Assembly (NCBI GenBank): GCA_004764695.1
Contig: SMSO01000014.1
Location: forward strand, 3,901,648 to 3,965,647
DNA length: 64,000 bases
Direction of reading: 5' to 3'
Source of the DNA: Schizochytrium sp. TIO01
Taxonomy: Eukaryota > Protista > Bigyra: Labyrinthulomycetes
Shown: piece after piece, positions 1 to 64,000 of the stretch
How positions within the stretch are numbered: the first letter of the stretch is position 1
How the letters are laid out: every line of letters begins with the position of its first letter
Notes under the pieces: model-generated
What the model saw: the letters and a program-made list of their open reading frames with translations, nothing else
Told to the model about the DNA's origin: nothing
Databases searched by the model: none
Program-made: the position numbers and the translations under genes

Positions 1-1133
1 CTTTGCTTACTGCATTCTTTCCAGCAATTTACAATCACTGATTTATCAAGAAATTATAAACATGATTTATTTACTATTAATCCACCATTCAAGGCAATAT
101 TTCTGAAGGCATCTCTGAGTTTCGTTCGAGTTAAACACCCACGTACTGCCAAAGACATTCTCTGCCTGCATCATCGGCGCCTAGAGTGGTTGTGATTGAA
201 GCAGGGCAGAAACGAACACCCTAATTCACGAATTTTGCAGAGTGTCTAAAGAACATATTATGCCTATAACTAATATTTTTTATCCGTCTCCAATTATTTC
301 GAAAGTGAGCTATTGTTATCTAAGGGTAACACAATCTGCAAACTAATAATATATCTTAAATTAAAACATTAATTGATTTCGCAGTGAATTAGGAGTGTCA
401 CTAAGAATAAGAGTAAGAGTCTCTACGGTACGTGGTTTCTAAAGCAGTCGTCTAGTTGAGGCAGTGAACGCGACGCAATTCCTTTGCAGATAATATGAAT
501 GCCTGGGCATCAGATCTCTTCAAGGTGGACAACGATTAGCCTGCTTTCATCCTGCACATTTGCTATCTTGCGTTGCTGGCAACTGTTGCCGGAGGTCTCA
601 TTCTGCAGCAATCGCGGGCAGCCAGCCATCGTCTCCGGAAGGAGGAGAGTCTATACTACAGGTTATAGGCCTCCAAAGTGAAGAATACGTACTGATACTA
701 TAGGCTAAACGGATGCACAGTCGGCATTATATATTATACCTAAGTAAGGTGATTGATGAAGAACAAACTGCAGTAGGAAGGTGTAGGTAGGCAGGTCTAC
801 CTACTCCTACTATGGAAAGCTCTGCAAGAGCATTAAAAATGCGGCCACCGCACAAGTTCTCTGTTTCTTTATTTGTGATTTCTACTTGTAATTGTAACAT
901 ACAAGGCATGGAGTAGTATTTTTATTATTATGATGAAGAAGTTATGTTAAAAATGTTTTAAAAGAATATATATAGGCATATGTACTATATACTATAAACT
1001 TTAAAGTTATGATTTGATCGCTTTGCTTATGCTTGCACTTGCTCACATCAGGAAAAGTTTGACCAAAGCCACAAGGAGCCGCCAGGTGCCGCAAAGACCT
1101 TCGAGGCTGTATCGAGGGGCAAAAGCATCCACC

Positions 1134-1454
1134 ATGGCATTTCCAGGGCGTTTGGCGCGCCCTGTGGCCAAAATTGCGACAGGACTGCTGCGAAAACCAC
1201 AAGTTTCACAGAGATCTTCCCTGCTCAGGACCACTCAGCAGCAGTCGGGTGTCTTCTCAAAGCAAACATCAACCTCGTTCTGCTTTGAGACTGCAGATAA
1301 TTCTGCAGCCAGAAGGAGGGTGTTTGCAGCAGTGACAGCAGCTCAGAACCAAGTTCTTACGCAAGTATCAGCATCGATGCCTCAATTCAATGTTGGCTCA
1401 CTGAGCATGCTGGAACAACTCATGTGCTCATCGGCCCCTATTAAGGATAGGTAA
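1134..1454 (+). CDS. Small hypothetical protein with a basic, Ser/Arg-rich N-terminus resembling a mitochondrial presequence; possibly spliced at the 3' end
   Basis: ATG at 1134 in CCACCATGG context within the 1014-1454 ORF. N-terminus MAFPGRLARPVAKIATGLLRK lacks acidic residues. The ORF ends at AG|GTAACA, a possible splice donor. No family recognised. Confidence 0.35.
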   Translation: MAFPGRLARPVAKIATGLLRKPQVSQRSSLLRTTQQQSGVFSKQTSTSFCFETADNSAARRRVFAAVTAAQNQVLTQVSASMPQFNVGSLSMLEQLMCSSAPIKDR

Positions 1455-2047
1455 CAGTGAACACAGCCAAATCAAACGAGAGTAGAGTCCCATATGTTCG
1501 TGTTTCCCCCCCTCCATCTGTGGTGCCTCATATGCACAGTTCCAGGCTCAACCGTGCTACAATATGAGTCATTTTAAAAGAGGGTATTCCGCCATTCAAA
1601 AGGTTGGTATCTAGGCTTCTATCGCAGTATATTGAAACAGGATGGAAGCAAAAATCAAGGCTAAGGGACATGTCGCCCTTTCCATCGTAAAAACCTCAAC
1701 TACGTAGACTGCCGAGTTCTCAAGCTAAAAGGTAAAATCCAGCGTCTCGTGCACATAACTTGGATGACTCAAGTTCTGAGTTGCAGTGAGACTCGGCAGC
1801 AACAACTGTGACAGATACACGAATGACAGCTATTTAATAGCCTAACACCTTAGTTCATGTATAATTTCTTTTGCTTCTTTAATTTATTGTGTTACAAAAC
1901 CATTCGTTCAACATTGATAGCTTTTAGGATTTAGTTTTTTAGTTTTCTAAACCTTGACAAGGAGAGCAAAGGTGGTTCTCTTTCCGGCAAGTACTTCCAA
2001 AGTAGCCAGGAAATAGCTTAATTGGGTGCTGTATTTGATCAGGATTT

Positions 2048-2656
2048 TCAACCTGAAATCTTACGTTCGAGGATGTGATCGTCTGTACTGCTCAACGTTT
2101 TCTTCGTTGATCTAGCTGTCCTTACAGACTCTTGCGAGATCTTCTTTTGCACATCATTTTCAAAGCCGATTTTGTGTGGGAAAGCGTCATCTCTGCAAGT
2201 GATGACGATTGTATCCCCACGCGTTAAGCAGTCGAGAATGCGTGCTTTCTTATTTAAAGTCTGAGTTGAATTACCTCGCTTGTGTGCTACTAATCGATAG
2301 GGCGCTGGGCTTGGTTCGCCGCGCGCCATGCTATCATGATGACGAAGTCTTCCATGAGGCTTCTGACGCTCTGCATTGCGTTGGCTTGCTACCTGGATCA
2401 ACCACCCGATAGTTTGCAAACCTTCGCCACAAGCAATTGTCATTGGTTTTGCATCGCAAAATTGCACTTTGAAATGCAGTGCTTCCTCCTTTTCTTCGCT
2501 AGCACTTTTGGCTGGCTGGGCGGCCTTTCGCTGTTTTGAAGAAGATGAATGCTCCCCAAACAAGCCAAATGATAAGCTGTTGGCTAAGTCTTCAGCTGGA
2601 TGCTCGTGAAGACCAGAAACATGCACGTTCACGCCAAGGCTTTCGTCCTCCATCAT
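2048..2656 (-). CDS. Hypothetical protein with a Par3/HAL N-terminal-like (ubiquitin-fold) domain
   Basis: FKVQF..PMTIACGEGLQTIGWLIQVASQR...LNKKARILDCLTRGDTIVI resembles the Par3/histidase N-terminal domain pattern (VPC.DG..TVGWL...A..RY). Start placed at MMEDES (2656); the ORF extends upstream to 2863. Confidence 0.55.
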   Translation of the reverse strand: MMEDESLGVNVHVSGLHEHPAEDLANSLSFGLFGEHSSSSKQRKAAQPAKSASEEKEEALHFKVQFCDAKPMTIACGEGLQTIGWLIQVASQRNAERQKPHGRLRHHDSMARGEPSPAPYRLVAHKRGNSTQTLNKKARILDCLTRGDTIVITCRDDAFPHKIGFENDVQKKISQESVRTARSTKKTLSSTDDHILERKISG

Positions 2657-3814
2657 TGAGGATTTTGGTTGGGAGGATAATCCACGAGAAAGGGGTTTGC
2701 ATGAGTGCTCATAATGCCAAGCAACATGTGTCCCTTCACTTGAGACAGCAAGTAGGGAATTAAAACTTAGAAAATTGACCAGCTTGTCACAGAAGCAGCT
2801 TTCATTCGGTAGAGAAAGTATGTGTATATTATTTAAGAAATCAAGATGGACTGCAGTGACCATCTATCCATAGCAACGCTGTGAGTGGTCCGCTCGTATT
2901 GAAGTGGTGAGAGTTTACCGGATCTCTTCACCTTTTCAACTTTCTTATTGGATTCTGTAAATACTTGGCCATCACTGTTCCTATTGATTGACAACACATG
3001 CATGGACTACCAAGGACGCGGTAGCTGTGGTCTGCGACCAAGCAAGCTGCTGAGTCCACTACCGGGGGACAAACATTCCAATCAGCTTTAATTTTTGTTA
3101 ACTTAAAATGGACCTGCGATTGTTGGACTCCAACAACTCAGGTGCGGTCCCTTTCAAAAGTTATACATAGTTTTTTGATTTTATTTAATTAAAAAAAAAA
3201 GTAAGAGTGAGAGAATGAAGAAAAAGGGTGAAAGACAAAAGAAGGGAAAAGAGACCATAGAATAGTAGAACGGGAACTCTTAGAGTTTCCTTTATCAAAA
3301 GGAAACAGGATTTTGCCGCGCGGGAGAGAACTATTAATGCCAAGTAGAGGCATGGGTGTCAAATTAACCTATCGATCAATCCGATCAATGAACATTTCGC
3401 TTTTTGTTTGAACTCACAACAAAGGATTTGTTTAGTTCGTAGAGCTGAGGAAGGAAGGAGGTGGCGCGTTGCGAAGGCTGGAATGACTAGCAAAGAAACT
3501 GTGTCAACACAGTTCTCGGTTGTATCCCCTTTTAAGCACGCTCTATTTTTATGTGTTGGCGATGACAACATATATTATGCCGACAGTAAAACATCGCAAA
3601 ACAAACATATACCCACTGTTTTTCTATTTTTTCTATTCTATAATTATCTGAACTAGAGAATCGAGGAGAGGAGCGTAACAACGCGAAAAATTCTATTGAT
3701 AATATTAATAATTACAATAGCAACAATAGTACCTACTACAAATCATGTTTTCCATCACCACTATTTGATGTTGAGATATAGCATGAAAACAGTCCAATTC
3801 CGGTCTTCTCATGA

Positions 3815-5050
3815 TCATGATGAGGTAGCAACTGCATTTGTAGATGATGTGGGGAATTCTCTTCGAATCCGCCAATCCAAAAGCGAAGCAACATCGTGCT
3901 GTACCATACGCATCAACGCAGATTTGCGAGCATTGCGCATTGCTAAACCAAGTAAGACACGAGCGTCATCCATAATGCGATTTTCTTTCGATTGATGCTT
4001 ACAGACAAGCTCAAAATTTTGCTCAAAATAACGCACCGCTTCCTCATGGCTACCAGCTTCGGAATGCACTAAACCAAGGCTACGGCAAGCAGATGCTTCC
4101 ATAACTGGGTTATAGGTCTGCTGTGCAATTCCCAAACTCTGCTCTAGATATTCAATAGCCTTTTGAGTTTTCCCTTGCATTTGCAAATAAGCTTCTGCTA
4201 GAAGTTCACACACGAGTCCTTTACTAGCAAGGTTATTTGATTTATCAAAATAGTCAAAGCTTTGTGAAAGAGCAACAATAGCGCGTTCCGGTTTGCCAAG
4301 TACATTAAAGGCTCGCCCAAGGCGTGAATTAGCTTGAGCTTTGGCGGAGGCGTTCTTCTCTTCAGATGCAATTCGCACAACACGCTCTAGATAATCAACA
4401 ATGACGTCTTGATCCTTTGGACTACTTGTTGGCATTGCTTCGAGTTCTTGCGCACGCTTATCATACACGATGGCCAGCTGCTGGCGGCCCTTCAAGGTAC
4501 TTGCGCTGTCATCATTCTGGGTTGAGAGCTCCACAAAGCGTTCCAGATGCTCAATTGACTGTGCCGTCATGCCGGACAATCGCTGCAGCGTAATCCCGAG
4601 AAGATATCGTGCCTCCTTTTCGCCCGTCACATCGTCTACGAGCTGAGAAATTTTGAGACATTTCTCATAAAAAATGGTACCGGTTTGGTAATCGCCCTTT
4701 TTGCAAAACGCGCTAGCGAGGTCCCGGTAATTGTCAAAAACAACGGTTGGAGCGCCTCCGCGGCGAGCCTTTTCTGCCTGGGTAAGTTTCTCTTGAATGA
4801 AGCGCAACTCGATTGGGACCGACTCTTCACCCTTTCCTTCAATAATGGATGACGTCTGCGGCGAAGGCCCCGCTTTATCTTCATTAGCTTTGTCATCCTT
4901 GTGCTGGAGGTAGAAAAAGTCCACAAAGGACTGTACGAAGCCTCCTGTCAAAATTTCCACACAGTATGCGAGCTCCTCTGGTTCTTTGCTTGCACCTGCG
5001 GTCGCGCTGCCAAAGTCCGGGTTTGCTGTCGATGTCGCTAGTGCACTCAT
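3815..5050 (-). CDS. TTC29: Tetratricopeptide repeat protein 29 (axonemal TPR protein)
   Basis: N-terminal CVEILTGGFVQSFVDFFYL block, LTQAEKARRGG..VFDNYRDLA, several TPRs and C-terminal ARVLLGLA...LLDWR match the TTC29 family. First ATG at 5050. Confidence 0.8.
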   Translation of the reverse strand: MSALATSTANPDFGSATAGASKEPEELAYCVEILTGGFVQSFVDFFYLQHKDDKANEDKAGPSPQTSSIIEGKGEESVPIELRFIQEKLTQAEKARRGGAPTVVFDNYRDLASAFCKKGDYQTGTIFYEKCLKISQLVDDVTGEKEARYLLGITLQRLSGMTAQSIEHLERFVELSTQNDDSASTLKGRQQLAIVYDKRAQELEAMPTSSPKDQDVIVDYLERVVRIASEEKNASAKAQANSRLGRAFNVLGKPERAIVALSQSFDYFDKSNNLASKGLVCELLAEAYLQMQGKTQKAIEYLEQSLGIAQQTYNPVMEASACRSLGLVHSEAGSHEEAVRYFEQNFELVCKHQSKENRIMDDARVLLGLAMRNARKSALMRMVQHDVASLLDWRIRREFPTSSTNAVATSS

Positions 5051-5751
5051 GGTAAGCTTTGTCAAGAGTCAGCTCGTTGACAGCCCTTTCTGCCTGCCAA
5101 CTAGTGAACAAGCCTCTGTTTGGTGCAATGCGTCTGGTTCTTTAAACACTCGTACTTTTGTTTCAGGTTGATGCCATATGCTTGCCGGGGCGCTGAAGAC
5201 ATGACAAAATCAAGGCTCTATGATGTTCTCTTCGCACACCTTCGCACACCTAGGTACGTTTGCGAACTTAAAAAAAAGAGGGGGGAGAAATATTATATGT
5301 AGCATACAGGAGGAATCCGTTGGGTTCACCGTCGTTTGGGTAACCAAACTAATCTACATAGTTTCGGAATGACAAAAAGGTGAGTATTGTTGATGCCAAT
5401 TCAAGATACACCACCTCTTGTCGAGGAATCTTCCTCTATGGTGCTCAAAATGTTTTTTGTTGAGAGAAGCTTTAACTGGCTTGTGTTGAGTGCATTCCTC
5501 CTGTTTGAAACTACTAATAGTCTTACAATTTTATTTTTGCGTCGTTACTATTTGAGTACACTGTGTTCACAACTGTCCGGACCCATACAGGGAAACAGGT
5601 TTTTTTTAAGACCTGCAAAGTTAAGGAGTTACCAAAGTGTCTCCAGACCTATGTGAGAAGTTCCAATGAAAAAGAGAGATGATCCTCTGACATTTATGAG
5701 ATTAAACAAGGCATATCACAGAGGTGCCGTAACGTGCGTAGCGTATGCAGC

Positions 5752-7734
5752 ATGCGCAGCATGCGCAGCGCTGCTGTCACGCCTGATGCACCCCACGAGG
5801 ACTGCATTAATATTATTCCTGAATTGCACGCAGAGAAAAGGTCGTCCTCATCATCTTTGCAGGTGTTCAACACAATCATAAATGCGGCGCCGCAGCAGAG
5901 CAACACAATAAAGGACGCTCAAAGCAGCCAGCACATGGAGAGCTTGAGGAGTCCTGGAATACACAAAGGTACTTCTCAAGAAATTGGCTCACAGGCTCTG
6001 AGCCATCCACCTCAACGACCATCAAGTAGCTACATTCCCTCGAGCCATGGATACACCACACGCAGAGCATATATTCGGTATCTAATGCCTCAATTTGAGC
6101 CTATTATAGTCGACGAGTCTCGGGTTCTGGCTAGGGTTTTGCATCTCCAAATCGCAACACAGTACTATCGCCCGAACGTGATCTTGAGAAGCTCATTGAT
6201 ATTTATATCGCTTGTCCTGTACGCAGTGGCATTTGTTTATCAGCTGGAGCATATTGCAATCATTTCACTGTGCCTCATATTTGGAACACTATTTCAAATT
6301 TTGTTGGGATTAAGACTTGATGTACTCGACCTTATGATCCATTCCTTTTATTCAATCTTCATGGTCTTCAACTTGATGGCATTCTGGGTATGTTTGTTGT
6401 ATGTTTTCCAAGCCTCTGTTACTTGGTTGATCAGCTTATCATTATTCTTTCTCGGAGCACTTGCGCCACTTGTTGATGCTCTCCCAATGTTGCGGAGAAA
6501 ACGCATCGCAAGACACTATTTCTTTTTAGCAACACTGTACATGTTTTTATGTGTTGCCTCGGCAGGAGAAATGCTTCCTATTGAGGAAGGCCAAAAAAGT
6601 GTATTAGGTATCACATCTGATATACGTAACGAAATGATGATATATGCTGGAAATGGTGCTGTCTTCCTTTATTCGTATGCTTTCATGGTATTGCGAAAAC
6701 CCGCACATCTGCACATGGTTCATGCAAATATGCGATCTATAAAATCTCGTGTGGACGATCTCCACCGCCTCCGGTCACACTTGAAGATCCTGTTTCCTCG
6801 ACTGAAGCAGCGTCAAGGTGATGTTGTTAATCATGACGAAACCTTAGACTCAATGGTATTAGTGTTGTACTCACCAATGCTGCCATTTTCTGTGGTTTCA
6901 CGCGATACGATTATGAAGAATGTTTGTGGGGGATATTTAAGTAAGATTGCATTTGGTGTTCATAAATATGTACCAATGCTTCCTGTTGTAGGGTCTCTTA
7001 TGGTTATTGTTTGTCATACCTTAGTTATGTGTGTCTTGCAAGGCCGCATAAACGACGATTTGCTCCCGTTCGTAACTTTTTGTATCATTCTGTGTAACAT
7101 GTTTCTCCTATTCTTTGTTTTTGGGTTATGCAGTCGCAACGTGCTCAGCCGCATGATACATCAATTTGAACCTGTCCTTTTGATGGGCTTGCTCATTTGC
7201 CTCACAATTATATCATGTTGGCTATTCCCTTTAAAATATTGTCTTGTGATGCTTTTTAACATGCCTTCATTGTTTACAGGTATTTGTTCAGATGCTTTAC
7301 CATCCTTTGCTTCCAAAGGACTACGTCGAAGCGCGGCAATTGTTGTAAGCCTTTACTATTTGTGTGGATTACATTATGGTATCCACTCAGAACGATTTGT
7401 TTTTAGACCGGATACTTCGTCCCAAACTCTTCTTGTTATTAACTTCGGGGGTGACTCACTAATTATCAGTTCTTCAGAAGTAAGTGGTGGTATATTGTGG
7501 ACTATCATAATCTTTCATATTAAATACCTTTATCATTCTTACGCAAGGCCAAATTGCTGTGTACTTTTGCGAGGTTCGCTAGCTTATGCAAGAATGACCA
7601 TGCAGGAGTACGAAGCTTTGCGAGCTGTTTACAATCGCCTTGTGTTAAATTTAGACTTGGCTGCGAAAGAAGCAACCCAGATTCTAGATGATGCAATTCG
7701 ATCCAACGGCGAGAATTTCTCTACTGCAGACTGA
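5752..7734 (+). CDS. Uncharacterised multi-pass membrane protein with two internally repeated TM modules
   Basis: About 660-aa ORF with a disordered N-terminus followed by two hydrophobic blocks, each containing a DALP motif and a terminal (K/R)P motif. First ATG at 5752. Confidence 0.8.
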   Translation: MRSMRSAAVTPDAPHEDCINIIPELHAEKRSSSSSLQVFNTIINAAPQQSNTIKDAQSSQHMESLRSPGIHKGTSQEIGSQALSHPPQRPSSSYIPSSHGYTTRRAYIRYLMPQFEPIIVDESRVLARVLHLQIATQYYRPNVILRSSLIFISLVLYAVAFVYQLEHIAIISLCLIFGTLFQILLGLRLDVLDLMIHSFYSIFMVFNLMAFWVCLLYVFQASVTWLISLSLFFLGALAPLVDALPMLRRKRIARHYFFLATLYMFLCVASAGEMLPIEEGQKSVLGITSDIRNEMMIYAGNGAVFLYSYAFMVLRKPAHLHMVHANMRSIKSRVDDLHRLRSHLKILFPRLKQRQGDVVNHDETLDSMVLVLYSPMLPFSVVSRDTIMKNVCGGYLSKIAFGVHKYVPMLPVVGSLMVIVCHTLVMCVLQGRINDDLLPFVTFCIILCNMFLLFFVFGLCSRNVLSRMIHQFEPVLLMGLLICLTIISCWLFPLKYCLVMLFNMPSLFTGICSDALPSFASKGLRRSAAIVVSLYYLCGLHYGIHSERFVFRPDTSSQTLLVINFGGDSLIISSSEVSGGILWTIIIFHIKYLYHSYARPNCCVLLRGSLAYARMTMQEYEALRAVYNRLVLNLDLAAKEATQILDDAIRSNGENFSTAD

Positions 7735-9131
7735 AGGCTTACAAGTAATACTCAAAGATATATAAGGCCAATATTAAATTCTAATTCTTAATTTTTAAAA
7801 AATAATAGTAGGGCGCCTGCGAGAGATTTCTTTTGTTTATTATTAATAATAAAAAACTAAACATCATGATTACTGTTTTAAAATGTTAGTTAAATTAAAA
7901 TTACCAATTCAGAGTTTTTTTTTGTTTTTTTTGTTTTTTTCAAATTAATGTTCATAATTTTAATTAAAAAAATATAGAGCAGGCCTATATAAGAGAAGGC
8001 CCTATATGGAAGCAGGTGGATGATAACAATACCAACCCCGAATTTCCATTAAGATTTCGTGGTTCTCACGCAGTTTTCTTCTTCTTAACCCTTGCTATCT
8101 CCACCACGATTAAGTTATTTAATACTCAATATGCTAAATAATACGAGTCAGGCGCTAGCATAGTGCTTACCATTATCCCTATGTAACCCTTAATTAGGCA
8201 GTGTAAGTACTTCTGTAGGTAAGATGTCCGTGTCCATCCATTTGCTTTAGCCACTCCATCTTGAAGAGAACAGATCGCACGTCCAAGCAAACACCAAACC
8301 ATTGACCATCGTCAGGTCGAGTTTGATCTAAGGTTGGTCGCTCAACGATGTCGTGAGACGCAGTTGCAAGCTCTCTGGCAAGCTGTAAGAATGCAGCAGC
8401 TATTTGTTTAGTCAAGCAGAGAAACGAACCCTTGAAGACGGCGCTCAGCGCTGTTGTCAAGGGGCAAGGGAAGGCACGCGGTTGATATTTTAGTATACGA
8501 CTACGTTGAATACCAGATGCCTTTTCCGCTAATGCTCAACCTGGTGCGAGTAGCGCTAAGCGCTTGCTAAATGCACAATGCTTATATGCAAAGTAAGAGG
8601 AATCCGAAAAGCAAAAGCAAAGTAGTTGAGTAAAATGCACGATATTATACGGTCGAATGCCTAAGCCGCTGATAAGTAAGTGACATTGAAGATTCTTGAA
8701 ACTCTGGGGAGAGGATGCGAAAGGCTCTATTGCTCTGCTTTGTGTTTTTGTTGTTGCCTTTAAATGGTCCATGATGCTATGAATAAACAAGTTATCCCTG
8801 TCTGAGCAAATTCTCGTGCGGAGGAAATACACACTGAAAATTCTGAGACTGTTTGTAAGGACACAACGAATTCGAAAGCATGACGCTTTAAGCCTTGGTA
8901 TCTTTATGTTTTGTTTCTTTTTTATCAACATTTCATCCTAACCCTTTAATCTGAAACTATAGATTTCAATCAACAGTTGCAGACAGTGGCTGAGCAAAGA
9001 TAGCCTCGATAGACTTCCATACGTTTTTAATGTTTTAGAGGTTGTCTCTCGCTGTTTATAAGCGTGGTTTCTCATTATTATTCTTAAGGGTTAATCTTGA
9101 TTTTTTTTTTTTAAATAAATGTAATAGCAAT

Positions 9132-10427
9132 TCATAATGCAGCGAGTGGAGGGAGACGAACTTTTGCAAATATCGCAAGAGATGCGCAAGCGTCAATTGT
9201 CACCTCTGGTAAAAAGGTGGACATGATTTCTGCTCCGTGTGGGGTAGCCATCAGTTGTTTGCATGTAGCTCGAACGTTCGCGCGCAGTAGACGACGGAAA
9301 AATAAGAGTGCCTCGTCTCGTAAGGGATCGAGCTCATTAACATGCATTGCGACGCGTGGAAACTGTCGAAGGTCTTCTTCAGATGCAAAAGCCGGCCATG
9401 CAAGAGCATCCTTTCGACGATAGGCCTCGATTCCGTATTCGAGTGCGGCAGTCTCGTTCGTTGGTAGCGTGAGAAATATGGAGTTGTTCACTTCGTCAAG
9501 ATGACTTGTGCCAAGGATGCCAGAGTTCTTCTCATCTTGCGACCAATTGCCAGCAATGTATGGGCAAATTGGGTAGATTCCGTGAGCTATAAGCTCCCTT
9601 TGGCCTTCACGGATGCACTTTATCGTAAGACTCAATGTGAGGTTTCCTCCGCCACTCTCACCAGCAACAACAATTCGATCATCAATGTTGAGTTTGGACT
9701 TGTTTGCATGAACCCACTTTAAAGTGGAGAAACAATCATTCAATCCAGCAGGAAACGGGGCAGTTTCTGGGTTATGAGCAGTTGGGACAGTCGAATTGCG
9801 GAATTCAGGAGCCACGACTACAACGCCTTGTTTGGCCAAGACTCTTAAGAAAGCCTGGTACTCTGGTTGCATGATGCTACCGATAGCCATGCCACCACCA
9901 TGGATATACATGACACATGGAAGTGGCCCTTGTTGTTTTTCTGGTCTGACGATGCATACTGGTACAGAGTTGCCATCGGGAGCAGAAGTAATTTTTTCAA
10001 CGCTGATTTCAAGCCCGTCTGGGCTGCTAAGTTCCTTCACCTCTGCTGGGACCCCCACGGCAGGCTCATTACCCATGACCTTGATAACCTTGGGTATATT
10101 TTCCTCTAAGCGATACTTAATCAACTCGTCGCGACTCGCAAAGTCCTTGTCCGAGGATAGCATGATGGACGCACTCAAGATAATGCCGCGCATTGCATTT
10201 TGTTTGTATCCAAAGTGCATTTCAGGGTGATCCCGAAATCTTGTCCATTTCTGGGCTAGCTTCGCATCTACCGTGGTGTTTTCATCCTGCTCCACCATTT
10301 CAATCCTGCTCCTTGGCTTGCTGTACGAAAATGATCTTTCTTCTTCTGCGCAACGTTTGTGACTTTTGACACCCAGTTGTTGCTTTCGGGTTTCGGGTTT
10401 AAAGTCCAAGTCAGAAGATGACCCCAT
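9132..10427 (-). CDS. Alpha/beta hydrolase, HSL family (brefeldin A esterase-like carboxylesterase), copy 1
   Basis: HGGG oxyanion motif, PFPAGLNDC, GESGG nucleophile elbow, VNELDPLRDE acid motif and PHGAE His. Alignment with the paralog suggests the true start may be MVEQDEN (10298). Confidence 0.92.
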   Translation of the reverse strand: MGSSSDLDFKPETRKQQLGVKSHKRCAEEERSFSYSKPRSRIEMVEQDENTTVDAKLAQKWTRFRDHPEMHFGYKQNAMRGIILSASIMLSSDKDFASRDELIKYRLEENIPKVIKVMGNEPAVGVPAEVKELSSPDGLEISVEKITSAPDGNSVPVCIVRPEKQQGPLPCVMYIHGGGMAIGSIMQPEYQAFLRVLAKQGVVVVAPEFRNSTVPTAHNPETAPFPAGLNDCFSTLKWVHANKSKLNIDDRIVVAGESGGGNLTLSLTIKCIREGQRELIAHGIYPICPYIAGNWSQDEKNSGILGTSHLDEVNNSIFLTLPTNETAALEYGIEAYRRKDALAWPAFASEEDLRQFPRVAMHVNELDPLRDEALLFFRRLLRANVRATCKQLMATPHGAEIMSTFLPEVTIDACASLAIFAKVRLPPLAAL

Positions 10428-11488
10428 CAGCTAGCGACCCGTGCCTAGCCAGAACTGCTAAGGGTAGTACGACCTGAGTCCGCCAGATTCTCCCCTAGTC
10501 TCTAGCTAGCTAGCTAGAAACAGTTTCTAGCACCCATTTACTTCGCAGAGAGTCACTCCTACAGCAATAGCTACATACCCACCGTCGAAGGCAACGACTA
10601 GCACACCTGATTCCTCTCAGATCAAGTTGATCAGAAACTTCAGCAAACCAAAGCTGTAATTCCATGAATACCTGGTGGTAGTAGTAGTAGTATGCTAGTC
10701 TTTTTATCGCTGCTCAGCAGCTTGCTGGGTCAAATCTTGATCCTGCGTACCTACTGTAGGCTAGCCTAAAGGCTAACTTTTCCTAATTCTTATACTACTA
10801 GATAGAGTAGAGTAGAGTTAAAATATATATATATGGAAAGGCCGGTCTATCGGTGTTGTTTTAAGTACTTCTTCCACTTGAAGAAAAAGACAGCAAGGAA
10901 GAAAAAAGGTTTTCCAGTCATGCTCAGCGATTCTCAATTACCATGTAGAACTTATTTTCTCTTTACATTCAAGACGTCAGCAGAAGGAAAAAATCATATT
11001 GATAGAAACTTGGAGCTTTCTCCAGTAAGCTAAACAAACTCATAAAGGATAGCATATTGGTCAACTCAACTCCCATGAGCAGTGGCCACTGCAATCAGTC
11101 TTCTTGATAATGCTGAGAATATTTCATGGCGCGATAAAAGCTGTTGCAAGAACTGCTGGGTGCAAGATTTAATTAAAGTTCTATTTTATAATTGGAGAGG
11201 GCAAGGATTGCTGGGTGAAAAATCTTGATTGAGCCAATTGTCTCAACTTCTCTGTGCAGAAAATGATGAGTTTAGAGTTATTTGGAGATGCCCCAAGATC
11301 CGGAAATATATAAAGCAAAACGACATCAAAGTGAAGACTATGACGGCAAGAACAGTTTTGGAAGACCGAACGGAAGGTAATGTAGAAGTTTAAAAGCTCG
11401 AAATGGGTCAAGAGAGCGTGTCTTACAACGAAGTATCTTTCAGAGAATGGCCTTATTGATTGATAATTTAATCTTATGCGTGCTTCGT

Positions 11489-12694
11489 TTATATGAAGGG
11501 CCGCGTGCGAGCAAACGCTGCAATTGCAGCAGATGAATCCAGAGTAATTTCAGGAAGTGAAGGCGACATGATTTCAGCTGCGTGCACAGCGCCCATGAGC
11601 TGCTTACAAGTTGCACGAACACCAGCCTTCAACAAGCGACGGTAAAAAAGGATCGCCTCATCTCGAAGAGGATCGAGTTCGGAAACTTGCATCGTTACAC
11701 GAGGGAACTGCTCAAGATCCTCATCCTTAGCAAAGGCAGCCCAGGACAATGCATCTTTATTCCGAAACGCCTCCAGGCTGTACTCCAATGCCGCTGTTTC
11801 ATTCTCAGGGAGGCCGAGAAAAATGTTGTTGTTTTCCGAGTCGAGATGGCTTGTGCCAAGAATACCATTGTTAGATTCATTTTGAGGCCAATTTCCGGCA
11901 ATATACGGACACAGTGGGTAAATTCCATGAGCGATGAGCTTCCTTTGGCCTTCGCGAATACACTTGATCGTAAGGCAAAGTGTAAGGTTGCCGCCACCAC
12001 TGTCGCCAGAAACAATGATACGGTCGTCAATATTGAGCGATTCCTTGTTTTCATGAATCCACTTGAGAGTAGAATAGCAATCGTTTAAACCTCCAGGGTA
12101 AGGGCTTGTATCAGGGTTCAACTCCGTAGGCACGGTGGTGTTGCGAAACTCAGGCGCAACAACAACAACCCCTTGTTTTGCGATGGTTTTAATGAAGGTG
12201 TAGTATTCGGGTACCATGATGCTGTTGAATGCCATGCCACCGCCATGAATATACATGACACATGGAAGGGGGCCTTCAACCCCAGCAGGCTTGAAGATAC
12301 CGACCGGGATGGTGTTATTATCAGACCCTGGGATCTTTTCGAAAGTGATCTCGAGATCGTCTTCATTGCTCAGCGCCTTGATGTCATCAGAGAGTTCAAT
12401 GGGTTTTTCATTCTCACAAATTGCCAGAAACTGAGGCAAATTTTTCTCAAGACGATGCTTCACCAGATCTTCGAAAGTCTTCTCCGAGTGGTTATGGCTG
12501 AGCAGTGTGTTAACAGCGAAAACCATCGGGCGCATTGTAGCCTGCTTGTACAAAGGGTGCACTCCAGGATTGCTCATAAAGCGATCCCATTGTTTAGCCA
12601 GGCGGGCGTCTACCGCTTTATTTTCGTCTTCGTGAATCATCTTGATGCCTTTTACTTGCTTCTTCGGTAACCAGTTGGAGTTTTGGATTTGCAT
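11489..12694 (-). CDS. Alpha/beta hydrolase, HSL family, copy 2 (tandem paralog)
   Basis: HGGG, PYPGGLNDC, GDSGG, ELDPLRDE and VHAAE motifs; colinear with 9132-10427. Alternative start MIHEDEN at 12640. Confidence 0.92.
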   Translation of the reverse strand: MQIQNSNWLPKKQVKGIKMIHEDENKAVDARLAKQWDRFMSNPGVHPLYKQATMRPMVFAVNTLLSHNHSEKTFEDLVKHRLEKNLPQFLAICENEKPIELSDDIKALSNEDDLEITFEKIPGSDNNTIPVGIFKPAGVEGPLPCVMYIHGGGMAFNSIMVPEYYTFIKTIAKQGVVVVAPEFRNTTVPTELNPDTSPYPGGLNDCYSTLKWIHENKESLNIDDRIIVSGDSGGGNLTLCLTIKCIREGQRKLIAHGIYPLCPYIAGNWPQNESNNGILGTSHLDSENNNIFLGLPENETAALEYSLEAFRNKDALSWAAFAKDEDLEQFPRVTMQVSELDPLRDEAILFYRRLLKAGVRATCKQLMGAVHAAEIMSPSLPEITLDSSAAIAAFARTRPFI

Positions 12695-14174
12695 CAACCT
12701 GGAGCAAGGTCTCTAGATATTTATGTTTCGTTTTGCCGAGGTCCGAAACTTGTTATTATCATTATCGTTTTATTAGTGGAATCTACCAGTGAATCCCACA
12801 AGCAGATCTGTCATGATCGTTTTACGAGAGAGTGCCAGCGCACCGACAGACAAAGCGATGCAGATCTTTCGCTGTTCTTACTACGGATACCATCATCACT
12901 TTGTTTAGATCTCTCGGACGATGTACTTTTGTGTCTTCGCGGCTTCCTGAGTTGCGACAAACAATGTCTTCTGATAGTAGAACATAGTAATTGGGTATGT
13001 GTCCGCATATGGAGGTCTGGGCGATTGATATTTTGAACTCCGATTAAGTAGAGTATCTTTGTGTCATTCTTGGTCCGGTCTTCCTATTTGACTATCCTTT
13101 TAGTATTAGGCTGCTTATGAAGGTGATAATACTTGGTATTGGTTGGTAATAGTACAACTATCTCGAGTTCACCAGTGCGATCTTTCATCACCTTTTGGTC
13201 GGACTATGCTGCGCTGCGTTCAAGTCCAAAACTTGACTGCTTAAGCTCGGCTATGTTTTTATAAAAATCAGAGACAGACAACCCCTGGAACAGTCTCTAA
13301 TATCTGAAAGGGTCGGCCTGACTAGGTATTCCTACGGACTGTGATGGCACTTGCTTCCCAAGTCAATTTTGGTGCGGACTTGGGCCAAAGATTAAATTAG
13401 GCACCTACGTATGTACTTATGTTCTTCAATCAAAGGAAATCCGTTCTTTCGTGGCTAAGATTGTTTCGTAGAATACACGCGAAGACCTTCGCAAATGCTC
13501 TTTTATGTACTGTGTTTACTTTTTTATTTCCTGGAGGCCACTACAATTGGACGAAGAACAATCACGAAAGCGTAGGTGACTGGAAACACGCACAAATTGG
13601 TCATTGCATTTTCTCAGATTTATTTTCTTCGAATCTGATTCGCTCTTTGGTGGAAACTGCTATGGATATTGAGTCTATCGCTGGGCAGGTAGATAGGTAA
13701 GTAGATAGGTAGGTAGATAGATACCTACCGAATATCCTAGGCGACCTCATCATGTTTGCCAAGAATGTTCAAATGCTTAAGTAAGTAGGAGTTGCAAAAT
13801 AAGCAAAGTAGTACCTAGGTGCAAACAAACATGCCCTCGCTGCTTTAGAGTTACTTCTCAAAAATGTGACTTCGATGTCCTGCGATTTTTGGTTTCGCAC
13901 CAGCTTCTTACATTGTCAATATGTAAGATCAAGTAAAGTTACTTTTGTCTTGGTTTTGGTAAAAAAGCTACCTACTACTACTAAAGCTTTCTGCCAAGGT
14001 AAGTGCACCATGAGGCAAGGCGCGGTGTGCTGCACAACCCCAAAGTAAAGTGGGTCGGACGGACTTGGAATGATATCGAGGCAACAAGATCTTGGCACGG
14101 CTGGACTTGTCAAAGTCAATTCATGCGCAAGAGTAGAGCCTAGGTTAGATAGACTCTGCGCCTTGTGGAGCGAA

Positions 14175-15263
14175 ATGTCCAAACGTGCTGTCATCACCAA
14201 GCCAGGCAAGTCCTTTGAAGACGCCTTGCAACATTTGGAGGTCTTAGACGATGATCGTGGCCTGGAGTCACAGGTTCTTCAAGATGGCGAGGTGCTTGTG
14301 AAGGTGAAGGCTACCTGCATTAACTTCCCTGACCTCTTGCAAACGACCAATGGATACCAACACAAACAAGAGTTTCCGTACACCCCAGGTCTCGAGGTGT
14401 CCGGGGTGATCTCGCGAGTCGGTCCTAATGTTCGCACCCCGCAACTTGAAGAAGGTGTGTCTGTCATGATTATGACAAAGGGACTAGGACTTGCTTCGTA
14501 TATAGTTGTGAACGAGGCGCAATGTATGGTAATGCCTTCACCATTAAGCTATGCTGAAGGTGCTGCGTACCGCATGGGTTACGAGACTGCCTTCCACAGC
14601 TTAGTTGAGCGCGGCCTTATCCAAGTTGATGATGTGGTTCTGGTTTCAGGCGCTACCGGAGGCATGGGACTAGCGGCTGCACAGCTCGCTAAAAAGGTTT
14701 TTGGTTGCACAGTCATTGCTGCTGGCGGGGCTGATGACAAACTTGAAACTGTTAAGCAGGTGAGCGGTGCAGACCATGTGATCAATTACAACAAGGACCC
14801 GAAATTTAGTCAGCGTGTGAAAGAGCTCACCAACGGCAAGGGCGCGACGCTAGTATTTGATACTGTTGGCGGAGAAGTATTCCAGCAGGCCCTTCGTAGC
14901 ACTGCATTTGGGGCTCGAGTTCTTATTGTAGGATTTACGAGCGGCGAAAGACCCAAAGTTCCAACAAACTATGTGCTAATTAAGTGTCTGTCAATTATTG
15001 GTTGCCGGGCTGGAGAGGTGCTGTTACGCATTCCAGATGCGACAAACCTTATCAGTGGGCCTCGAAGAATTCGTTTGACCCAATATGGGAACAAAGGATG
15101 GCTTAAGTCTCATGTATCTCACACCTTTCCTTTTACAACAGAAGGTGTACGGGACGCTTACCGAGCACTTATGAATCGTCAAGTAGTTGGCCGTGTATGC
15201 GTTGTGCAAGATGATTCTAAATCTTCATTCTCTTCTTCGGCTGTTCGTGCTGCAAAGCTTTAA
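14175..15263 (+). CDS. NADPH:quinone oxidoreductase-like MDR family protein, probably peroxisomal
   Basis: INFPD..G.YQ...FPYTPGLEVSG GroES-like domain, GATGGMG NAD(P)-binding motif, FDTVGG and GRVCV. The C-terminus ends in AKL, a PTS1 variant. The ORF track starts at 14070; MSKRAV at 14175 fits the domain start. Confidence 0.9.
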   Translation: MSKRAVITKPGKSFEDALQHLEVLDDDRGLESQVLQDGEVLVKVKATCINFPDLLQTTNGYQHKQEFPYTPGLEVSGVISRVGPNVRTPQLEEGVSVMIMTKGLGLASYIVVNEAQCMVMPSPLSYAEGAAYRMGYETAFHSLVERGLIQVDDVVLVSGATGGMGLAAAQLAKKVFGCTVIAAGGADDKLETVKQVSGADHVINYNKDPKFSQRVKELTNGKGATLVFDTVGGEVFQQALRSTAFGARVLIVGFTSGERPKVPTNYVLIKCLSIIGCRAGEVLLRIPDATNLISGPRRIRLTQYGNKGWLKSHVSHTFPFTTEGVRDAYRALMNRQVVGRVCVVQDDSKSSFSSSAVRAAKL

Positions 15264-15475
15264 ATATTATTAATTAAGACTTTTCATGATTAAATCAAGA
15301 TTATTACTAAATCATCTTCTGGAACCTTTTCGCGTGTCTTCGTTCTTGCCATGAATATTGAGCCAAAAGAAAACAAATGCAAATGCATTTTTTATTTTTT
15401 AAGAGCTATATTATGCAAAATAATGTTTAACCCTAGCAGAGTACGCATGGGTTTCGTTCAACTTTAGATGATACT

Positions 15476-16741
15476 TCATGAGCTAGCACTATTGTCCTTG
15501 GCGTCATCCTTGGCGTCGCCGTCTGACTTGGGCTGCTTGTTTGGGTTGTAACCAAGCGTGCCACCCTTTGTTTCGGGGAGATCCTTCTCGTGTAGAAACG
15601 GGGTCGATACACGCCCAGAAGCACCCTCAAAGTATAGCTTGCCCTCAGCCAAATCAATGCTGCAGCGGTGCCGCTTGAGCATATCGAGACCAAGTAGCAT
15701 CTCCATGTTCGAATCACCCAGGCCCTGTGAATCATCCATTACGGTGAGCGAGATGGTGAAGTTATCTGTGCCAATTTTGCACATAGCAAGGTGAACGCGT
15801 CCAAGGGTGCGACCAGTACCAACTCCAACCACCTGGCCAGCAAACCGTTTGTCAATATCTTTGTAAAGATTGCATTTTTCAGCGCACTTGCCACTCATGA
15901 CCGAGGACTGTGCACCACTATCTACGAAAGCTTGCAGAGCCACACCGTTGATTTCAATTTCAATGTAAAGCATGAGAACACGCGAGAGGGACTCTGGGTA
16001 ATACTGCATCATTTGCATGTACTGTTCCTGGATGCGTTGTTCCTGAATTTTCTCTCCAAAATACTTATTCGCCTCCTCGTCCATAGGATTCAGGTGCAGA
16101 CGGTTCTCCATCTCTCGGTCCTTGCGCTCTGATGTCATCTTTGTGATAGTAGAAACCGTAGCATTCATCATCAGAAACATACGTAGCTCACGAATTGCTG
16201 TAGCGCGGTCTTTGCGCATGTGTGCTGCCAATTCCTCATTATGAAAGTTGAGCTCCTGCAACACTTTAGGATTGGCCTGAAGAATATCTACAATGTGCTC
16301 TGGGTTCGTGTTATGCGCCATAACTTCGTCCACAGACATTCCTTCATAAAATACAGGTCCTTGGTTACCTTGGGGTCCGGCACCCACTGCCCAAGACCTC
16401 TGCGCGGGTCGTCGGCTTGCCACTGCTCCCGAAGACGCTGCAGCTCCAACTGCATTTTGACTCGAGGTTGCCGACATCGAAGCTGGTGCAGAAGTTGAAG
16501 TCGAGGAGGAGGCCGGTGCAAGAGGGCGATCTGAGACAAGCACAAGATCGTTCGGTTTCGCACCGGATTCACCAAGGGTACCCTCTTTAGGCAAGGCCTT
16601 GCCGTTGATGACGAGGACCATCTTATCCTGGGGAACTCCAAGCATTGCCTCGGCGAATCCGCGGACGTCACCCATCGCCATGGACTCCGGAAGATCTAGA
16701 GGCTCGAGGCGCCCGTCGGGCGTGCTAAAGGTGAGCTGCAT
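15476..16741 (-). CDS. DDI1: DNA damage-inducible protein 1 (UBL + helical domain + retroviral-like aspartic protease)
   Basis: N-terminal ubiquitin-like domain; MLYIEIEING..LQAFVDSGAQ (catalytic DSG), IDKRFAG...GVGT, LLGLDMLKRH.C.IDL and PFLHEKDLP. Confidence 0.95.
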   Translation of the reverse strand: MQLTFSTPDGRLEPLDLPESMAMGDVRGFAEAMLGVPQDKMVLVINGKALPKEGTLGESGAKPNDLVLVSDRPLAPASSSTSTSAPASMSATSSQNAVGAAASSGAVASRRPAQRSWAVGAGPQGNQGPVFYEGMSVDEVMAHNTNPEHIVDILQANPKVLQELNFHNEELAAHMRKDRATAIRELRMFLMMNATVSTITKMTSERKDREMENRLHLNPMDEEANKYFGEKIQEQRIQEQYMQMMQYYPESLSRVLMLYIEIEINGVALQAFVDSGAQSSVMSGKCAEKCNLYKDIDKRFAGQVVGVGTGRTLGRVHLAMCKIGTDNFTISLTVMDDSQGLGDSNMEMLLGLDMLKRHRCSIDLAEGKLYFEGASGRVSTPFLHEKDLPETKGGTLGYNPNKQPKSDGDAKDDAKDNSASS

Positions 16742-17538
16742 TGATGCAAAGTGCCTCGCGACTCGCTGAGTGACTGTGGCTTCTTGAAAAAAATTGGTGA
16801 TACCGGTTTTGCTTTCGCTGGTGCTCTCATAAATGTGAACTACCTCCTACTAACTCTCTTCAACTTTATTATTATTATTTTCCCTTCTTCTTTTATATTA
16901 GTTATTATTAAAAAGCTCTTGAGAACCTGAATGAAGTTCTCTAGGATTCGCCGAATTGTAGAAAGCCTTTCTCGGCAAAAGCCTGTGATTTTGGTTTTTA
17001 GTGGAACTCAGACTATCAGGAAATTTCAGAAAGATAGTTGAGAGGAGTAACAAGAACACCTAGAAAGCTGACATGTGATTTGCGTGAAAGATAGAATGAT
17101 CTTGAATACAAGACTTTGGTTAGGAAAAGGCGAAGTAATGAAGATTTTTTTATAAGAGAATGAATACTTTGTTGGCAGGTAGTCCTATGCATCTTTGCTT
17201 ACAAGCGAGACTTTGTTTGCAAATGCATGCCTCCCCTATTGCATAGACTTAGGGTTGTACAAAAGTGTACAAAAGTGGCTATGGGTTCTTTGATGTGCAG
17301 GATTAAATGTGCAGCCCACATGAAGATTTTCATATGAGGCTAAGTGAGAGGAACATAAAACAGCGCCAGTGATGTCGGCTTAATCAAATAGAAGGGATTT
17401 CGGACTGTTTCCGAAAACATGGGATGTGCTTTTAGATTTCAGCAGCATGTCGTTAGCGAAATATAGGGTTGAGCGAAAATATTGAATTTTCTATTCACGG
17501 CTAGAGAGAGTTGGAAGGACCATTGTATATCGATCTGA

Positions 17539-18255
17539 TTAATCATAGCCGAAAATAATGTTAGTTTTCTGCTGTGCCTGCTTGGAGCTTAACAAACTAG
17601 GGGGTGGTCTCTCACGAACATCGTGACCCGGAAAGCGGTTTGAAGTGGAATATGATAATTGATCTATGCCAAACGAAACAGCAGAGGTCTTTAAAGTATC
17701 CACGAAAGTCTTGATACGTCTCTTCTCCTCCTTACGTGAAATGTCGCTGATCTCGTGATCAACAAAAGATGTCTGAGTTTGAGTCTGCACAGGGCCTGTT
17801 TCATAACCCCAGGTAATGTTTGATTTCTGAGCTCGCTTCACTGACTTGTTCTCTTCAATAAATCGTTCTGTATGATGCGCCATCTCGTCAAAGCTTGGGC
17901 CTTTGTTTGACCTGGTGTACGATGGGGCGTCATAACCAAGAATGAAATTAGCTTTTTTAAGATTGTCGCCATGGTTAATCTCAACTGGTGGGAAACCCGA
18001 CAGGCGGGGATCAGGCAGGCCATTGCTTGTTGAATATGGGGCCTTCTCGGTACCAAAGTCCCAATGCACTGTTTTGTTGTCTGGATTGACTTGTTCTGTA
18101 AAATGCTTTGCCCCGAATCGAGCTATGCTATCTTTTGTTGCCGCCATGCAGCTTCCTGTTGTAGTCGTATAATCCGGGTCGTCATATCCGAAGATGATAC
18201 GCTTCGTCATGTTGCTTGCTCTTCGGAAGTACTCGTTGCTCGTCTCAGAGGCCAC
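17539..18255 (-). CDS. Repeat protein with six [IFW]x[FLW]Gx[DE]...YxTS-type motifs; candidate ciliary microtubule-inner protein (SAXO5/TEX45-like)
   Basis: Repeats RIIFGYD, HWDFGTE, NFILGYD, NITWGYE, AVSFGID and NIIFGYD; the first five are followed by Y.TT/YSTSN-like segments. The 5' end is uncertain: CAG|GTG at 18255 may be an intron acceptor, and the first ATG is at 18210. Confidence 0.6.
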   Translation of the reverse strand: MASETSNEYFRRASNMTKRIIFGYDDPDYTTTTGSCMAATKDSIARFGAKHFTEQVNPDNKTVHWDFGTEKAPYSTSNGLPDPRLSGFPPVEINHGDNLKKANFILGYDAPSYTRSNKGPSFDEMAHHTERFIEENKSVKRAQKSNITWGYETGPVQTQTQTSFVDHEISDISRKEEKRRIKTFVDTLKTSAVSFGIDQLSYSTSNRFPGHDVRERPPPSLLSSKQAQQKTNIIFGYD

Positions 18256-21011
18256 CTGCGCGAATGACTACCGCAGCCAGGGCGCGCGCTTTGCTCGTCT
18301 GCGGTCTCCCGCACAAGCGTACAAGTGATTGCTCGCGAAATCCGAGAGTGCCACATTAAGAACTCCATATTGTTGTACCTAACAGCTTTCAGTGGTATGA
18401 ATGAAAGTACACACCTCGAACGGACACATTTCAAGTCTTGAGCGTATCACTATGATATGCACGGACCAATTCTGATGCAGTGGAAGATGTAAGATTCTGG
18501 CAATTGGGAGCAGATTCCAGGTCGGCCGTTTGGTTGCATACGGTACTGTGGCTTCTCAGTGTGCGGAAGATGCATTGCGAGGCATTTAGTTTGTTTTCAC
18601 TATTCACTATTGGGATTCATGACAGAAATCTCAAATACATCTGGTGGTACTAGCAAACCACAAAAGGTTCTAGACGTGAGCGGTCTGTCAATGTCTGTGC
18701 ACGGAAATGATCTTGGCTTATTGTGTTGCAGGGTAATAGTTTCACGTCGAGCGGTCTTTTGCGTTTGCGAGAGCATCTTTCTTTGCTGTTGCTAACGCTG
18801 TTTATTAATGGGCACATTTCGACGAGACGGTCTGGCCACCCGAGAAAGCTGCGTGCAATTGCGCAGAATCGTGTAGTAAGGCAATGCATGCGACTAATTT
18901 ATTAAAGTGCTTCTATTTTCCGATAGGAAAATGTTAGAGCAATTAGCGTTTTGAGAGCGACTTCATCGTATTGGCGTCCAAATAGTATTATTTATTAATT
19001 TGTTTTTAATTAGAAACAACTACTTGCAGTGTTGACGAAAATAACATGCTCCACAAATAGCACGTCTTGATAGGATATTAAGCAACAAAGCAAGCTTTCT
19101 TTCAAAGTCCCTTTACATGGTCACCTCCAAATCATAACAAACACAAGTATGTTGATGATATATAGTTGAATCCTCGAACAATTCACTCTTTTGGCCAGGT
19201 AAGAATTATTGAAAATAAGAAAAACACTAACTACATAAATGTCCGCAAGGCTTATGAAATACTCTGAGTGAAGGTTATGCACGCACGCCATATTTTTTTG
19301 AAAGCTGGATTAAACATGTTCCATCCTCTGGAATATACTAGCTACCTAGGCATCTGGCTAGAGGTAGTGACAGTGCTTTTCAGAATTGTGTTTGTGGATC
19401 TTCAGTTCCTGCACCATAATTCTGTAGGGTTTTAGACATTGGCCCATTGGTTGCTCTCTTTAAATCTTCCTTCCTTAGTATTGAGCATGCAGAGTGCCCT
19501 GAAACTACAAATGGGTGGTCACGAACCTTGCAGCAATGCGACCTTGGATATTTTATCCACTAAACAAAGCAAAGCCAGCATCGCAGAATGATTGTGCAAC
19601 CTCCACACAAGTACTTTTATTATATTCTTTACCCTCTAGAAAAGTCTATCGTAGGGTGACCCACGCAAACCTTTTATCGGTGATCTTTTAACCTGCCCAG
19701 TAGACCTCACTTCTTCTTTACCTCCTACCACTATCAACAGAACCATGATGTCGTTTGCGAAGGTAACTATCAAGATAGCTTATGAACATCTCTAATGCAG
19801 AGACATTTTAGCCAATACCTTCAATAAGTCAAACGCGTTGGCCGGTTTTTCATGATGCTACTTTGAGAATGATCTAATACCGAGTATTACGTGGCTCTCT
19901 GAAGGCTTTGAAATGAAGGAGCTAATACCAACGCAGCTGTGGCAGGTACTCGCGGTCTCGTGGTGGCGCTGGAGCCCAAAGCGCATGTGAAGGCTGGTTG
20001 GCGACCTCGTTGAAGATCCAGCAGGATTGATGGTCGATCGGCTTGTTGTTGGTTCAGTGGAGCCTGACCTTTCCACCAAGTCAGTTGATTAAATAGGAAC
20101 TCTGCTCCACGATGTGGGCTTCCTGCCATCGATTCTTCTGGCCTAATGCCCAGGTCATCATCGCGCGCAATAAGAGAGCCTGCTTCTCAATCTTGGGTAA
20201 CGCAAGCAAATTGGCAGCCGTGTACAGAATTCTTTTACTTTTCCACGCAGCTGGCTGGTCCCATCAGCCATGATTAGAGCGTACTGGCGTGCGCAGGAGT
20301 GGAGTTAAACGAAACGAAACGAAACGAAAATAAAACCTCTTCTTTTCTCTCTCTATACCTTGAATCATCTTTTTAAAATTTTGATTTTTTAATAATAATA
20401 ATGAAAATAATGATAATGATAATAATGATAAAACGAAACGACGATTGAGAGTTCATACAACCCGCGCGTTGACATGTCAACTGAATATGACCTCTGGGTC
20501 CGGGCTCTTGTCGTGGGGTCCTAAGGATCTCTAAGTGTCCCTTAGCTGAAGCTAGAGAGCGTTGAAGTCAGACGTGAGAATATGATGGGAAGCAACTAAG
20601 ACCGAACTAAGTGATCTTAGAGGAAAGTGGTTCAAGAATGAATGTTATAACCAGGAAAACAAAGCTGGTGAGTAGCCCCGTCGATACATCCGAGAGAGGC
20701 GGTGGCTGGCATGCAAGCACATGGGCACCCAGGGGCGTCTCTATGATCGATATATCTCCACCTGGAGCTGCCTCGCACTCGCTGCGCTTTTCCGTGAGCA
20801 TCTCTGTATTCCGAGCTTTCCGCTGGCGCATCTCGAGCCTTAGCTTAGCCTCTACCCTACTCCTACCGTTCCGCCTAGCACGATGCCTCGCTGAGTTTTT
20901 CCTTTAACTTCTTCTTCTTCTTCTTCGTCTTCTTTCGAAAGAAAGAAGAATCCCGCCCTCCTACTGGTCGGTAGGCAGGTGCTAGGCAAGCATTGGTCTA
21001 GAGAACTTTGC

Positions 21012-21140
21012 ATGTATGTATGTATGTATGTATGTATGTATGTATGTATGTATGTATGTATGTATGTATGTATGTATGTATGTATGTATGTATGTATGTA
21101 TGTATGTATGTATGTATGTATGTATGTATGTATGTATGTA
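21012..21140. repeat. (ATGT)n microsatellite, about 32 units
   Basis: Perfect tetranucleotide tract read directly from the sequence. Confidence 0.98.
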
Positions 21141-21344
21141 CATATATATAAGAAGAACATGGACATGGCAATAAGAAGAAGGCGGTAAGAGCTCATATAC
21201 TAGACCTGCGTAGCACTAGCACTGTGCCTCTCTCTCTTAGAGGACGATATGATATGATATGGGCATTCATTCATTCCATGATAATGCTGAGAGTGAGTGA
21301 GAAGAGGAATGAGAGAAACTTATTGTGCGTAGTAGGAGGTACCA

Positions 21345-21782
21345 TTAGAAGTAGTCTACCTTCTGGTATAGCAGCAAATAAGTTAAATCCCGTTTGATCG
21401 TCGCCCTCGACCTTGAGCGCCAGGGGGGCCGTCGGGCCCTGCCCGGAGGGATCCTCGCTGTGTGCGGGTCGGCGGGCTCCACTCTGGGGCCCTCCAATCG
21501 TACGCCTGGGCTGATGTTTCCTCTTGACTGTGGCCTGTTTTCTTGTTCTCCGTCGCTTCGGTCCTCGTCGTGTTCACCGTCATCGTCAACTTCTTCGTCT
21601 TCGACGTCCGCATCGGCGCGCTTCTCGAGGCTTCTGATCTTCTGCAGCTCGATGATGCTGCTACCGACGTTCTCGCTCTGCTCTTCGCTGTCCACCACCT
21701 CTGTCTCTGCCTCTGACCCAGGGTCGCGCCTCGCCGCCCCTCTGCTGCTACGCTGGACCGAGTACCAGGCCGAGGACGCCAT
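21345..21782 (-). CDS. Possible acidic low-complexity protein or first exon, divergent from the 21781-24237 gene
   Basis: Asp/Glu-rich ORF starting at a gccATGg on the minus strand; possible donor AAG|GTAGAC near 21360. Could instead be an antisense shadow of the plus-strand ORF. Confidence 0.3.
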   Translation of the reverse strand: MASSAWYSVQRSSRGAARRDPGSEAETEVVDSEEQSENVGSSIIELQKIRSLEKRADADVEDEEVDDDGEHDEDRSDGEQENRPQSRGNISPGVRLEGPRVEPADPHTARIPPGRARRPPWRSRSRATIKRDLTYLLLYQKVDYF

Positions 21783-24237
21783 GGCGCTCAGTGCAGCCCT
21801 CTGTCTGCTCTCGCTCTGCACTGCATCTGGTCAGTGCGATGAGACGCTGCTCTTCGGCATGATTTGCACAATCTTCGGCGCCCTAGTGACCTGGCGTCTG
21901 CCAGAACTAGAAGTGGAAACGATTCTCCGCGAGCTGAGTGGTCCTGGTCTGCAGACGGACGTGGTGGGCTGGGCAGAGGCTGCTCTGGGTGTTGAAATTG
22001 GCCGCAGTGCTGGAGCGGTTCTGTTTTCAGTGGGATGGGTAGCGGCTGGTGCTGGCGTGGTAGTTCTCGCACGGCACACGCTGCAAAAGTACTCCCCAGC
22101 GGCTTGCGTAGTGCTGTACTGCGCGTGTTTGAGCACGGTATTGCGGGACCGGGCAGCAGAGTCCCCTTGGGTGTTGGGCACGATTGTGGCAAGCATGTGC
22201 TTGCTATCGTTGAAGAGCAACCACGTGCTGAGGCTTCACATCGCGGCAGCGTGCTTTTGCGCGTGTATGTTACTGATGAGCGAGTGGGTGCAGAGGGACC
22301 CGCAGGAGACTGGCATTGAGATCGACCTTGTGCTTGGGCCCTCCGGCGTCAGCCTCTGCCTCACAGTTGGTCTCGGCGCCTGCCTTGTGCACGACCTGAC
22401 AGCAAACTTTTTACTGGAACCTGCAGTGGATTTCGCACACCTTTGCTACGTTTTGCTGTCCACCCTATTCAGTGTGGACTCCCTTTTGGAGCTCGTGTCA
22501 AAAAATATTGTGGCGCAAGAGCGACTTTCGTGGTTGACACCCAAAACTCAGGTCGCCAGTTTGCGCTGGGAGGACTGCCTCATGCGTTTGGGCCGTGTGC
22601 GTCTTGCAGCAGGGTGGCATGAGGTGCTCAAGTACGAGAATTTGGTAGCCATAGCACCGCTCTTCTGTGTATCGTTTGCACTTACGATGACGGTGCGAAG
22701 ACTGCTCTCACCAACCTCAGCGTGGCGTAGGGATCGCCCCAAGATTGCGATAGGACTCGTCTTGATGGCAGTGGCGATGCTACTTGTGTGGGTCTATGTC
22801 AATGAGTATTCGCATATTGTCAAAGTGGTAGCAAGTCCGGCAGCACTCACGATGGGCTCGGGGCTTGTCTACCTGTTGGTTTCACTCGTGACAGAATCTA
22901 CGAAATATCAGAGTATTGCTAAGGGGAAATGGTGGACAATGGTTTATTTTCGGACTGATGATGGATCGTCGAAAACAAATACCAGCCTCAGTATTGGAGG
23001 GGCAGAACACATGAACCGTAGCGAACCGCCTCCCTTCTTCATTCGTGGCGCTGATGACACCCGCGTGAAACACATTGTAGAAGAATTACGAGATCTTGAA
23101 AGCACATATAAGAACCTAACACTACAAGTGTACAAGCTCGAAAGAGCAAACGAACGTCCCGAGCAGCGCAGCAGTCCAGATCTCAGTTTAATGGACCAGC
23201 TCGCACGTCAACAGATCCAAGCTGCTAGCGTCGCTTGTCGCGCCGCGGTGGCTTCCGAGAAGATTGCGCTGCAACTCCGTGAGCTGGCCAGCGATGCTGA
23301 GACAGAGCGGGATCTACTCGTGTCGATCCGGAAGGATGCCAAAGCTCATGCAGCTGCGGGCATAGCACCTGGCAAACAGGCGCGCGATCAGCATTACATG
23401 GTTATTAAACGGCAAATGGATAATGCTATGAAGAGCTTTAAGTTCCTCCGTGAAGAAATGGAGGAGGCCGAGACCAAGGCTGAGACCTTGATGGAAAAGG
23501 CCCGGCGTGAACTTCGCCGGGCAGTGAAATACTACGCATCATGTCGACTTACAACGCGCGATAAGCAGATGCGTACTGACCTTGACAAACTCATGACGAC
23601 TCTCACTACACAAATTGATAAGCGGATTATGGATCCGGTGCAAATGAATCACCAGCTCGTTGAGGCAAAAAATCTGTTCAGAGACGAAACTCTCCGTGCA
23701 GGTCGCAGTTTGCCATCCGGAGCTTCTTCAGACGCAGGTCTAGATGATGGAAATCTGAATTCAGGCACCGGATTTGGTGCTAATGGTGGTACTCAACCCA
23801 CCCCATATGAGTTAGCAATGCAACGCAAAGGCATTTCATCTCGCGCCAATATCATGGATGAGGTCAGGGCAGATGAAACCACTGCTGCTGCAGCATTTAA
23901 TGAGGCTGGGTCCATGGGCTTCCAGACCATTCAGGGCGAAGGCGAACCTGAACTAACAACCTCTACAAAGTTTGCGCAATATGCGCAATTGAATAACGAA
24001 GCTTCTTCAAATCCTCGAATGGCAAGTTCATCAGAAATTTCGAAGTCCTCATCTCAGCGTAGTCGTCGTCGGCGTTGGTGGCCATTTTCGTCATCATCAT
24101 CGAGAAGCAAGAGGTCTTCGTCTGGCCCGATTGATGGCTCCAATGGGACTTCTTCCGACGGTTCGCAGCATGGGGAAAAGACCCACAAGAGCAAGTCTTT
24201 TAGGAGAAGTTTAAACCTTTCTAACAAACGAAAATGA
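21781..24237 (+). CDS. Uncharacterised multi-pass membrane protein with a C-terminal coiled coil and Ser/Arg-rich tail
   Basis: Long ORF (open from 21394) with about 10 hydrophobic segments followed by heptad-rich helices (VEELRDLESTYKNLTLQVYKLE; MEEAETKAETLMEKARRELRR). Start uncertain (21514, 21652 or 21781). Confidence 0.8.
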   Translation: MALSAALCLLSLCTASGQCDETLLFGMICTIFGALVTWRLPELEVETILRELSGPGLQTDVVGWAEAALGVEIGRSAGAVLFSVGWVAAGAGVVVLARHTLQKYSPAACVVLYCACLSTVLRDRAAESPWVLGTIVASMCLLSLKSNHVLRLHIAAACFCACMLLMSEWVQRDPQETGIEIDLVLGPSGVSLCLTVGLGACLVHDLTANFLLEPAVDFAHLCYVLLSTLFSVDSLLELVSKNIVAQERLSWLTPKTQVASLRWEDCLMRLGRVRLAAGWHEVLKYENLVAIAPLFCVSFALTMTVRRLLSPTSAWRRDRPKIAIGLVLMAVAMLLVWVYVNEYSHIVKVVASPAALTMGSGLVYLLVSLVTESTKYQSIAKGKWWTMVYFRTDDGSSKTNTSLSIGGAEHMNRSEPPPFFIRGADDTRVKHIVEELRDLESTYKNLTLQVYKLERANERPEQRSSPDLSLMDQLARQQIQAASVACRAAVASEKIALQLRELASDAETERDLLVSIRKDAKAHAAAGIAPGKQARDQHYMVIKRQMDNAMKSFKFLREEMEEAETKAETLMEKARRELRRAVKYYASCRLTTRDKQMRTDLDKLMTTLTTQIDKRIMDPVQMNHQLVEAKNLFRDETLRAGRSLPSGASSDAGLDDGNLNSGTGFGANGGTQPTPYELAMQRKGISSRANIMDEVRADETTAAAAFNEAGSMGFQTIQGEGEPELTTSTKFAQYAQLNNEASSNPRMASSSEISKSSSQRSRRRRWWPFSSSSSRSKRSSSGPIDGSNGTSSDGSQHGEKTHKSKSFRRSLNLSNKRK

Positions 24238-27200
24238 GATGATCACTCCAGAGTGTCATTCTCCATGACCAGCTTAAAGATCAAAGTACAATTGAATGAG
24301 GCGGGGGGCGAGAGGCTTTTATGTGGCAGCAGCTGCGGCGATAGTGATGATGAAGGTAATACCAACCTAATGAAATGGGCGATTTTGTCCGCACAGTTTT
24401 CCCCGTCAATCGTGTATATCGCATTTCCTGCCCGTGCCTCAAACTCCTTGCCCCACAGACCTTTTTTATTCTCTTATGTGCACCAGACCCACAAGAAACG
24501 AGAAAGATTGAAGACAGCAGGCACCATTGACGGACTTGTCCAGGGCTTGGATGAAGAAGGATATGTGCCTGCTCCAAAAAAGCGTTTTAACTCATGAGTT
24601 TGCGTATGCAATGTAGCTGTATGTTCCCGCTGCAATTGGCCTCTTGGCCTCTCTGCTTTTTTTGCTTGCCTTTTTTTGGCCTACCTATCTGCCACACTCA
24701 GAAATTACCTTTTATAAACAAAGCAAACATCTGTGTCTTTTGCATTCTAATAGTGGAAACCCCTTGCGATAGAGTCTATTTTTCAAGCAGAGCGCCCTTT
24801 CTTACTGTGGGTTTCACTTTACTTTCACATTGAGTTTTACAACTGAGCGACAGGCTAGTATCGTTGCCGGTCTGATGTAGATCCCTTTACAGTCTTGACG
24901 TTTTGGAGCCTCTGTTTTATGTCGCAAGTCACCCATCTAAGGGTCGCTGCAACACATAATTTCCCCGTTGGTAACAATTATGGTTTTTGCTAATCTGCCA
25001 GGTCGTGCGTTTGCTCGTCTACTTGACCTGAGATGTGCGAAGGACACAGAACAGAGCTGGCGGATTCAATTTGGTTGTTCTGCTTACTAGGCAGTCTCTT
25101 GCACCAATAGGCTGTATCTTGTTCTATTGACGGTACCTAGTAGTTAGTGTCCACCGCCTAGGCAATATGGTTCCTGCCAAGGTTATGTTGCATAATTTCT
25201 ATACCCAATGAAATACATACAACCCGGGCTTCTAGCCGGGTTAGCGTTATTTTCTAATTCAAACGAAACTGCAGGTACCCCACTGGAGTGAATTCTCTAC
25301 TCTGCAACATGGTCGAGATTCCATACAATGTCGCATGACCTAGCCGTGCCAAGTCTGTCCTATGGCGCAACAAAAAAGACCTCGCTGAAGATGATTTTGC
25401 TCGGTTAGCTGGAGTTCGCACTGACTGACTGCAGCGAAAACTAGGCGAGCTTCGTTTCATGACGTCATTATCGCCTTATTTTTCATCGCCGAATCTGTAT
25501 TGCGCAATACGACCTCAGTATGGTCTCTTTCCAATACTTACTACGAAACCGACTGGACTTTGTGCATTAGAGCGTATACTACGAGCTCCATCTTTGTCTA
25601 AGCTTGCGATGTTTAGCGACAATGTCTGCAGCAGACACGACTTATATCCCTGTTTCTGTGGTGTAAGACATCGTGTGAAGGCCAGTGAATCTGATTTCTC
25701 GACATCCTCCTTTTTTTTAAACCCGCTTTCAATGATGCAATCAATCACTAAAAAACATGTACGGAAGAAAGGTACTCCAGCTTGCGATGATTGGCGACCT
25801 TGGCCAGGCCGCGGAGCCTGTTCCAATCGGGTCTGAGCGAGGCCAGCCGCATGCTATTGACTCGCGCAATTTAGTTTGCGAACTATCGACCTCAATTCGT
25901 GGATTCAAACAACAAATGATTTCAATCGCTGGAGAAGAATAGGGAGTTAGCAAGCAGACTACACGTGGTCCGGTGGGTCATGAAAAGAACAGAGATGTGT
26001 TCTGTTACGGGTATGTACTTCAGAAGCGAGTTGTTAGCAGATTCCTGACGGCTTTTCATCAAAATCAACTGGAAAGTCAACAGCCTTGGTAGATCAAACG
26101 TGGAACACCCTCTCCTCTTCCTTCTACGTTGGTAGGCATCAATCTATCAATCTATCAATCCATATATTCAGAAACTAGCTGCTATCTTGCACGTGGCGCG
26201 GACCCTCAGTTGAAAGTTCTCCACAAACGAACGTGGCACATTGAACGAGTTTCAATATTATTGCCTTGATACCAGATCCCAGATTGCTTGCTGATTCCCA
26301 TACAAAAGCCCGAGTAAACCCGCAACAGACAGGCACTTGTAGTGTTTTACCTCGAAACTCACGCGCAGCTATAGGTCAGCGCACGTTCTCTTCTTACATT
26401 ATTCTCACATCAAAGTAGTTCCCCGCAGCCCCCTCCTAAAGGGCCCTTTCCGAGATTTTCGCCGCTATGGCCCATATTATCTAATACACAGTGGTATGAG
26501 AGGGCATGAGCCTCAGTGGGAATACCCGTGGGGGAACAACGAAACAGCGAGCGAAAGAACGAACCTCTCGATCGAACCCAGAGAAACCCACGCTCGCATG
26601 GCCATCAGCATCCCAAACCGAAGTATGAGCGCCCCCAAGACTCCCCAACTCTCGTGCTAAAGCTTGCTTTGTCTGAGGCCTCCTACGCTCTTGGGCGTCA
26701 GATCCTGCGTGCTAGAGTTCCTTTCGCGCTCCACTCCAAAGGAGTCAATAAAACTTTGAGGATGATGCTCTGCAGCGACGACAGTTGTGACTTATATTAC
26801 AGGACACGGAGCGGATCTGAACTAATTCCTTTTTATTTGAATGTTTGTTTGAATGTTTGTTTGAAAAGGTGTTTGTGGTCCAAGAAAGAGGTTTTCGATC
26901 TCCAAACACGATTTGAAGATAGCGAGAGATTGGACCTCGATATGATTCTTACACTTGGACGAGACGGGGTGGTGGAGACAGCGCCGCCACCGCTTAGACT
27001 TTTTGTTTTGACGGGACCTGGACGCTTGCAGTGCCGTACGAGCGAGGGGTGTGACTTCGAATTTTGATTTCAAATTCAAAATGTGGACCAATGGCTCTGG
27101 ATCATCAGCGTCAGCCCGGGTGCGGCTGTGGCGCATATCACGCGCGCTCGCCCGTAGTGCACACGGACCATAGGGAAGAGGAGTGAGATCCACAGCGGCT

Positions 27201-27980
27201 GGCCTCAAACAGACTTCCGTGGAGCTTTAACGAAGAAGAAGAGGAGGAAGAGGAAGCGCCCTCCCAGTACAGAAATTTAGGAAACCGGATGGGCTTAGAA
27301 TCCTGAAATTTGAAATTGGCTTTTTGCAGCACAAGAACGATGGCAGCTTGCAAATGAAGAGAACGCCATCATTCTCACAGAAGATATAACTCTCAGCGCA
27401 TTCAAAGCGGGTTCATGATCTCTTTGTGGCCTTACACTAGTGGTATCACGATGATGTCTTTGTGCGGAGGCTACAGATTGTCCAGAATTGAGAAATGAAG
27501 CAACTTGAAATTCCAATTCACAACTAACTTGAGAACCTCTGCCAGATACAATCACCTCAAAAGATGCGCTGCCTAGCTAGCTTCGTTCTTGAACTTTGCT
27601 TTTGCATTGCATAGTCGTGCTCGCCCAGATAGTACAGCTAGGTAGCAGCTTCTTCGGTGCTCTTGGAGCAGCTGCTTCCGTTCATTCTTTCTTTCTCCTC
27701 CATCGTGATTGAGTTTGAGTTTGCCAGTACTACTGCAGTAGTAGGGTACCTACTACATTTTCGCATAACTTGGGTCTTCCGCTTAACCTTTTTAATTAAC
27801 TTGAAGGGCAAATTGTTCTTACTTCATTCATGCAAGACGCATTGCGCGTGGTCTGTTGATTGATGCACGACCGGTCTTCCTGCTCAAGGTGTTGAATGTT
27901 CAGACAGCCAGGTCCTCGCTTCTTCCACTTCGAGGATTGCTAATTTACGATTAATGTCACCTCTCCGACAACAACTATTT

Positions 27981-28003
27981 CAACAACAACAACAACAACA
28001 ACA
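27981..28003. repeat. (CAA)n tract
   Basis: Direct observation. Confidence 0.9.
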
Positions 28004-28326
28004 AAAACCTCGTGTAGATTTCTTTCTATGCTTTTTCATGCACTAGTGGGCAGTACAGACCCTCGCTCGCTGTCTCGCTCTGCTGTTGACGGACCTGCAG
28101 AGCTGGAGCCCTTGTCTTGAGTCTCACGGGGTTGGGTTCGTGGCTTCGTTTGTCTGCTCGTTCATTCATGAGGCCATTCAGTTGGGTTTGTGTGATGTGA
28201 TTGATGGGTCTTGGAGTTCTCTGATATTTAGGTAGAATCGAATAAGCTGAGGAAGAAATAGAGAAACCCCTTCCATCCTTTTCTTGAAGCAGCGACTACT
28301 ACGTATATGAGTAGATCATGGTAGGC

Positions 28327-28330
<4 letters not shown>

Positions 28331-28358
<28 letters not shown>
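28331..28358. repeat. (AG)n microsatellite
   Basis: Direct observation. Confidence 0.95.
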
Positions 28359-28362
<4 letters not shown>

Positions 28363-28976
28363 TGAGGAATTAAAGAAGAAGGAGAAAAAAAGCAGAAACG
28401 GTGTGCCAGAGTCATCAGATCAGCAGCCATTGTTGTTTGTTATAATTGCTTGTTATCATCACTTTTCATCAGTAGTTCATCACTCTTGTCGTCATTCACC
28501 AAACCTCCTTGGCGAGAACTACGAGCGAGTGAGTTATGGATTGAGCGAGTGGGTGCACCGGTGTAGCGAAAGGGCTGAGGTGTGTGGGACCTGAACCTCT
28601 GCAGCGAGCGACACGCGATGGCTTCCTCAGGGTGCTGACAACCAAGTCGATTGAATGCTGAGTTGAGATTCAGTCACTGGAGTACACGGATGTGAGCGTC
28701 TCGTCTTTTGCTTGTATAGACCTTCGAAGCTCTGCGAAAAACCACTTAACATAGGAGGCTACCCTTGGAAGATAAATTATGAAGGTGAAGACGGATGGAG
28801 TGACTGACTGATGAATGTGCACTTGTATATGGTCTTTATTGATATTGATTTAATGATGGTGGTGATAATGATCTCACTTTACATCTTCGACATACCTACA
28901 ACATCTCGTGAGCTTGTTTCCCGGCAATAGTCGTGAATACTGCGCAACGCAGAGTTTACAATAGTGGATAGAGAGT

Positions 28977-30512
28977 ATGGCTACCGCGGTGGAACGTGCT
29001 AACCAGCCCGATGTGGCGACGGAGGCCTCAGGCCCTGAGGAAAAAGCCCAGGCCCAAGAGCTGCTCAAGAGGCTAACATCAACCACCTCGTGGACCAAGG
29101 ACGATGTAGTCAAGTCTTTGACAATTCCTCGTGGTGAAGAGTATCTTGAAAGCACTCTGATCCGTTTCTTGCGTGCCCGTAAGGGAGATATTGCTAAATC
29201 AAGCGAGATGATGAGTGAGGCACTTGAATTCCGCAAGCAGCATGATGTGGATAACATTCTGGAAAAGCCAATTGCCAAGGAACTTTTGCGCCACATTCGC
29301 AAGGGTATCTATGACGGCTTCTTGCCCTCTTTCGACACCTTTGGTCGCCCCATCTATGTTCTGCGTGGAGGTGCTAGCAACGACGCTCTGCACAGCCTAC
29401 TGAAGGAAAACCCAACTGGCTACGCCGATGATTGGGATATCCATCTGTTGGAAGATGCCTTTGTACATTGGCATCTCATCATGATCGAGTATTTGACAAC
29501 AGTTCTCTTCGCAGAGGCTACCAAGAAGGCCGGCCGCTTGATTAACAAGTACATCGTCATTGATGACCTTAAGGGCCTTACCCTTCACGGAATCAAGGGC
29601 CTGTACAAAATCATCAGTTGCTTTAAAAAGACTACTGTCATCGATCAGCTCCTCTACCCTGAGCTTCTTGGCATGCTCATGTTCTGCAACAGTCCTTCTG
29701 TTTTCCGTGCCCCGTACAAACTCATTTCCAGCTTTCTTGAGGGTGACACTACTCGTAAGATCTTTGTTTTGGGTGGAGAATCACAATTTCGCCCAGCTCT
29801 TGATGTGGTAGCCAAGCGCGAGCAACTCCCCGAATTCTTCGGTGGTACCCTTAAGGGCCACCATGTATCAACGTATGAAAGCCCCGACACTGTTATGTAC
29901 GATCGCATCGACGACTTTGTAGCTGAGAATGGCAAGCGTGCAGGTTTTGACATTGAGAAGCGCAGCACTGCATTCACCAAAATCCATCTTCCTGCCAAGG
30001 CTGAGGAGTCTGTGGCTGTCAAAGTTAATGAAGGCGAGGTCGTTGAGTGGCAGCTCACAGTTGAGGCGCATGACGTGAGTTACCGTGCAGTTTTCCAACC
30101 TGATAAGGATGGTGCCGCGTCGCAGGTTGTCGATGAGCCTGCCAGGAACCCGCATGCATCTGACATTCGCTGGCACAACAGCTACCACGCTGAGCAGCCG
30201 GGCACCTTGACAATTTGGGTGAGCAATAAGCACAGCCGCATGCGGTCTAAGACTGTCTTGTACAGAATTTACACCTGGCAGCCCCAGGCCAAGCCAGAAG
30301 ATAACGCCGAGAAGGCCGCACAGGTTGTCGAGGGAGAGACTGTCCCCACTGAAGCTACCCCAGCATCCACTGCACAGGCAGCTAGTGCTGCCCCGGCTAC
30401 TGCTGTCCCGGCTACTGCTGAAGGTGCCTCTACGGATAGTACTGTTCCTGCTAAAATTGCAGAGACCAATGGAACTCCTCAGCCGCCTGTTGCACCAACA
30501 ACTGAGGAGTAA
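28977..30512 (+). CDS. SEC14-like lipid-transfer protein (CRAL-TRIO N + CRAL-TRIO + GOLD)
   Basis: LIRFLRARKGDI..S.EM..EALEFRK, D.FGRPIY, IDDLKG, YPELLG...N.P..F...YKLI..FL...T..KI and QLPEFFGG motifs. GOLD domain WQLTVEAHDVSY...PGTLTIWVSNKHSRMRSKTVLY. Confidence 0.93.
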   Translation: MATAVERANQPDVATEASGPEEKAQAQELLKRLTSTTSWTKDDVVKSLTIPRGEEYLESTLIRFLRARKGDIAKSSEMMSEALEFRKQHDVDNILEKPIAKELLRHIRKGIYDGFLPSFDTFGRPIYVLRGGASNDALHSLLKENPTGYADDWDIHLLEDAFVHWHLIMIEYLTTVLFAEATKKAGRLINKYIVIDDLKGLTLHGIKGLYKIISCFKKTTVIDQLLYPELLGMLMFCNSPSVFRAPYKLISSFLEGDTTRKIFVLGGESQFRPALDVVAKREQLPEFFGGTLKGHHVSTYESPDTVMYDRIDDFVAENGKRAGFDIEKRSTAFTKIHLPAKAEESVAVKVNEGEVVEWQLTVEAHDVSYRAVFQPDKDGAASQVVDEPARNPHASDIRWHNSYHAEQPGTLTIWVSNKHSRMRSKTVLYRIYTWQPQAKPEDNAEKAAQVVEGETVPTEATPASTAQAASAAPATAVPATAEGASTDSTVPAKIAETNGTPQPPVAPTTEE

Positions 30513-31393
30513 AACATCAATGCCAATACTAAAACAACCAACTGTCATGTTACTATGACAACAACTGACTCCCTGTTGATTGATTTAGCGAAAGGTCTCT
30601 GCTCTAAGATTACTATCAACACTATCACAAATATAATAGAGAGAGACATGTTACCTATTTCTCGTCATGAAGGTCGCTCTTTTTGTCACCTTAACGCGCA
30701 TTTTTTTAAAATTGCCTTACACCCTCCATAATTACTATTGCAAGCGAACAAACATAAACATACCAGCTGCTTCTTCTTCCCAAGGTCGGGGTAAAGGTTA
30801 GGTGACTTAGGCGGTAACATGCCTGCAGCATACAAGATTCGCGAAAACAAGTGAGCATCTAAACAGGAGAAATACATTTGGAAGTATCACGTAATACCCT
30901 TTCTCCTCGAGTTCATAATCAACTTGTGATGTCAATGTAGAGACCTACCGCGGGTCTGGGATCGAAATTTTATGCTACTGTCAACGGGGGAAGATGGACC
31001 AGAAGAAAGCATATTCTAGATCCGTTGCTTCTATATTGCATTCAGAACTTTTTAATGCGCAGTTCTAGAGTGGTTTAGTCTCAACCTTACTTTATCCCCC
31101 ATAATTCTTTTTGTTCTTTCTATTCTAGCGACTAATGATGCATTTTGATTCTTTACACCGTGAAATCAAATTGAATCGATACTTGTGTCAATATCGATCA
31201 ATATGTGCTTACAATTTTATGACCATTTAGTTTGATTTGTTCTAAAATCTAAAGTAAAACATCAGATCATTGAATCAATTGGAATTAGTGCTTGTGGAAA
31301 CGCCGGGGGAAATGCTCCTACAACTCAATGACAGTAGATTACTTTTATAATGAAAAGTTACAGCAAAGTCGCAGACAAGTGTTTTCTTCAATG

Positions 31394-31477
31394 TTAATTA
31401 TGATGAGTCAAATGAATCAATCAAGCTCTCACAAGAGTTTTTTTGGAAATTAATTATGATGAGTCAAATGAATCAAT
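31394..31477. repeat. 28-bp perfect direct repeat (x2) separated by 28 bp
   Basis: TTAATTATGATGAGTCAAATGAATCAAT at 31394-31421 and 31450-31477. Confidence 0.9.
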
Positions 31478-31569
31478 AAAGTTAGACAGGACCTTCCATG
31501 GCCTTTGAAAAACAAATGCCCAATTCCAAGAGTTGAATAAAGCGTTGAACAGAGCGTTGCTGAAGTGCA

Positions 31570-32634
31570 TCAGCCGCCCCAGAGATAGCTGAACCATCCC
31601 TGTGGCTTGCGCTCCAGGATGAAGCATTTCTCGTAGCATTCAGAAAACGGCACAACATCCACAATGTCCACGACCTCCCATCTGGACTCAAGTGTATCAA
31701 AAAAGCTCTTGTCCGCATGCGCACCACCGCGACCCTCGCCAACATAGACGAGATGTTTGCCCTTAAATTTGCTCAAGCACTTGGAGGCCATGTCAGTCGG
31801 AGGAGGGGCCACCAGCAATAGTGTCCGGTCGCTGTGCTTACGGAGGACATCCTGGTTACCCTCAAGCACACCAGTTTGCTCCTTGTCCTTTTCAGAAGGC
31901 AAGTAAAGCTGCGAATAGTCGTCGTAAGCAATAATGTCGACCTTGTAAGTGTTGGCAAGTTCGTTCTTCCACTGTCCATAGCCAGCACCCATCTCAACGA
32001 GCGGGCCGAGAGCTGCGATCTTTTTCATGGCCTCGTCAGACCACTTTACACAGCCATATTCACGCAGATACTCATCGCGAGCGTGTGCTTGGTCAGGAGC
32101 AACCCCAAAGATGAGTTGCTGGGCCTCGCGGTTCACGGCCTCCTTGAGCTTGTGCATTTCCATGCGAAAGTCACGTTCGGAGATTTCGCGGCGGTTCAGG
32201 CGCTCCTGCAGCAAAAAGATGCGATTGCGAGCCTTTGCGCGAAGGTTGAGCATCTCGCGCTCGCGAGCGTCGCGGACCTCGATGCCGGCCACAAGCTCAG
32301 GGTAGACGAAAGGGCTGACATCAGCGACCTTGGAGGTCTCGGCTGTGCTCTCAGAGGTCTTGGTTGGGTTGACTTCGGGGACCTTGGCGGAGGCAGCTTC
32401 CGAAGGTGCTGCCTCAGCATCTGCGAAACGGGAACCTGGAGCAAGGGCCCAAGCAGACCCAGCAAGAGCCACAATGCCAGCCGCAGCCGTCCAAGTTGAG
32501 GTTGAGGTTGGCGATGCAGAGGCCTGCAGCCGCGAACGCGCCACAGAAAGGCTACGGGAGGAGACTCGGCAAGAGGTCACGCGAGAGAGACCACCGAGGC
32601 CCACGCGAAGCGGGCTCGCCAAAGTCGATGCCAT
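31570..32634 (-). CDS. Class I SAM-dependent methyltransferase-like protein with mitochondrial presequence and TM anchor
   Basis: Arg/Ser-rich N-terminus, hydrophobic WTAAAGIVALAGSAWAL, motif I LVEMGAGYGQW, DIIAYDD, RTLLLVAPP and LVYVGEGRGG. First ATG at 32634. Confidence 0.8.
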   Translation of the reverse strand: MASTLASPLRVGLGGLSRVTSCRVSSRSLSVARSRLQASASPTSTSTWTAAAGIVALAGSAWALAPGSRFADAEAAPSEAASAKVPEVNPTKTSESTAETSKVADVSPFVYPELVAGIEVRDAREREMLNLRAKARNRIFLLQERLNRREISERDFRMEMHKLKEAVNREAQQLIFGVAPDQAHARDEYLREYGCVKWSDEAMKKIAALGPLVEMGAGYGQWKNELANTYKVDIIAYDDYSQLYLPSEKDKEQTGVLEGNQDVLRKHSDRTLLLVAPPPTDMASKCLSKFKGKHLVYVGEGRGGAHADKSFFDTLESRWEVVDIVDVVPFSECYEKCFILERKPQGWFSYLWGG

Positions 32635-33237
32635 AGTTTGCAAATGCAGTGCAGTGCAATTCGAGAATTGCCTCTAGGTACTAGTAGTTGTACTACAACT
32701 TTCTTTCTCGCAATAGCCTTTTATTTTGTTAATGAACCAACAAAGCGGTGTAGGAGAAACAAGAAAAAAAGCATAACAAAGAAAACACAATGAATTTGGG
32801 TTGCGATCTTGATGAGATCAGGCCAACAATTGGTAACCAAGGAAAACACGAGTTGGTTTAAAGGGATAACATCTTTCAAAAAAGAAACTAAACATGAACG
32901 ATTTGGTGCAAGTCCTTCGATTTTTCAGGAGTAACAAATGAATGAGGTTGAAAAGGAGAGATGTCAATGCATTCATTGTTGGATGATCAGGTAAAGAATG
33001 TATAGGAACGAGATAACTTCTTCGAAGTCCTCATGTTTGGTGCTTGTGTTCCATTAACTAACAGGAAAGAATAGACCAGAGATGTAAAGAAGAAAATGAA
33101 GGACCTGGTGAAAAGTTGGCATGCGGCTACCTTCTATCTTACTACGAAGTAGAAGAAGGCATACCTTGACTTAGTCCCATGACTACGATAGCTTTGCTTT
33201 GTTAATTTGTAGGAAATTAAAAAACGTGGCTATTAAA

Positions 33238-34860
33238 TCAGTCCTCAGATTCTTCTGAGACGTTTTCGCACTCCTTAGAGCGACCACTACGGCCTTTGGG
33301 AAAGACACAAGCAAAGATAGTTCCCATGACCAAGACAATTAGCGCTGCACCGCGATAAGTGGCTGGCGCCCCAAACTCCTCAATAGCCAAGGATCCAAAG
33401 ATGAGTCCAGAACTTACGCCAAGACTACGAACAGCCATCCGTGTGCCTTGTGCAAAGCTCTCGAGTCCACGTGGTGCCATATCGCTAATAATGAGCACAC
33501 AAGAAAGCTGTGAAAGCGCAAAAGTAAGTCCGTGTAGGGGCTCACATAGCAAAATTAGCCAGCTGTAGTGAGTAGGAATAAAGGTGTATGCAGTAACACG
33601 GATGGAGAAGGCAACGAGCGCAAAGTAGAAGAGCTGCGAGGCTGAGAAACGCTCCAAGAGTGAGCGAGCCCAGGTAAAGCACGGGATCTCAAAAATCACA
33701 GTAACACATACGGAAAGTGCCATAACCATGTTAGAGGATCCAATTTCGTCGCGAAAGAAGAGGAATGATAAATTCTGGACAAGGCCAATACCAGCGCGAG
33801 CGACAGCGAGAGTTATAAAGAAAATTACATTTGGGAGGCTGCAACACGCAATAGTGGCAAAAATCGCCAGCTTCTGCCCAACGGAAAGGTTCGACAAGAG
33901 CCCTGCGTCATCATCATCATTTAAGCCTTGGTCCTTGTTGGAGTTTGCAAGTTCGACGGACGTGTCAGTCCCGTCGCTGACAGTGGTAGAGACTGATGTG
34001 ACTGTGCTTGAGGTAGTGTCGTGATGCACCAACGCGCGGGATTGACCTGCCTCTAGCGCGAGCGTCTCGGCCTCATCGCTACTGTCTTCGTCGCTTTCAT
34101 ACTCGGAGCGCAGGCTTTCCATGGCTGAGGCTCGCTCGAGGTTCTCGAATTGGCTAGTACCGTGACCTTCCTGACCCATAGAAGCGCCTCGGCCAGACTC
34201 AGTGCGCTGCAAACTTCCCTCTTCCCTTGCAAGCGCTTTGTACGAGTGGCCAAGAGAGCGACGCCACATCATATTGGCAAGAAAGGCAAGAAGGAACATG
34301 ATACTTGAGAGAACATAAAAGGGCACCATATACAAGTAGCTTCCAGAGTAGTCGAAGATAGCTCCCAGGGAAAAATTTCCGAGAGCGCGCGAGACTGCAC
34401 CAAAGGCACGTTCACGGCCGTAAAGTTTTTTACGCTCCTCAGCCATATTCCTCCGTGATGTTCCTACAGGGACATCGACATGCGCAAGGCAGTAGCTGTC
34501 CATCACAGTTTGTGCCCCTGCAAAGAGGACTGTGTGGCTGCATCTGATGAGGAGAACAGAGTAAACATTGTGGAATTGCGGGAACCAGAAGAGCGAAAAC
34601 ATGATGGCAGCTGATGCCGTGGACACAACCATTGTCATTTCGAGCCCGAGAACTCGATCTGCAAGGAGTCCCCAGACGAGCGGGGAGAACGAATTCAGAA
34701 ATCTTGCCACAGATTCCACGCCGCCGATCTCCGCCTGGTCCAGTCCTAGCGACTCGACGAGCAGTACCATGAACCTTCCCTGCGAAGCAAACACAAGGTA
34801 CCCCAGTACAAAGACCCACCTTGGCCTCAGTGTGCCATCACGGTTTACAAAGAAACCCAT
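33238..34860 (-). CDS. MFS transporter (MFSD6/MFS_1_like), copy 1
   Basis: About 12 TMs in two bundles; PLVWGLLADR, YGRERAFGAVS, FEIPCF and LCEPLHGLTF. Confidence 0.92.
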   Translation of the reverse strand: MGFFVNRDGTLRPRWVFVLGYLVFASQGRFMVLLVESLGLDQAEIGGVESVARFLNSFSPLVWGLLADRVLGLEMTMVVSTASAAIMFSLFWFPQFHNVYSVLLIRCSHTVLFAGAQTVMDSYCLAHVDVPVGTSRRNMAEERKKLYGRERAFGAVSRALGNFSLGAIFDYSGSYLYMVPFYVLSSIMFLLAFLANMMWRRSLGHSYKALAREEGSLQRTESGRGASMGQEGHGTSQFENLERASAMESLRSEYESDEDSSDEAETLALEAGQSRALVHHDTTSSTVTSVSTTVSDGTDTSVELANSNKDQGLNDDDDAGLLSNLSVGQKLAIFATIACCSLPNVIFFITLAVARAGIGLVQNLSFLFFRDEIGSSNMVMALSVCVTVIFEIPCFTWARSLLERFSASQLFYFALVAFSIRVTAYTFIPTHYSWLILLCEPLHGLTFALSQLSCVLIISDMAPRGLESFAQGTRMAVRSLGVSSGLIFGSLAIEEFGAPATYRGAALIVLVMGTIFACVFPKGRSGRSKECENVSEESED

Positions 34861-35777
34861 TTTCTACCCTCCCCCTCCACACGTCGTACCGCACCTCCCG
34901 TGGCCCTGCACAAGGTCTTTGCCAGCGTCGTAGCAACCAGGCCAAAGAAAAAGCCCACGACGAACTCAGGACAAACAATCCACCGATCCCAGACCCCTGC
35001 CACCAAAATATAAGCAACTCCCAAGAAACACCACCTGTGACGCCGCGACCAGTGCCAACTGTCGCGTCGCTGCCGGTGCGTTTCCAGAGCTAATGCCACT
35101 GCCGGTGCTGCAGGAGCGACGAGGAGACTACGATGGTCTCGCCGCTCCGCCGCCTCGCTAGGAGTGCGCCCTCACCCACTAAGACTCCCGCTGCGGCGCC
35201 CGTCTGCGCCGGACTCACGCCTGTGCGCTGCGCCCAATGCCTCGCTCGGGTCAGTTCTGGGAGCCCAGCGAGAGAGGCGGAGGGAGGAGAGCTGAGGACC
35301 TGCGGAGCTCCTACGCGGACAGGGAGCTGATGGCGGGCTTCGTTGTCGAGCGCGGGGGCGTGGCCAGTCGGGTGGCTCGGGTCGCGACGCAATGGCGAAG
35401 GGCGATTGCTGGCGATGCTTGTTGGAGGCCACCCTGATTGAAGGTAGAACTATGGTAATGCTACTGTCTTTTTTTCTTCTTAATTCTCATTTTTAAATTT
35501 ATTTTTCTCTTTGTTGGAAAGGTCAATGTTTAACAAATGAATTTGAAAAGGGAGTCAATTGTGTTGATCAAGCCAACTCGTCGCTCGCCCAACCCTCTTC
35601 CGGGGCACAGATGCCTGCCTACCCACCCACCCGCCTGCCTACCCGCCTTCAAGGCCCCCGCCAGACGGCCAGCTAGCTGTTCGCTTGCTCAGAGGCAGAC
35701 CAGCTATTCAAGTTTGTTACCGCTTCAGCGAACGAATTGAATGGCACCATCGTCGTTAACCTATTATGACAGACAGT

Positions 35778-35785
35778 TCTTTCTC

Positions 35786-35837
<52 letters not shown>

Positions 35838-35838
35838 T
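35778..35838. repeat. (TTTC)n microsatellite
   Basis: Direct observation. Confidence 0.92.
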
Positions 35839-36316
35839 CGGAATTTGAAAACTTGCGGGAATGCTGAAACTTGAAACTTGTCAGCACTGCTACGGTTTAA
35901 CTTGAGAGGGCCCATTAGGACCTGGTGGGCTTCGAGACGAGGCGTCTCCACCCTACTGTTTTCCGTAGCCAGTTTCTACCGCGACGCCAGCGAAAAGAAA
36001 GCCTCACATACTCAGGGTTCAGCGGAGAGTGCTTTCCCTTTAGTCCAGAGAGAGGCCTATTCAACAGCTAGAGGATACTATAGGGGTGAAAACGGGAGAG
36101 CGCGGATGGGCATTTTCCTCGTCTGTTCTCTACCGGCACCATTTACGGGACACGGGTTATTGCGCAGATGTTTTGGGTATACGTGCGGGAGTTCTGTGAG
36201 AAGTTGGCACGTGCAAGTAAATGTCTGGAAGCCCTGTTATTGACTACTTAGGATGCCTAGCTACCTACTATGCCGTATTACTATCACCTGTGTCAGAAAT
36301 GAAACAAAGTTACTCT

Positions 36317-36432
36317 GTTTCTTTTTCTTTTTCTTTTTCTTTTTCTTTTTCTTTTTCTTTTTCTTTTTCTTTTCTTTTTCTTTTTCTTTTTCTTTTCCGT
36401 TTTCTTTTTTCTTCTTCTTCTTTTTCTTCTTT
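36317..36432. repeat. (TTTTTC)n polypyrimidine tract
   Basis: Direct observation; it produces the poly-F/poly-K spurious ORFs. Confidence 0.93.
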
Positions 36433-37546
36433 CCTGAAATAGGTGGTGCGCTCGAGTCCAATTCAAGGATTCCATCCCACTCAATTCCATTCAACCCCAT
36501 TCGAATTGAGCTTCGAGCGGCCCTGGGGCGAGGCGTATTTTTGCTTCTTTGTTTTCCACAAGGCAATCAAGTCCTCAGCTGGTGCAGCCGCGTTAAGGGC
36601 AATGCCCTCCTGGTGCTCTCGAAACCAACTGAGAAGCATTCGTAGGGTTATGTGCTCTGTGGGTCCACAGAAGTACCAGAAAGAATTCAATTCATTCCTC
36701 AGTCACCTTGGAGAAACTGAGCAAGCAGGCTACTGCACTCCATCGCGTGTGTTTAGCAGAATTTCATGGTGTCTCATGCTGCGCAGAATGGTCACGCAGA
36801 CTTTGGAAGGGACCTAAAGCAGGTTGTTTTCAACGTGCACTAAGTAATGTTAAAAAAAAAAAGTAAAGTGCTGGTGACACAGGAGCAGGTCGGGGACAAA
36901 CAAACGACCCTCCTCGTGCCCACTGTACCGAAGATGACCAATTTTGGTCTTGCCATTCAGCAGGGAATCCAAGGTGCCGGCGAAGCAACAGAAAGTAGGT
37001 TCTTACCGAGGTACTTGCCTGCCATTTGAAAGATCGATGGGTCTGCGTCCATCCAACCCCTGCTTAGAATCAGTCAGGGTGTGTACGATTAGAAACAATC
37101 ATGGTACACACCCTGATTGTGTTCTGGCCTGGCTAGCATTTTTCAATTGTCCTTTGCGACAAAGCGTCTCTGTCTCTCTGTAGCACAGGTATGATAAGGC
37201 CCCTGTGATGCGCGTGAAGGCAGATGCCAGGTTCCCCGAGTAGCTCAACATCAGAGCAATCCTCTGCGGGATGATTGATTCCACGCAGGCTTTTCAAGAC
37301 ATTGGCATCGAGAAAAGCAACAGCGTCTTCTTTAAATACTTGGGGTGCAAACCTCGCTGTTAGATTCTCTGGCCAGTGAAGTGTGGCGGGGTCGACAGCC
37401 AGCCTCTGGAGAAGAAGGCATCCCTTTGTGAGCTTGGCATTGTTGGGCAAAGCCATCTTTGTGCTTGTTTGGTCGTCCCGCATGGGACAAAAAGCTTCTT
37501 TTTAATTTGGAATGGCCAAGAGAAAACTTTTATTTTCCTAAGTACG

Positions 37547-37547
37547 C

Positions 37548-37582
<35 letters not shown>
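37547..37582. repeat. (CAA)n microsatellite
   Basis: Direct observation. Confidence 0.95.
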
Positions 37583-38279
37583 AAGCTCCTAAGCGCAACC
37601 CGTTGGTAGATGGAGCTCCTCGTCAAGTCGATTCTTACACTACTAAAAACTTTGATCTCATCGACCAAGGGATTAATCAGTGTGTCTGAGGAAAACTAGT
37701 CAGTACTTCAAGAAACTGACCCAATTCGATTTGTAATCGCTCGTATGAAATGAAAAACGTAGTACTTCTAGATCTTCCTACGCACCCAAAATTGAATCAG
37801 AGAGTGCACAGTCCTGTAGGTAGGTAACCAGCTATGTCTTGCTTACCTTTTGCTCATTTCTTTTCCCTTGACTGTCTCCACAAGCAGACTGCTTGCGAAG
37901 TACAAGCGGGATGATGCTGAGAAGCTCGCTCGTATTTACCGCTCAAAGGGTGGCGCATCTGAATTCGTTTACAATCATGTCGAGGTTTGGAAACTCGCAG
38001 GGTACAGCAGGAAGAACATTGTAAAACGATCAGTTCCTGGTTCCTGTGAGAGCTTTTGGGGTTCACCAGCACGAGAAGAAGGGAATTTATATTGTTTATA
38101 ATCATCGTCAAGCACAGTAGTAACTTTGTTGGTTTAATTTCGAATGCTACCTTCAAGTTGGAGAGCCTTTGGGGATAGCACTGAAAAGGTGCGACGCTCT
38201 GAGTTTTGGGAGGGTTTTACAATGACGAAGCTTGAATATCCTGGGAGGCCTGGCCATGCTAGGGAGGGGTTCTTTAATA

Positions 38280-38480
38280 TACCAATTAAAACTCATTAGA
38301 ATACTTGCTGCCAAAACAGTCCAACTTATAGACAAAGGAAGGAATAGTTTCCACCCAAGACGTATTAGTCGATCATAACGATAACGAGGATATGCGACAC
38401 GCACCCAAATAACAAGCTAATAAAAAAGAATACTTTAATAGCAAAACAAAAACAACCTTCAAAAATTTGCAATATTCTTT
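38280..38480 (-). pseudogene. nad1: NUMT: 3' fragment of mitochondrial nad1 (complex I subunit 1), frameshifted
   Basis: Translates as [11 protein letters not shown] / (frameshift) [43 protein letters not shown], the conserved Nad1 C-terminus (PRYRYDQLMRLGWK.FLPLS). AT-rich. Confidence 0.88.
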
Positions 38481-39248
38481 CCTATGAAGATTGAAAGAAT
38501 ACGATTGTTGACCTCCAAGGATGCAAAAATATGATTCTTTTGTTTAGTTGGTTATTGTGAGTAAAAAAGGGGTTTATTGTAACTTAACTTACAGTCCAAT
38601 GGAGCAATGGAGTCTAGAAATATACAAAAGTGCATGCACCAAAACCGCCCGTTCACCACAAAACAGGCGAATAGACACACCAGTCTTGTATATGAATGAA
38701 AGGAACCGTCAATTAGCATAAAGAAATGGCAGTACTATAGATGAGCTCCTTCGAGTATAACTATTCAGTCATATGCGCACATCCCATGGCTTTTGGACAT
38801 AACTCGTGGACATAACTGACTTTAGATTTCCAGCAGGTCTTCAACTGTTGGTCTTCCATTTGTTTTATTGCAACCTAGAGAGTGCTCGAGAATTAATTCA
38901 CACTTCAGACTAAGTGACTTGAGATCCATCAAATGTAAAACCGGTGCAACTCCTGATGTTTCACGTAGGTCAAGAGGCTCATAAGCAATATCCCTAGAAC
39001 TCCATCAGTATTAAATCTACTTATATCTTCACTCGTCGATCTCAACAATTGGTATATTTCCTGTATTGCTCTGCATACAGTTCAGTATTTACGTAAATTC
39101 TAGACGAAAGGTAAAATGACAAGATCTATACTTTTTAATATTCTTTTCCATGATATGAAGAAATCAAGATTATTTACAAAACAAAATATATTTCCATTCA
39201 ATCGCGCATGCATAATGAGGAGGTATGTGAGTATATGTATAGTTAGGA

Positions 39249-40742
39249 TCAAGGACCATGCGCCGCATGAGGGTGCAGAACGCGGGCGGTACTACATGCT
39301 GTCGATACAGCTAAGTATGTTAAAGCCATGATAAAAACAATGATTGATGCGCCCCTGTACATCACCACCGCGCCATAGCTGTCCATTACCGCACCCCCAA
39401 CAACAAGGCCAAGGCCTGTACCGAGGTTACGTACTGCTGTAATGGCGCCCTGAGAGAAGCTCTCTAAGCCTGGTGGGGCCATGTCACTAATGATAATGAC
39501 AGCGGCAAGTTGCATCAAAGCGAAGGTGACGCCATGTAATGGCTCACAAAGCAGAACCAAGACACCATGTTCAGGAGGGATAATCGTGTATGCCCAGACG
39601 CGCACAGAATATGCAATGAGTCCCCAAAAGAGCAGCTTTGGAGGCGAGAAACGTGTTACCAGCTGGTTCGCCACAGCAAAGAGTGGGATCTCGAACGAGA
39701 CAGTCACACAGACCGAGATACCCAAGACGATATTTGAGGCCCCAATGTCATCTTTGAAAAACAAGAATGACAGGTTTTCCACAAGGGCTACACCAGCGCT
39801 TGCCACAGCCATTGTACAAAAAAACATCCAGTTTGGTATATTGCAGCATGCAGTGCGGGAAAATAAACCTAATTTCCCAAGCAGGGAAATATCTTCGGGC
39901 ACAAGAAGTTCTGCTGGCTCATGTTCCTGTGCAACCCTGGAATCTATCTTTATGGAAGAGGCCTCGAGTTGCTGCTGCTGTCGAGAGGAGTGGTGTAAAT
40001 GATTAAGCTGGCTTGCATTATCTTCCACCACCACCTCGGCGAGCGTAACAGCAGCAGTTTCGCTAAGCTCAACCTCTCGAGATTCCTTTGCAACCTCCTC
40101 GTTTGACACCTGAACATATGATGCACGATTCGCCGTAAATCGCTGCATACACGAATTCAGAGCAACCACGAACAGAAAGAAACTCACTGTGCCAACATAA
40201 AATGGCATCATGAGCATATACGTATTATACTTGTCAAAAAGATATCCGAGCAGCAGACTTCCCAGTGCCCATGAGATTGCACCCCACAGACGTTCACGGC
40301 CATAAAGTTTCTTCCGCTCCGCAGCATCGTCTGCGGTCGGGACGTCTGCTGCGGGAACGCAGTGCGCCAAGCAGTAACTGTCGAGGAGAGGCGAAAACCC
40401 AGAAAGTAGAACCCCATGCAGGGTGCGCAAGATGAGTACCGCCTCGAAGAATTGGAATTGAGGAAAATACAGCAGACCAAAGGCCATTGCTGAAGTTCCT
40501 ACAGATATGCACATTGTGAGCTCACGCCCCAAGAGACGATCTGCGAGGATACCCCAAATAAGAGGCATAAAGGAGTTCAAGGAGCGAGGTAAAGACTGCA
40601 CGATGCCGATCTCCGTATCGGTGAGGGCCAGACTCTCAAGCATAACAGAGAGGAAGCGGCCTTGGCCCGTAAGCGCAAGGAAACCCAAGAAATACAACCA
40701 TCGAGGCCGGAGGGCACCATCCACACCCACGAAGAACCCCAT
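39249..40742 (-). CDS. MFS transporter (MFSD6/MFS_1_like), copy 2
   Basis: Starts MGFFVGVDGALRPRW, matching the paralog MGFFVNRDGTLRPRW; PLIWGILADR, YGRERLWGAISW, FEIPLF and LCEPLHGVTF. Confidence 0.92.
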   Translation of the reverse strand: MGFFVGVDGALRPRWLYFLGFLALTGQGRFLSVMLESLALTDTEIGIVQSLPRSLNSFMPLIWGILADRLLGRELTMCISVGTSAMAFGLLYFPQFQFFEAVLILRTLHGVLLSGFSPLLDSYCLAHCVPAADVPTADDAAERKKLYGRERLWGAISWALGSLLLGYLFDKYNTYMLMMPFYVGTVSFFLFVVALNSCMQRFTANRASYVQVSNEEVAKESREVELSETAAVTLAEVVVEDNASQLNHLHHSSRQQQQLEASSIKIDSRVAQEHEPAELLVPEDISLLGKLGLFSRTACCNIPNWMFFCTMAVASAGVALVENLSFLFFKDDIGASNIVLGISVCVTVSFEIPLFAVANQLVTRFSPPKLLFWGLIAYSVRVWAYTIIPPEHGVLVLLCEPLHGVTFALMQLAAVIIISDMAPPGLESFSQGAITAVRNLGTGLGLVVGGAVMDSYGAVVMYRGASIIVFIMALTYLAVSTACSTARVLHPHAAHGP

Positions 40743-41226
40743 GACGCTGGGTTGAGTTGATACTGGTGGTGGAGATGTGACTGACGACGTTCTCAAAACA
40801 AGAGAGGAATAATCAATCACAAACGCTCGTCAAATTGGAAACCTTGGGAGGAACTCAAGGCCAGCCTTGTAGACAACCGAAGTGGTCTGAAGTAAGGGCG
40901 GTCTCTCTACCCGTCTGTCTTCAAAAGGGCTCGCCAACGACAAGGTAACCTTGTTTTTTTTAAACAACTACTACATACTCACTATTATGGGTACATCGCG
41001 GCGTCATGCCGCTCGTGTAGTTGAAAGCCACTAAAGTTGAAGCCGAATCAAAGCGAACGATGTGTCCAGGAAACCTTCGCGGAACTTGGTCTCAATGAGA
41101 TTGGAGAGGGTATCTGTAAGGTCTAAACTAAGCCGTGATGTGAACTACGAAAAATTCGTCGATCTTTCTTTGCGAGCATCGTTCACGGAATTCCGCGCAT
41201 TGCACCCGGTCCTATAACTGACGCAT

Positions 41227-41288
41227 CATCATGGCCGCTACTATTAATAAGTAATAACATCATGGCCGCTACTATTAATAAGTAATAA
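41227..41288. repeat. Perfect 31-bp tandem duplication
   Basis: CATCATGGCCGCTACTATTAATAAGTAATAA x2. Confidence 0.92.
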
Positions 41289-41767
41289 CAGTAAGTACTT
41301 AAGAGCTCTATCATATCAACCACATTGGAGAATTGTCTAAAGCCACACGGTGCGAACGCTATCCAAATCTCATCAGTCAGAGGCTGTTCCCTCCAATCAT
41401 TTTCCTTGGATATATTACCGCGTTGCGATGTAGTAACTGACTATACCAATTTTCAAATGTAGACGCGTGGATCTTGTCCTTGATCAACAACAGCAAATCC
41501 TGTTCTACCTAAGACAAAAGGCTTTGGAGTGCGTCATCCAAGTCAAAGCGCAAATATGAAAGAGTCTCTTCTCTTTTGGGAGTCCACCTAAGACAAAAGG
41601 TTTTGAAGGGTACATTAAAGTTAATACAAAACTCCTTGGGATTGGTAGGTACATAGCATGCTCCGTCATGTCCAATATACCTAGGCGTATCTATAGTGTA
41701 ACAATTGCATTACTTGGTCGAGTAATGAAAACCAGTTTTGCTACAGAATGTTCAGGGATAATCAATT

Positions 41768-41791
41768 TGCCAATATTTATAAATATTGGCA
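41768..41791. repeat. Perfect 24-bp palindrome
   Basis: TGCCAATATTTATAAATATTGGCA is its own reverse complement. Confidence 0.9.
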
Positions 41792-43699
41792 TGATGCATC
41801 TAATTCGGTTCTCTCCATTTCTTGGGTGCTGTATGGATCCAGCTTCTTGCTTCAAGAATCGAACTCCTCCTCTTTCTTTAAAATCGAAAAGAGTACCCCA
41901 GTCCTGAGATACTGAAAATATGATTGTTTTCTTCCACAATTTCAAAAAGAAGAGTGACCAAACAAGCCACGAACTAATTACATCAAGCCTGCGTGCTAGT
42001 CCCTAGCCAGATACAATTTATATGGTCAGCACGCTTCAGGACTACAGCCCACCAAGAAATGTATGCAAATCACAAAACTAGCTCACTTCAAAGAAATCAC
42101 CTTGTTGTAAATCTAATACAGGGTGGCGATACACTACATTTTCAGAAGAACCTAGAAATTCAAGAGAATGTAATAAATGCAATCGCCACTGCCGTGACCC
42201 ACGGCCAACTGGGGGTTGCAAGAGTGAAGTTTTATCCACCTATTCAATTAGACAAACAAGCGAACAATAACAATGAAACCGATTGTCCAGCATTATACAA
42301 CTCCAAGTAAGTTTCGAACAGGACCTTCAAAATCCGGAGCGTGAGAATTTACACACAATAATTCAATAGAGTAAATGCTTAATTGTTTAAATGTGCTTTA
42401 GGCTGTGCACCACTCGATTTGAATAGAGTGAGTGTGCACCCTAACCGAAAATTATGTATGGCTCAAGTCACCATTAGCAGTTTGCGATTTCAATTGTATT
42501 GGGACATCAAGAACAACATGATCACTCCCTAAATTAAACTAGGCATATCTATACACTGTCCAAAAGTATGGTTTATTCGTCGACTTCCGTCTATCCGTGC
42601 AGCCTGACTGAAGATAATGTTCGCTCTATTGAATCTTCCTACAGCCTATGAGATAGGGCATGCAGACTCTTTCCGCAAGTAAAACAATAGGTACCTAGGG
42701 ACTTTTAAAACATCTTTTATTTGTGCATCATACTCTTCTATAGTATATTTACATATGCTTCGGTAGTACTGCTGCCTGTCAATCAGCTATGACTGCACAC
42801 TGCACAAAATTGGAAGTTAGAACAGTTGAAGGGGATTCTGCTTCTTTTTGTCTATCTGCTCTTTCCGAGTCCAGATCAGAAATGGTATACATAGGTATGT
42901 ACCTATAAAATAAAAATTGGACATAATTTAAGTGATCGTTTTGGCTTGAATGTTGCCCTAGTTTAAAGATTTTAATTTATTACCTCTGACTACTAGTGAG
43001 AGCGGAAATTTAAGTTTTTTGGTATCTCAGTAATCAGCTGCCTCGACTTACCTCATTGAAGGTACCCCATACCCTTACTAGATAAACTAATTATGGATAG
43101 GGTGACTTATATGACGTCACGATGATATTTCCAAGTATAGTCCAAAATTGGTGCTATGCTTACCCACTTCATTTATAGTCTTCATTTTCTCGGATATGCA
43201 AACTAGTTAAGCATAGGGTTAGAGACAACTACCTCATGGATTTTATTCTCAAGGTACCGCTTATTATGTTTCCAAATCTGGGGATGAGCAATTAGACAAA
43301 GTGGTATTTAGTATCAAATTAGAACAAACGACATCTGCAAAACCAAAACGCGCTGAGAGTTACGACACGATTAAAAGGTAATTACTCGTATAGATGGCCA
43401 TCCATTGAATTGTCTAATCACTGTACTATTGGGGGATAGCAATCATTAACAGCACGGGCAGAATCTTTGCAAATAGTAAGATCCTCTTGACTAGGTAGAA
43501 TAACAGTCAGGCACAGTCTACATCGAATCAAAGACCGTTTGAAGAGATAGGAGCAAGGCGACAAAGACTTCAACAAGGACAAGCGAATATTTATTAAATT
43601 CGATCTTTCGACATCTCTTCTAACAACTTGTTTCCCAGATTAGTTATTCCTGAGCTCCCATTACTACATGGCAGCCGGGAGGCTTCAGTGCAGTACGAG

Positions 43700-46600
43700 A
43701 TGATGAGTAGAGGTTCCGGTGTCCAACTTACCACTTCAACAACACCTGAGCCTCAGCCTCCTCGTGAAGTCCCTCCTAGACCTTCAACAACAGCAACCTC
43801 TAGCTCGTCAGGATCACAAAATGGAGAACCTTCGACAATTGCAAGCAGAAATCCAGGTGTCCAACTAACCACCTCAACAGCACCTGCGCCTCAGCCTCCT
43901 CGTGAAGTCCCTCCTAGACCTTCAACAACAGCAACCTTTAGCTCGTCAGGATCACAAAATGGAGAACCTTCGACAATTGCAAGCAGAAATCCCGGTGTCC
44001 AACTAACCACCTCAACAGCACCTGCGCCTCAGCCTCCTCGTGAAGTCCCTCCTAGACCTTCAACAACAGCAACCTTTAGCTCGTCAGGAGCACAAAATGG
44101 AGAACCTTCGACAATTGCAAGCAGAAATCCAGGTGTCCAACTAAATAACTCAACAGCACCTGAGCTAAGGACTCCTCTCCAAATCCCTCCTAGACCTTCA
44201 ACAGATTTTGGATTATTAGAATCACAAGATACGGGACCTTTAACATCATCCAAGCCGCAATATACTCATCATTCTCCACGTCTCCTAAGAACAACACCTG
44301 AGCAACACACTTCTCAAGCTCCTCCACGTCCTGTAAGATCAACCTCTGCACTTTCGGGAACAGTACATGGAGAAGCTTCAGAAACGACGAGTATACACCT
44401 TGGTGTCCATTCCTTTTCTACAATAACACCACAGACACCTCAGACCCATTCAACCAATTCGCCAAACCCTTTGTTGTCCTTCATAGCAGAAAGAAACCAA
44501 GCCTCCCGTGCAACCTATGGAAATTCCTATTCATCAGAAGAAGATAAGGAATATTCGGATAGTAGTGATGAAGAAAAGGAGGACGTTTCGACAAACTTTG
44601 AAGGGGCATATAGTCATACACTAGGAGTACTGCCAAGGGAAGCAAATACTATTGGACGCATTTCAACAGAGCCTATGTCCAGAGATTCTTTTGCTGTTGC
44701 ACAGCAGAATCCAATTCATCAAATGCAAAGCAACAATAATCAGAACGAAAATGACAGCGTTAGTTTTCTTTCGGGCCCGGCAACGCCAATTCGTTTACTC
44801 ACAGCAAAAGATCAGAGAAAGTTTCCTTTTGTCGGAGAGCAGGGTGATCTGCAAATCCGTGTTCGACGTCACAAACCTGGAACCCCCGGCAAAGTCCAAT
44901 TGGAAGTACAAGTTATCTCTATTTTTAGACCATATCGATTTGCAAGGCGTCTCATTTACCTTTACTCTGTGTTTCAACTCACAGTTTATCTAGTTGTACT
45001 TACAATTTCTTTTATCCATCAAGTTGCAGCTGGAGTTTATCAAGGAGACTATCATCAGATACTGAAGATCCCGCTGTTGTTTCACTTCATTCACTGTATT
45101 TCTCACATTCTTTGTGTCATTAATCGAGTGCTTGTGGATATTTTGTCAAACTTTGATTACATTCAGAATCTCATTTCACCAGAACATAGACCCTTTATAT
45201 GGTGCGCCGAGGAATTGAATGATGCTGAAGAAAACTCTGCAGCAAAAAGCAAAGACTACAGCTGGGCATGCCAGCTCATTGATGACATTTTCGGTGTTCT
45301 TTTGATAGGGATACCAGCTTTGATTTTAAGCATCTTCCTTATATGCGGTGAATCATGGAAAACCGCTATTCGAAAGTCGCAAATTGGCGCAATTGTCTGT
45401 GCTGGGATAATTGTAGGCGTCTACTTACTGGAACACATTGTGACAGTTTGGAAGTTTATTCGTATTTTCAGAAGACATGATGAAGAATTTGTAGAAAGCA
45501 AAAGCGTCACTCAGCGGTGTTTTTCAGCAATTGCAGCCGTTGTTGAGACAAGGATGGTGTTTACCCTCTCCAGTATAATGTCACAAAAGTCAGGGAAAGG
45601 GAATGAAAAGTATTCAGAACACACTCCCAATGATGAATTCGATTTTCAACGCTTCCCACGCATAATCAGAAAGTTTTATATAGATCCACGAAAAGATGGA
45701 GCAACCACAGTTTTTCAGTCGTTGGCAATACGCACCAGCACTACTCCGATTTCGAGAGCATCCACAGGTTGGAGTAAACACAAGGTGTTTGATATTATTC
45801 TGAGGGTTACTATTGTCATCGCCATAGTCCTCGTTATTATCGCTGTCTCGAAAGCTCTTGGGTATAGAGGTGCTACCCTTGTTATCGTACTCATATTTGT
45901 TGGCTACAAATTAGGTAACGTCGCTTTGGGCTTCTTACGAAAGAACAAAACCGGGACTAGTAGTCTAGTATCGCACCTTATTTGGATTTTTGTACCAGTG
46001 AACACGGAACGGGAATCAGCTGGCTTTATTACTCAACATATATGTGGTATATTCAACTGCGATAAAGACGTCTCCCTAAATGGCTATGAGCGCGTATGGC
46101 TTGCACAACCTAAGAAGAGGTTTTGGCAAGGTTTGCTTTTATTTTCAGTTCTCATGTATATTCTCTTTTCAAGTATATCAATTGCTCAGGAAAATTACTT
46201 GGGAGGCGCGTGGTGTGGAATGTTTATTGGAATTGGATTTGTTTCTTACACATTTTTCTTTTTAGACCCTGAAGGTTGGGCATTTCTGAAAGAAGAGAAT
46301 ACCTTGCAACGAGCTGGTATTGCTGATGAAATCAAAGATTTTACTCCTACGGAGCGCCATGCATTCGACATGTTGACATGGATACGTAAACAAAGAAGCA
46401 TTATGTCTGCGGTCCTATTCATTGCGATTCTCTATATTGGAGCATTACATTTCATACACAGTAACTTTGAAGAAGAAAATGAATATGTGGATAAAATGCA
46501 AGTGGAACCTATGAGTGCTGAGGAGATTGCGCTAAGTATGTCACCCTCAGGATATTGTAATGTTCAAGCTGTCTGGAATGCAAGTGATCCATTTAGTCTG

Positions 46601-47374
46601 GAGCTCCAGGACTATGCTGCGCTAGCCGCTCTCTCGTATGTAAGTCGAGCCAACAGTATCAAAGAAATGCTTACCTCATGGTTCGAAAACTCCACGGTGA
46701 CTGTAGAGCTCTTGCAGTCTGAAGATCTTCCGCCGTCCTGTCAGAAGTCGAATGTTGTATTTCAAGCTTATGGGGCTCGCCAAGAAAGTGAAGAGAGGAC
46801 AATTCTTGCTATACGAGGGACAACAGATTACAAAGACTGGTTTGAAGATATTTCAGTCTGGGGACCAGTTGTGCTTATGGAGATGGCATCCAAAGTACTT
46901 CCCTTCGGCGATACATGGGACTCTTCAATTCCTTCTCTGCTCAGGGCTACAAGCATATTCAACGGAGGAGCCTTCGCTGACTCACTCATGAATTGTATTG
47001 AAGACCTACAGTCCTATAACTCTTCCTGGGGGCAAAAGCCTATTATTCTCACTGGACATTCTCTAGGCGGAGGCATTGCAGCTATTCTTGGAGCTCGACT
47101 TGATCTTCCTAATGTTGTTTTCTCAGCTCCTGGTGTAGAACTTAGCGTCGAGCTTGTGGCTGAAGGCAAACTCGAGAATCTACAGCGAAACACAGTTAAC
47201 GTTATACCAGATGGAGATATTGTTCCTCAGGTTGATCGTCCAACGTTTCATGTGCAACGAATATCGTGCGACGACACATCCGCTCTGCGTCCAGTAAGAT
47301 GTCACAGTATTGTTCAGACAGTGAATAAGCTTGCGGAGTCTTGCGGCGGTGATCGAGTCTTAATGGATTCTTAA
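43700..47374 (+). CDS. Multi-pass membrane protein with C-terminal class-3 lipase domain and N-terminal Pro-rich repeats, copy 1
   Basis: AIRGTT...DW.ED, LTGHSLGGG (GxSxG), FSAPG, DIVPQVD and CHSI triad motifs; about 9 TMs. First ATG at 43700. Confidence 0.92.
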   Translation: MMSRGSGVQLTTSTTPEPQPPREVPPRPSTTATSSSSGSQNGEPSTIASRNPGVQLTTSTAPAPQPPREVPPRPSTTATFSSSGSQNGEPSTIASRNPGVQLTTSTAPAPQPPREVPPRPSTTATFSSSGAQNGEPSTIASRNPGVQLNNSTAPELRTPLQIPPRPSTDFGLLESQDTGPLTSSKPQYTHHSPRLLRTTPEQHTSQAPPRPVRSTSALSGTVHGEASETTSIHLGVHSFSTITPQTPQTHSTNSPNPLLSFIAERNQASRATYGNSYSSEEDKEYSDSSDEEKEDVSTNFEGAYSHTLGVLPREANTIGRISTEPMSRDSFAVAQQNPIHQMQSNNNQNENDSVSFLSGPATPIRLLTAKDQRKFPFVGEQGDLQIRVRRHKPGTPGKVQLEVQVISIFRPYRFARRLIYLYSVFQLTVYLVVLTISFIHQVAAGVYQGDYHQILKIPLLFHFIHCISHILCVINRVLVDILSNFDYIQNLISPEHRPFIWCAEELNDAEENSAAKSKDYSWACQLIDDIFGVLLIGIPALILSIFLICGESWKTAIRKSQIGAIVCAGIIVGVYLLEHIVTVWKFIRIFRRHDEEFVESKSVTQRCFSAIAAVVETRMVFTLSSIMSQKSGKGNEKYSEHTPNDEFDFQRFPRIIRKFYIDPRKDGATTVFQSLAIRTSTTPISRASTGWSKHKVFDIILRVTIVIAIVLVIIAVSKALGYRGATLVIVLIFVGYKLGNVALGFLRKNKTGTSSLVSHLIWIFVPVNTERESAGFITQHICGIFNCDKDVSLNGYERVWLAQPKKRFWQGLLLFSVLMYILFSSISIAQENYLGGAWCGMFIGIGFVSYTFFFLDPEGWAFLKEENTLQRAGIADEIKDFTPTERHAFDMLTWIRKQRSIMSAVLFIAILYIGALHFIHSNFEEENEYVDKMQVEPMSAEEIALSMSPSGYCNVQAVWNASDPFSLELQDYAALAALSYVSRANSIKEMLTSWFENSTVTVELLQSEDLPPSCQKSNVVFQAYGARQESEERTILAIRGTTDYKDWFEDISVWGPVVLMEMASKVLPFGDTWDSSIPSLLRATSIFNGGAFADSLMNCIEDLQSYNSSWGQKPIILTGHSLGGGIAAILGARLDLPNVVFSAPGVELSVELVAEGKLENLQRNTVNVIPDGDIVPQVDRPTFHVQRISCDDTSALRPVRCHSIVQTVNKLAESCGGDRVLMDS
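43718..44202 (+). repeat. 138-bp (46-aa) coding tandem repeat, 3 full copies plus a degenerate partial 4th
   Basis: Units start at 43718, 43856, 43994 and 44132 (GVQLTTSTAPAPQPPREVPPRPST...). Confidence 0.95.
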
Positions 47375-49157
47375 GAAAACCATTGCATCATTGTCATTGC
47401 TTCGCTCGAGTGTCGCCAAGCAGGCCTACTCACAAGAATAGATTGAATTCATGTCCATTTTAAAATGTTGTTTCTTCCTTATTTTCTGTTTTTGGACTTT
47501 TCTGAAGTGGATTTGTTTTGCCTGCCTGGTATTATCCTACGTTGCGGGCTTTGGTTAGTTTGTTCAGCTCCATCTGTTACTACACAGGGTGAATTTTGAA
47601 AACGCTGTGTGCTTCAAGATTTAGTTGAAGTGACTTGGACTTTTTAGCCCTTGCTTTAAGTTGAATCAATCTTTTCAAGTTCCTTCGCAGTAATCACTAT
47701 CTATAAAGGATTTTAGCGTTCCGGTTGAACCTCGTTATCATACATTTTAAATACAAAAAAAAGGGTCCATGAAACTCAAGACTTTGAGCAATCTTCAAAT
47801 AATGTTTACTACCCAGGCATCTTTATCATATCTTTTTTTCCAAATTTTTAATTATGAATAACACTCACGGACACTGTCAGGTGTTTTTCTTAAGTGTGTC
47901 ATGGCGAAGACTAGATCATCAGAACTGCTTTCTCTTTCGTTTCTATAGAGTACCTACCTTCTTCAAATTGAACAACTGCTCCAACCTCTTTTTGAATTAA
48001 ATCAGCTCGTTTTTTTTCTTCGAAGTAAAATATATTCTACACAGCACAAGAATGTGTTTGCTTAGGGACAACGAAAAGAGTTATGCTTTTTGGTAAGATG
48101 CGTCTAGTTAAGGATGGAGTTGGGAACCAACAGATTACGTTCATGAGCCCCAATGAATTTGGTGCGTCTACGAGTCAACTCTCTGCTACCAGGGAAAGTA
48201 CGGGGTGCAAAGAACGTCCCTGTCACGCGCAGTCTATTATTGACGAAATGCTATCTGAATGTCTCCGGAAAACCAAGTATTGCACTTCAAAACCTCTCGT
48301 TGCTCATTGTAGCGATTGCTCTCCAAAAAGAATATAGTAATGGATTTAAAGATAACACGTTCCTTTTGAAAGTTATGTCCTGGACGATCCAAACCACTCT
48401 GAGAAACGAAAACAACTTGGAACAGGTATCTAGTTGTTCGAAGTTGAAGAGTAGCCAAAGAGTGTAGGGAGCCAGTAGTCAATCATGATTGTTCGAGTAT
48501 TGTTGTGTATGGCTCCTATAGTTTCAGTTAGGTAATTGCTATGGAAAGACGCTGCCTCTTGTTACAATCAGGAAGAAAACGTGTATGGGTGTGCCAATTT
48601 GTAAGTTTTTGAGAGCACAGCCATCCTGTGGGAATAGTAGGGAGTACTAGGGAATGTCCTCTAGGATACCATGCCGTGCATAGGTGTACTTACTATGTAC
48701 TACTTCTCTGTGTCCCAGCACCTCGGTTTAAGGTGCCAAAAATGGACTATCGGATGATCAACGCAGTACCTCTGCGTTGCTTAGGAACCTTCGAACCGAC
48801 CAGCTACGCTTGCCCCCCAGAGGTCTAAATAGCAACTTGTAGATAATTGGCGGGAGAGACGTGGTCTCCTAAAGTGGAATGTAGCCTGCCACTAGGTGCG
48901 CAAATCTGCATCGTAGTTCACCAAAATATTGATGAAAAAGCACCAGGAGTACCCTTTTCCTTTCCACTTCCACATGTTTGTCACCAGAAAAAATTCGAAA
49001 ACCCTCGCATAAACGAAGTGTAAAGAGCAAAGTCAGAACTTCAAGCGTTTCAGTCTTTTCGTTTGTGTTTGCATTAGAGGTCTTCTTCAGGAACTAACTT
49101 TTGTCCTCTTCAAAACCATAACCTGATACTCGGAACTAGCAAGCGCTCAGACGCCCC

Positions 49158-52100
49158 ATGGAGTCTGGAAAATTAAGCCACAAGTCGCCAGCAAACGCTG
49201 CGAACACTCAAGCAATGCAAGCGAAGACAAAGGGACGCAATGGATTTGCTCGCCCTAATATATCCTCAATACTAGCCAAACAAGCTGCAGAACATGTTCT
49301 TGCTAAAAGTGATCAATCTAAAGATACTCCTCAGAAGAAAAACGATTCTCAACCACGCCCAATTCCAAGAAGGCCTGCTTTGAATGAAACAGCCGGTTCT
49401 CCAAAAGAAGAAGAGCTTAACATAACACACACGATTCCAGGAAAACCTGCATTCACTGCAACAACATCTCAGTCCCCAAAAGAAGCGGAACTTAACCAAA
49501 CACGCCCAGTTCCATCAAGACCTGCACCGGAGTCCTTAAAGCCTGAACCGAAAGCAGAATTAGAAGACTCAACCAACCTCCCTTCGACCCCCAAGATTTC
49601 AGACGTTGAGAGTGAGTCAACACAATCCTTACCGAAAGGTCAAGGAAATGGGCTCTCATTCAATGACTTTGCTCAAAACGCGGCTAATCCTGAGGGTGCT
49701 GATGCTACCCAGGCTCAACCTGATCCTTGCCAAGACTCCTTGCAAGGTGAAATCACTGAGTTCAGATCCATTACTTCTGCAAACCTGATGTTGCCTATAG
49801 CTACTAGTATGTTGCTACAGGACTCTGATGATGAGCATCAAGCACACCAAGAAGTGTCAAATCAAGCAATAGAGCCTGCTGAACGAGTGATCCCACCAAG
49901 GCCTTCGCGCTTTGCTAACTCTACGCCGCATATGCAGACAATGCAAAGAGATCCCGATACAAACTTGGCAAGTATCACTCCAGATGATGACCCAAGCAAA
50001 GGCGAAAACGATAGCTGGATCTCCTTGAACAATGACCAAGTGGAGTTTGGAAAGCCCTACGATGCTACTACACATGGAGACGATGTACCAGAAGACAGGA
50101 CTGAGTTTACGGTGTTTAATAGGGCTGCACCAGATTTAGAAGATCCGGTCAACATTGGCAAGGTAGCTCTACCAAGAATCATCTTTATTGATGGAGCACA
50201 TACACCTAGACGCTTCCCTGTTGACAAAGCTTTGTCATTAGAATACCCCTTTGCAGGTCAAGATGCAGATCTTCAGATTCGTGTGCGACACATTGATCAT
50301 AACAATTCGAATAAGTCTGATTTGATCCGTCTCGAGGTTCAGGCGTTGCGAGATTTTAAGCCATGGCGATTTCTCCGCCGGGTTGCATACTTATACTCCT
50401 TTTTTGAGGTCTTTGTAGTGTGTATTGTATTTACGCTTTCATTTGTTCATCATATAATTGGTGGGTGGGCACATGGCAATGGGGGCGATATTTTGAGGTT
50501 CTTTCTTCTTTTTCACTTTCTCCACGTTATGTCACATGTGATGTGCTCTATTATCCGGGCCTTTGTTGACATCTTTTCTAATTTCCAATATATACAGTAT
50601 GTGCTTGCTGAACGCATCCCAGCATGTTTTCGACGGCTTTTTAAGCTTAAAAGGGGTCTTCAGCCTTTCGATGATGGTTATCATATGAGTATGACGGTTT
50701 TATCTTCTGAAATCAGTCGAATTGTTGACGACGTTTACACAACATTATTCATCGTTAGTCCGATTATTGCGTTTGTAATTTCAGTGTTGTTTTCGCCTTT
50801 CGACATAGCTATTCGCAATTCACAACTGTGCACGATCCTCATGGCTGCGGTGGTAGTTTTGATATACATATTGGATCACCTCATCTCAGTCGGGGACTTC
50901 ATTCACGATTCTCGTACCTCTAATGACAATGCAGCCAAAGTCGTAAGAACGAATAACAACCGAGACTTAAGTCAGAATGATTTGCAGTCACCACCACTTT
51001 CAAAAGCAAGCCAGCAAAAGTGTTTTGGTATCTGCTCAATGGTCAAATCCTGTGGTTCTGCGGTTAGCAGCCTCTTTGAAAAGCGAATGCAGTTTCTTTT
51101 GTCAAGTATTGTGACTCGAAGGGAGAAGCGCCGCCGAGCAAGCAGTTGTAGTAGTGAGAATAACCAAAAAGAGGTGATGTGCAATTGTTGTTACCAATAT
51201 CCATCTCCTGATGGACCCGTGTATTTACCATCTCTTCTCGAGACCACAGGGGGAAGGATGTTTCATGTGTCCAAAGGTATGAAAATGGAACTGAAAGAGA
51301 AGCTGTCATGTTATTCCAGATGCCAAGGTTACTTTCATTTGGGTGTCCGTGTTTTTGTCGTAATATGCTGCGTCGGTATCGTTATTGCAATATTAATCAA
51401 AGGGAAGGCAAGATTTGGAGCGACATTAGTAGGAGTCCTAACTGCTGGCTATGCCACCTATAAGTGGTGTTCCCCCTGGTTTGCAGCAAAGGATGGTTGT
51501 TTGTTTAAGCAAGGGCACTTCTGTGAATTTCTTTTCGGAGTAGTTCTCCCTGCCAGCACAAATAAAATTCTGCTAGAAACCTTTGACAAGGAATACAGAT
51601 GGCAGCGTGTATGGTTAGCTAAACCGAAGCAAAGGCTTTGGGTATTCTTGCTTGTATTTGGGCTAGTGGCTAGCACGTTATGCACCGTTTTTTCTATCCT
51701 TCTGGAGGACGCAGGCACCAAACATATGTGGGCAGTTTTCTCGTCAATTGTTCTGGTCTTATCGTTGGTTTTTTTTCTTGTGGACCCCCAGCCATGGCTA
51801 TCTTTGAGTGATCGTGATATGTTCAGCAAAGCTGGTATACAACGCGATCAAAATCTCACGCCAAAACAGAAGCATTGTGTGAGCATGCTGACATGGAGCC
51901 GCCGCCAGCGTGTGGCGCTGACGCTTCTTTTCTTTTTGTCAATATTATACTTAGCAGGAGTAAACTACATTTACCAGTTCGACGAGCAACAAGGTGCAGA
52001 AGGTGAAATAGACGTTTATCCACGAGAAGGCATTGCCTCTTATGGTGTAGAGCCTTCACCGATGGGCTATTGTAAAGTAAATGTTTTGTGGAATGCGTCG

Positions 52101-52907
52101 AACCCAGTAGAGCTTTCCCTCCAGGATTTCGCGTTCTTTGCGGCGATGGCGTATGAGTCTAGCAAAAGAGACTTGCAGTATCTTACGGAGAGATGGTTTG
52201 AAAACTCGGTTGCATCTGTTGAAATTATTCCAAAGGAAAATATTCCTGATGTTTGCAAGTCACCTGGCATTGAGACTAAGTTTTTTACTGCTTCTCAAGA
52301 CAATTACACACAGGTCATCCTTAGTATTCGTGGTACAACGGCTTGGAGGGACTTTCTCGAAGATATTACCGTGTGGGGGCCAGTTGTCATCATGGAGATT
52401 GCCAGCAAAATCTTGCCATTCGGAGATTTTTGGAGAAGCTCAATTCCTTTTTTGCTTCGAGCCACATCTCTTTTCAGTGAAAGCGAATATGCGGACAAGT
52501 TATCTGGTTGTTTGGACTTTTTGCAGATGGCAAACAACATTACTTTATCAGGAGACTCGCTCATTTTAACCGGGCACTCACTTGGCGGTGGTATTGCAGC
52601 CATTCTGGGGGCTCGTAAGGACGTGCACAATGTTATTTTTTCTGCGCCAGGAGTAGAGCAGACATTAAACATGGACGAGGCTAATGACGAGCGTGAGGCG
52701 CTCCGAAGGAACACCATCAATGTGGTGCCTGATGGCGATCCGTTTCCTACAGTAGATCTTCCCGCATACCACACGCAAAGGATTGAATGTAATGATCAAA
52801 CCTCATTGCGTCTCCTTAGGTGCCACTCAATTCTGCGTACAACTAACGAACTTTCTTCGCTTTGCAATGGAGAGCAATATCTAGGAGCCGAAGAGAACCC
52901 ATACTAG
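49158..52907 (+). CDS. Multi-pass membrane protein with C-terminal class-3 lipase domain, copy 2 (tandem paralog)
   Basis: SIRGTT..DF.ED, LTGHSLGGG, FSAPG, DPFPTVD and CHSI; colinear with copy 1 from the DLQIRVR block onward. Confidence 0.92.
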   Translation: MESGKLSHKSPANAANTQAMQAKTKGRNGFARPNISSILAKQAAEHVLAKSDQSKDTPQKKNDSQPRPIPRRPALNETAGSPKEEELNITHTIPGKPAFTATTSQSPKEAELNQTRPVPSRPAPESLKPEPKAELEDSTNLPSTPKISDVESESTQSLPKGQGNGLSFNDFAQNAANPEGADATQAQPDPCQDSLQGEITEFRSITSANLMLPIATSMLLQDSDDEHQAHQEVSNQAIEPAERVIPPRPSRFANSTPHMQTMQRDPDTNLASITPDDDPSKGENDSWISLNNDQVEFGKPYDATTHGDDVPEDRTEFTVFNRAAPDLEDPVNIGKVALPRIIFIDGAHTPRRFPVDKALSLEYPFAGQDADLQIRVRHIDHNNSNKSDLIRLEVQALRDFKPWRFLRRVAYLYSFFEVFVVCIVFTLSFVHHIIGGWAHGNGGDILRFFLLFHFLHVMSHVMCSIIRAFVDIFSNFQYIQYVLAERIPACFRRLFKLKRGLQPFDDGYHMSMTVLSSEISRIVDDVYTTLFIVSPIIAFVISVLFSPFDIAIRNSQLCTILMAAVVVLIYILDHLISVGDFIHDSRTSNDNAAKVVRTNNNRDLSQNDLQSPPLSKASQQKCFGICSMVKSCGSAVSSLFEKRMQFLLSSIVTRREKRRRASSCSSENNQKEVMCNCCYQYPSPDGPVYLPSLLETTGGRMFHVSKGMKMELKEKLSCYSRCQGYFHLGVRVFVVICCVGIVIAILIKGKARFGATLVGVLTAGYATYKWCSPWFAAKDGCLFKQGHFCEFLFGVVLPASTNKILLETFDKEYRWQRVWLAKPKQRLWVFLLVFGLVASTLCTVFSILLEDAGTKHMWAVFSSIVLVLSLVFFLVDPQPWLSLSDRDMFSKAGIQRDQNLTPKQKHCVSMLTWSRRQRVALTLLFFLSILYLAGVNYIYQFDEQQGAEGEIDVYPREGIASYGVEPSPMGYCKVNVLWNASNPVELSLQDFAFFAAMAYESSKRDLQYLTERWFENSVASVEIIPKENIPDVCKSPGIETKFFTASQDNYTQVILSIRGTTAWRDFLEDITVWGPVVIMEIASKILPFGDFWRSSIPFLLRATSLFSESEYADKLSGCLDFLQMANNITLSGDSLILTGHSLGGGIAAILGARKDVHNVIFSAPGVEQTLNMDEANDEREALRRNTINVVPDGDPFPTVDLPAYHTQRIECNDQTSLRLLRCHSILRTTNELSSLCNGEQYLGAEENPY

Positions 52908-53853
52908 TCAATGCGTTTAATTCGCAGTATGATAGATCGTCATTTAAAACAAAAAAGATCTAACCACCATAAGAATTAATTTACATTTCCAGTCTCATTG
53001 TTTTTGCCCCCCCTCAAGTGGGTACACATTTTTACAATCACCAAGTTTTTGTTTCGGTTGCACAGCACTCTCAAGTGCTAGAAAACTGCCCAGAAGAACC
53101 ATATACTTCTAACAAACCTTTTATAACTTCTGATTGCTCGTACGGACGTCTTAATCGAAAATTTAATTTAATTAAAAAGAACAAAAAACATGAAGAAAGG
53201 GTAAACAAGAGCGACATCAACTTCTAATGGCATGCTAAGTATCTTAATCAAACCGAAGAATATCATCAGGTGGAACCAAGCAGTGAAACTTAAGTCTAAG
53301 TTCACTCTCCCTAGGCAGAGAATATTTCTACAAATCAATCTACTTGGGGTAAAATTGCAAGTAGAAAGTTAGTAAAACTGCTGCAATTAACAAGGAAGCC
53401 GAAGAAAAAACGTGTATATATGTATGTATGTACGTATGAATGTGTTTTAAAAGAGAGGGTACCAATCTAGGTAGTAGTGCGATTACATCAGGTCATATCA
53501 GAATAACGTGTGTAACCAATCGGGAAATATTCTCCATTCATGGATGTCTATCTACCTATCTATCAGGCAGGCAGACAAGAGAATAAGTGCGTTTGCATGA
53601 CATCAACAATCACAAAAGGGTAAACAAACAGTACGGAAGTAAGGAGGTTTGGGTAAGAGAGAAAGGAAAGAAAAGGATCCTGTCTCTCTCTCTCTCCAAT
53701 AGGAAGGGGGCTGGGGTGGCTGGGTAATCTAATCGGTTGACAATAGAATTTCTCGTTCTTCTCCTTACAGGGAAGCGACGTAGCTTCTTCGCGGGGAAGA
53801 AGGAACAAACTATTAGGAACTAAACAACAAGGAAGCCGTGTGTATGTAAATTT

Positions 53854-56010
53854 TTACCAGCGTCCACGACCTCCACGGCCGCCACCACGGCCACCGCGAC
53901 CGCCACGACCGCCGCGTCCACCACGGCCACCACTGCGACCTGCGCTAAATCCGCCGCCGCCACCACCTCCGCGGGTGGGCTTGGACTGGAGCTCGGGGAG
54001 TTCAGTGACGTACTTGAGGTTGTCGTTTCCGTCCTTGATGGCCTTGTCAAGGTCCTTTTGATACTTGGACTCCATGTCAAAGACGGCTCCCTTAGTGTCG
54101 GCGAGGAGCTGCATTCCGCGGAGTCCCTCCACAGCGGCTGGGGGGAGAACACGGCGGAGTGCGGTCCAGACGTAGCCGAGGCCATAGAGTTCCTTCTCGT
54201 TCGAGTCGAACTGTACGGTGACGTAGCCTTCTGCACTCTGGAGAAGCGAGCGCGGCTTGAGAGTATCAGTGTCACTGAAACCAGTGATGTCAGCAAGCGC
54301 AGCAGCGAGGGCATCCTTAGCTCCAATCTCCTCAATAAGCTGCTCTGCAGACTCATAAAAGTGCTCAAAGACCTTGGTGTCCATGTTTGCAAGGCGCTCA
54401 GCGGCCTGGTGGGCGGCGGACTTGAGAAGGTCAATAGGCTGCGGTGCTCCGATACGGCGAAGAGTGTTTCCAGTGCCGCGTTCGAGCTGCTTGATGAGGT
54501 CAGTTTCTTGATGCTTGAAGAGAGTGATGCAGTGTCCACTGCGTCCTGCACGGCCGGTACGTCCGGATCTGTGCACATAGGTCTCCACGTCGGCCTTTCC
54601 TGAGAAGGATCCCGCCGGCGGCTGGAGCTGGATGACGAGATCGACACCCTTAATGTCAAGTCCACGAGCGGCAACATCTGTAGCAATGAGCACGTGGAAC
54701 CTGTTGTTGCGGAATCCTGCGAGGGTGATCTCGCGCTGTCCCTGTGCAATATCTCCATGGAGGACCTTGGCCTCGTGGGAAAGATCCTTGTCTACAACAA
54801 GCTCATTGCACTCCTTCTTGGTCTGGCAGAAGATAATGGTGCGGCCATTGTTGCGCACATTTCCGTACATGCGGATCAGATCATCAACGATCTTTCCGCG
54901 CACATGCCACGGGCACATGAGGCACAAGTGCTCCACATCTGAGGATGCCTTCTTGTCCTCGTTTCCAATGAGATCAACTGTGACGGGGTTCTTCATCTTG
55001 GTTCTGGCCACATCCGCCACCCAGGAGGGCAGAGTTGCGGAGAAGAGAAGAGTTTGAAGGGGTGCTTGGTTTCCGCTGTTGGCCCGTTGTTCGTCAATGC
55101 CAGAGAAGACCTTGTTCATCTCATCCTGGAAGCCCATGTCGAGCATCTGGTCGGCCTCATCGAGGATAAGAAACTGCACGCGGTCCAGCTTAAGGTTTCC
55201 GCGCTCGATGTGATCGCAGATACGGCCTGGGGTTCCTACAACACAGTCAAGACCGTTGTACATAGAGCGTGCCTGGGCTCCGATGGGAGCACCACCGTAG
55301 ACAGTGCAGGTCTCAAGGTGAGGGCCGGTGGTCTCAAACTCACGAGCGACCTGGATGGCGAGCTCACGGGTGGGAGCCATAATGAGGATGGCAGGGCCAC
55401 GACCACGAGTGCGGCAGTCGACCTTGAGGCGGTCAAGGAGTTCGACAACGGGCAGAGCGAAGGCAAGAGTCTTACCGCAGCCGGTGTGGGCACGGCCGAT
55501 GACGTCCTTTCCAGAGACAATGTGCGGGAAGGACATGGCTTGGATCTCGAAGAGCGAGTTCACACCGCGCTTCTCGAGGGCATCGCGTGTACGCGGAGAG
55601 AGGTCAAACTCATCGAGGGAGAACTGCTTGATGGAGGTCTTGTTCTCTTCGTCTTCCTCTGCCTGGAGTTGCTCCTTGGTCTTGCGAAGGGTTGGCTTCT
55701 TCTTGGAGGCAGCACCACTGTTAAGCTTCGAGCGCTTGCCCGAGTTCAAGTCGGTGTCAGAGTCGTTGCCGTTGTTCAAGCCGTTCTGAAGATCCTCGTC
55801 GTCGGAGGTATCGTCGTCGCGCTTGCGCTTGTTCTTCTTTTCCTTTTTGTCCTTCTTCTCCTTCTTCTCCTTCTTCTCCTTCTTTTCCTTCTTCTCCTTC
55901 TTCTTGAGTGCCTTCTCCTCGGCCTCGAGCTTCTCAAAGCTGCGAGTGCGAGGCCGCGAGGGCTCAGAATCCGTCATGGTGTCGGGGTCCACTTCGCGCG
56001 GAGGACTCAT
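53854..56010 (-). CDS. DDX21: Nucleolar DEAD-box RNA helicase, DDX21/DDX50 (RH7) family, with GUCT domain and RGG tail
   Basis: Q motif LFEIQ, TGCGKT, PTRELA, TPGR, DEADQMLDMGF, SAT, HGDIAQ.QRE, HRSGRTGRAGR, RSLL...GYVT (GUCT), KKEKKE N-terminus and RGG C-terminus. Confidence 0.93.
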   Translation of the reverse strand: MSPPREVDPDTMTDSEPSRPRTRSFEKLEAEEKALKKKEKKEKKEKKEKKEKKDKKEKKNKRKRDDDTSDDEDLQNGLNNGNDSDTDLNSGKRSKLNSGAASKKKPTLRKTKEQLQAEEDEENKTSIKQFSLDEFDLSPRTRDALEKRGVNSLFEIQAMSFPHIVSGKDVIGRAHTGCGKTLAFALPVVELLDRLKVDCRTRGRGPAILIMAPTRELAIQVAREFETTGPHLETCTVYGGAPIGAQARSMYNGLDCVVGTPGRICDHIERGNLKLDRVQFLILDEADQMLDMGFQDEMNKVFSGIDEQRANSGNQAPLQTLLFSATLPSWVADVARTKMKNPVTVDLIGNEDKKASSDVEHLCLMCPWHVRGKIVDDLIRMYGNVRNNGRTIIFCQTKKECNELVVDKDLSHEAKVLHGDIAQGQREITLAGFRNNRFHVLIATDVAARGLDIKGVDLVIQLQPPAGSFSGKADVETYVHRSGRTGRAGRSGHCITLFKHQETDLIKQLERGTGNTLRRIGAPQPIDLLKSAAHQAAERLANMDTKVFEHFYESAEQLIEEIGAKDALAAALADITGFSDTDTLKPRSLLQSAEGYVTVQFDSNEKELYGLGYVWTALRRVLPPAAVEGLRGMQLLADTKGAVFDMESKYQKDLDKAIKDGNDNLKYVTELPELQSKPTRGGGGGGGFSAGRSGGRGGRGGRGGRGGRGGGRGGRGRW

Positions 56011-56506
56011 AACAAGCGAAGGCTGGCGCTGTGAGCGAGCGAGCGAGCGAACGAGCGAGTGAGGGGAAAGAGGAACGGTGAGTGGTGGCGTCGCCGGTGA
56101 GTTCCGGTTTTGGCCACTCGCTCTCCCTTTTCTGATTCTTCTTCTTTCTTTCCTGTTTCTTCTTTCTGTATTCCCTTCTTTTCTTGGTTGGTTTGCAGAT
56201 GACGATGACTGGTGGCGGAATCGAGCGAGACCAACCAGCCATTCCGAGAGGGGGCATATAGGGAGTCTTTGAACCGAAACCGCAGAACACTTTTATTGAA
56301 ATACCTTTAAATAGGTTAGAGAGTTACATGAAACGGACTATGAGAGGTGCAGGGTGAGCCTTTCTGGACCTCGGCATCCTGGCACCTCTAACTCACTGAG
56401 TTGGTGTGGAGGAATGAATGTGAATGCGAGAGCTGCGTGGGCGAGTGATGATGCGCGGGTTTGAAGGCAATTCTTGCGATGTTCAGTAGATGTGGAGAAG
56501 AATGCG

Positions 56507-59500
56507 TTAACGCAGAGGTGGCAGCTTTGCAGAGGCAGATCTGCTCGCGGAGGATGTTGATGACACAGGTTTCGAGACCCCGGGCAGACCGTGTAACGCT
56601 TGTTTCTTATTTTTCTTGTTAGTGCTAGTAGGAGTGCTAACCTCGTTGCTGTTATTCTTCTTCTTCGTTTCGTGAGGCTGCTGCTGTTTTTTGAGGCGCC
56701 GCTGCGAACTGCGGGCCTCTCCACAAGACTCCTCACGCGTTGAGGTGGACATCTGTGAACGAGCGTCGTCGTCGTCGTCATCGTCATTATTGGCAGTGAT
56801 GTTTGCACCAGCGGCACCAGAGCGCTTCTTCTTGACCTTGCTGGTGTTGGTCTTGGGCAGTGAGGCAAGAAGGGCGTTTTCTTGTCTTCGCTCTTGTTTT
56901 CTCTGGCTGCAGTTCTTGCCATTGCCATCTCCAGTACTCGTATCGATTACTCTGGATCGTAGCAAGCGCCTTGAAGCTATGCCATTATTCTCATCGTCAT
57001 CACCATCAGAATCATTGTGGTGTACTTGAGCTGCAATTGCTGGGTCTCCGAGTTCATCCCAGTGCTTTTCATCAAATTCATAACCGTGAGCACTATGATC
57101 ATCACCTGCGCAAGATGAAGAAGGAGAAGAAGAACCAGTGATGTCTTGCCGCTCCTGTCTTCGTAGCCGACGCAGTCGCTTAAAGAGAACTGCGGTGGCT
57201 CGATCAAAAAGCTGATGCTCCGTCTGCGGACCTTCGCTTCCATAGCTCTGCAAGGATGCTGACATGCTTGTGCCCGACGTGGACAGAGTGTCGGCGCTTT
57301 TTACGCTGTCAAGTCTTGTCATGCTACGCGTCTGTTGATATGAACTTGTATGTGGATCGGATAGCGATTGTGATTGAGATGATTGCGATCGCTGCAAGAA
57401 CTTACTCGCGATGTGCGGAGCCAGAGTTGGCAAAAGTTCTCGGACCTTAGCCTGTTTGTCTTCCTGTGAATGCTTTAGGTTCACAAGGGAATTTAAAGGT
57501 TTCGAAATAGTCTCTGCAAAGACATCTAATGTACCGCGGAGAGAACCATCTTGGGCACTGAGAATACGCAGAACTCCGGAGTCATTGCCAACTAGAACCA
57601 GTTCCTCTGGCTGAATTATTGTCAATGTGTTAACGCTTGATCCGGGTGACACTGTTATTGGTGTATGGTTGGCAGACAAAGCAGGAGGGCTTGAAACCCA
57701 GAGGCTCTTAATAACGACGCCCGAGAATTGGTCCAATGGCGTTGTCGCAAGGCTCCGCTGGATGTCTTGCACTCGCGTCGCCTGCCGAGCCATACGATTC
57801 CCACGGTAGGTCGTAACTCGCACAGGCATCTTTACATGAGGAATGCTAGACTTGAGACCAAAACATACTACCTCTCCAGTCTCAAACCCTACAAGAAGCT
57901 CATCTCGGCCCTGGACGCAGAGACTTGTTGGCCCTGCATGCAGCTGGAACCTGGCAATACGGCCAAAAATACGGTGTCTGTCTTCACCTCCCACCACCCA
58001 CAAATTAAGTGTCTTCGAAACGCTGTCAATCCCAGCAAGCAAAGGTGTTATACCAGAATTTACATACGCGAGAGCCGTGAATTGACTCTCGGGTTCTGCC
58101 CGGCAAACACCAATGAGGCGTACGAACTCCAAGTCCCAGATGCAAATTACTCCTTTTGTACTTCCTGTGAGAGTTGTTTCAGGTTTTTCAAAAGGTGCAC
58201 CAGACGAAGAAGAAGGTCGCGATGGGTACTCTGGTCTTTCATAGCTTTCTACTTCTTTACACATTCCTAATCTCTTTTCTTTTGCAACTGAAGCAAGCCC
58301 TTCTCGGACTTGCTCCTCCTTGACTCTTTTCCCTGTTTCCTTTGGACCTTTTTGGTCTACCTGATTTTCCAGGTGACTTTTTAATTCCTCTTCTTCTTCG
58401 TCTTCTTGGTCCTTTAGTCCCCGTGGTTCTTCTTCTTTGAATATCTCAAGTTTCTTTGCAACATATGCAAAGTCTTCGAAGTGTTGCTGGAATGGAGGCG
58501 ATTGAGGCCGTGAACTTATATCACGTTGCTCCGCAAAGGTAGCGATCTGTTTCAGATGAAAGCTTACAGCTGACGAAAGCACATCGTGACACGTAGACTC
58601 ATCGTCGCTCTCTCCGAGAAAAATTGAGCGCAATTTGACAGAATGTTTGCTTGCGGTATATCCTACTCGATCCGCTTCATCGGAAATATGAATCGCGCCG
58701 CCCCATGAAGTTGTGACAACCAGGCGGTCTTTGTTGCACGCACAAAAGTGTGACGACGTCACTGGTGCGTGCGTTGGATGGGGGTCAAGCTCCTTGATGA
58801 GCGCACCATTCATGAGATTATAAATAAAGAGTTCGCCATATTCATTTCCGATGACTAGCTTTCTCTCGCGATCATCAAGACAGGCCGTCGTGATATCTCG
58901 TTTGTCAGATTCTGGGATACTAAGCACCGGCACTCGCTCACCGGTACGCACATCCCACAAGGCAACTTCTCGTTTCGTGACTGTCACGACACAGGCCATC
59001 GTACGATTCAGTGTGGCCATAATGATTGGGGACCGTTCCCTTTCTGCTGGAACCAACGAATACATTTCATCTTTTCCGTGCATTGCCTCCAAAGTCACAA
59101 TCTTGTCCTGCAAAGTAATAACCTTCGTGCAACCGAGCTGTATCACTTGCACGCATTCATAATCACAGCTAGCATTCCACAAGCGAGTCTCGCCGGACAA
59201 ATCACACGTCAATGCATAACTGCCTTGCATCACCAACGTGGCAAAAGTCGTAGGATGCTCATGACCCAAAAGGTAATGGGTACATCTAACATCTGTGTAT
59301 GAATTGGAAACTTTCCATACTTGAGCACAGGCGTCTAAGGGTTTGGATATATGACCCCCGAACTGTGGTTTTGGTGCTGTCACTAGCGTAGCCACAACAG
59401 TCTCAGGTTTGGCTCGAGTCCAAAAAGAAGACCATGCTGCCTCGTCAGTGGGAACAAATGACTTTGCGTGAAGTGCCATAACGCCCGAAGAATGGGCCAC

Positions 59501-60382
59501 AACAGCACCAATACGCTCTGCAGTATCAATGTTCCATATTGACACACTCCCATCCTCCGAAGCAGCCGCCAAGTGCTCATGCGTAAGGAATTGAAGCTCC
59601 GTAATTAGTTTGTGATGCCAGACTAGTCTCCTGGGTTCTGTTTCTAAGAGTGCTCCTGTCCTAGGCCTCCTTTTGAAAACTGAAATAACATGTCCTTTCG
59701 CGTCACCTCGCCCTGTTCCTACCGTGCATAGTTGTTCTGAGACTGGATGCCAACGAAGAATACGCTGTCCGCTTAGTGTACTAATTTGCTCCACCTGCCC
59801 TATGACACCCTCTAGTGTGAAACTTGAAAGGAAAAATTTGTCTCTATGTGATGAAGCAACGACAGCCATGTTAATACTCTTCAGGTGGCAGCCTGCGACC
59901 ACCTGGTGAGAGATGAAGTTACTTGTAACGCGTACTGATAGCAGAGGCCGCAAACGATTTTCCCGTAGACGATGAATTCTCAGCTGGTCAGAATTCGCTT
60001 CGACTGCACACAATGATCCACTAAAATCGCAAGCGAGTGCTGAGATGGCTCTTCGCTGTAGATTGATACGCATGCTTGCATCAGGTACTGGTTTCAGCTG
60101 AAAGTTATCTGATTCATTGCGCCGAATATCTTGCGCATGGTTGAGCTCGATAATAAATGCTACAAACTCGCCCCAGTGCACTTCTGTGTCTCCATTTGCA
60201 TCAATTTGGTTGAACAACTCGAGCGCCTGTCCCACTACTTCTTCTTTTGTCAAGCCATTGGGTGTCACGTTTGCGCAGATGATTTCCACGAATCTATCAA
60301 CTTTAATGCGATCCTCCTGGTTGAATGCCTTCTGTAACCTTTTTACAGAGCGATTGTCGATGCGCATTAACAGGTCCGACAT
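56507..60382 (-). CDS. EF-hand + WD40 repeat protein (WDR49/WDR64-like architecture)
   Basis: ELFNQIDANGDTEVHWGEFVAF EF-hand; multiple WD40 repeats (ASEDGSVSIWN, LLGHEH, DLSGETRLWN, LDDRERKLVIGNEYGELFIYNLMNG); low-complexity basic tail. Confidence 0.85.
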   Translation of the reverse strand: MSDLLMRIDNRSVKRLQKAFNQEDRIKVDRFVEIICANVTPNGLTKEEVVGQALELFNQIDANGDTEVHWGEFVAFIIELNHAQDIRRNESDNFQLKPVPDASMRINLQRRAISALACDFSGSLCAVEANSDQLRIHRLRENRLRPLLSVRVTSNFISHQVVAGCHLKSINMAVVASSHRDKFFLSSFTLEGVIGQVEQISTLSGQRILRWHPVSEQLCTVGTGRGDAKGHVISVFKRRPRTGALLETEPRRLVWHHKLITELQFLTHEHLAAASEDGSVSIWNIDTAERIGAVVAHSSGVMALHAKSFVPTDEAAWSSFWTRAKPETVVATLVTAPKPQFGGHISKPLDACAQVWKVSNSYTDVRCTHYLLGHEHPTTFATLVMQGSYALTCDLSGETRLWNASCDYECVQVIQLGCTKVITLQDKIVTLEAMHGKDEMYSLVPAERERSPIIMATLNRTMACVVTVTKREVALWDVRTGERVPVLSIPESDKRDITTACLDDRERKLVIGNEYGELFIYNLMNGALIKELDPHPTHAPVTSSHFCACNKDRLVVTTSWGGAIHISDEADRVGYTASKHSVKLRSIFLGESDDESTCHDVLSSAVSFHLKQIATFAEQRDISSRPQSPPFQQHFEDFAYVAKKLEIFKEEEPRGLKDQEDEEEEELKSHLENQVDQKGPKETGKRVKEEQVREGLASVAKEKRLGMCKEVESYERPEYPSRPSSSSGAPFEKPETTLTGSTKGVICIWDLEFVRLIGVCRAEPESQFTALAYVNSGITPLLAGIDSVSKTLNLWVVGGEDRHRIFGRIARFQLHAGPTSLCVQGRDELLVGFETGEVVCFGLKSSIPHVKMPVRVTTYRGNRMARQATRVQDIQRSLATTPLDQFSGVVIKSLWVSSPPALSANHTPITVSPGSSVNTLTIIQPEELVLVGNDSGVLRILSAQDGSLRGTLDVFAETISKPLNSLVNLKHSQEDKQAKVRELLPTLAPHIASKFLQRSQSSQSQSLSDPHTSSYQQTRSMTRLDSVKSADTLSTSGTSMSASLQSYGSEGPQTEHQLFDRATAVLFKRLRRLRRQERQDITGSSSPSSSCAGDDHSAHGYEFDEKHWDELGDPAIAAQVHHNDSDGDDDENNGIASRRLLRSRVIDTSTGDGNGKNCSQRKQERRQENALLASLPKTNTSKVKKKRSGAAGANITANNDDDDDDDARSQMSTSTREESCGEARSSQRRLKKQQQPHETKKKNNSNEVSTPTSTNKKNKKQALHGLPGVSKPVSSTSSASRSASAKLPPLR

Positions 60383-60811
60383 AGTCAAGACCGTCCAGCT
60401 CCCTTCTCACCCTTTCTGTCTAGAGGTGATAAAGCTTCACCGCTTCCTTACTTCTGAAAACCTGGTCGCATAATTCCAAGACCCTTTACCTTATTGCCTC
60501 GTTCGCCCTGTTCGCTTGAGACCTCTGTTCTCAAGATGCACATGTTTTACATATTTTGTAAACATCATCTTAGCCGTTGGTACTTCTATGGTCTTTCAAG
60601 ACTTACATTATTATTTATTGTTATTTTTAAATTAAAAAAGTTTTCTTAATTTATATATATTTATTTATTTAATCAAAATAACACCGTGTCTACTTCGAAG
60701 TTCTCTTTGGTGACTAATAAAATATGAAGTACAAGAATAAATACATGTGAAATTCAAACACTAGGCAGTAGCTACAGTTATCTATGCCATTAATGCCCAG
60801 AATTTCTCTCT

Positions 60812-60939
60812 ACCCCTTTCAGAATCTTCAAAACTTGCATTTCCTGTATAAGGCCCAATCGCGGGTTGAAACCTAACACGCGACCCAAAGACAATCTCTT
60901 AATCATGTCCTTGGATAGGTAGCGCAAAAGGATGCCTCT
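60812..60939 (-). ncRNA. Putative omegaRNA scaffold of the non-autonomous copy
   Basis: 38/39-nt and 15/15-nt blocks identical to the intact element's 3' end; hairpin TCGCGTGTT/AACCCGCGA (60859-60883) retained. Confidence 0.5.
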
Positions 60940-61432
60940 GGCGGTGTGGATATCGCAATCGTCTTCATGTTCGATTTTTTGGGGGATAGTTGGAAACCTT
61001 GGATGTTCCGAACTTGTTATGGATGGTACGACATTCATTGCATGGTTTTGAAGCTCAGTCCTCTTGGGAAATAACCAGTTTACACCACTGCCGGGGGAAC
61101 GCTCGGTCCTGCGAATGAACGAGCTAGAGGTCACCAATCTGGCATTTGGCATTCTCGTTTTGCTCGGCGAAGGACACTCTGGCGTAGATAATGACACGGT
61201 CAGTGCTGCGTTGCTCGCCGGAGCAAACCGCAGCCACAGATGTGCCCCAGCATCGTCACCTGCGTATGTGCGATTGTCTATGGGGAGCCCCAAAGGGTAC
61301 TTGCTGAGACGCCAAACTTCTGGTTGAAGTAGTACCTCGCTGGCTTAAGTATTGCAGGTTTGCTTCACTTGAGGTCTTTGGAGTTTGGTGGTTCCTTGGC
61401 CATTCCATTTTCTTACCTAACCTCCACTTCTT
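60812..61432 (-). mobile_element. Non-autonomous, internally deleted and diverged copy of the adjacent IS607/Fanzor2 element, in inverted orientation
   Basis: The reverse complement aligns to about 61644-62036 (tnpA 5' part: MEWPRNHQTPKTSSEANLQY and IYARVS, then frameshift and stop) and jumps near 61077 to about 63463-63730 (Zn finger, DIHTARGILLRYLSKDMI, 3' non-coding end). About 1.4 kb is deleted. Ends are approximate. Confidence 0.88.
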
Positions 61433-61667
61433 GACAAAGACCTGAACAATGAATTATAAGATATCATCATTTGTATGTTGTACTGTTTCATAGGGACAGT
61501 GCTACTAGCTACGAGTCAAGCAGTCGAAACTTGCAGCAGTATATTTTTAGAGCTATAACAAAAAACGTTAAAAGTTCGATAACTTATATTTCGATGTGAT
61601 TGTTTCATATTAACCATATATTATGTTTAGTTAGATTATTAATAAGAAGTAGAGGTTAGATAAGAAA

Positions 61668-62366
61668 ATGGGGAGGCCGAGGAACCGACAAGCTCCAAAC
61701 ACTGCAAGTGGAGCAAACCTCGAATACAAACCAGCAAAGTTCTTTCACCGGAAGTTTGGGGTCTCAGCAAGCGCCCTTCGGGGCTGGGCCGACGGCGGAC
61801 GCGTGCGCTTCGCGCGCTTCCCCGGAGGCAAGCGCATCTATGCCAGCGACGATGTTGAGCGCATCTTTGATTGCGGTTCCACCGGCCGCGAGCAACGCAG
61901 CTCTGGATGTACCGTTATCTACGCCAGAGTGTCCTCGGTCAAGCAAAAGGAGGACCTCGAACGCCAGGTTGGCGATCTCCAGCGCGTCTACCCAGATGCT
62001 TCCGCCGTCTACAAAGACATCGGTAGCGGGGTCAATTTCAAACGCCAAGGTCTGTGCTCCCTACTGGACGCCTGTGACCGCGGCGGAATCGGCCAAGTTG
62101 TGGTCATGCACCGCGACCGACTTGCGCGAATCGCAGTCGACCTCTTGGAACACCTTTTCGAAAGAAAAAATGTCAAACTCGTGGTACACGGCCAAGATGC
62201 ACATGCCGGAGACTCAGACACCTTCACCAAAGACCTCCTCGGAATCATCACCGTCTTTGTGGCATCGCATCACGGAAAACGAGCAGCGCAAAATAGACGG
62301 CGACGACGCAGCGAGGAAGAAGCGAGCTCGCACGAAGGCGCGCAAGACCATCAAGAAAGAATATAA
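61668..62366 (+). CDS. tnpA: IS607-family serine recombinase/transposase TnpA (N-terminal MerR-like HTH + resolvase catalytic domain)
   Basis: FGVSASALRGWADGG......PGGKRIY HTH; IYARVSSVKQKEDLERQ (catalytic Ser codon 61932-61934); DIGSGVNFKRQGL; HRDRLAR; DLLGIITVF.....GKR. Confidence 0.95.
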   Translation: MGRPRNRQAPNTASGANLEYKPAKFFHRKFGVSASALRGWADGGRVRFARFPGGKRIYASDDVERIFDCGSTGREQRSSGCTVIYARVSSVKQKEDLERQVGDLQRVYPDASAVYKDIGSGVNFKRQGLCSLLDACDRGGIGQVVVMHRDRLARIAVDLLEHLFERKNVKLVVHGQDAHAGDSDTFTKDLLGIITVFVASHHGKRAAQNRRRRRSEEEASSHEGAQDHQERI

Positions 62367-63645
62367 CCTTGTCCGTGCCAGAAAGGTTAGGGTATATCCT
62401 ACTAAAGATCAACGTACACAGTTGCTTAAATGGTTTGGTGTCACTAGAAGAGCCTACAATATTGGCGTTGCGTTTCACCGAGACATGGCGAAGGGCGAGG
62501 AAGAAGCCATCAAATTGCATCAAGAAGCGTGCATCAAAAAGGATCCCAAGACGAAGCAGGATTTAGTAGATGAAGATGGGAATCCCCAAACGTATGGTGC
62601 CCTCTATGGAGAAAAGAAAGCCGTTCGATCTAAAGAAAGGAATGGTGCTCCTGAATGGGTTCTCGAGGTCCCACAGGCTATCCGTGATTCCGGGATTCTG
62701 GATTTCTTCAAGGCTATTAACTCGGGACGAGCCAAAAACGAAGAACTCGCTGTACAAAAGAAAGTCCATGAGCGATCTTTCTATAAGTTTCGGAGCAAGC
62801 GTGATGAATCACAGATTTTCGAAGTGAATGCACGTACCTGGAATGCGAAGAAATCAAAGACCTCCGACTTTCTTAAAAAATTCCGAACACGTAAAGAAAA
62901 GTTCCCCGACCAGATTTCGAACGCCATGCGTGTGCAAATGAATCGCCTTGGGCATGTCTACTTCTGCTTCTTACGAGAAGAAAAAAAGCGTCCAATGGAC
63001 CAGGCACCCAAGGCGCACCATGGTGTCATTGCTCTAGACCCGGGTGTTCGCTCGTTTCAGACGATGTATGACGCCGATGGCCGCGCCATTGAATGGGGCA
63101 CAGGGAAAGATTTTAGAACCATATTCTATCTCTGTCGCCGCGTTGATAAGATCCAAAGCAGCATTGATAAAAAGAAAACTGCATCCAGTGATAAAGACAA
63201 TTTCAACACCCCCTTGAAGCGCGCCTTCTATCGCGCCCAACTCAAGATCAAGAACAAGATCACTGAGATTCACCGCAAGCTCGCGCTTTGGCTTTGTGAA
63301 AACTATCGTGTTATTCTCTTGCCCAAATTCGAAACCTCTAAGATGAGCAGGAGGATGGAGCGACGGATATCCAAGAAGTCTGTTCGAATGATGTGTCGTT
63401 GGTCCCATTTTGGGTTTCGCCAGGCTCTCATTCATAAGGCTGAGATGTTCCCGTGGTGCAAGCTTGTTCTTTGCCAAGAAAGTTACACTTCCAAAACATG
63501 CAATGAGTGTGGTACCCTCCACCATAACCTCGGGGCATCCAAGATTTTCCAATGCCCTAATCCCAAGTGCAACCATGTAGCAGACCGTGATGTCCATGCC
63601 GCAAGAGGCATCCTTTTACGCTACCTATCCAAGGACATGATTTAA
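61840..63645 (+). CDS. tnpB: Fanzor2 / IS607 TnpB-type RNA-guided endonuclease
   Basis: KVRVYPTKDQ...LKWFGVTRRAYN; RuvC-I ALDPGVRSF (Asp 63037); RuvC-II ILLPKF with Pro at the canonical Glu position and an alternative Glu in QESYTSKTC (63478); Zn finger CNEC...CPNPKC; RuvC-III DRDVHAARGI (Asp 63589). The frame is open from 61708; candidate ATGs are 61840, 61852, 61996, 62170, 62197 and 62203. Confidence 0.93.
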   Translation: MPATMLSASLIAVPPAASNAALDVPLSTPECPRSSKRRTSNARLAISSASTQMLPPSTKTSVAGSISNAKVCAPYWTPVTAAESAKLWSCTATDLRESQSTSWNTFSKEKMSNSWYTAKMHMPETQTPSPKTSSESSPSLWHRITENEQRKIDGDDAARKKRARTKARKTIKKEYNLVRARKVRVYPTKDQRTQLLKWFGVTRRAYNIGVAFHRDMAKGEEEAIKLHQEACIKKDPKTKQDLVDEDGNPQTYGALYGEKKAVRSKERNGAPEWVLEVPQAIRDSGILDFFKAINSGRAKNEELAVQKKVHERSFYKFRSKRDESQIFEVNARTWNAKKSKTSDFLKKFRTRKEKFPDQISNAMRVQMNRLGHVYFCFLREEKKRPMDQAPKAHHGVIALDPGVRSFQTMYDADGRAIEWGTGKDFRTIFYLCRRVDKIQSSIDKKKTASSDKDNFNTPLKRAFYRAQLKIKNKITEIHRKLALWLCENYRVILLPKFETSKMSRRMERRISKKSVRMMCRWSHFGFRQALIHKAEMFPWCKLVLCQESYTSKTCNECGTLHHNLGASKIFQCPNPKCNHVADRDVHAARGILLRYLSKDMI

Positions 63646-63755
63646 AAAAATCATTTCATTGAGTCGCGGGTTAGTCTAACTAGCTCGTGATGAAGTCTTA
63701 GCTCTATGAAATGCAAGTTTTGCAAATTTTATAGTTTAAAATCTAAGAGAGACGC
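63604..63755 (+). ncRNA. Putative Fanzor omegaRNA (scaffold to about 63734 plus flanking guide)
   Basis: Nested stems: 63652-63663 pairs with 63702-63713 (11/12 bp) and encloses 63664-63674/63680-63690 (11 bp including three G-U pairs). Sequence blocks are conserved with the remnant, and the position at the element's right end is typical of TnpB/Fanzor guide RNAs. Confidence 0.65.
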
Positions 63756-64000
63756 TGTTCCACAGGTTTTACACTCGTGGCTATTCCCACAGGCATATAT
63801 ACTTAGGTTAAACACTCCAGTAAAGGTGTTCCTCCTGGCGCCACTGATAGTCTATCAACTGAACGAGATCGATCACTTAGGCTAGCTAGATGCCTACGCG
63901 CCTACTTAGCCGATCGCTAACTAACTACTTACCATACTGTTAATGGTTATGTAGATTTTACAATAATAATAATAAATGATGATGGTAGTGATAAATCACT

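Follow-up and report, generated by a model that had tools for sequence, protein, structure and literature searches.

The locus considered here raises the question of whether a two-gene unit of bacterial type, pairing an IS607 recombinase with a Fanzor2 nuclease, can exist as an intact and recently mobile transposon in the nuclear genome of a protist. Experimental work on Fanzor2 has mostly dealt with proteins of viruses or molluscs, and not in their own hosts. A 2013 survey was unable to show IS607 transposition in any eukaryote. We analyzed a window of 64,000 nucleotides from contig SMSO01000014.1 of Schizochytrium sp. TIO01, to which all positions refer, and we consider it likely that the segment at 61555-63749 represents one copy of a transposon of the eukaryotic IS607 type (IS607EU), autonomous and recently mobile in this stramenopile nuclear genome. 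The class, an IS607 transposon with Fanzor2, is already described, as the first-pass annotation had said, and the Schizochytrium element is a further member of it.

Ends, insertion site and genomic setting

Alignment of 18 genomic copies gave the element sharp ends at about 61555 and 63749 and a length of about 2.2 kb, close to the extent first proposed (61644-63755). Similarity among these copies starts with the left end and 5' leader (61555-61667, forward strand), and a contig from run X15 starts at 61556. At the other side the copies diverge directly after CTAAGAG, where the flank that would provide the guide begins (63750-63766, forward strand). Just 5' of the conserved left end lies a CAGTA motif (61537-61541, forward strand), which is a candidate target or TAM motif unless it forms the outermost part of the left end itself. 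CAG, mostly as CAGTA, was present in 16 of 17 copies on the 5' side of the left-end core, at a distance of 0-8 nt and in rare cases up to 35 nt; farther upstream the copies show no relatedness to each other.

In BLASTN of the locus against itself, the left end had no match to the right end in inverse orientation, such as terminal inverted repeats would give, and no direct duplication of the target site was present in the flanks of 17 copies. IS607 elements insert at or after a fixed dinucleotide with which they themselves also end; in most bacterial members this is GG. Here, an AG core would fit, given a left flank ending in CAG and an element ending in GAG, and an older subfamily has TG at its end in place of AG. 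Moreover, insertion sites are unrelated between copies and both flanks of the 61555-63749 copy are unique in the genome, in which a flank search retrieved no empty site for this copy.

Head to head with the element lies an older, non-autonomous and internally deleted relative (60790-61432, reverse strand), recognized from ORF fragments and from inverted BLASTN matches with 69-73% identity to 61644-61987 and 63453-63674. Both of its ends are retained, together with the 5' portion of tnpA and the 3' portion of the Fanzor gene. Short copies of this kind are also present elsewhere in the genome.

The first-pass annotation had read the locus as an apparently intact IS607-Fanzor2 system in a protist nuclear genome, flanked by eukaryotic genes, and this reading stands: both ORFs of the element are intact, its flanks are unique, and the ORFs nearby are of eukaryotic type (DDX21-like DEAD/GUCT helicase, Ddi1-type protease, CRAL-TRIO/GOLD and WD40). 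By sequence comparison, the genome around the element has stramenopile affinity and belongs to neither an oomycete nor a brown alga.

Nested genes and predicted guide RNA

The tnpA gene (61668-62366, forward strand) encodes a 232-aa serine recombinase of IS607 type, in which a MerR-like HTH at the N-terminus (residues 28-66, a weak match) precedes a C-terminal catalytic domain (Pfam Resolvase, E 2e-19, residues 83-216). In a PDB search, its best solved relatives were the TnpA catalytic domains of ISC1904, ISC1926, and IS1535, all from the IS607 family. The frame is open throughout, with the YARVSS motif, including its serine, and HRDRLAR both present, in agreement with the earlier description of an intact recombinase. 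Both genes lie on the same strand, inside a common 2.2-kb unit in 16 copies.

The Fanzor2 reading frame (61660-63645, forward strand) comprises 661 codons from stop to stop, and its first ATG, at 61840, would give a protein of 601 aa. The TnpB-like core (62353-63645, forward strand) matched HTH_OrfB_IS605 (3e-9) and Cas12f1-like_TNB (1e-13), and the RuvC triad and zinc finger lie at 63037-63591 (forward strand). As initially noticed, all three RuvC acidic residues are present: D460 (codon 63037-63039) in LDPGVRSF, the DPG motif of RuvC-I; E607 (63478-63480) in QESYTSKTC; and D644 (63589-63591) in ADRD, the RD motif of RuvC-III. They are invariant in alignments A1 and A3; D460 and G462 are likewise invariant among 69 relatives, with P461 at least 90% conserved. 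The Cys zinc finger, CNEC...CPNPKC (CxxC...CxxxxC, 63499-63570), has C614, C617, C632, and C637 conserved, invariantly in A1 and at 90% or more in A3.

The rearrangement of RuvC-II that had been proposed was also borne out. ILLPKF occupies the canonical position, where there is no acidic residue, and E607 is the alternative Glu shortly before the zinc finger; DPG together with the alternative Glu defines Fanzor2 (Yoon 2023). In a HMMER alignment, the Asp and Glu match D324 and E467 of ApmFNuc (PDB 9b0l), the residues mutated in its catalytically dead form. The AF2 model (pTM 0.73, core pLDDT >90) presents a TnpB/Cas12-like fold with WED, REC, split RuvC, and zinc finger. Its best structural match is 9b0l (Z 23.7, rmsd 3.9, 422 residues aligned, model residues 132-661; Foldseek E 3e-21, HMMER profile E 5e-78), and the Fanzor1 structures SpuFz and GtFz reached only ranks 39-45 in Foldseek. 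Furthermore, in the tree the protein groups with one from a dinoflagellate (Durusdinium) in a eukaryotic clade of 100% support, apart from the cyanobacterial pro-Fanzors. These data support a nuclease of Fanzor2 type whose gene is intact and encodes the whole RuvC triad and the zinc finger; judged from its sequence, the enzyme may be active and programmable, as initially suggested.

In one respect the first-pass annotation has to be revised. The start of the nuclease ORF does not lie downstream of tnpA; the Fanzor2 frame is open from 61660, in +1 relative to tnpA, and spans all of tnpA. Within this overlap, residues 132-235 of the N-terminal extension (62055-62364, forward strand) are predicted to be ordered (AF2 pLDDT 58-88) and are structurally equivalent to the resolved residues 53-131 of ApmFanzor2. 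W136, S144, L147, S174, and W175 are nearly invariant among the 69 relatives. A PDB search with the extension alone gave no match, and the homology with ApmFanzor2 53-131 appeared only by profile and structure. The extension also carries a basic run, RKKRARTKARKTIKK, at about 62314-62358, which is NLS-like and could act as an NLS; a further ~130 residues in the Fanzor frame are predicted to be disordered. Transcript ORFs from MMETSP are 601 and 617 aa long, with 96% identity.

The next ATG after the start of tnpA opens the Fanzor2 ORF, and two proteins would therefore probably be made by alternative initiation. Initiation context is strong at the tnpA ATG (A at -3, G at +4) and weak at that of Fanzor, so that simple leaky scanning is not favoured. 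The +1 nesting of tnpA in the Fanzor frame is conserved in giant-virus and cyanobacterial relatives. We rejected an origin of the nesting as a eukaryotic leaky-scanning adaptation, because cyanobacterial elements are nested likewise.

The right end (63577-63749, forward strand) is predicted to be the guide-RNA (omegaRNA) scaffold of Fanzor2 from conserved pairing in 24 copies of 71-100% identity, where 92-93% of cells were paired, as against 28-49% with the partners slid. Helices at 63577-63624 and 63663-63691 and a hairpin at 63712-63724 make up the fold, with a candidate pseudoknot between CUUAG (63697-63701) and CUAAG (63743-63747), 89% paired and with two pairs changed on both sides. No Rfam family scored at or near its gathering threshold. 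In the 61555-63749 copy the proteins are intact and one scaffold hairpin (63692-63702) is damaged: a 4-nt deletion (TCCT after 63702), found in this copy and one other, removes the 3' arm of the conserved hairpin. In another copy, poly(A) RNA reads ~16 nt past the right end (run X16 contig). Host polyadenylation may set the 3' end of the guide, and the TAM of the family may be a non-G-rich motif, CAG or CAGTA.

In the mechanism that we propose, one sense transcript would hold both frames, with tnpA starting at 61668 and the next ATG, at 61840 (+1), opening Fanzor2. TnpA would excise and integrate the double-stranded element, next to a short motif and free of duplications. The 3' untranslated end (~63577-63749) would fold as the scaffold and read ~15 nt into the flank, and Fanzor2 with this guide RNA would cut the emptied site beside the motif of the left flank, and the repair that follows would bring the element back.

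A broader reading joins these points, and we put it forward tentatively, at somewhat less than an even chance. The Fanzor N-terminus would be translated, in +1 over the entire tnpA; complete nesting, with close starts and usually no ATG between them, would be ancestral and selected in the whole IS607 clade with DPG and alternative Glu, from cyanobacteria through giant viruses to protists; and two proteins would come from one RNA by start choice, possibly with a CAG/CAGTA TAM and a polyadenylation-set guide 3' end. Such a conserved dual-coding arrangement would alter where annotation of the nuclease gene should start. The Fanzor and IS607 papers that were searched do not mention the nesting.

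Copies, selection and rival explanations

The genome, 64 Mb in a 37-contig assembly, holds copies of the family on at least 10 large contigs. The proposed BLAST for other copies returned at least 15 with an intact Fanzor ORF, nine of these with both ORFs intact, at 91-100% identity; tnpA is stop-free in 9 of the 18 copies examined. There were 112 TnpB and 153 TnpA matches, an occurrence far above chance, and 16 of the 112 TnpB matches are full-length, at 91-100% identity. Polyadenylated sense transcripts of the family were recovered as MMETSP ORFs and as oligo-dT RNA-seq contigs, the RNA-seq runs being read as assembled contigs in which depths, RNA ends, and strands are unreliable.

That the family only looks intact and is in fact extinct, its young copies keeping their frames after transposition has stopped, with the nuclease idle and the transcripts noise, is unlikely but is the rival that survives best. 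It would account for the many relics and internally deleted derivatives in the genome, for the copies with stops, truncations, or a 294-bp insertion in tnpA, and for the scaffold lesion of the 61555-63749 copy. The 294-bp insertion was also considered as a spliceosomal intron, a possibility rejected since it is without GT-AG ends and brings stops into the tnpA frame. Against extinction, nine copies retain both ORFs, poly(A) RNA is found in several data sets, and the scaffold deletion is common to two copies at different sites, which implies that this lineage moved after the deletion arose. The substitution pattern points the same way: shared substitutions amount to 0.021/site in the tnpA overlap vs 0.074/site in the Fanzor-only part, where 44% are synonymous vs 21% expected, and singletons, at 0.042/site in both parts, look neutral. 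At the level of sequence, this shows purifying selection along active lineages.

A takeover of the Fanzor gene by the host, for instance as an RNA-guided regulator, with loss of the transposon function, is very improbable. Gilbert and Cordaux suggested that some IS607 fragments in eukaryotes had been domesticated, and copies with a broken tnpA and an intact Fanzor ORF could be read in this sense, but the catalytic triad is intact, the gene is present in many copies within mobile units with conserved ends, and no single host locus is conserved. Least probable of all is that the sequence comes from contaminating bacterial or giant-virus DNA or from an assembly error at a junction: the closest relatives do include giant-virus contigs and cyanobacteria, but the spread over large contigs, the unique flanks with eukaryotic genes around the insertion, the tree placement with eukaryotic sequences, and the presence of the element in runs from 11 studies all argue for host DNA.

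A recently mobile transposon of the host genome thus remains the preferred reading. The family, whose host is a free-living stramenopile, has defined ends, two intact genes, poly(A) transcripts, and derivatives that are non-autonomous. It constitutes a natural test system, which opens questions of serine-recombinase transposition, RNA-guided homing, and expression of a two-gene bacterial unit in a native eukaryote. It also supplies a compact candidate nuclease (601 aa), whose TAM may be new and not G-rich.

Comparison with known systems

The TnpBs of ISDra2 and ISXfa1 share the core fold (Z 19-20 over model residues 235-661; Z 20.5 for ISDra2) and have a right-end guide RNA with a pseudoknot; that they act in homing has been demonstrated. 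Unlike the Schizochytrium protein, ISDra2 TnpB has the canonical RuvC-II Glu, lacks the N-terminal extension, and accompanies a Y1 transposase acting on single-stranded DNA.

The best match in both sequence and structure is ApmFNuc, the mimivirus Fanzor2 (protein L79, PDB 9b0l). Both proteins have DPG, the alternative Glu, the zinc finger, the RD motif, and an N-terminal segment before the TnpB core, and each comes with an IS607 TnpA and a structured RNA at the 3' side, predicted in the case of Schizochytrium. Their identity in structural alignments is 19-21%, the host is a virus in one case and a cellular nuclear genome in the other, and the TAM of ApmFNuc is G-rich (TGGG), whereas the CAG(TA) flank motif described here is a candidate.

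The cyanobacterial pro-Fanzor ISArma1 (Yoon et al., 2023) shares DPG and the alternative Glu, the IS607 TnpA, and tnpA nested in a long +1 TnpB frame. Cyanobacterial pro-Fanzors differ in their prokaryotic hosts, in their identity of 27-33%, in forming a separate 100%-supported clade, and in having no poly(A) RNA. Their TnpB is annotated in databases as only 356-391 aa; if the nesting reading is true, such bacterial nucleases are annotated ~170-200 residues too short.

Among cellular eukaryotes, the IS607-like elements of Acanthamoeba castellanii (ACa-1/-2, Bao and Jurka, 2013; Ac3/Ac4, Gilbert and Cordaux, 2013) are also nuclear, with a serine recombinase and Fanzor2 and with no TIRs or TSDs, and their intact copies were thought potentially active; they belong to Amoebozoa, and the Schizochytrium element to a stramenopile. 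The stramenopile IS607 sequences reported in 2013, from oomycetes and Ectocarpus, were mostly fragments. In contrast, the Schizochytrium family comprises at least nine fully intact copies, with defined ends, unique sites, and non-autonomous derivatives.

The mobile family and its host

The IS607-type element at 61555-63749 (+) carries the two genes claimed in the first-pass annotation, as borne out by the ORF listing and Pfam; both are intact, and activity of their proteins is predicted from sequence. The recombinase gene tnpA (61668-62366, +; 232 aa) encodes a Resolvase catalytic domain (E 2e-19) C-terminal to a weak MerR-type HTH, and its best matches among solved structures come from three IS607-family transposases (ISC1904, ISC1926, and IS1535), in each case from the catalytic domain. 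The TnpB-like core of the nuclease (62353-63645, +) comprises HTH_OrfB_IS605 and Cas12f1-like TNB domains.

A search of the assembly (64 Mb, 37 contigs) for other copies, as the annotation had proposed, returned 153 recombinase matches and 112 nuclease matches, 16 of the latter being full length, 91-100% identical, and spread over many contigs. Among 18 copies aligned with their flanks, similarity begins abruptly at about 61555 and ends abruptly after CTAAGAG at 63749, flanking sequences are unrelated from copy to copy, and neither terminal inverted repeats nor target duplications were found. Both ORFs are intact in nine copies, including this one, and the nuclease ORF in fifteen. The copy L006 (G000:C35:87348-89322) shares a 100% identical TnpA with the window copy and a nuclease core only 95% identical, suggesting recombination or gene conversion among copies. 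Short internally deleted derivatives, such as 60790-61432 (-), L018:275-871, and L253-L259, keep the left end, 5' tnpA, 3' Fanzor, and right end with its guide-RNA helices; they are ~70-77% identical to the full element and terminate in CTAAGTG rather than CTAAGAG.

Genes around the element are eukaryotic (a DDX21-like helicase, a Ddi1-type protease, a CRAL-TRIO/GOLD protein, and a WD40 protein). The closest named relatives of the helicase, from oomycetes and brown algae, are only 45-49% identical, and the host is therefore a stramenopile outside these groups. In a quick tree, the nuclease grouped in one clade (100% support) with eukaryote-like sequences and a protein of the dinoflagellate Durusdinium, separate from a clade of cyanobacterial proteins (100% support). 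Consequently, with copies on many contigs, left and right flanks each unique in the genome, eukaryotic neighbors, and this clade, contamination or a bacterial TnpB placement, named in the annotation as refuting the claim, can be set aside, and the eukaryotic placement of the annotation holds. The element-sized L150 (PIVJ01000273.1, 1994 bp), 40% identical to the nuclease core and binned as a Bacteroidetes MAG, fell inside the eukaryote-like clade, not with bacteria, and is probably mis-binned.

At the left end, CAG (mostly CAGTA) directly precedes the conserved end in 16 of 17 copies, and the right terminus is GAG, with A or T as the next base. If these ends are read as in bacterial IS607, described as "inserted after GG, ends in GG," a hypothetical AG core and a candidate CAG-type TAM are suggested; the TAMs so far reported for Fanzor2 are, in contrast, G-rich. 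The left junctions of L001-L018 (61542-61559) are hypervariable: CAGTA is separated from the conserved ACAAAAA by 2-5 nt that differ even between copies of 97-99% identity; the window copy has 12 extra nt (ATTTTTAGAGCT) and L008 ~30.

The Fanzor2 nuclease and its predicted guide RNA

The closest solved relative of the nuclease is the mimivirus "TnpB-like protein L79," ApmFanzor2 (ApmFNuc; E 1e-19 with a single sequence, 5e-78 with a profile). The LDPG Asp (63037-63039) aligns to ApmFNuc D324 and the QESYTSKTC Glu (63478-63480) to E467, residues whose mutation kills the enzyme; the canonical Glu position is ILLPKF, and ADRD (Asp 63589-63591) and a CxxC...CxxxxC finger lie C-terminal to the alternative Glu. 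DPG plus alternative Glu is the defining signature of the Fanzor/pro-Fanzor lineage (Yoon et al.), in agreement with the rearranged RuvC-II first read as Fanzor2. AlphaFold modelling with 69 relatives gave a structure (pTM 0.73; core pLDDT >90) that matched ApmFanzor2 (9b0l; Z 23.7, rmsd 3.9, 422 residues) and ISDra2 TnpB (Z 20.5), with Fanzor1 structures ranking much lower.

The right end (63577-63749, +; ~170 nt; fold z -2.9) is a predicted guide-RNA scaffold. Across 24 copies of 71-100% identity, its five helices are 93% paired versus 28-49% with partners slid; many helix changes are one-sided G-U/G-C switches and a few are compensatory. Since certain G-U pairs are invariant, the sequences indicate an RNA of the + (element sense) strand. 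Moreover, a candidate pseudoknot would join the loop CUUAG (63697-63701) to the CUAAG at the terminus (63743-63747), a pairing kept in 89% of cells, with two pairs changed on both sides; it resembles the pseudoknot that is reported to be necessary in TnpB guide RNAs and has been predicted for those of Fanzor2. The window copy and one other lack TCCT after 63702, so that the 3' arm of one hairpin is gone; as these copies occupy different sites, the lineage must have gone on moving after the deletion, and the predicted guide RNA of the window copy itself may be impaired.

A nuclease frame nested over tnpA

The nuclease frame is open for 661 codons (61660-63645, +), lies +1 relative to tnpA, and covers it. 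On the + strand, the next ATG after that of tnpA is in the nuclease frame, at 61840; another subfamily has one 16 codons further upstream instead. Judged from comparative data, this nesting is neither chance nor peculiar to the TIO01 genome, on several grounds. The N-terminal extension of the window protein can be aligned with those, ~200 aa long, of relatives at 45-49% identity. The +1 frame is open over most or all of tnpA in 35/41 non-redundant metagenome elements, in 17/27 giant-virus contigs with same-strand tnpA, and, counting overlaps of at least 450 nt, in 48/69 cyanobacterial loci where tnpA is matched upstream. The metagenome set held 60 stops in the +1 frame versus 485 in the +2 frame, and the two start codons of the relatives' elements are mostly separated by 4-120 nt that contain no ATG. 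When the codons of 24 diverse tnpA genes were shuffled synonymously, 0.5-8.7 +1 stops were expected in each gene, against none observed in 24/24, and +1 translations of distant tnpA genes were more alike than controls shuffled in this way (z 2.1 to 9.5, 12 pairs).

Furthermore, conservation of the extension residues W136, S144, L147, S174, and W175 reaches at least 90% over 69 sequences, and residues 132-235, predicted to be partly ordered, superpose on the segment 53-131 resolved in ApmFanzor2, whereas the alignment of ISDra2 TnpB starts only at residue 235. On Nostoc PCC 7120 plasmid alpha (L262:1245-3021), tnpA has a stop just before the catalytic serine; the long nuclease frame is open (553 aa from the ATG at 1360) with the conserved YW/LW/SWF motifs, and RefSeq annotates a TnpB of 391 aa (1846-3021). 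The same layout was seen in the giant-virus contig L124 (IMG/VR, 344,691 bp), with the nuclease ATG 5 nt ahead of that of tnpA, and in other GVMAG contigs (L111-L149).

Because cyanobacteria have it too, the nesting is, on this sequence distribution, ancestral and did not originate in eukaryotes. It would nonetheless permit a eukaryote to make both proteins from one capped RNA; the start context is stronger at the tnpA ATG than at the nuclease ATG.

Selection, expression, and relation to known systems

Substitutions common to at least two copies were taken to have arisen in lineages still moving. In the nuclease-only part these were 44% synonymous versus 21% expected, and they were 3.5-fold rarer in the tnpA/nuclease overlap, with singletons equally dense in both; the pattern is as expected from selection on active lineages plus neutral decay after insertion. 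Among the poly(A)-selected MMETSP transcripts, two have ORFs (601 and 617 aa) with 96% identity to the window copy, and oligo-dT RNA-seq runs from another labelled organism gave contigs on the element. These runs were taken as contigs, with unreliable depths and ends: in run X16, a loose end at 63750 continues for 16 nt of copy L014's flank and then poly(A), and host polyadenylation just beyond the right end could set the 3' end of a guide-length segment.

In one subfamily, tnpA is interrupted at 61749/61750 by a 294-bp insertion (L005:604-897; also L003, L007, and L017), whose (CCTAA)5 and in-frame stops leave tnpA broken and the downstream Fanzor ORF intact. Since contigs of runs X15 and X16 enter 61750 out of this insertion, with a ~10-fold rise in summed (unreliable) depth, it might drive nuclease-only transcripts.

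The word "overlap" was not found in Bao and Jurka 2013, Yoon 2023, or the 2026 OMEGA review; Jiang 2023 and the 2023 TnpB/Cas12 classification paper use it only of the guide RNA with the coding region or transposon end, and Gilbert and Cordaux mention "two overlapping ORFs" in IS607 and no more on nesting. The conserved dual-coding architecture appears under-described. We found no literature linking Fanzor or IS607 to labyrinthulomycetes, in line with the first-pass view of a described class in a perhaps undescribed host. Reports of eukaryotic IS607 elements that pair a serine recombinase with Fanzor2 go back to 2013 (Acanthamoeba, giant viruses), Fanzor2 activity has been known since 2023, and IS607 fragments had been described from other stramenopiles; the element is therefore real, well preserved, and of a type already known. 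What makes it valuable is its copy number, intactness, and expression and the defined ends, all in a protist, together with the conserved dual-coding architecture.
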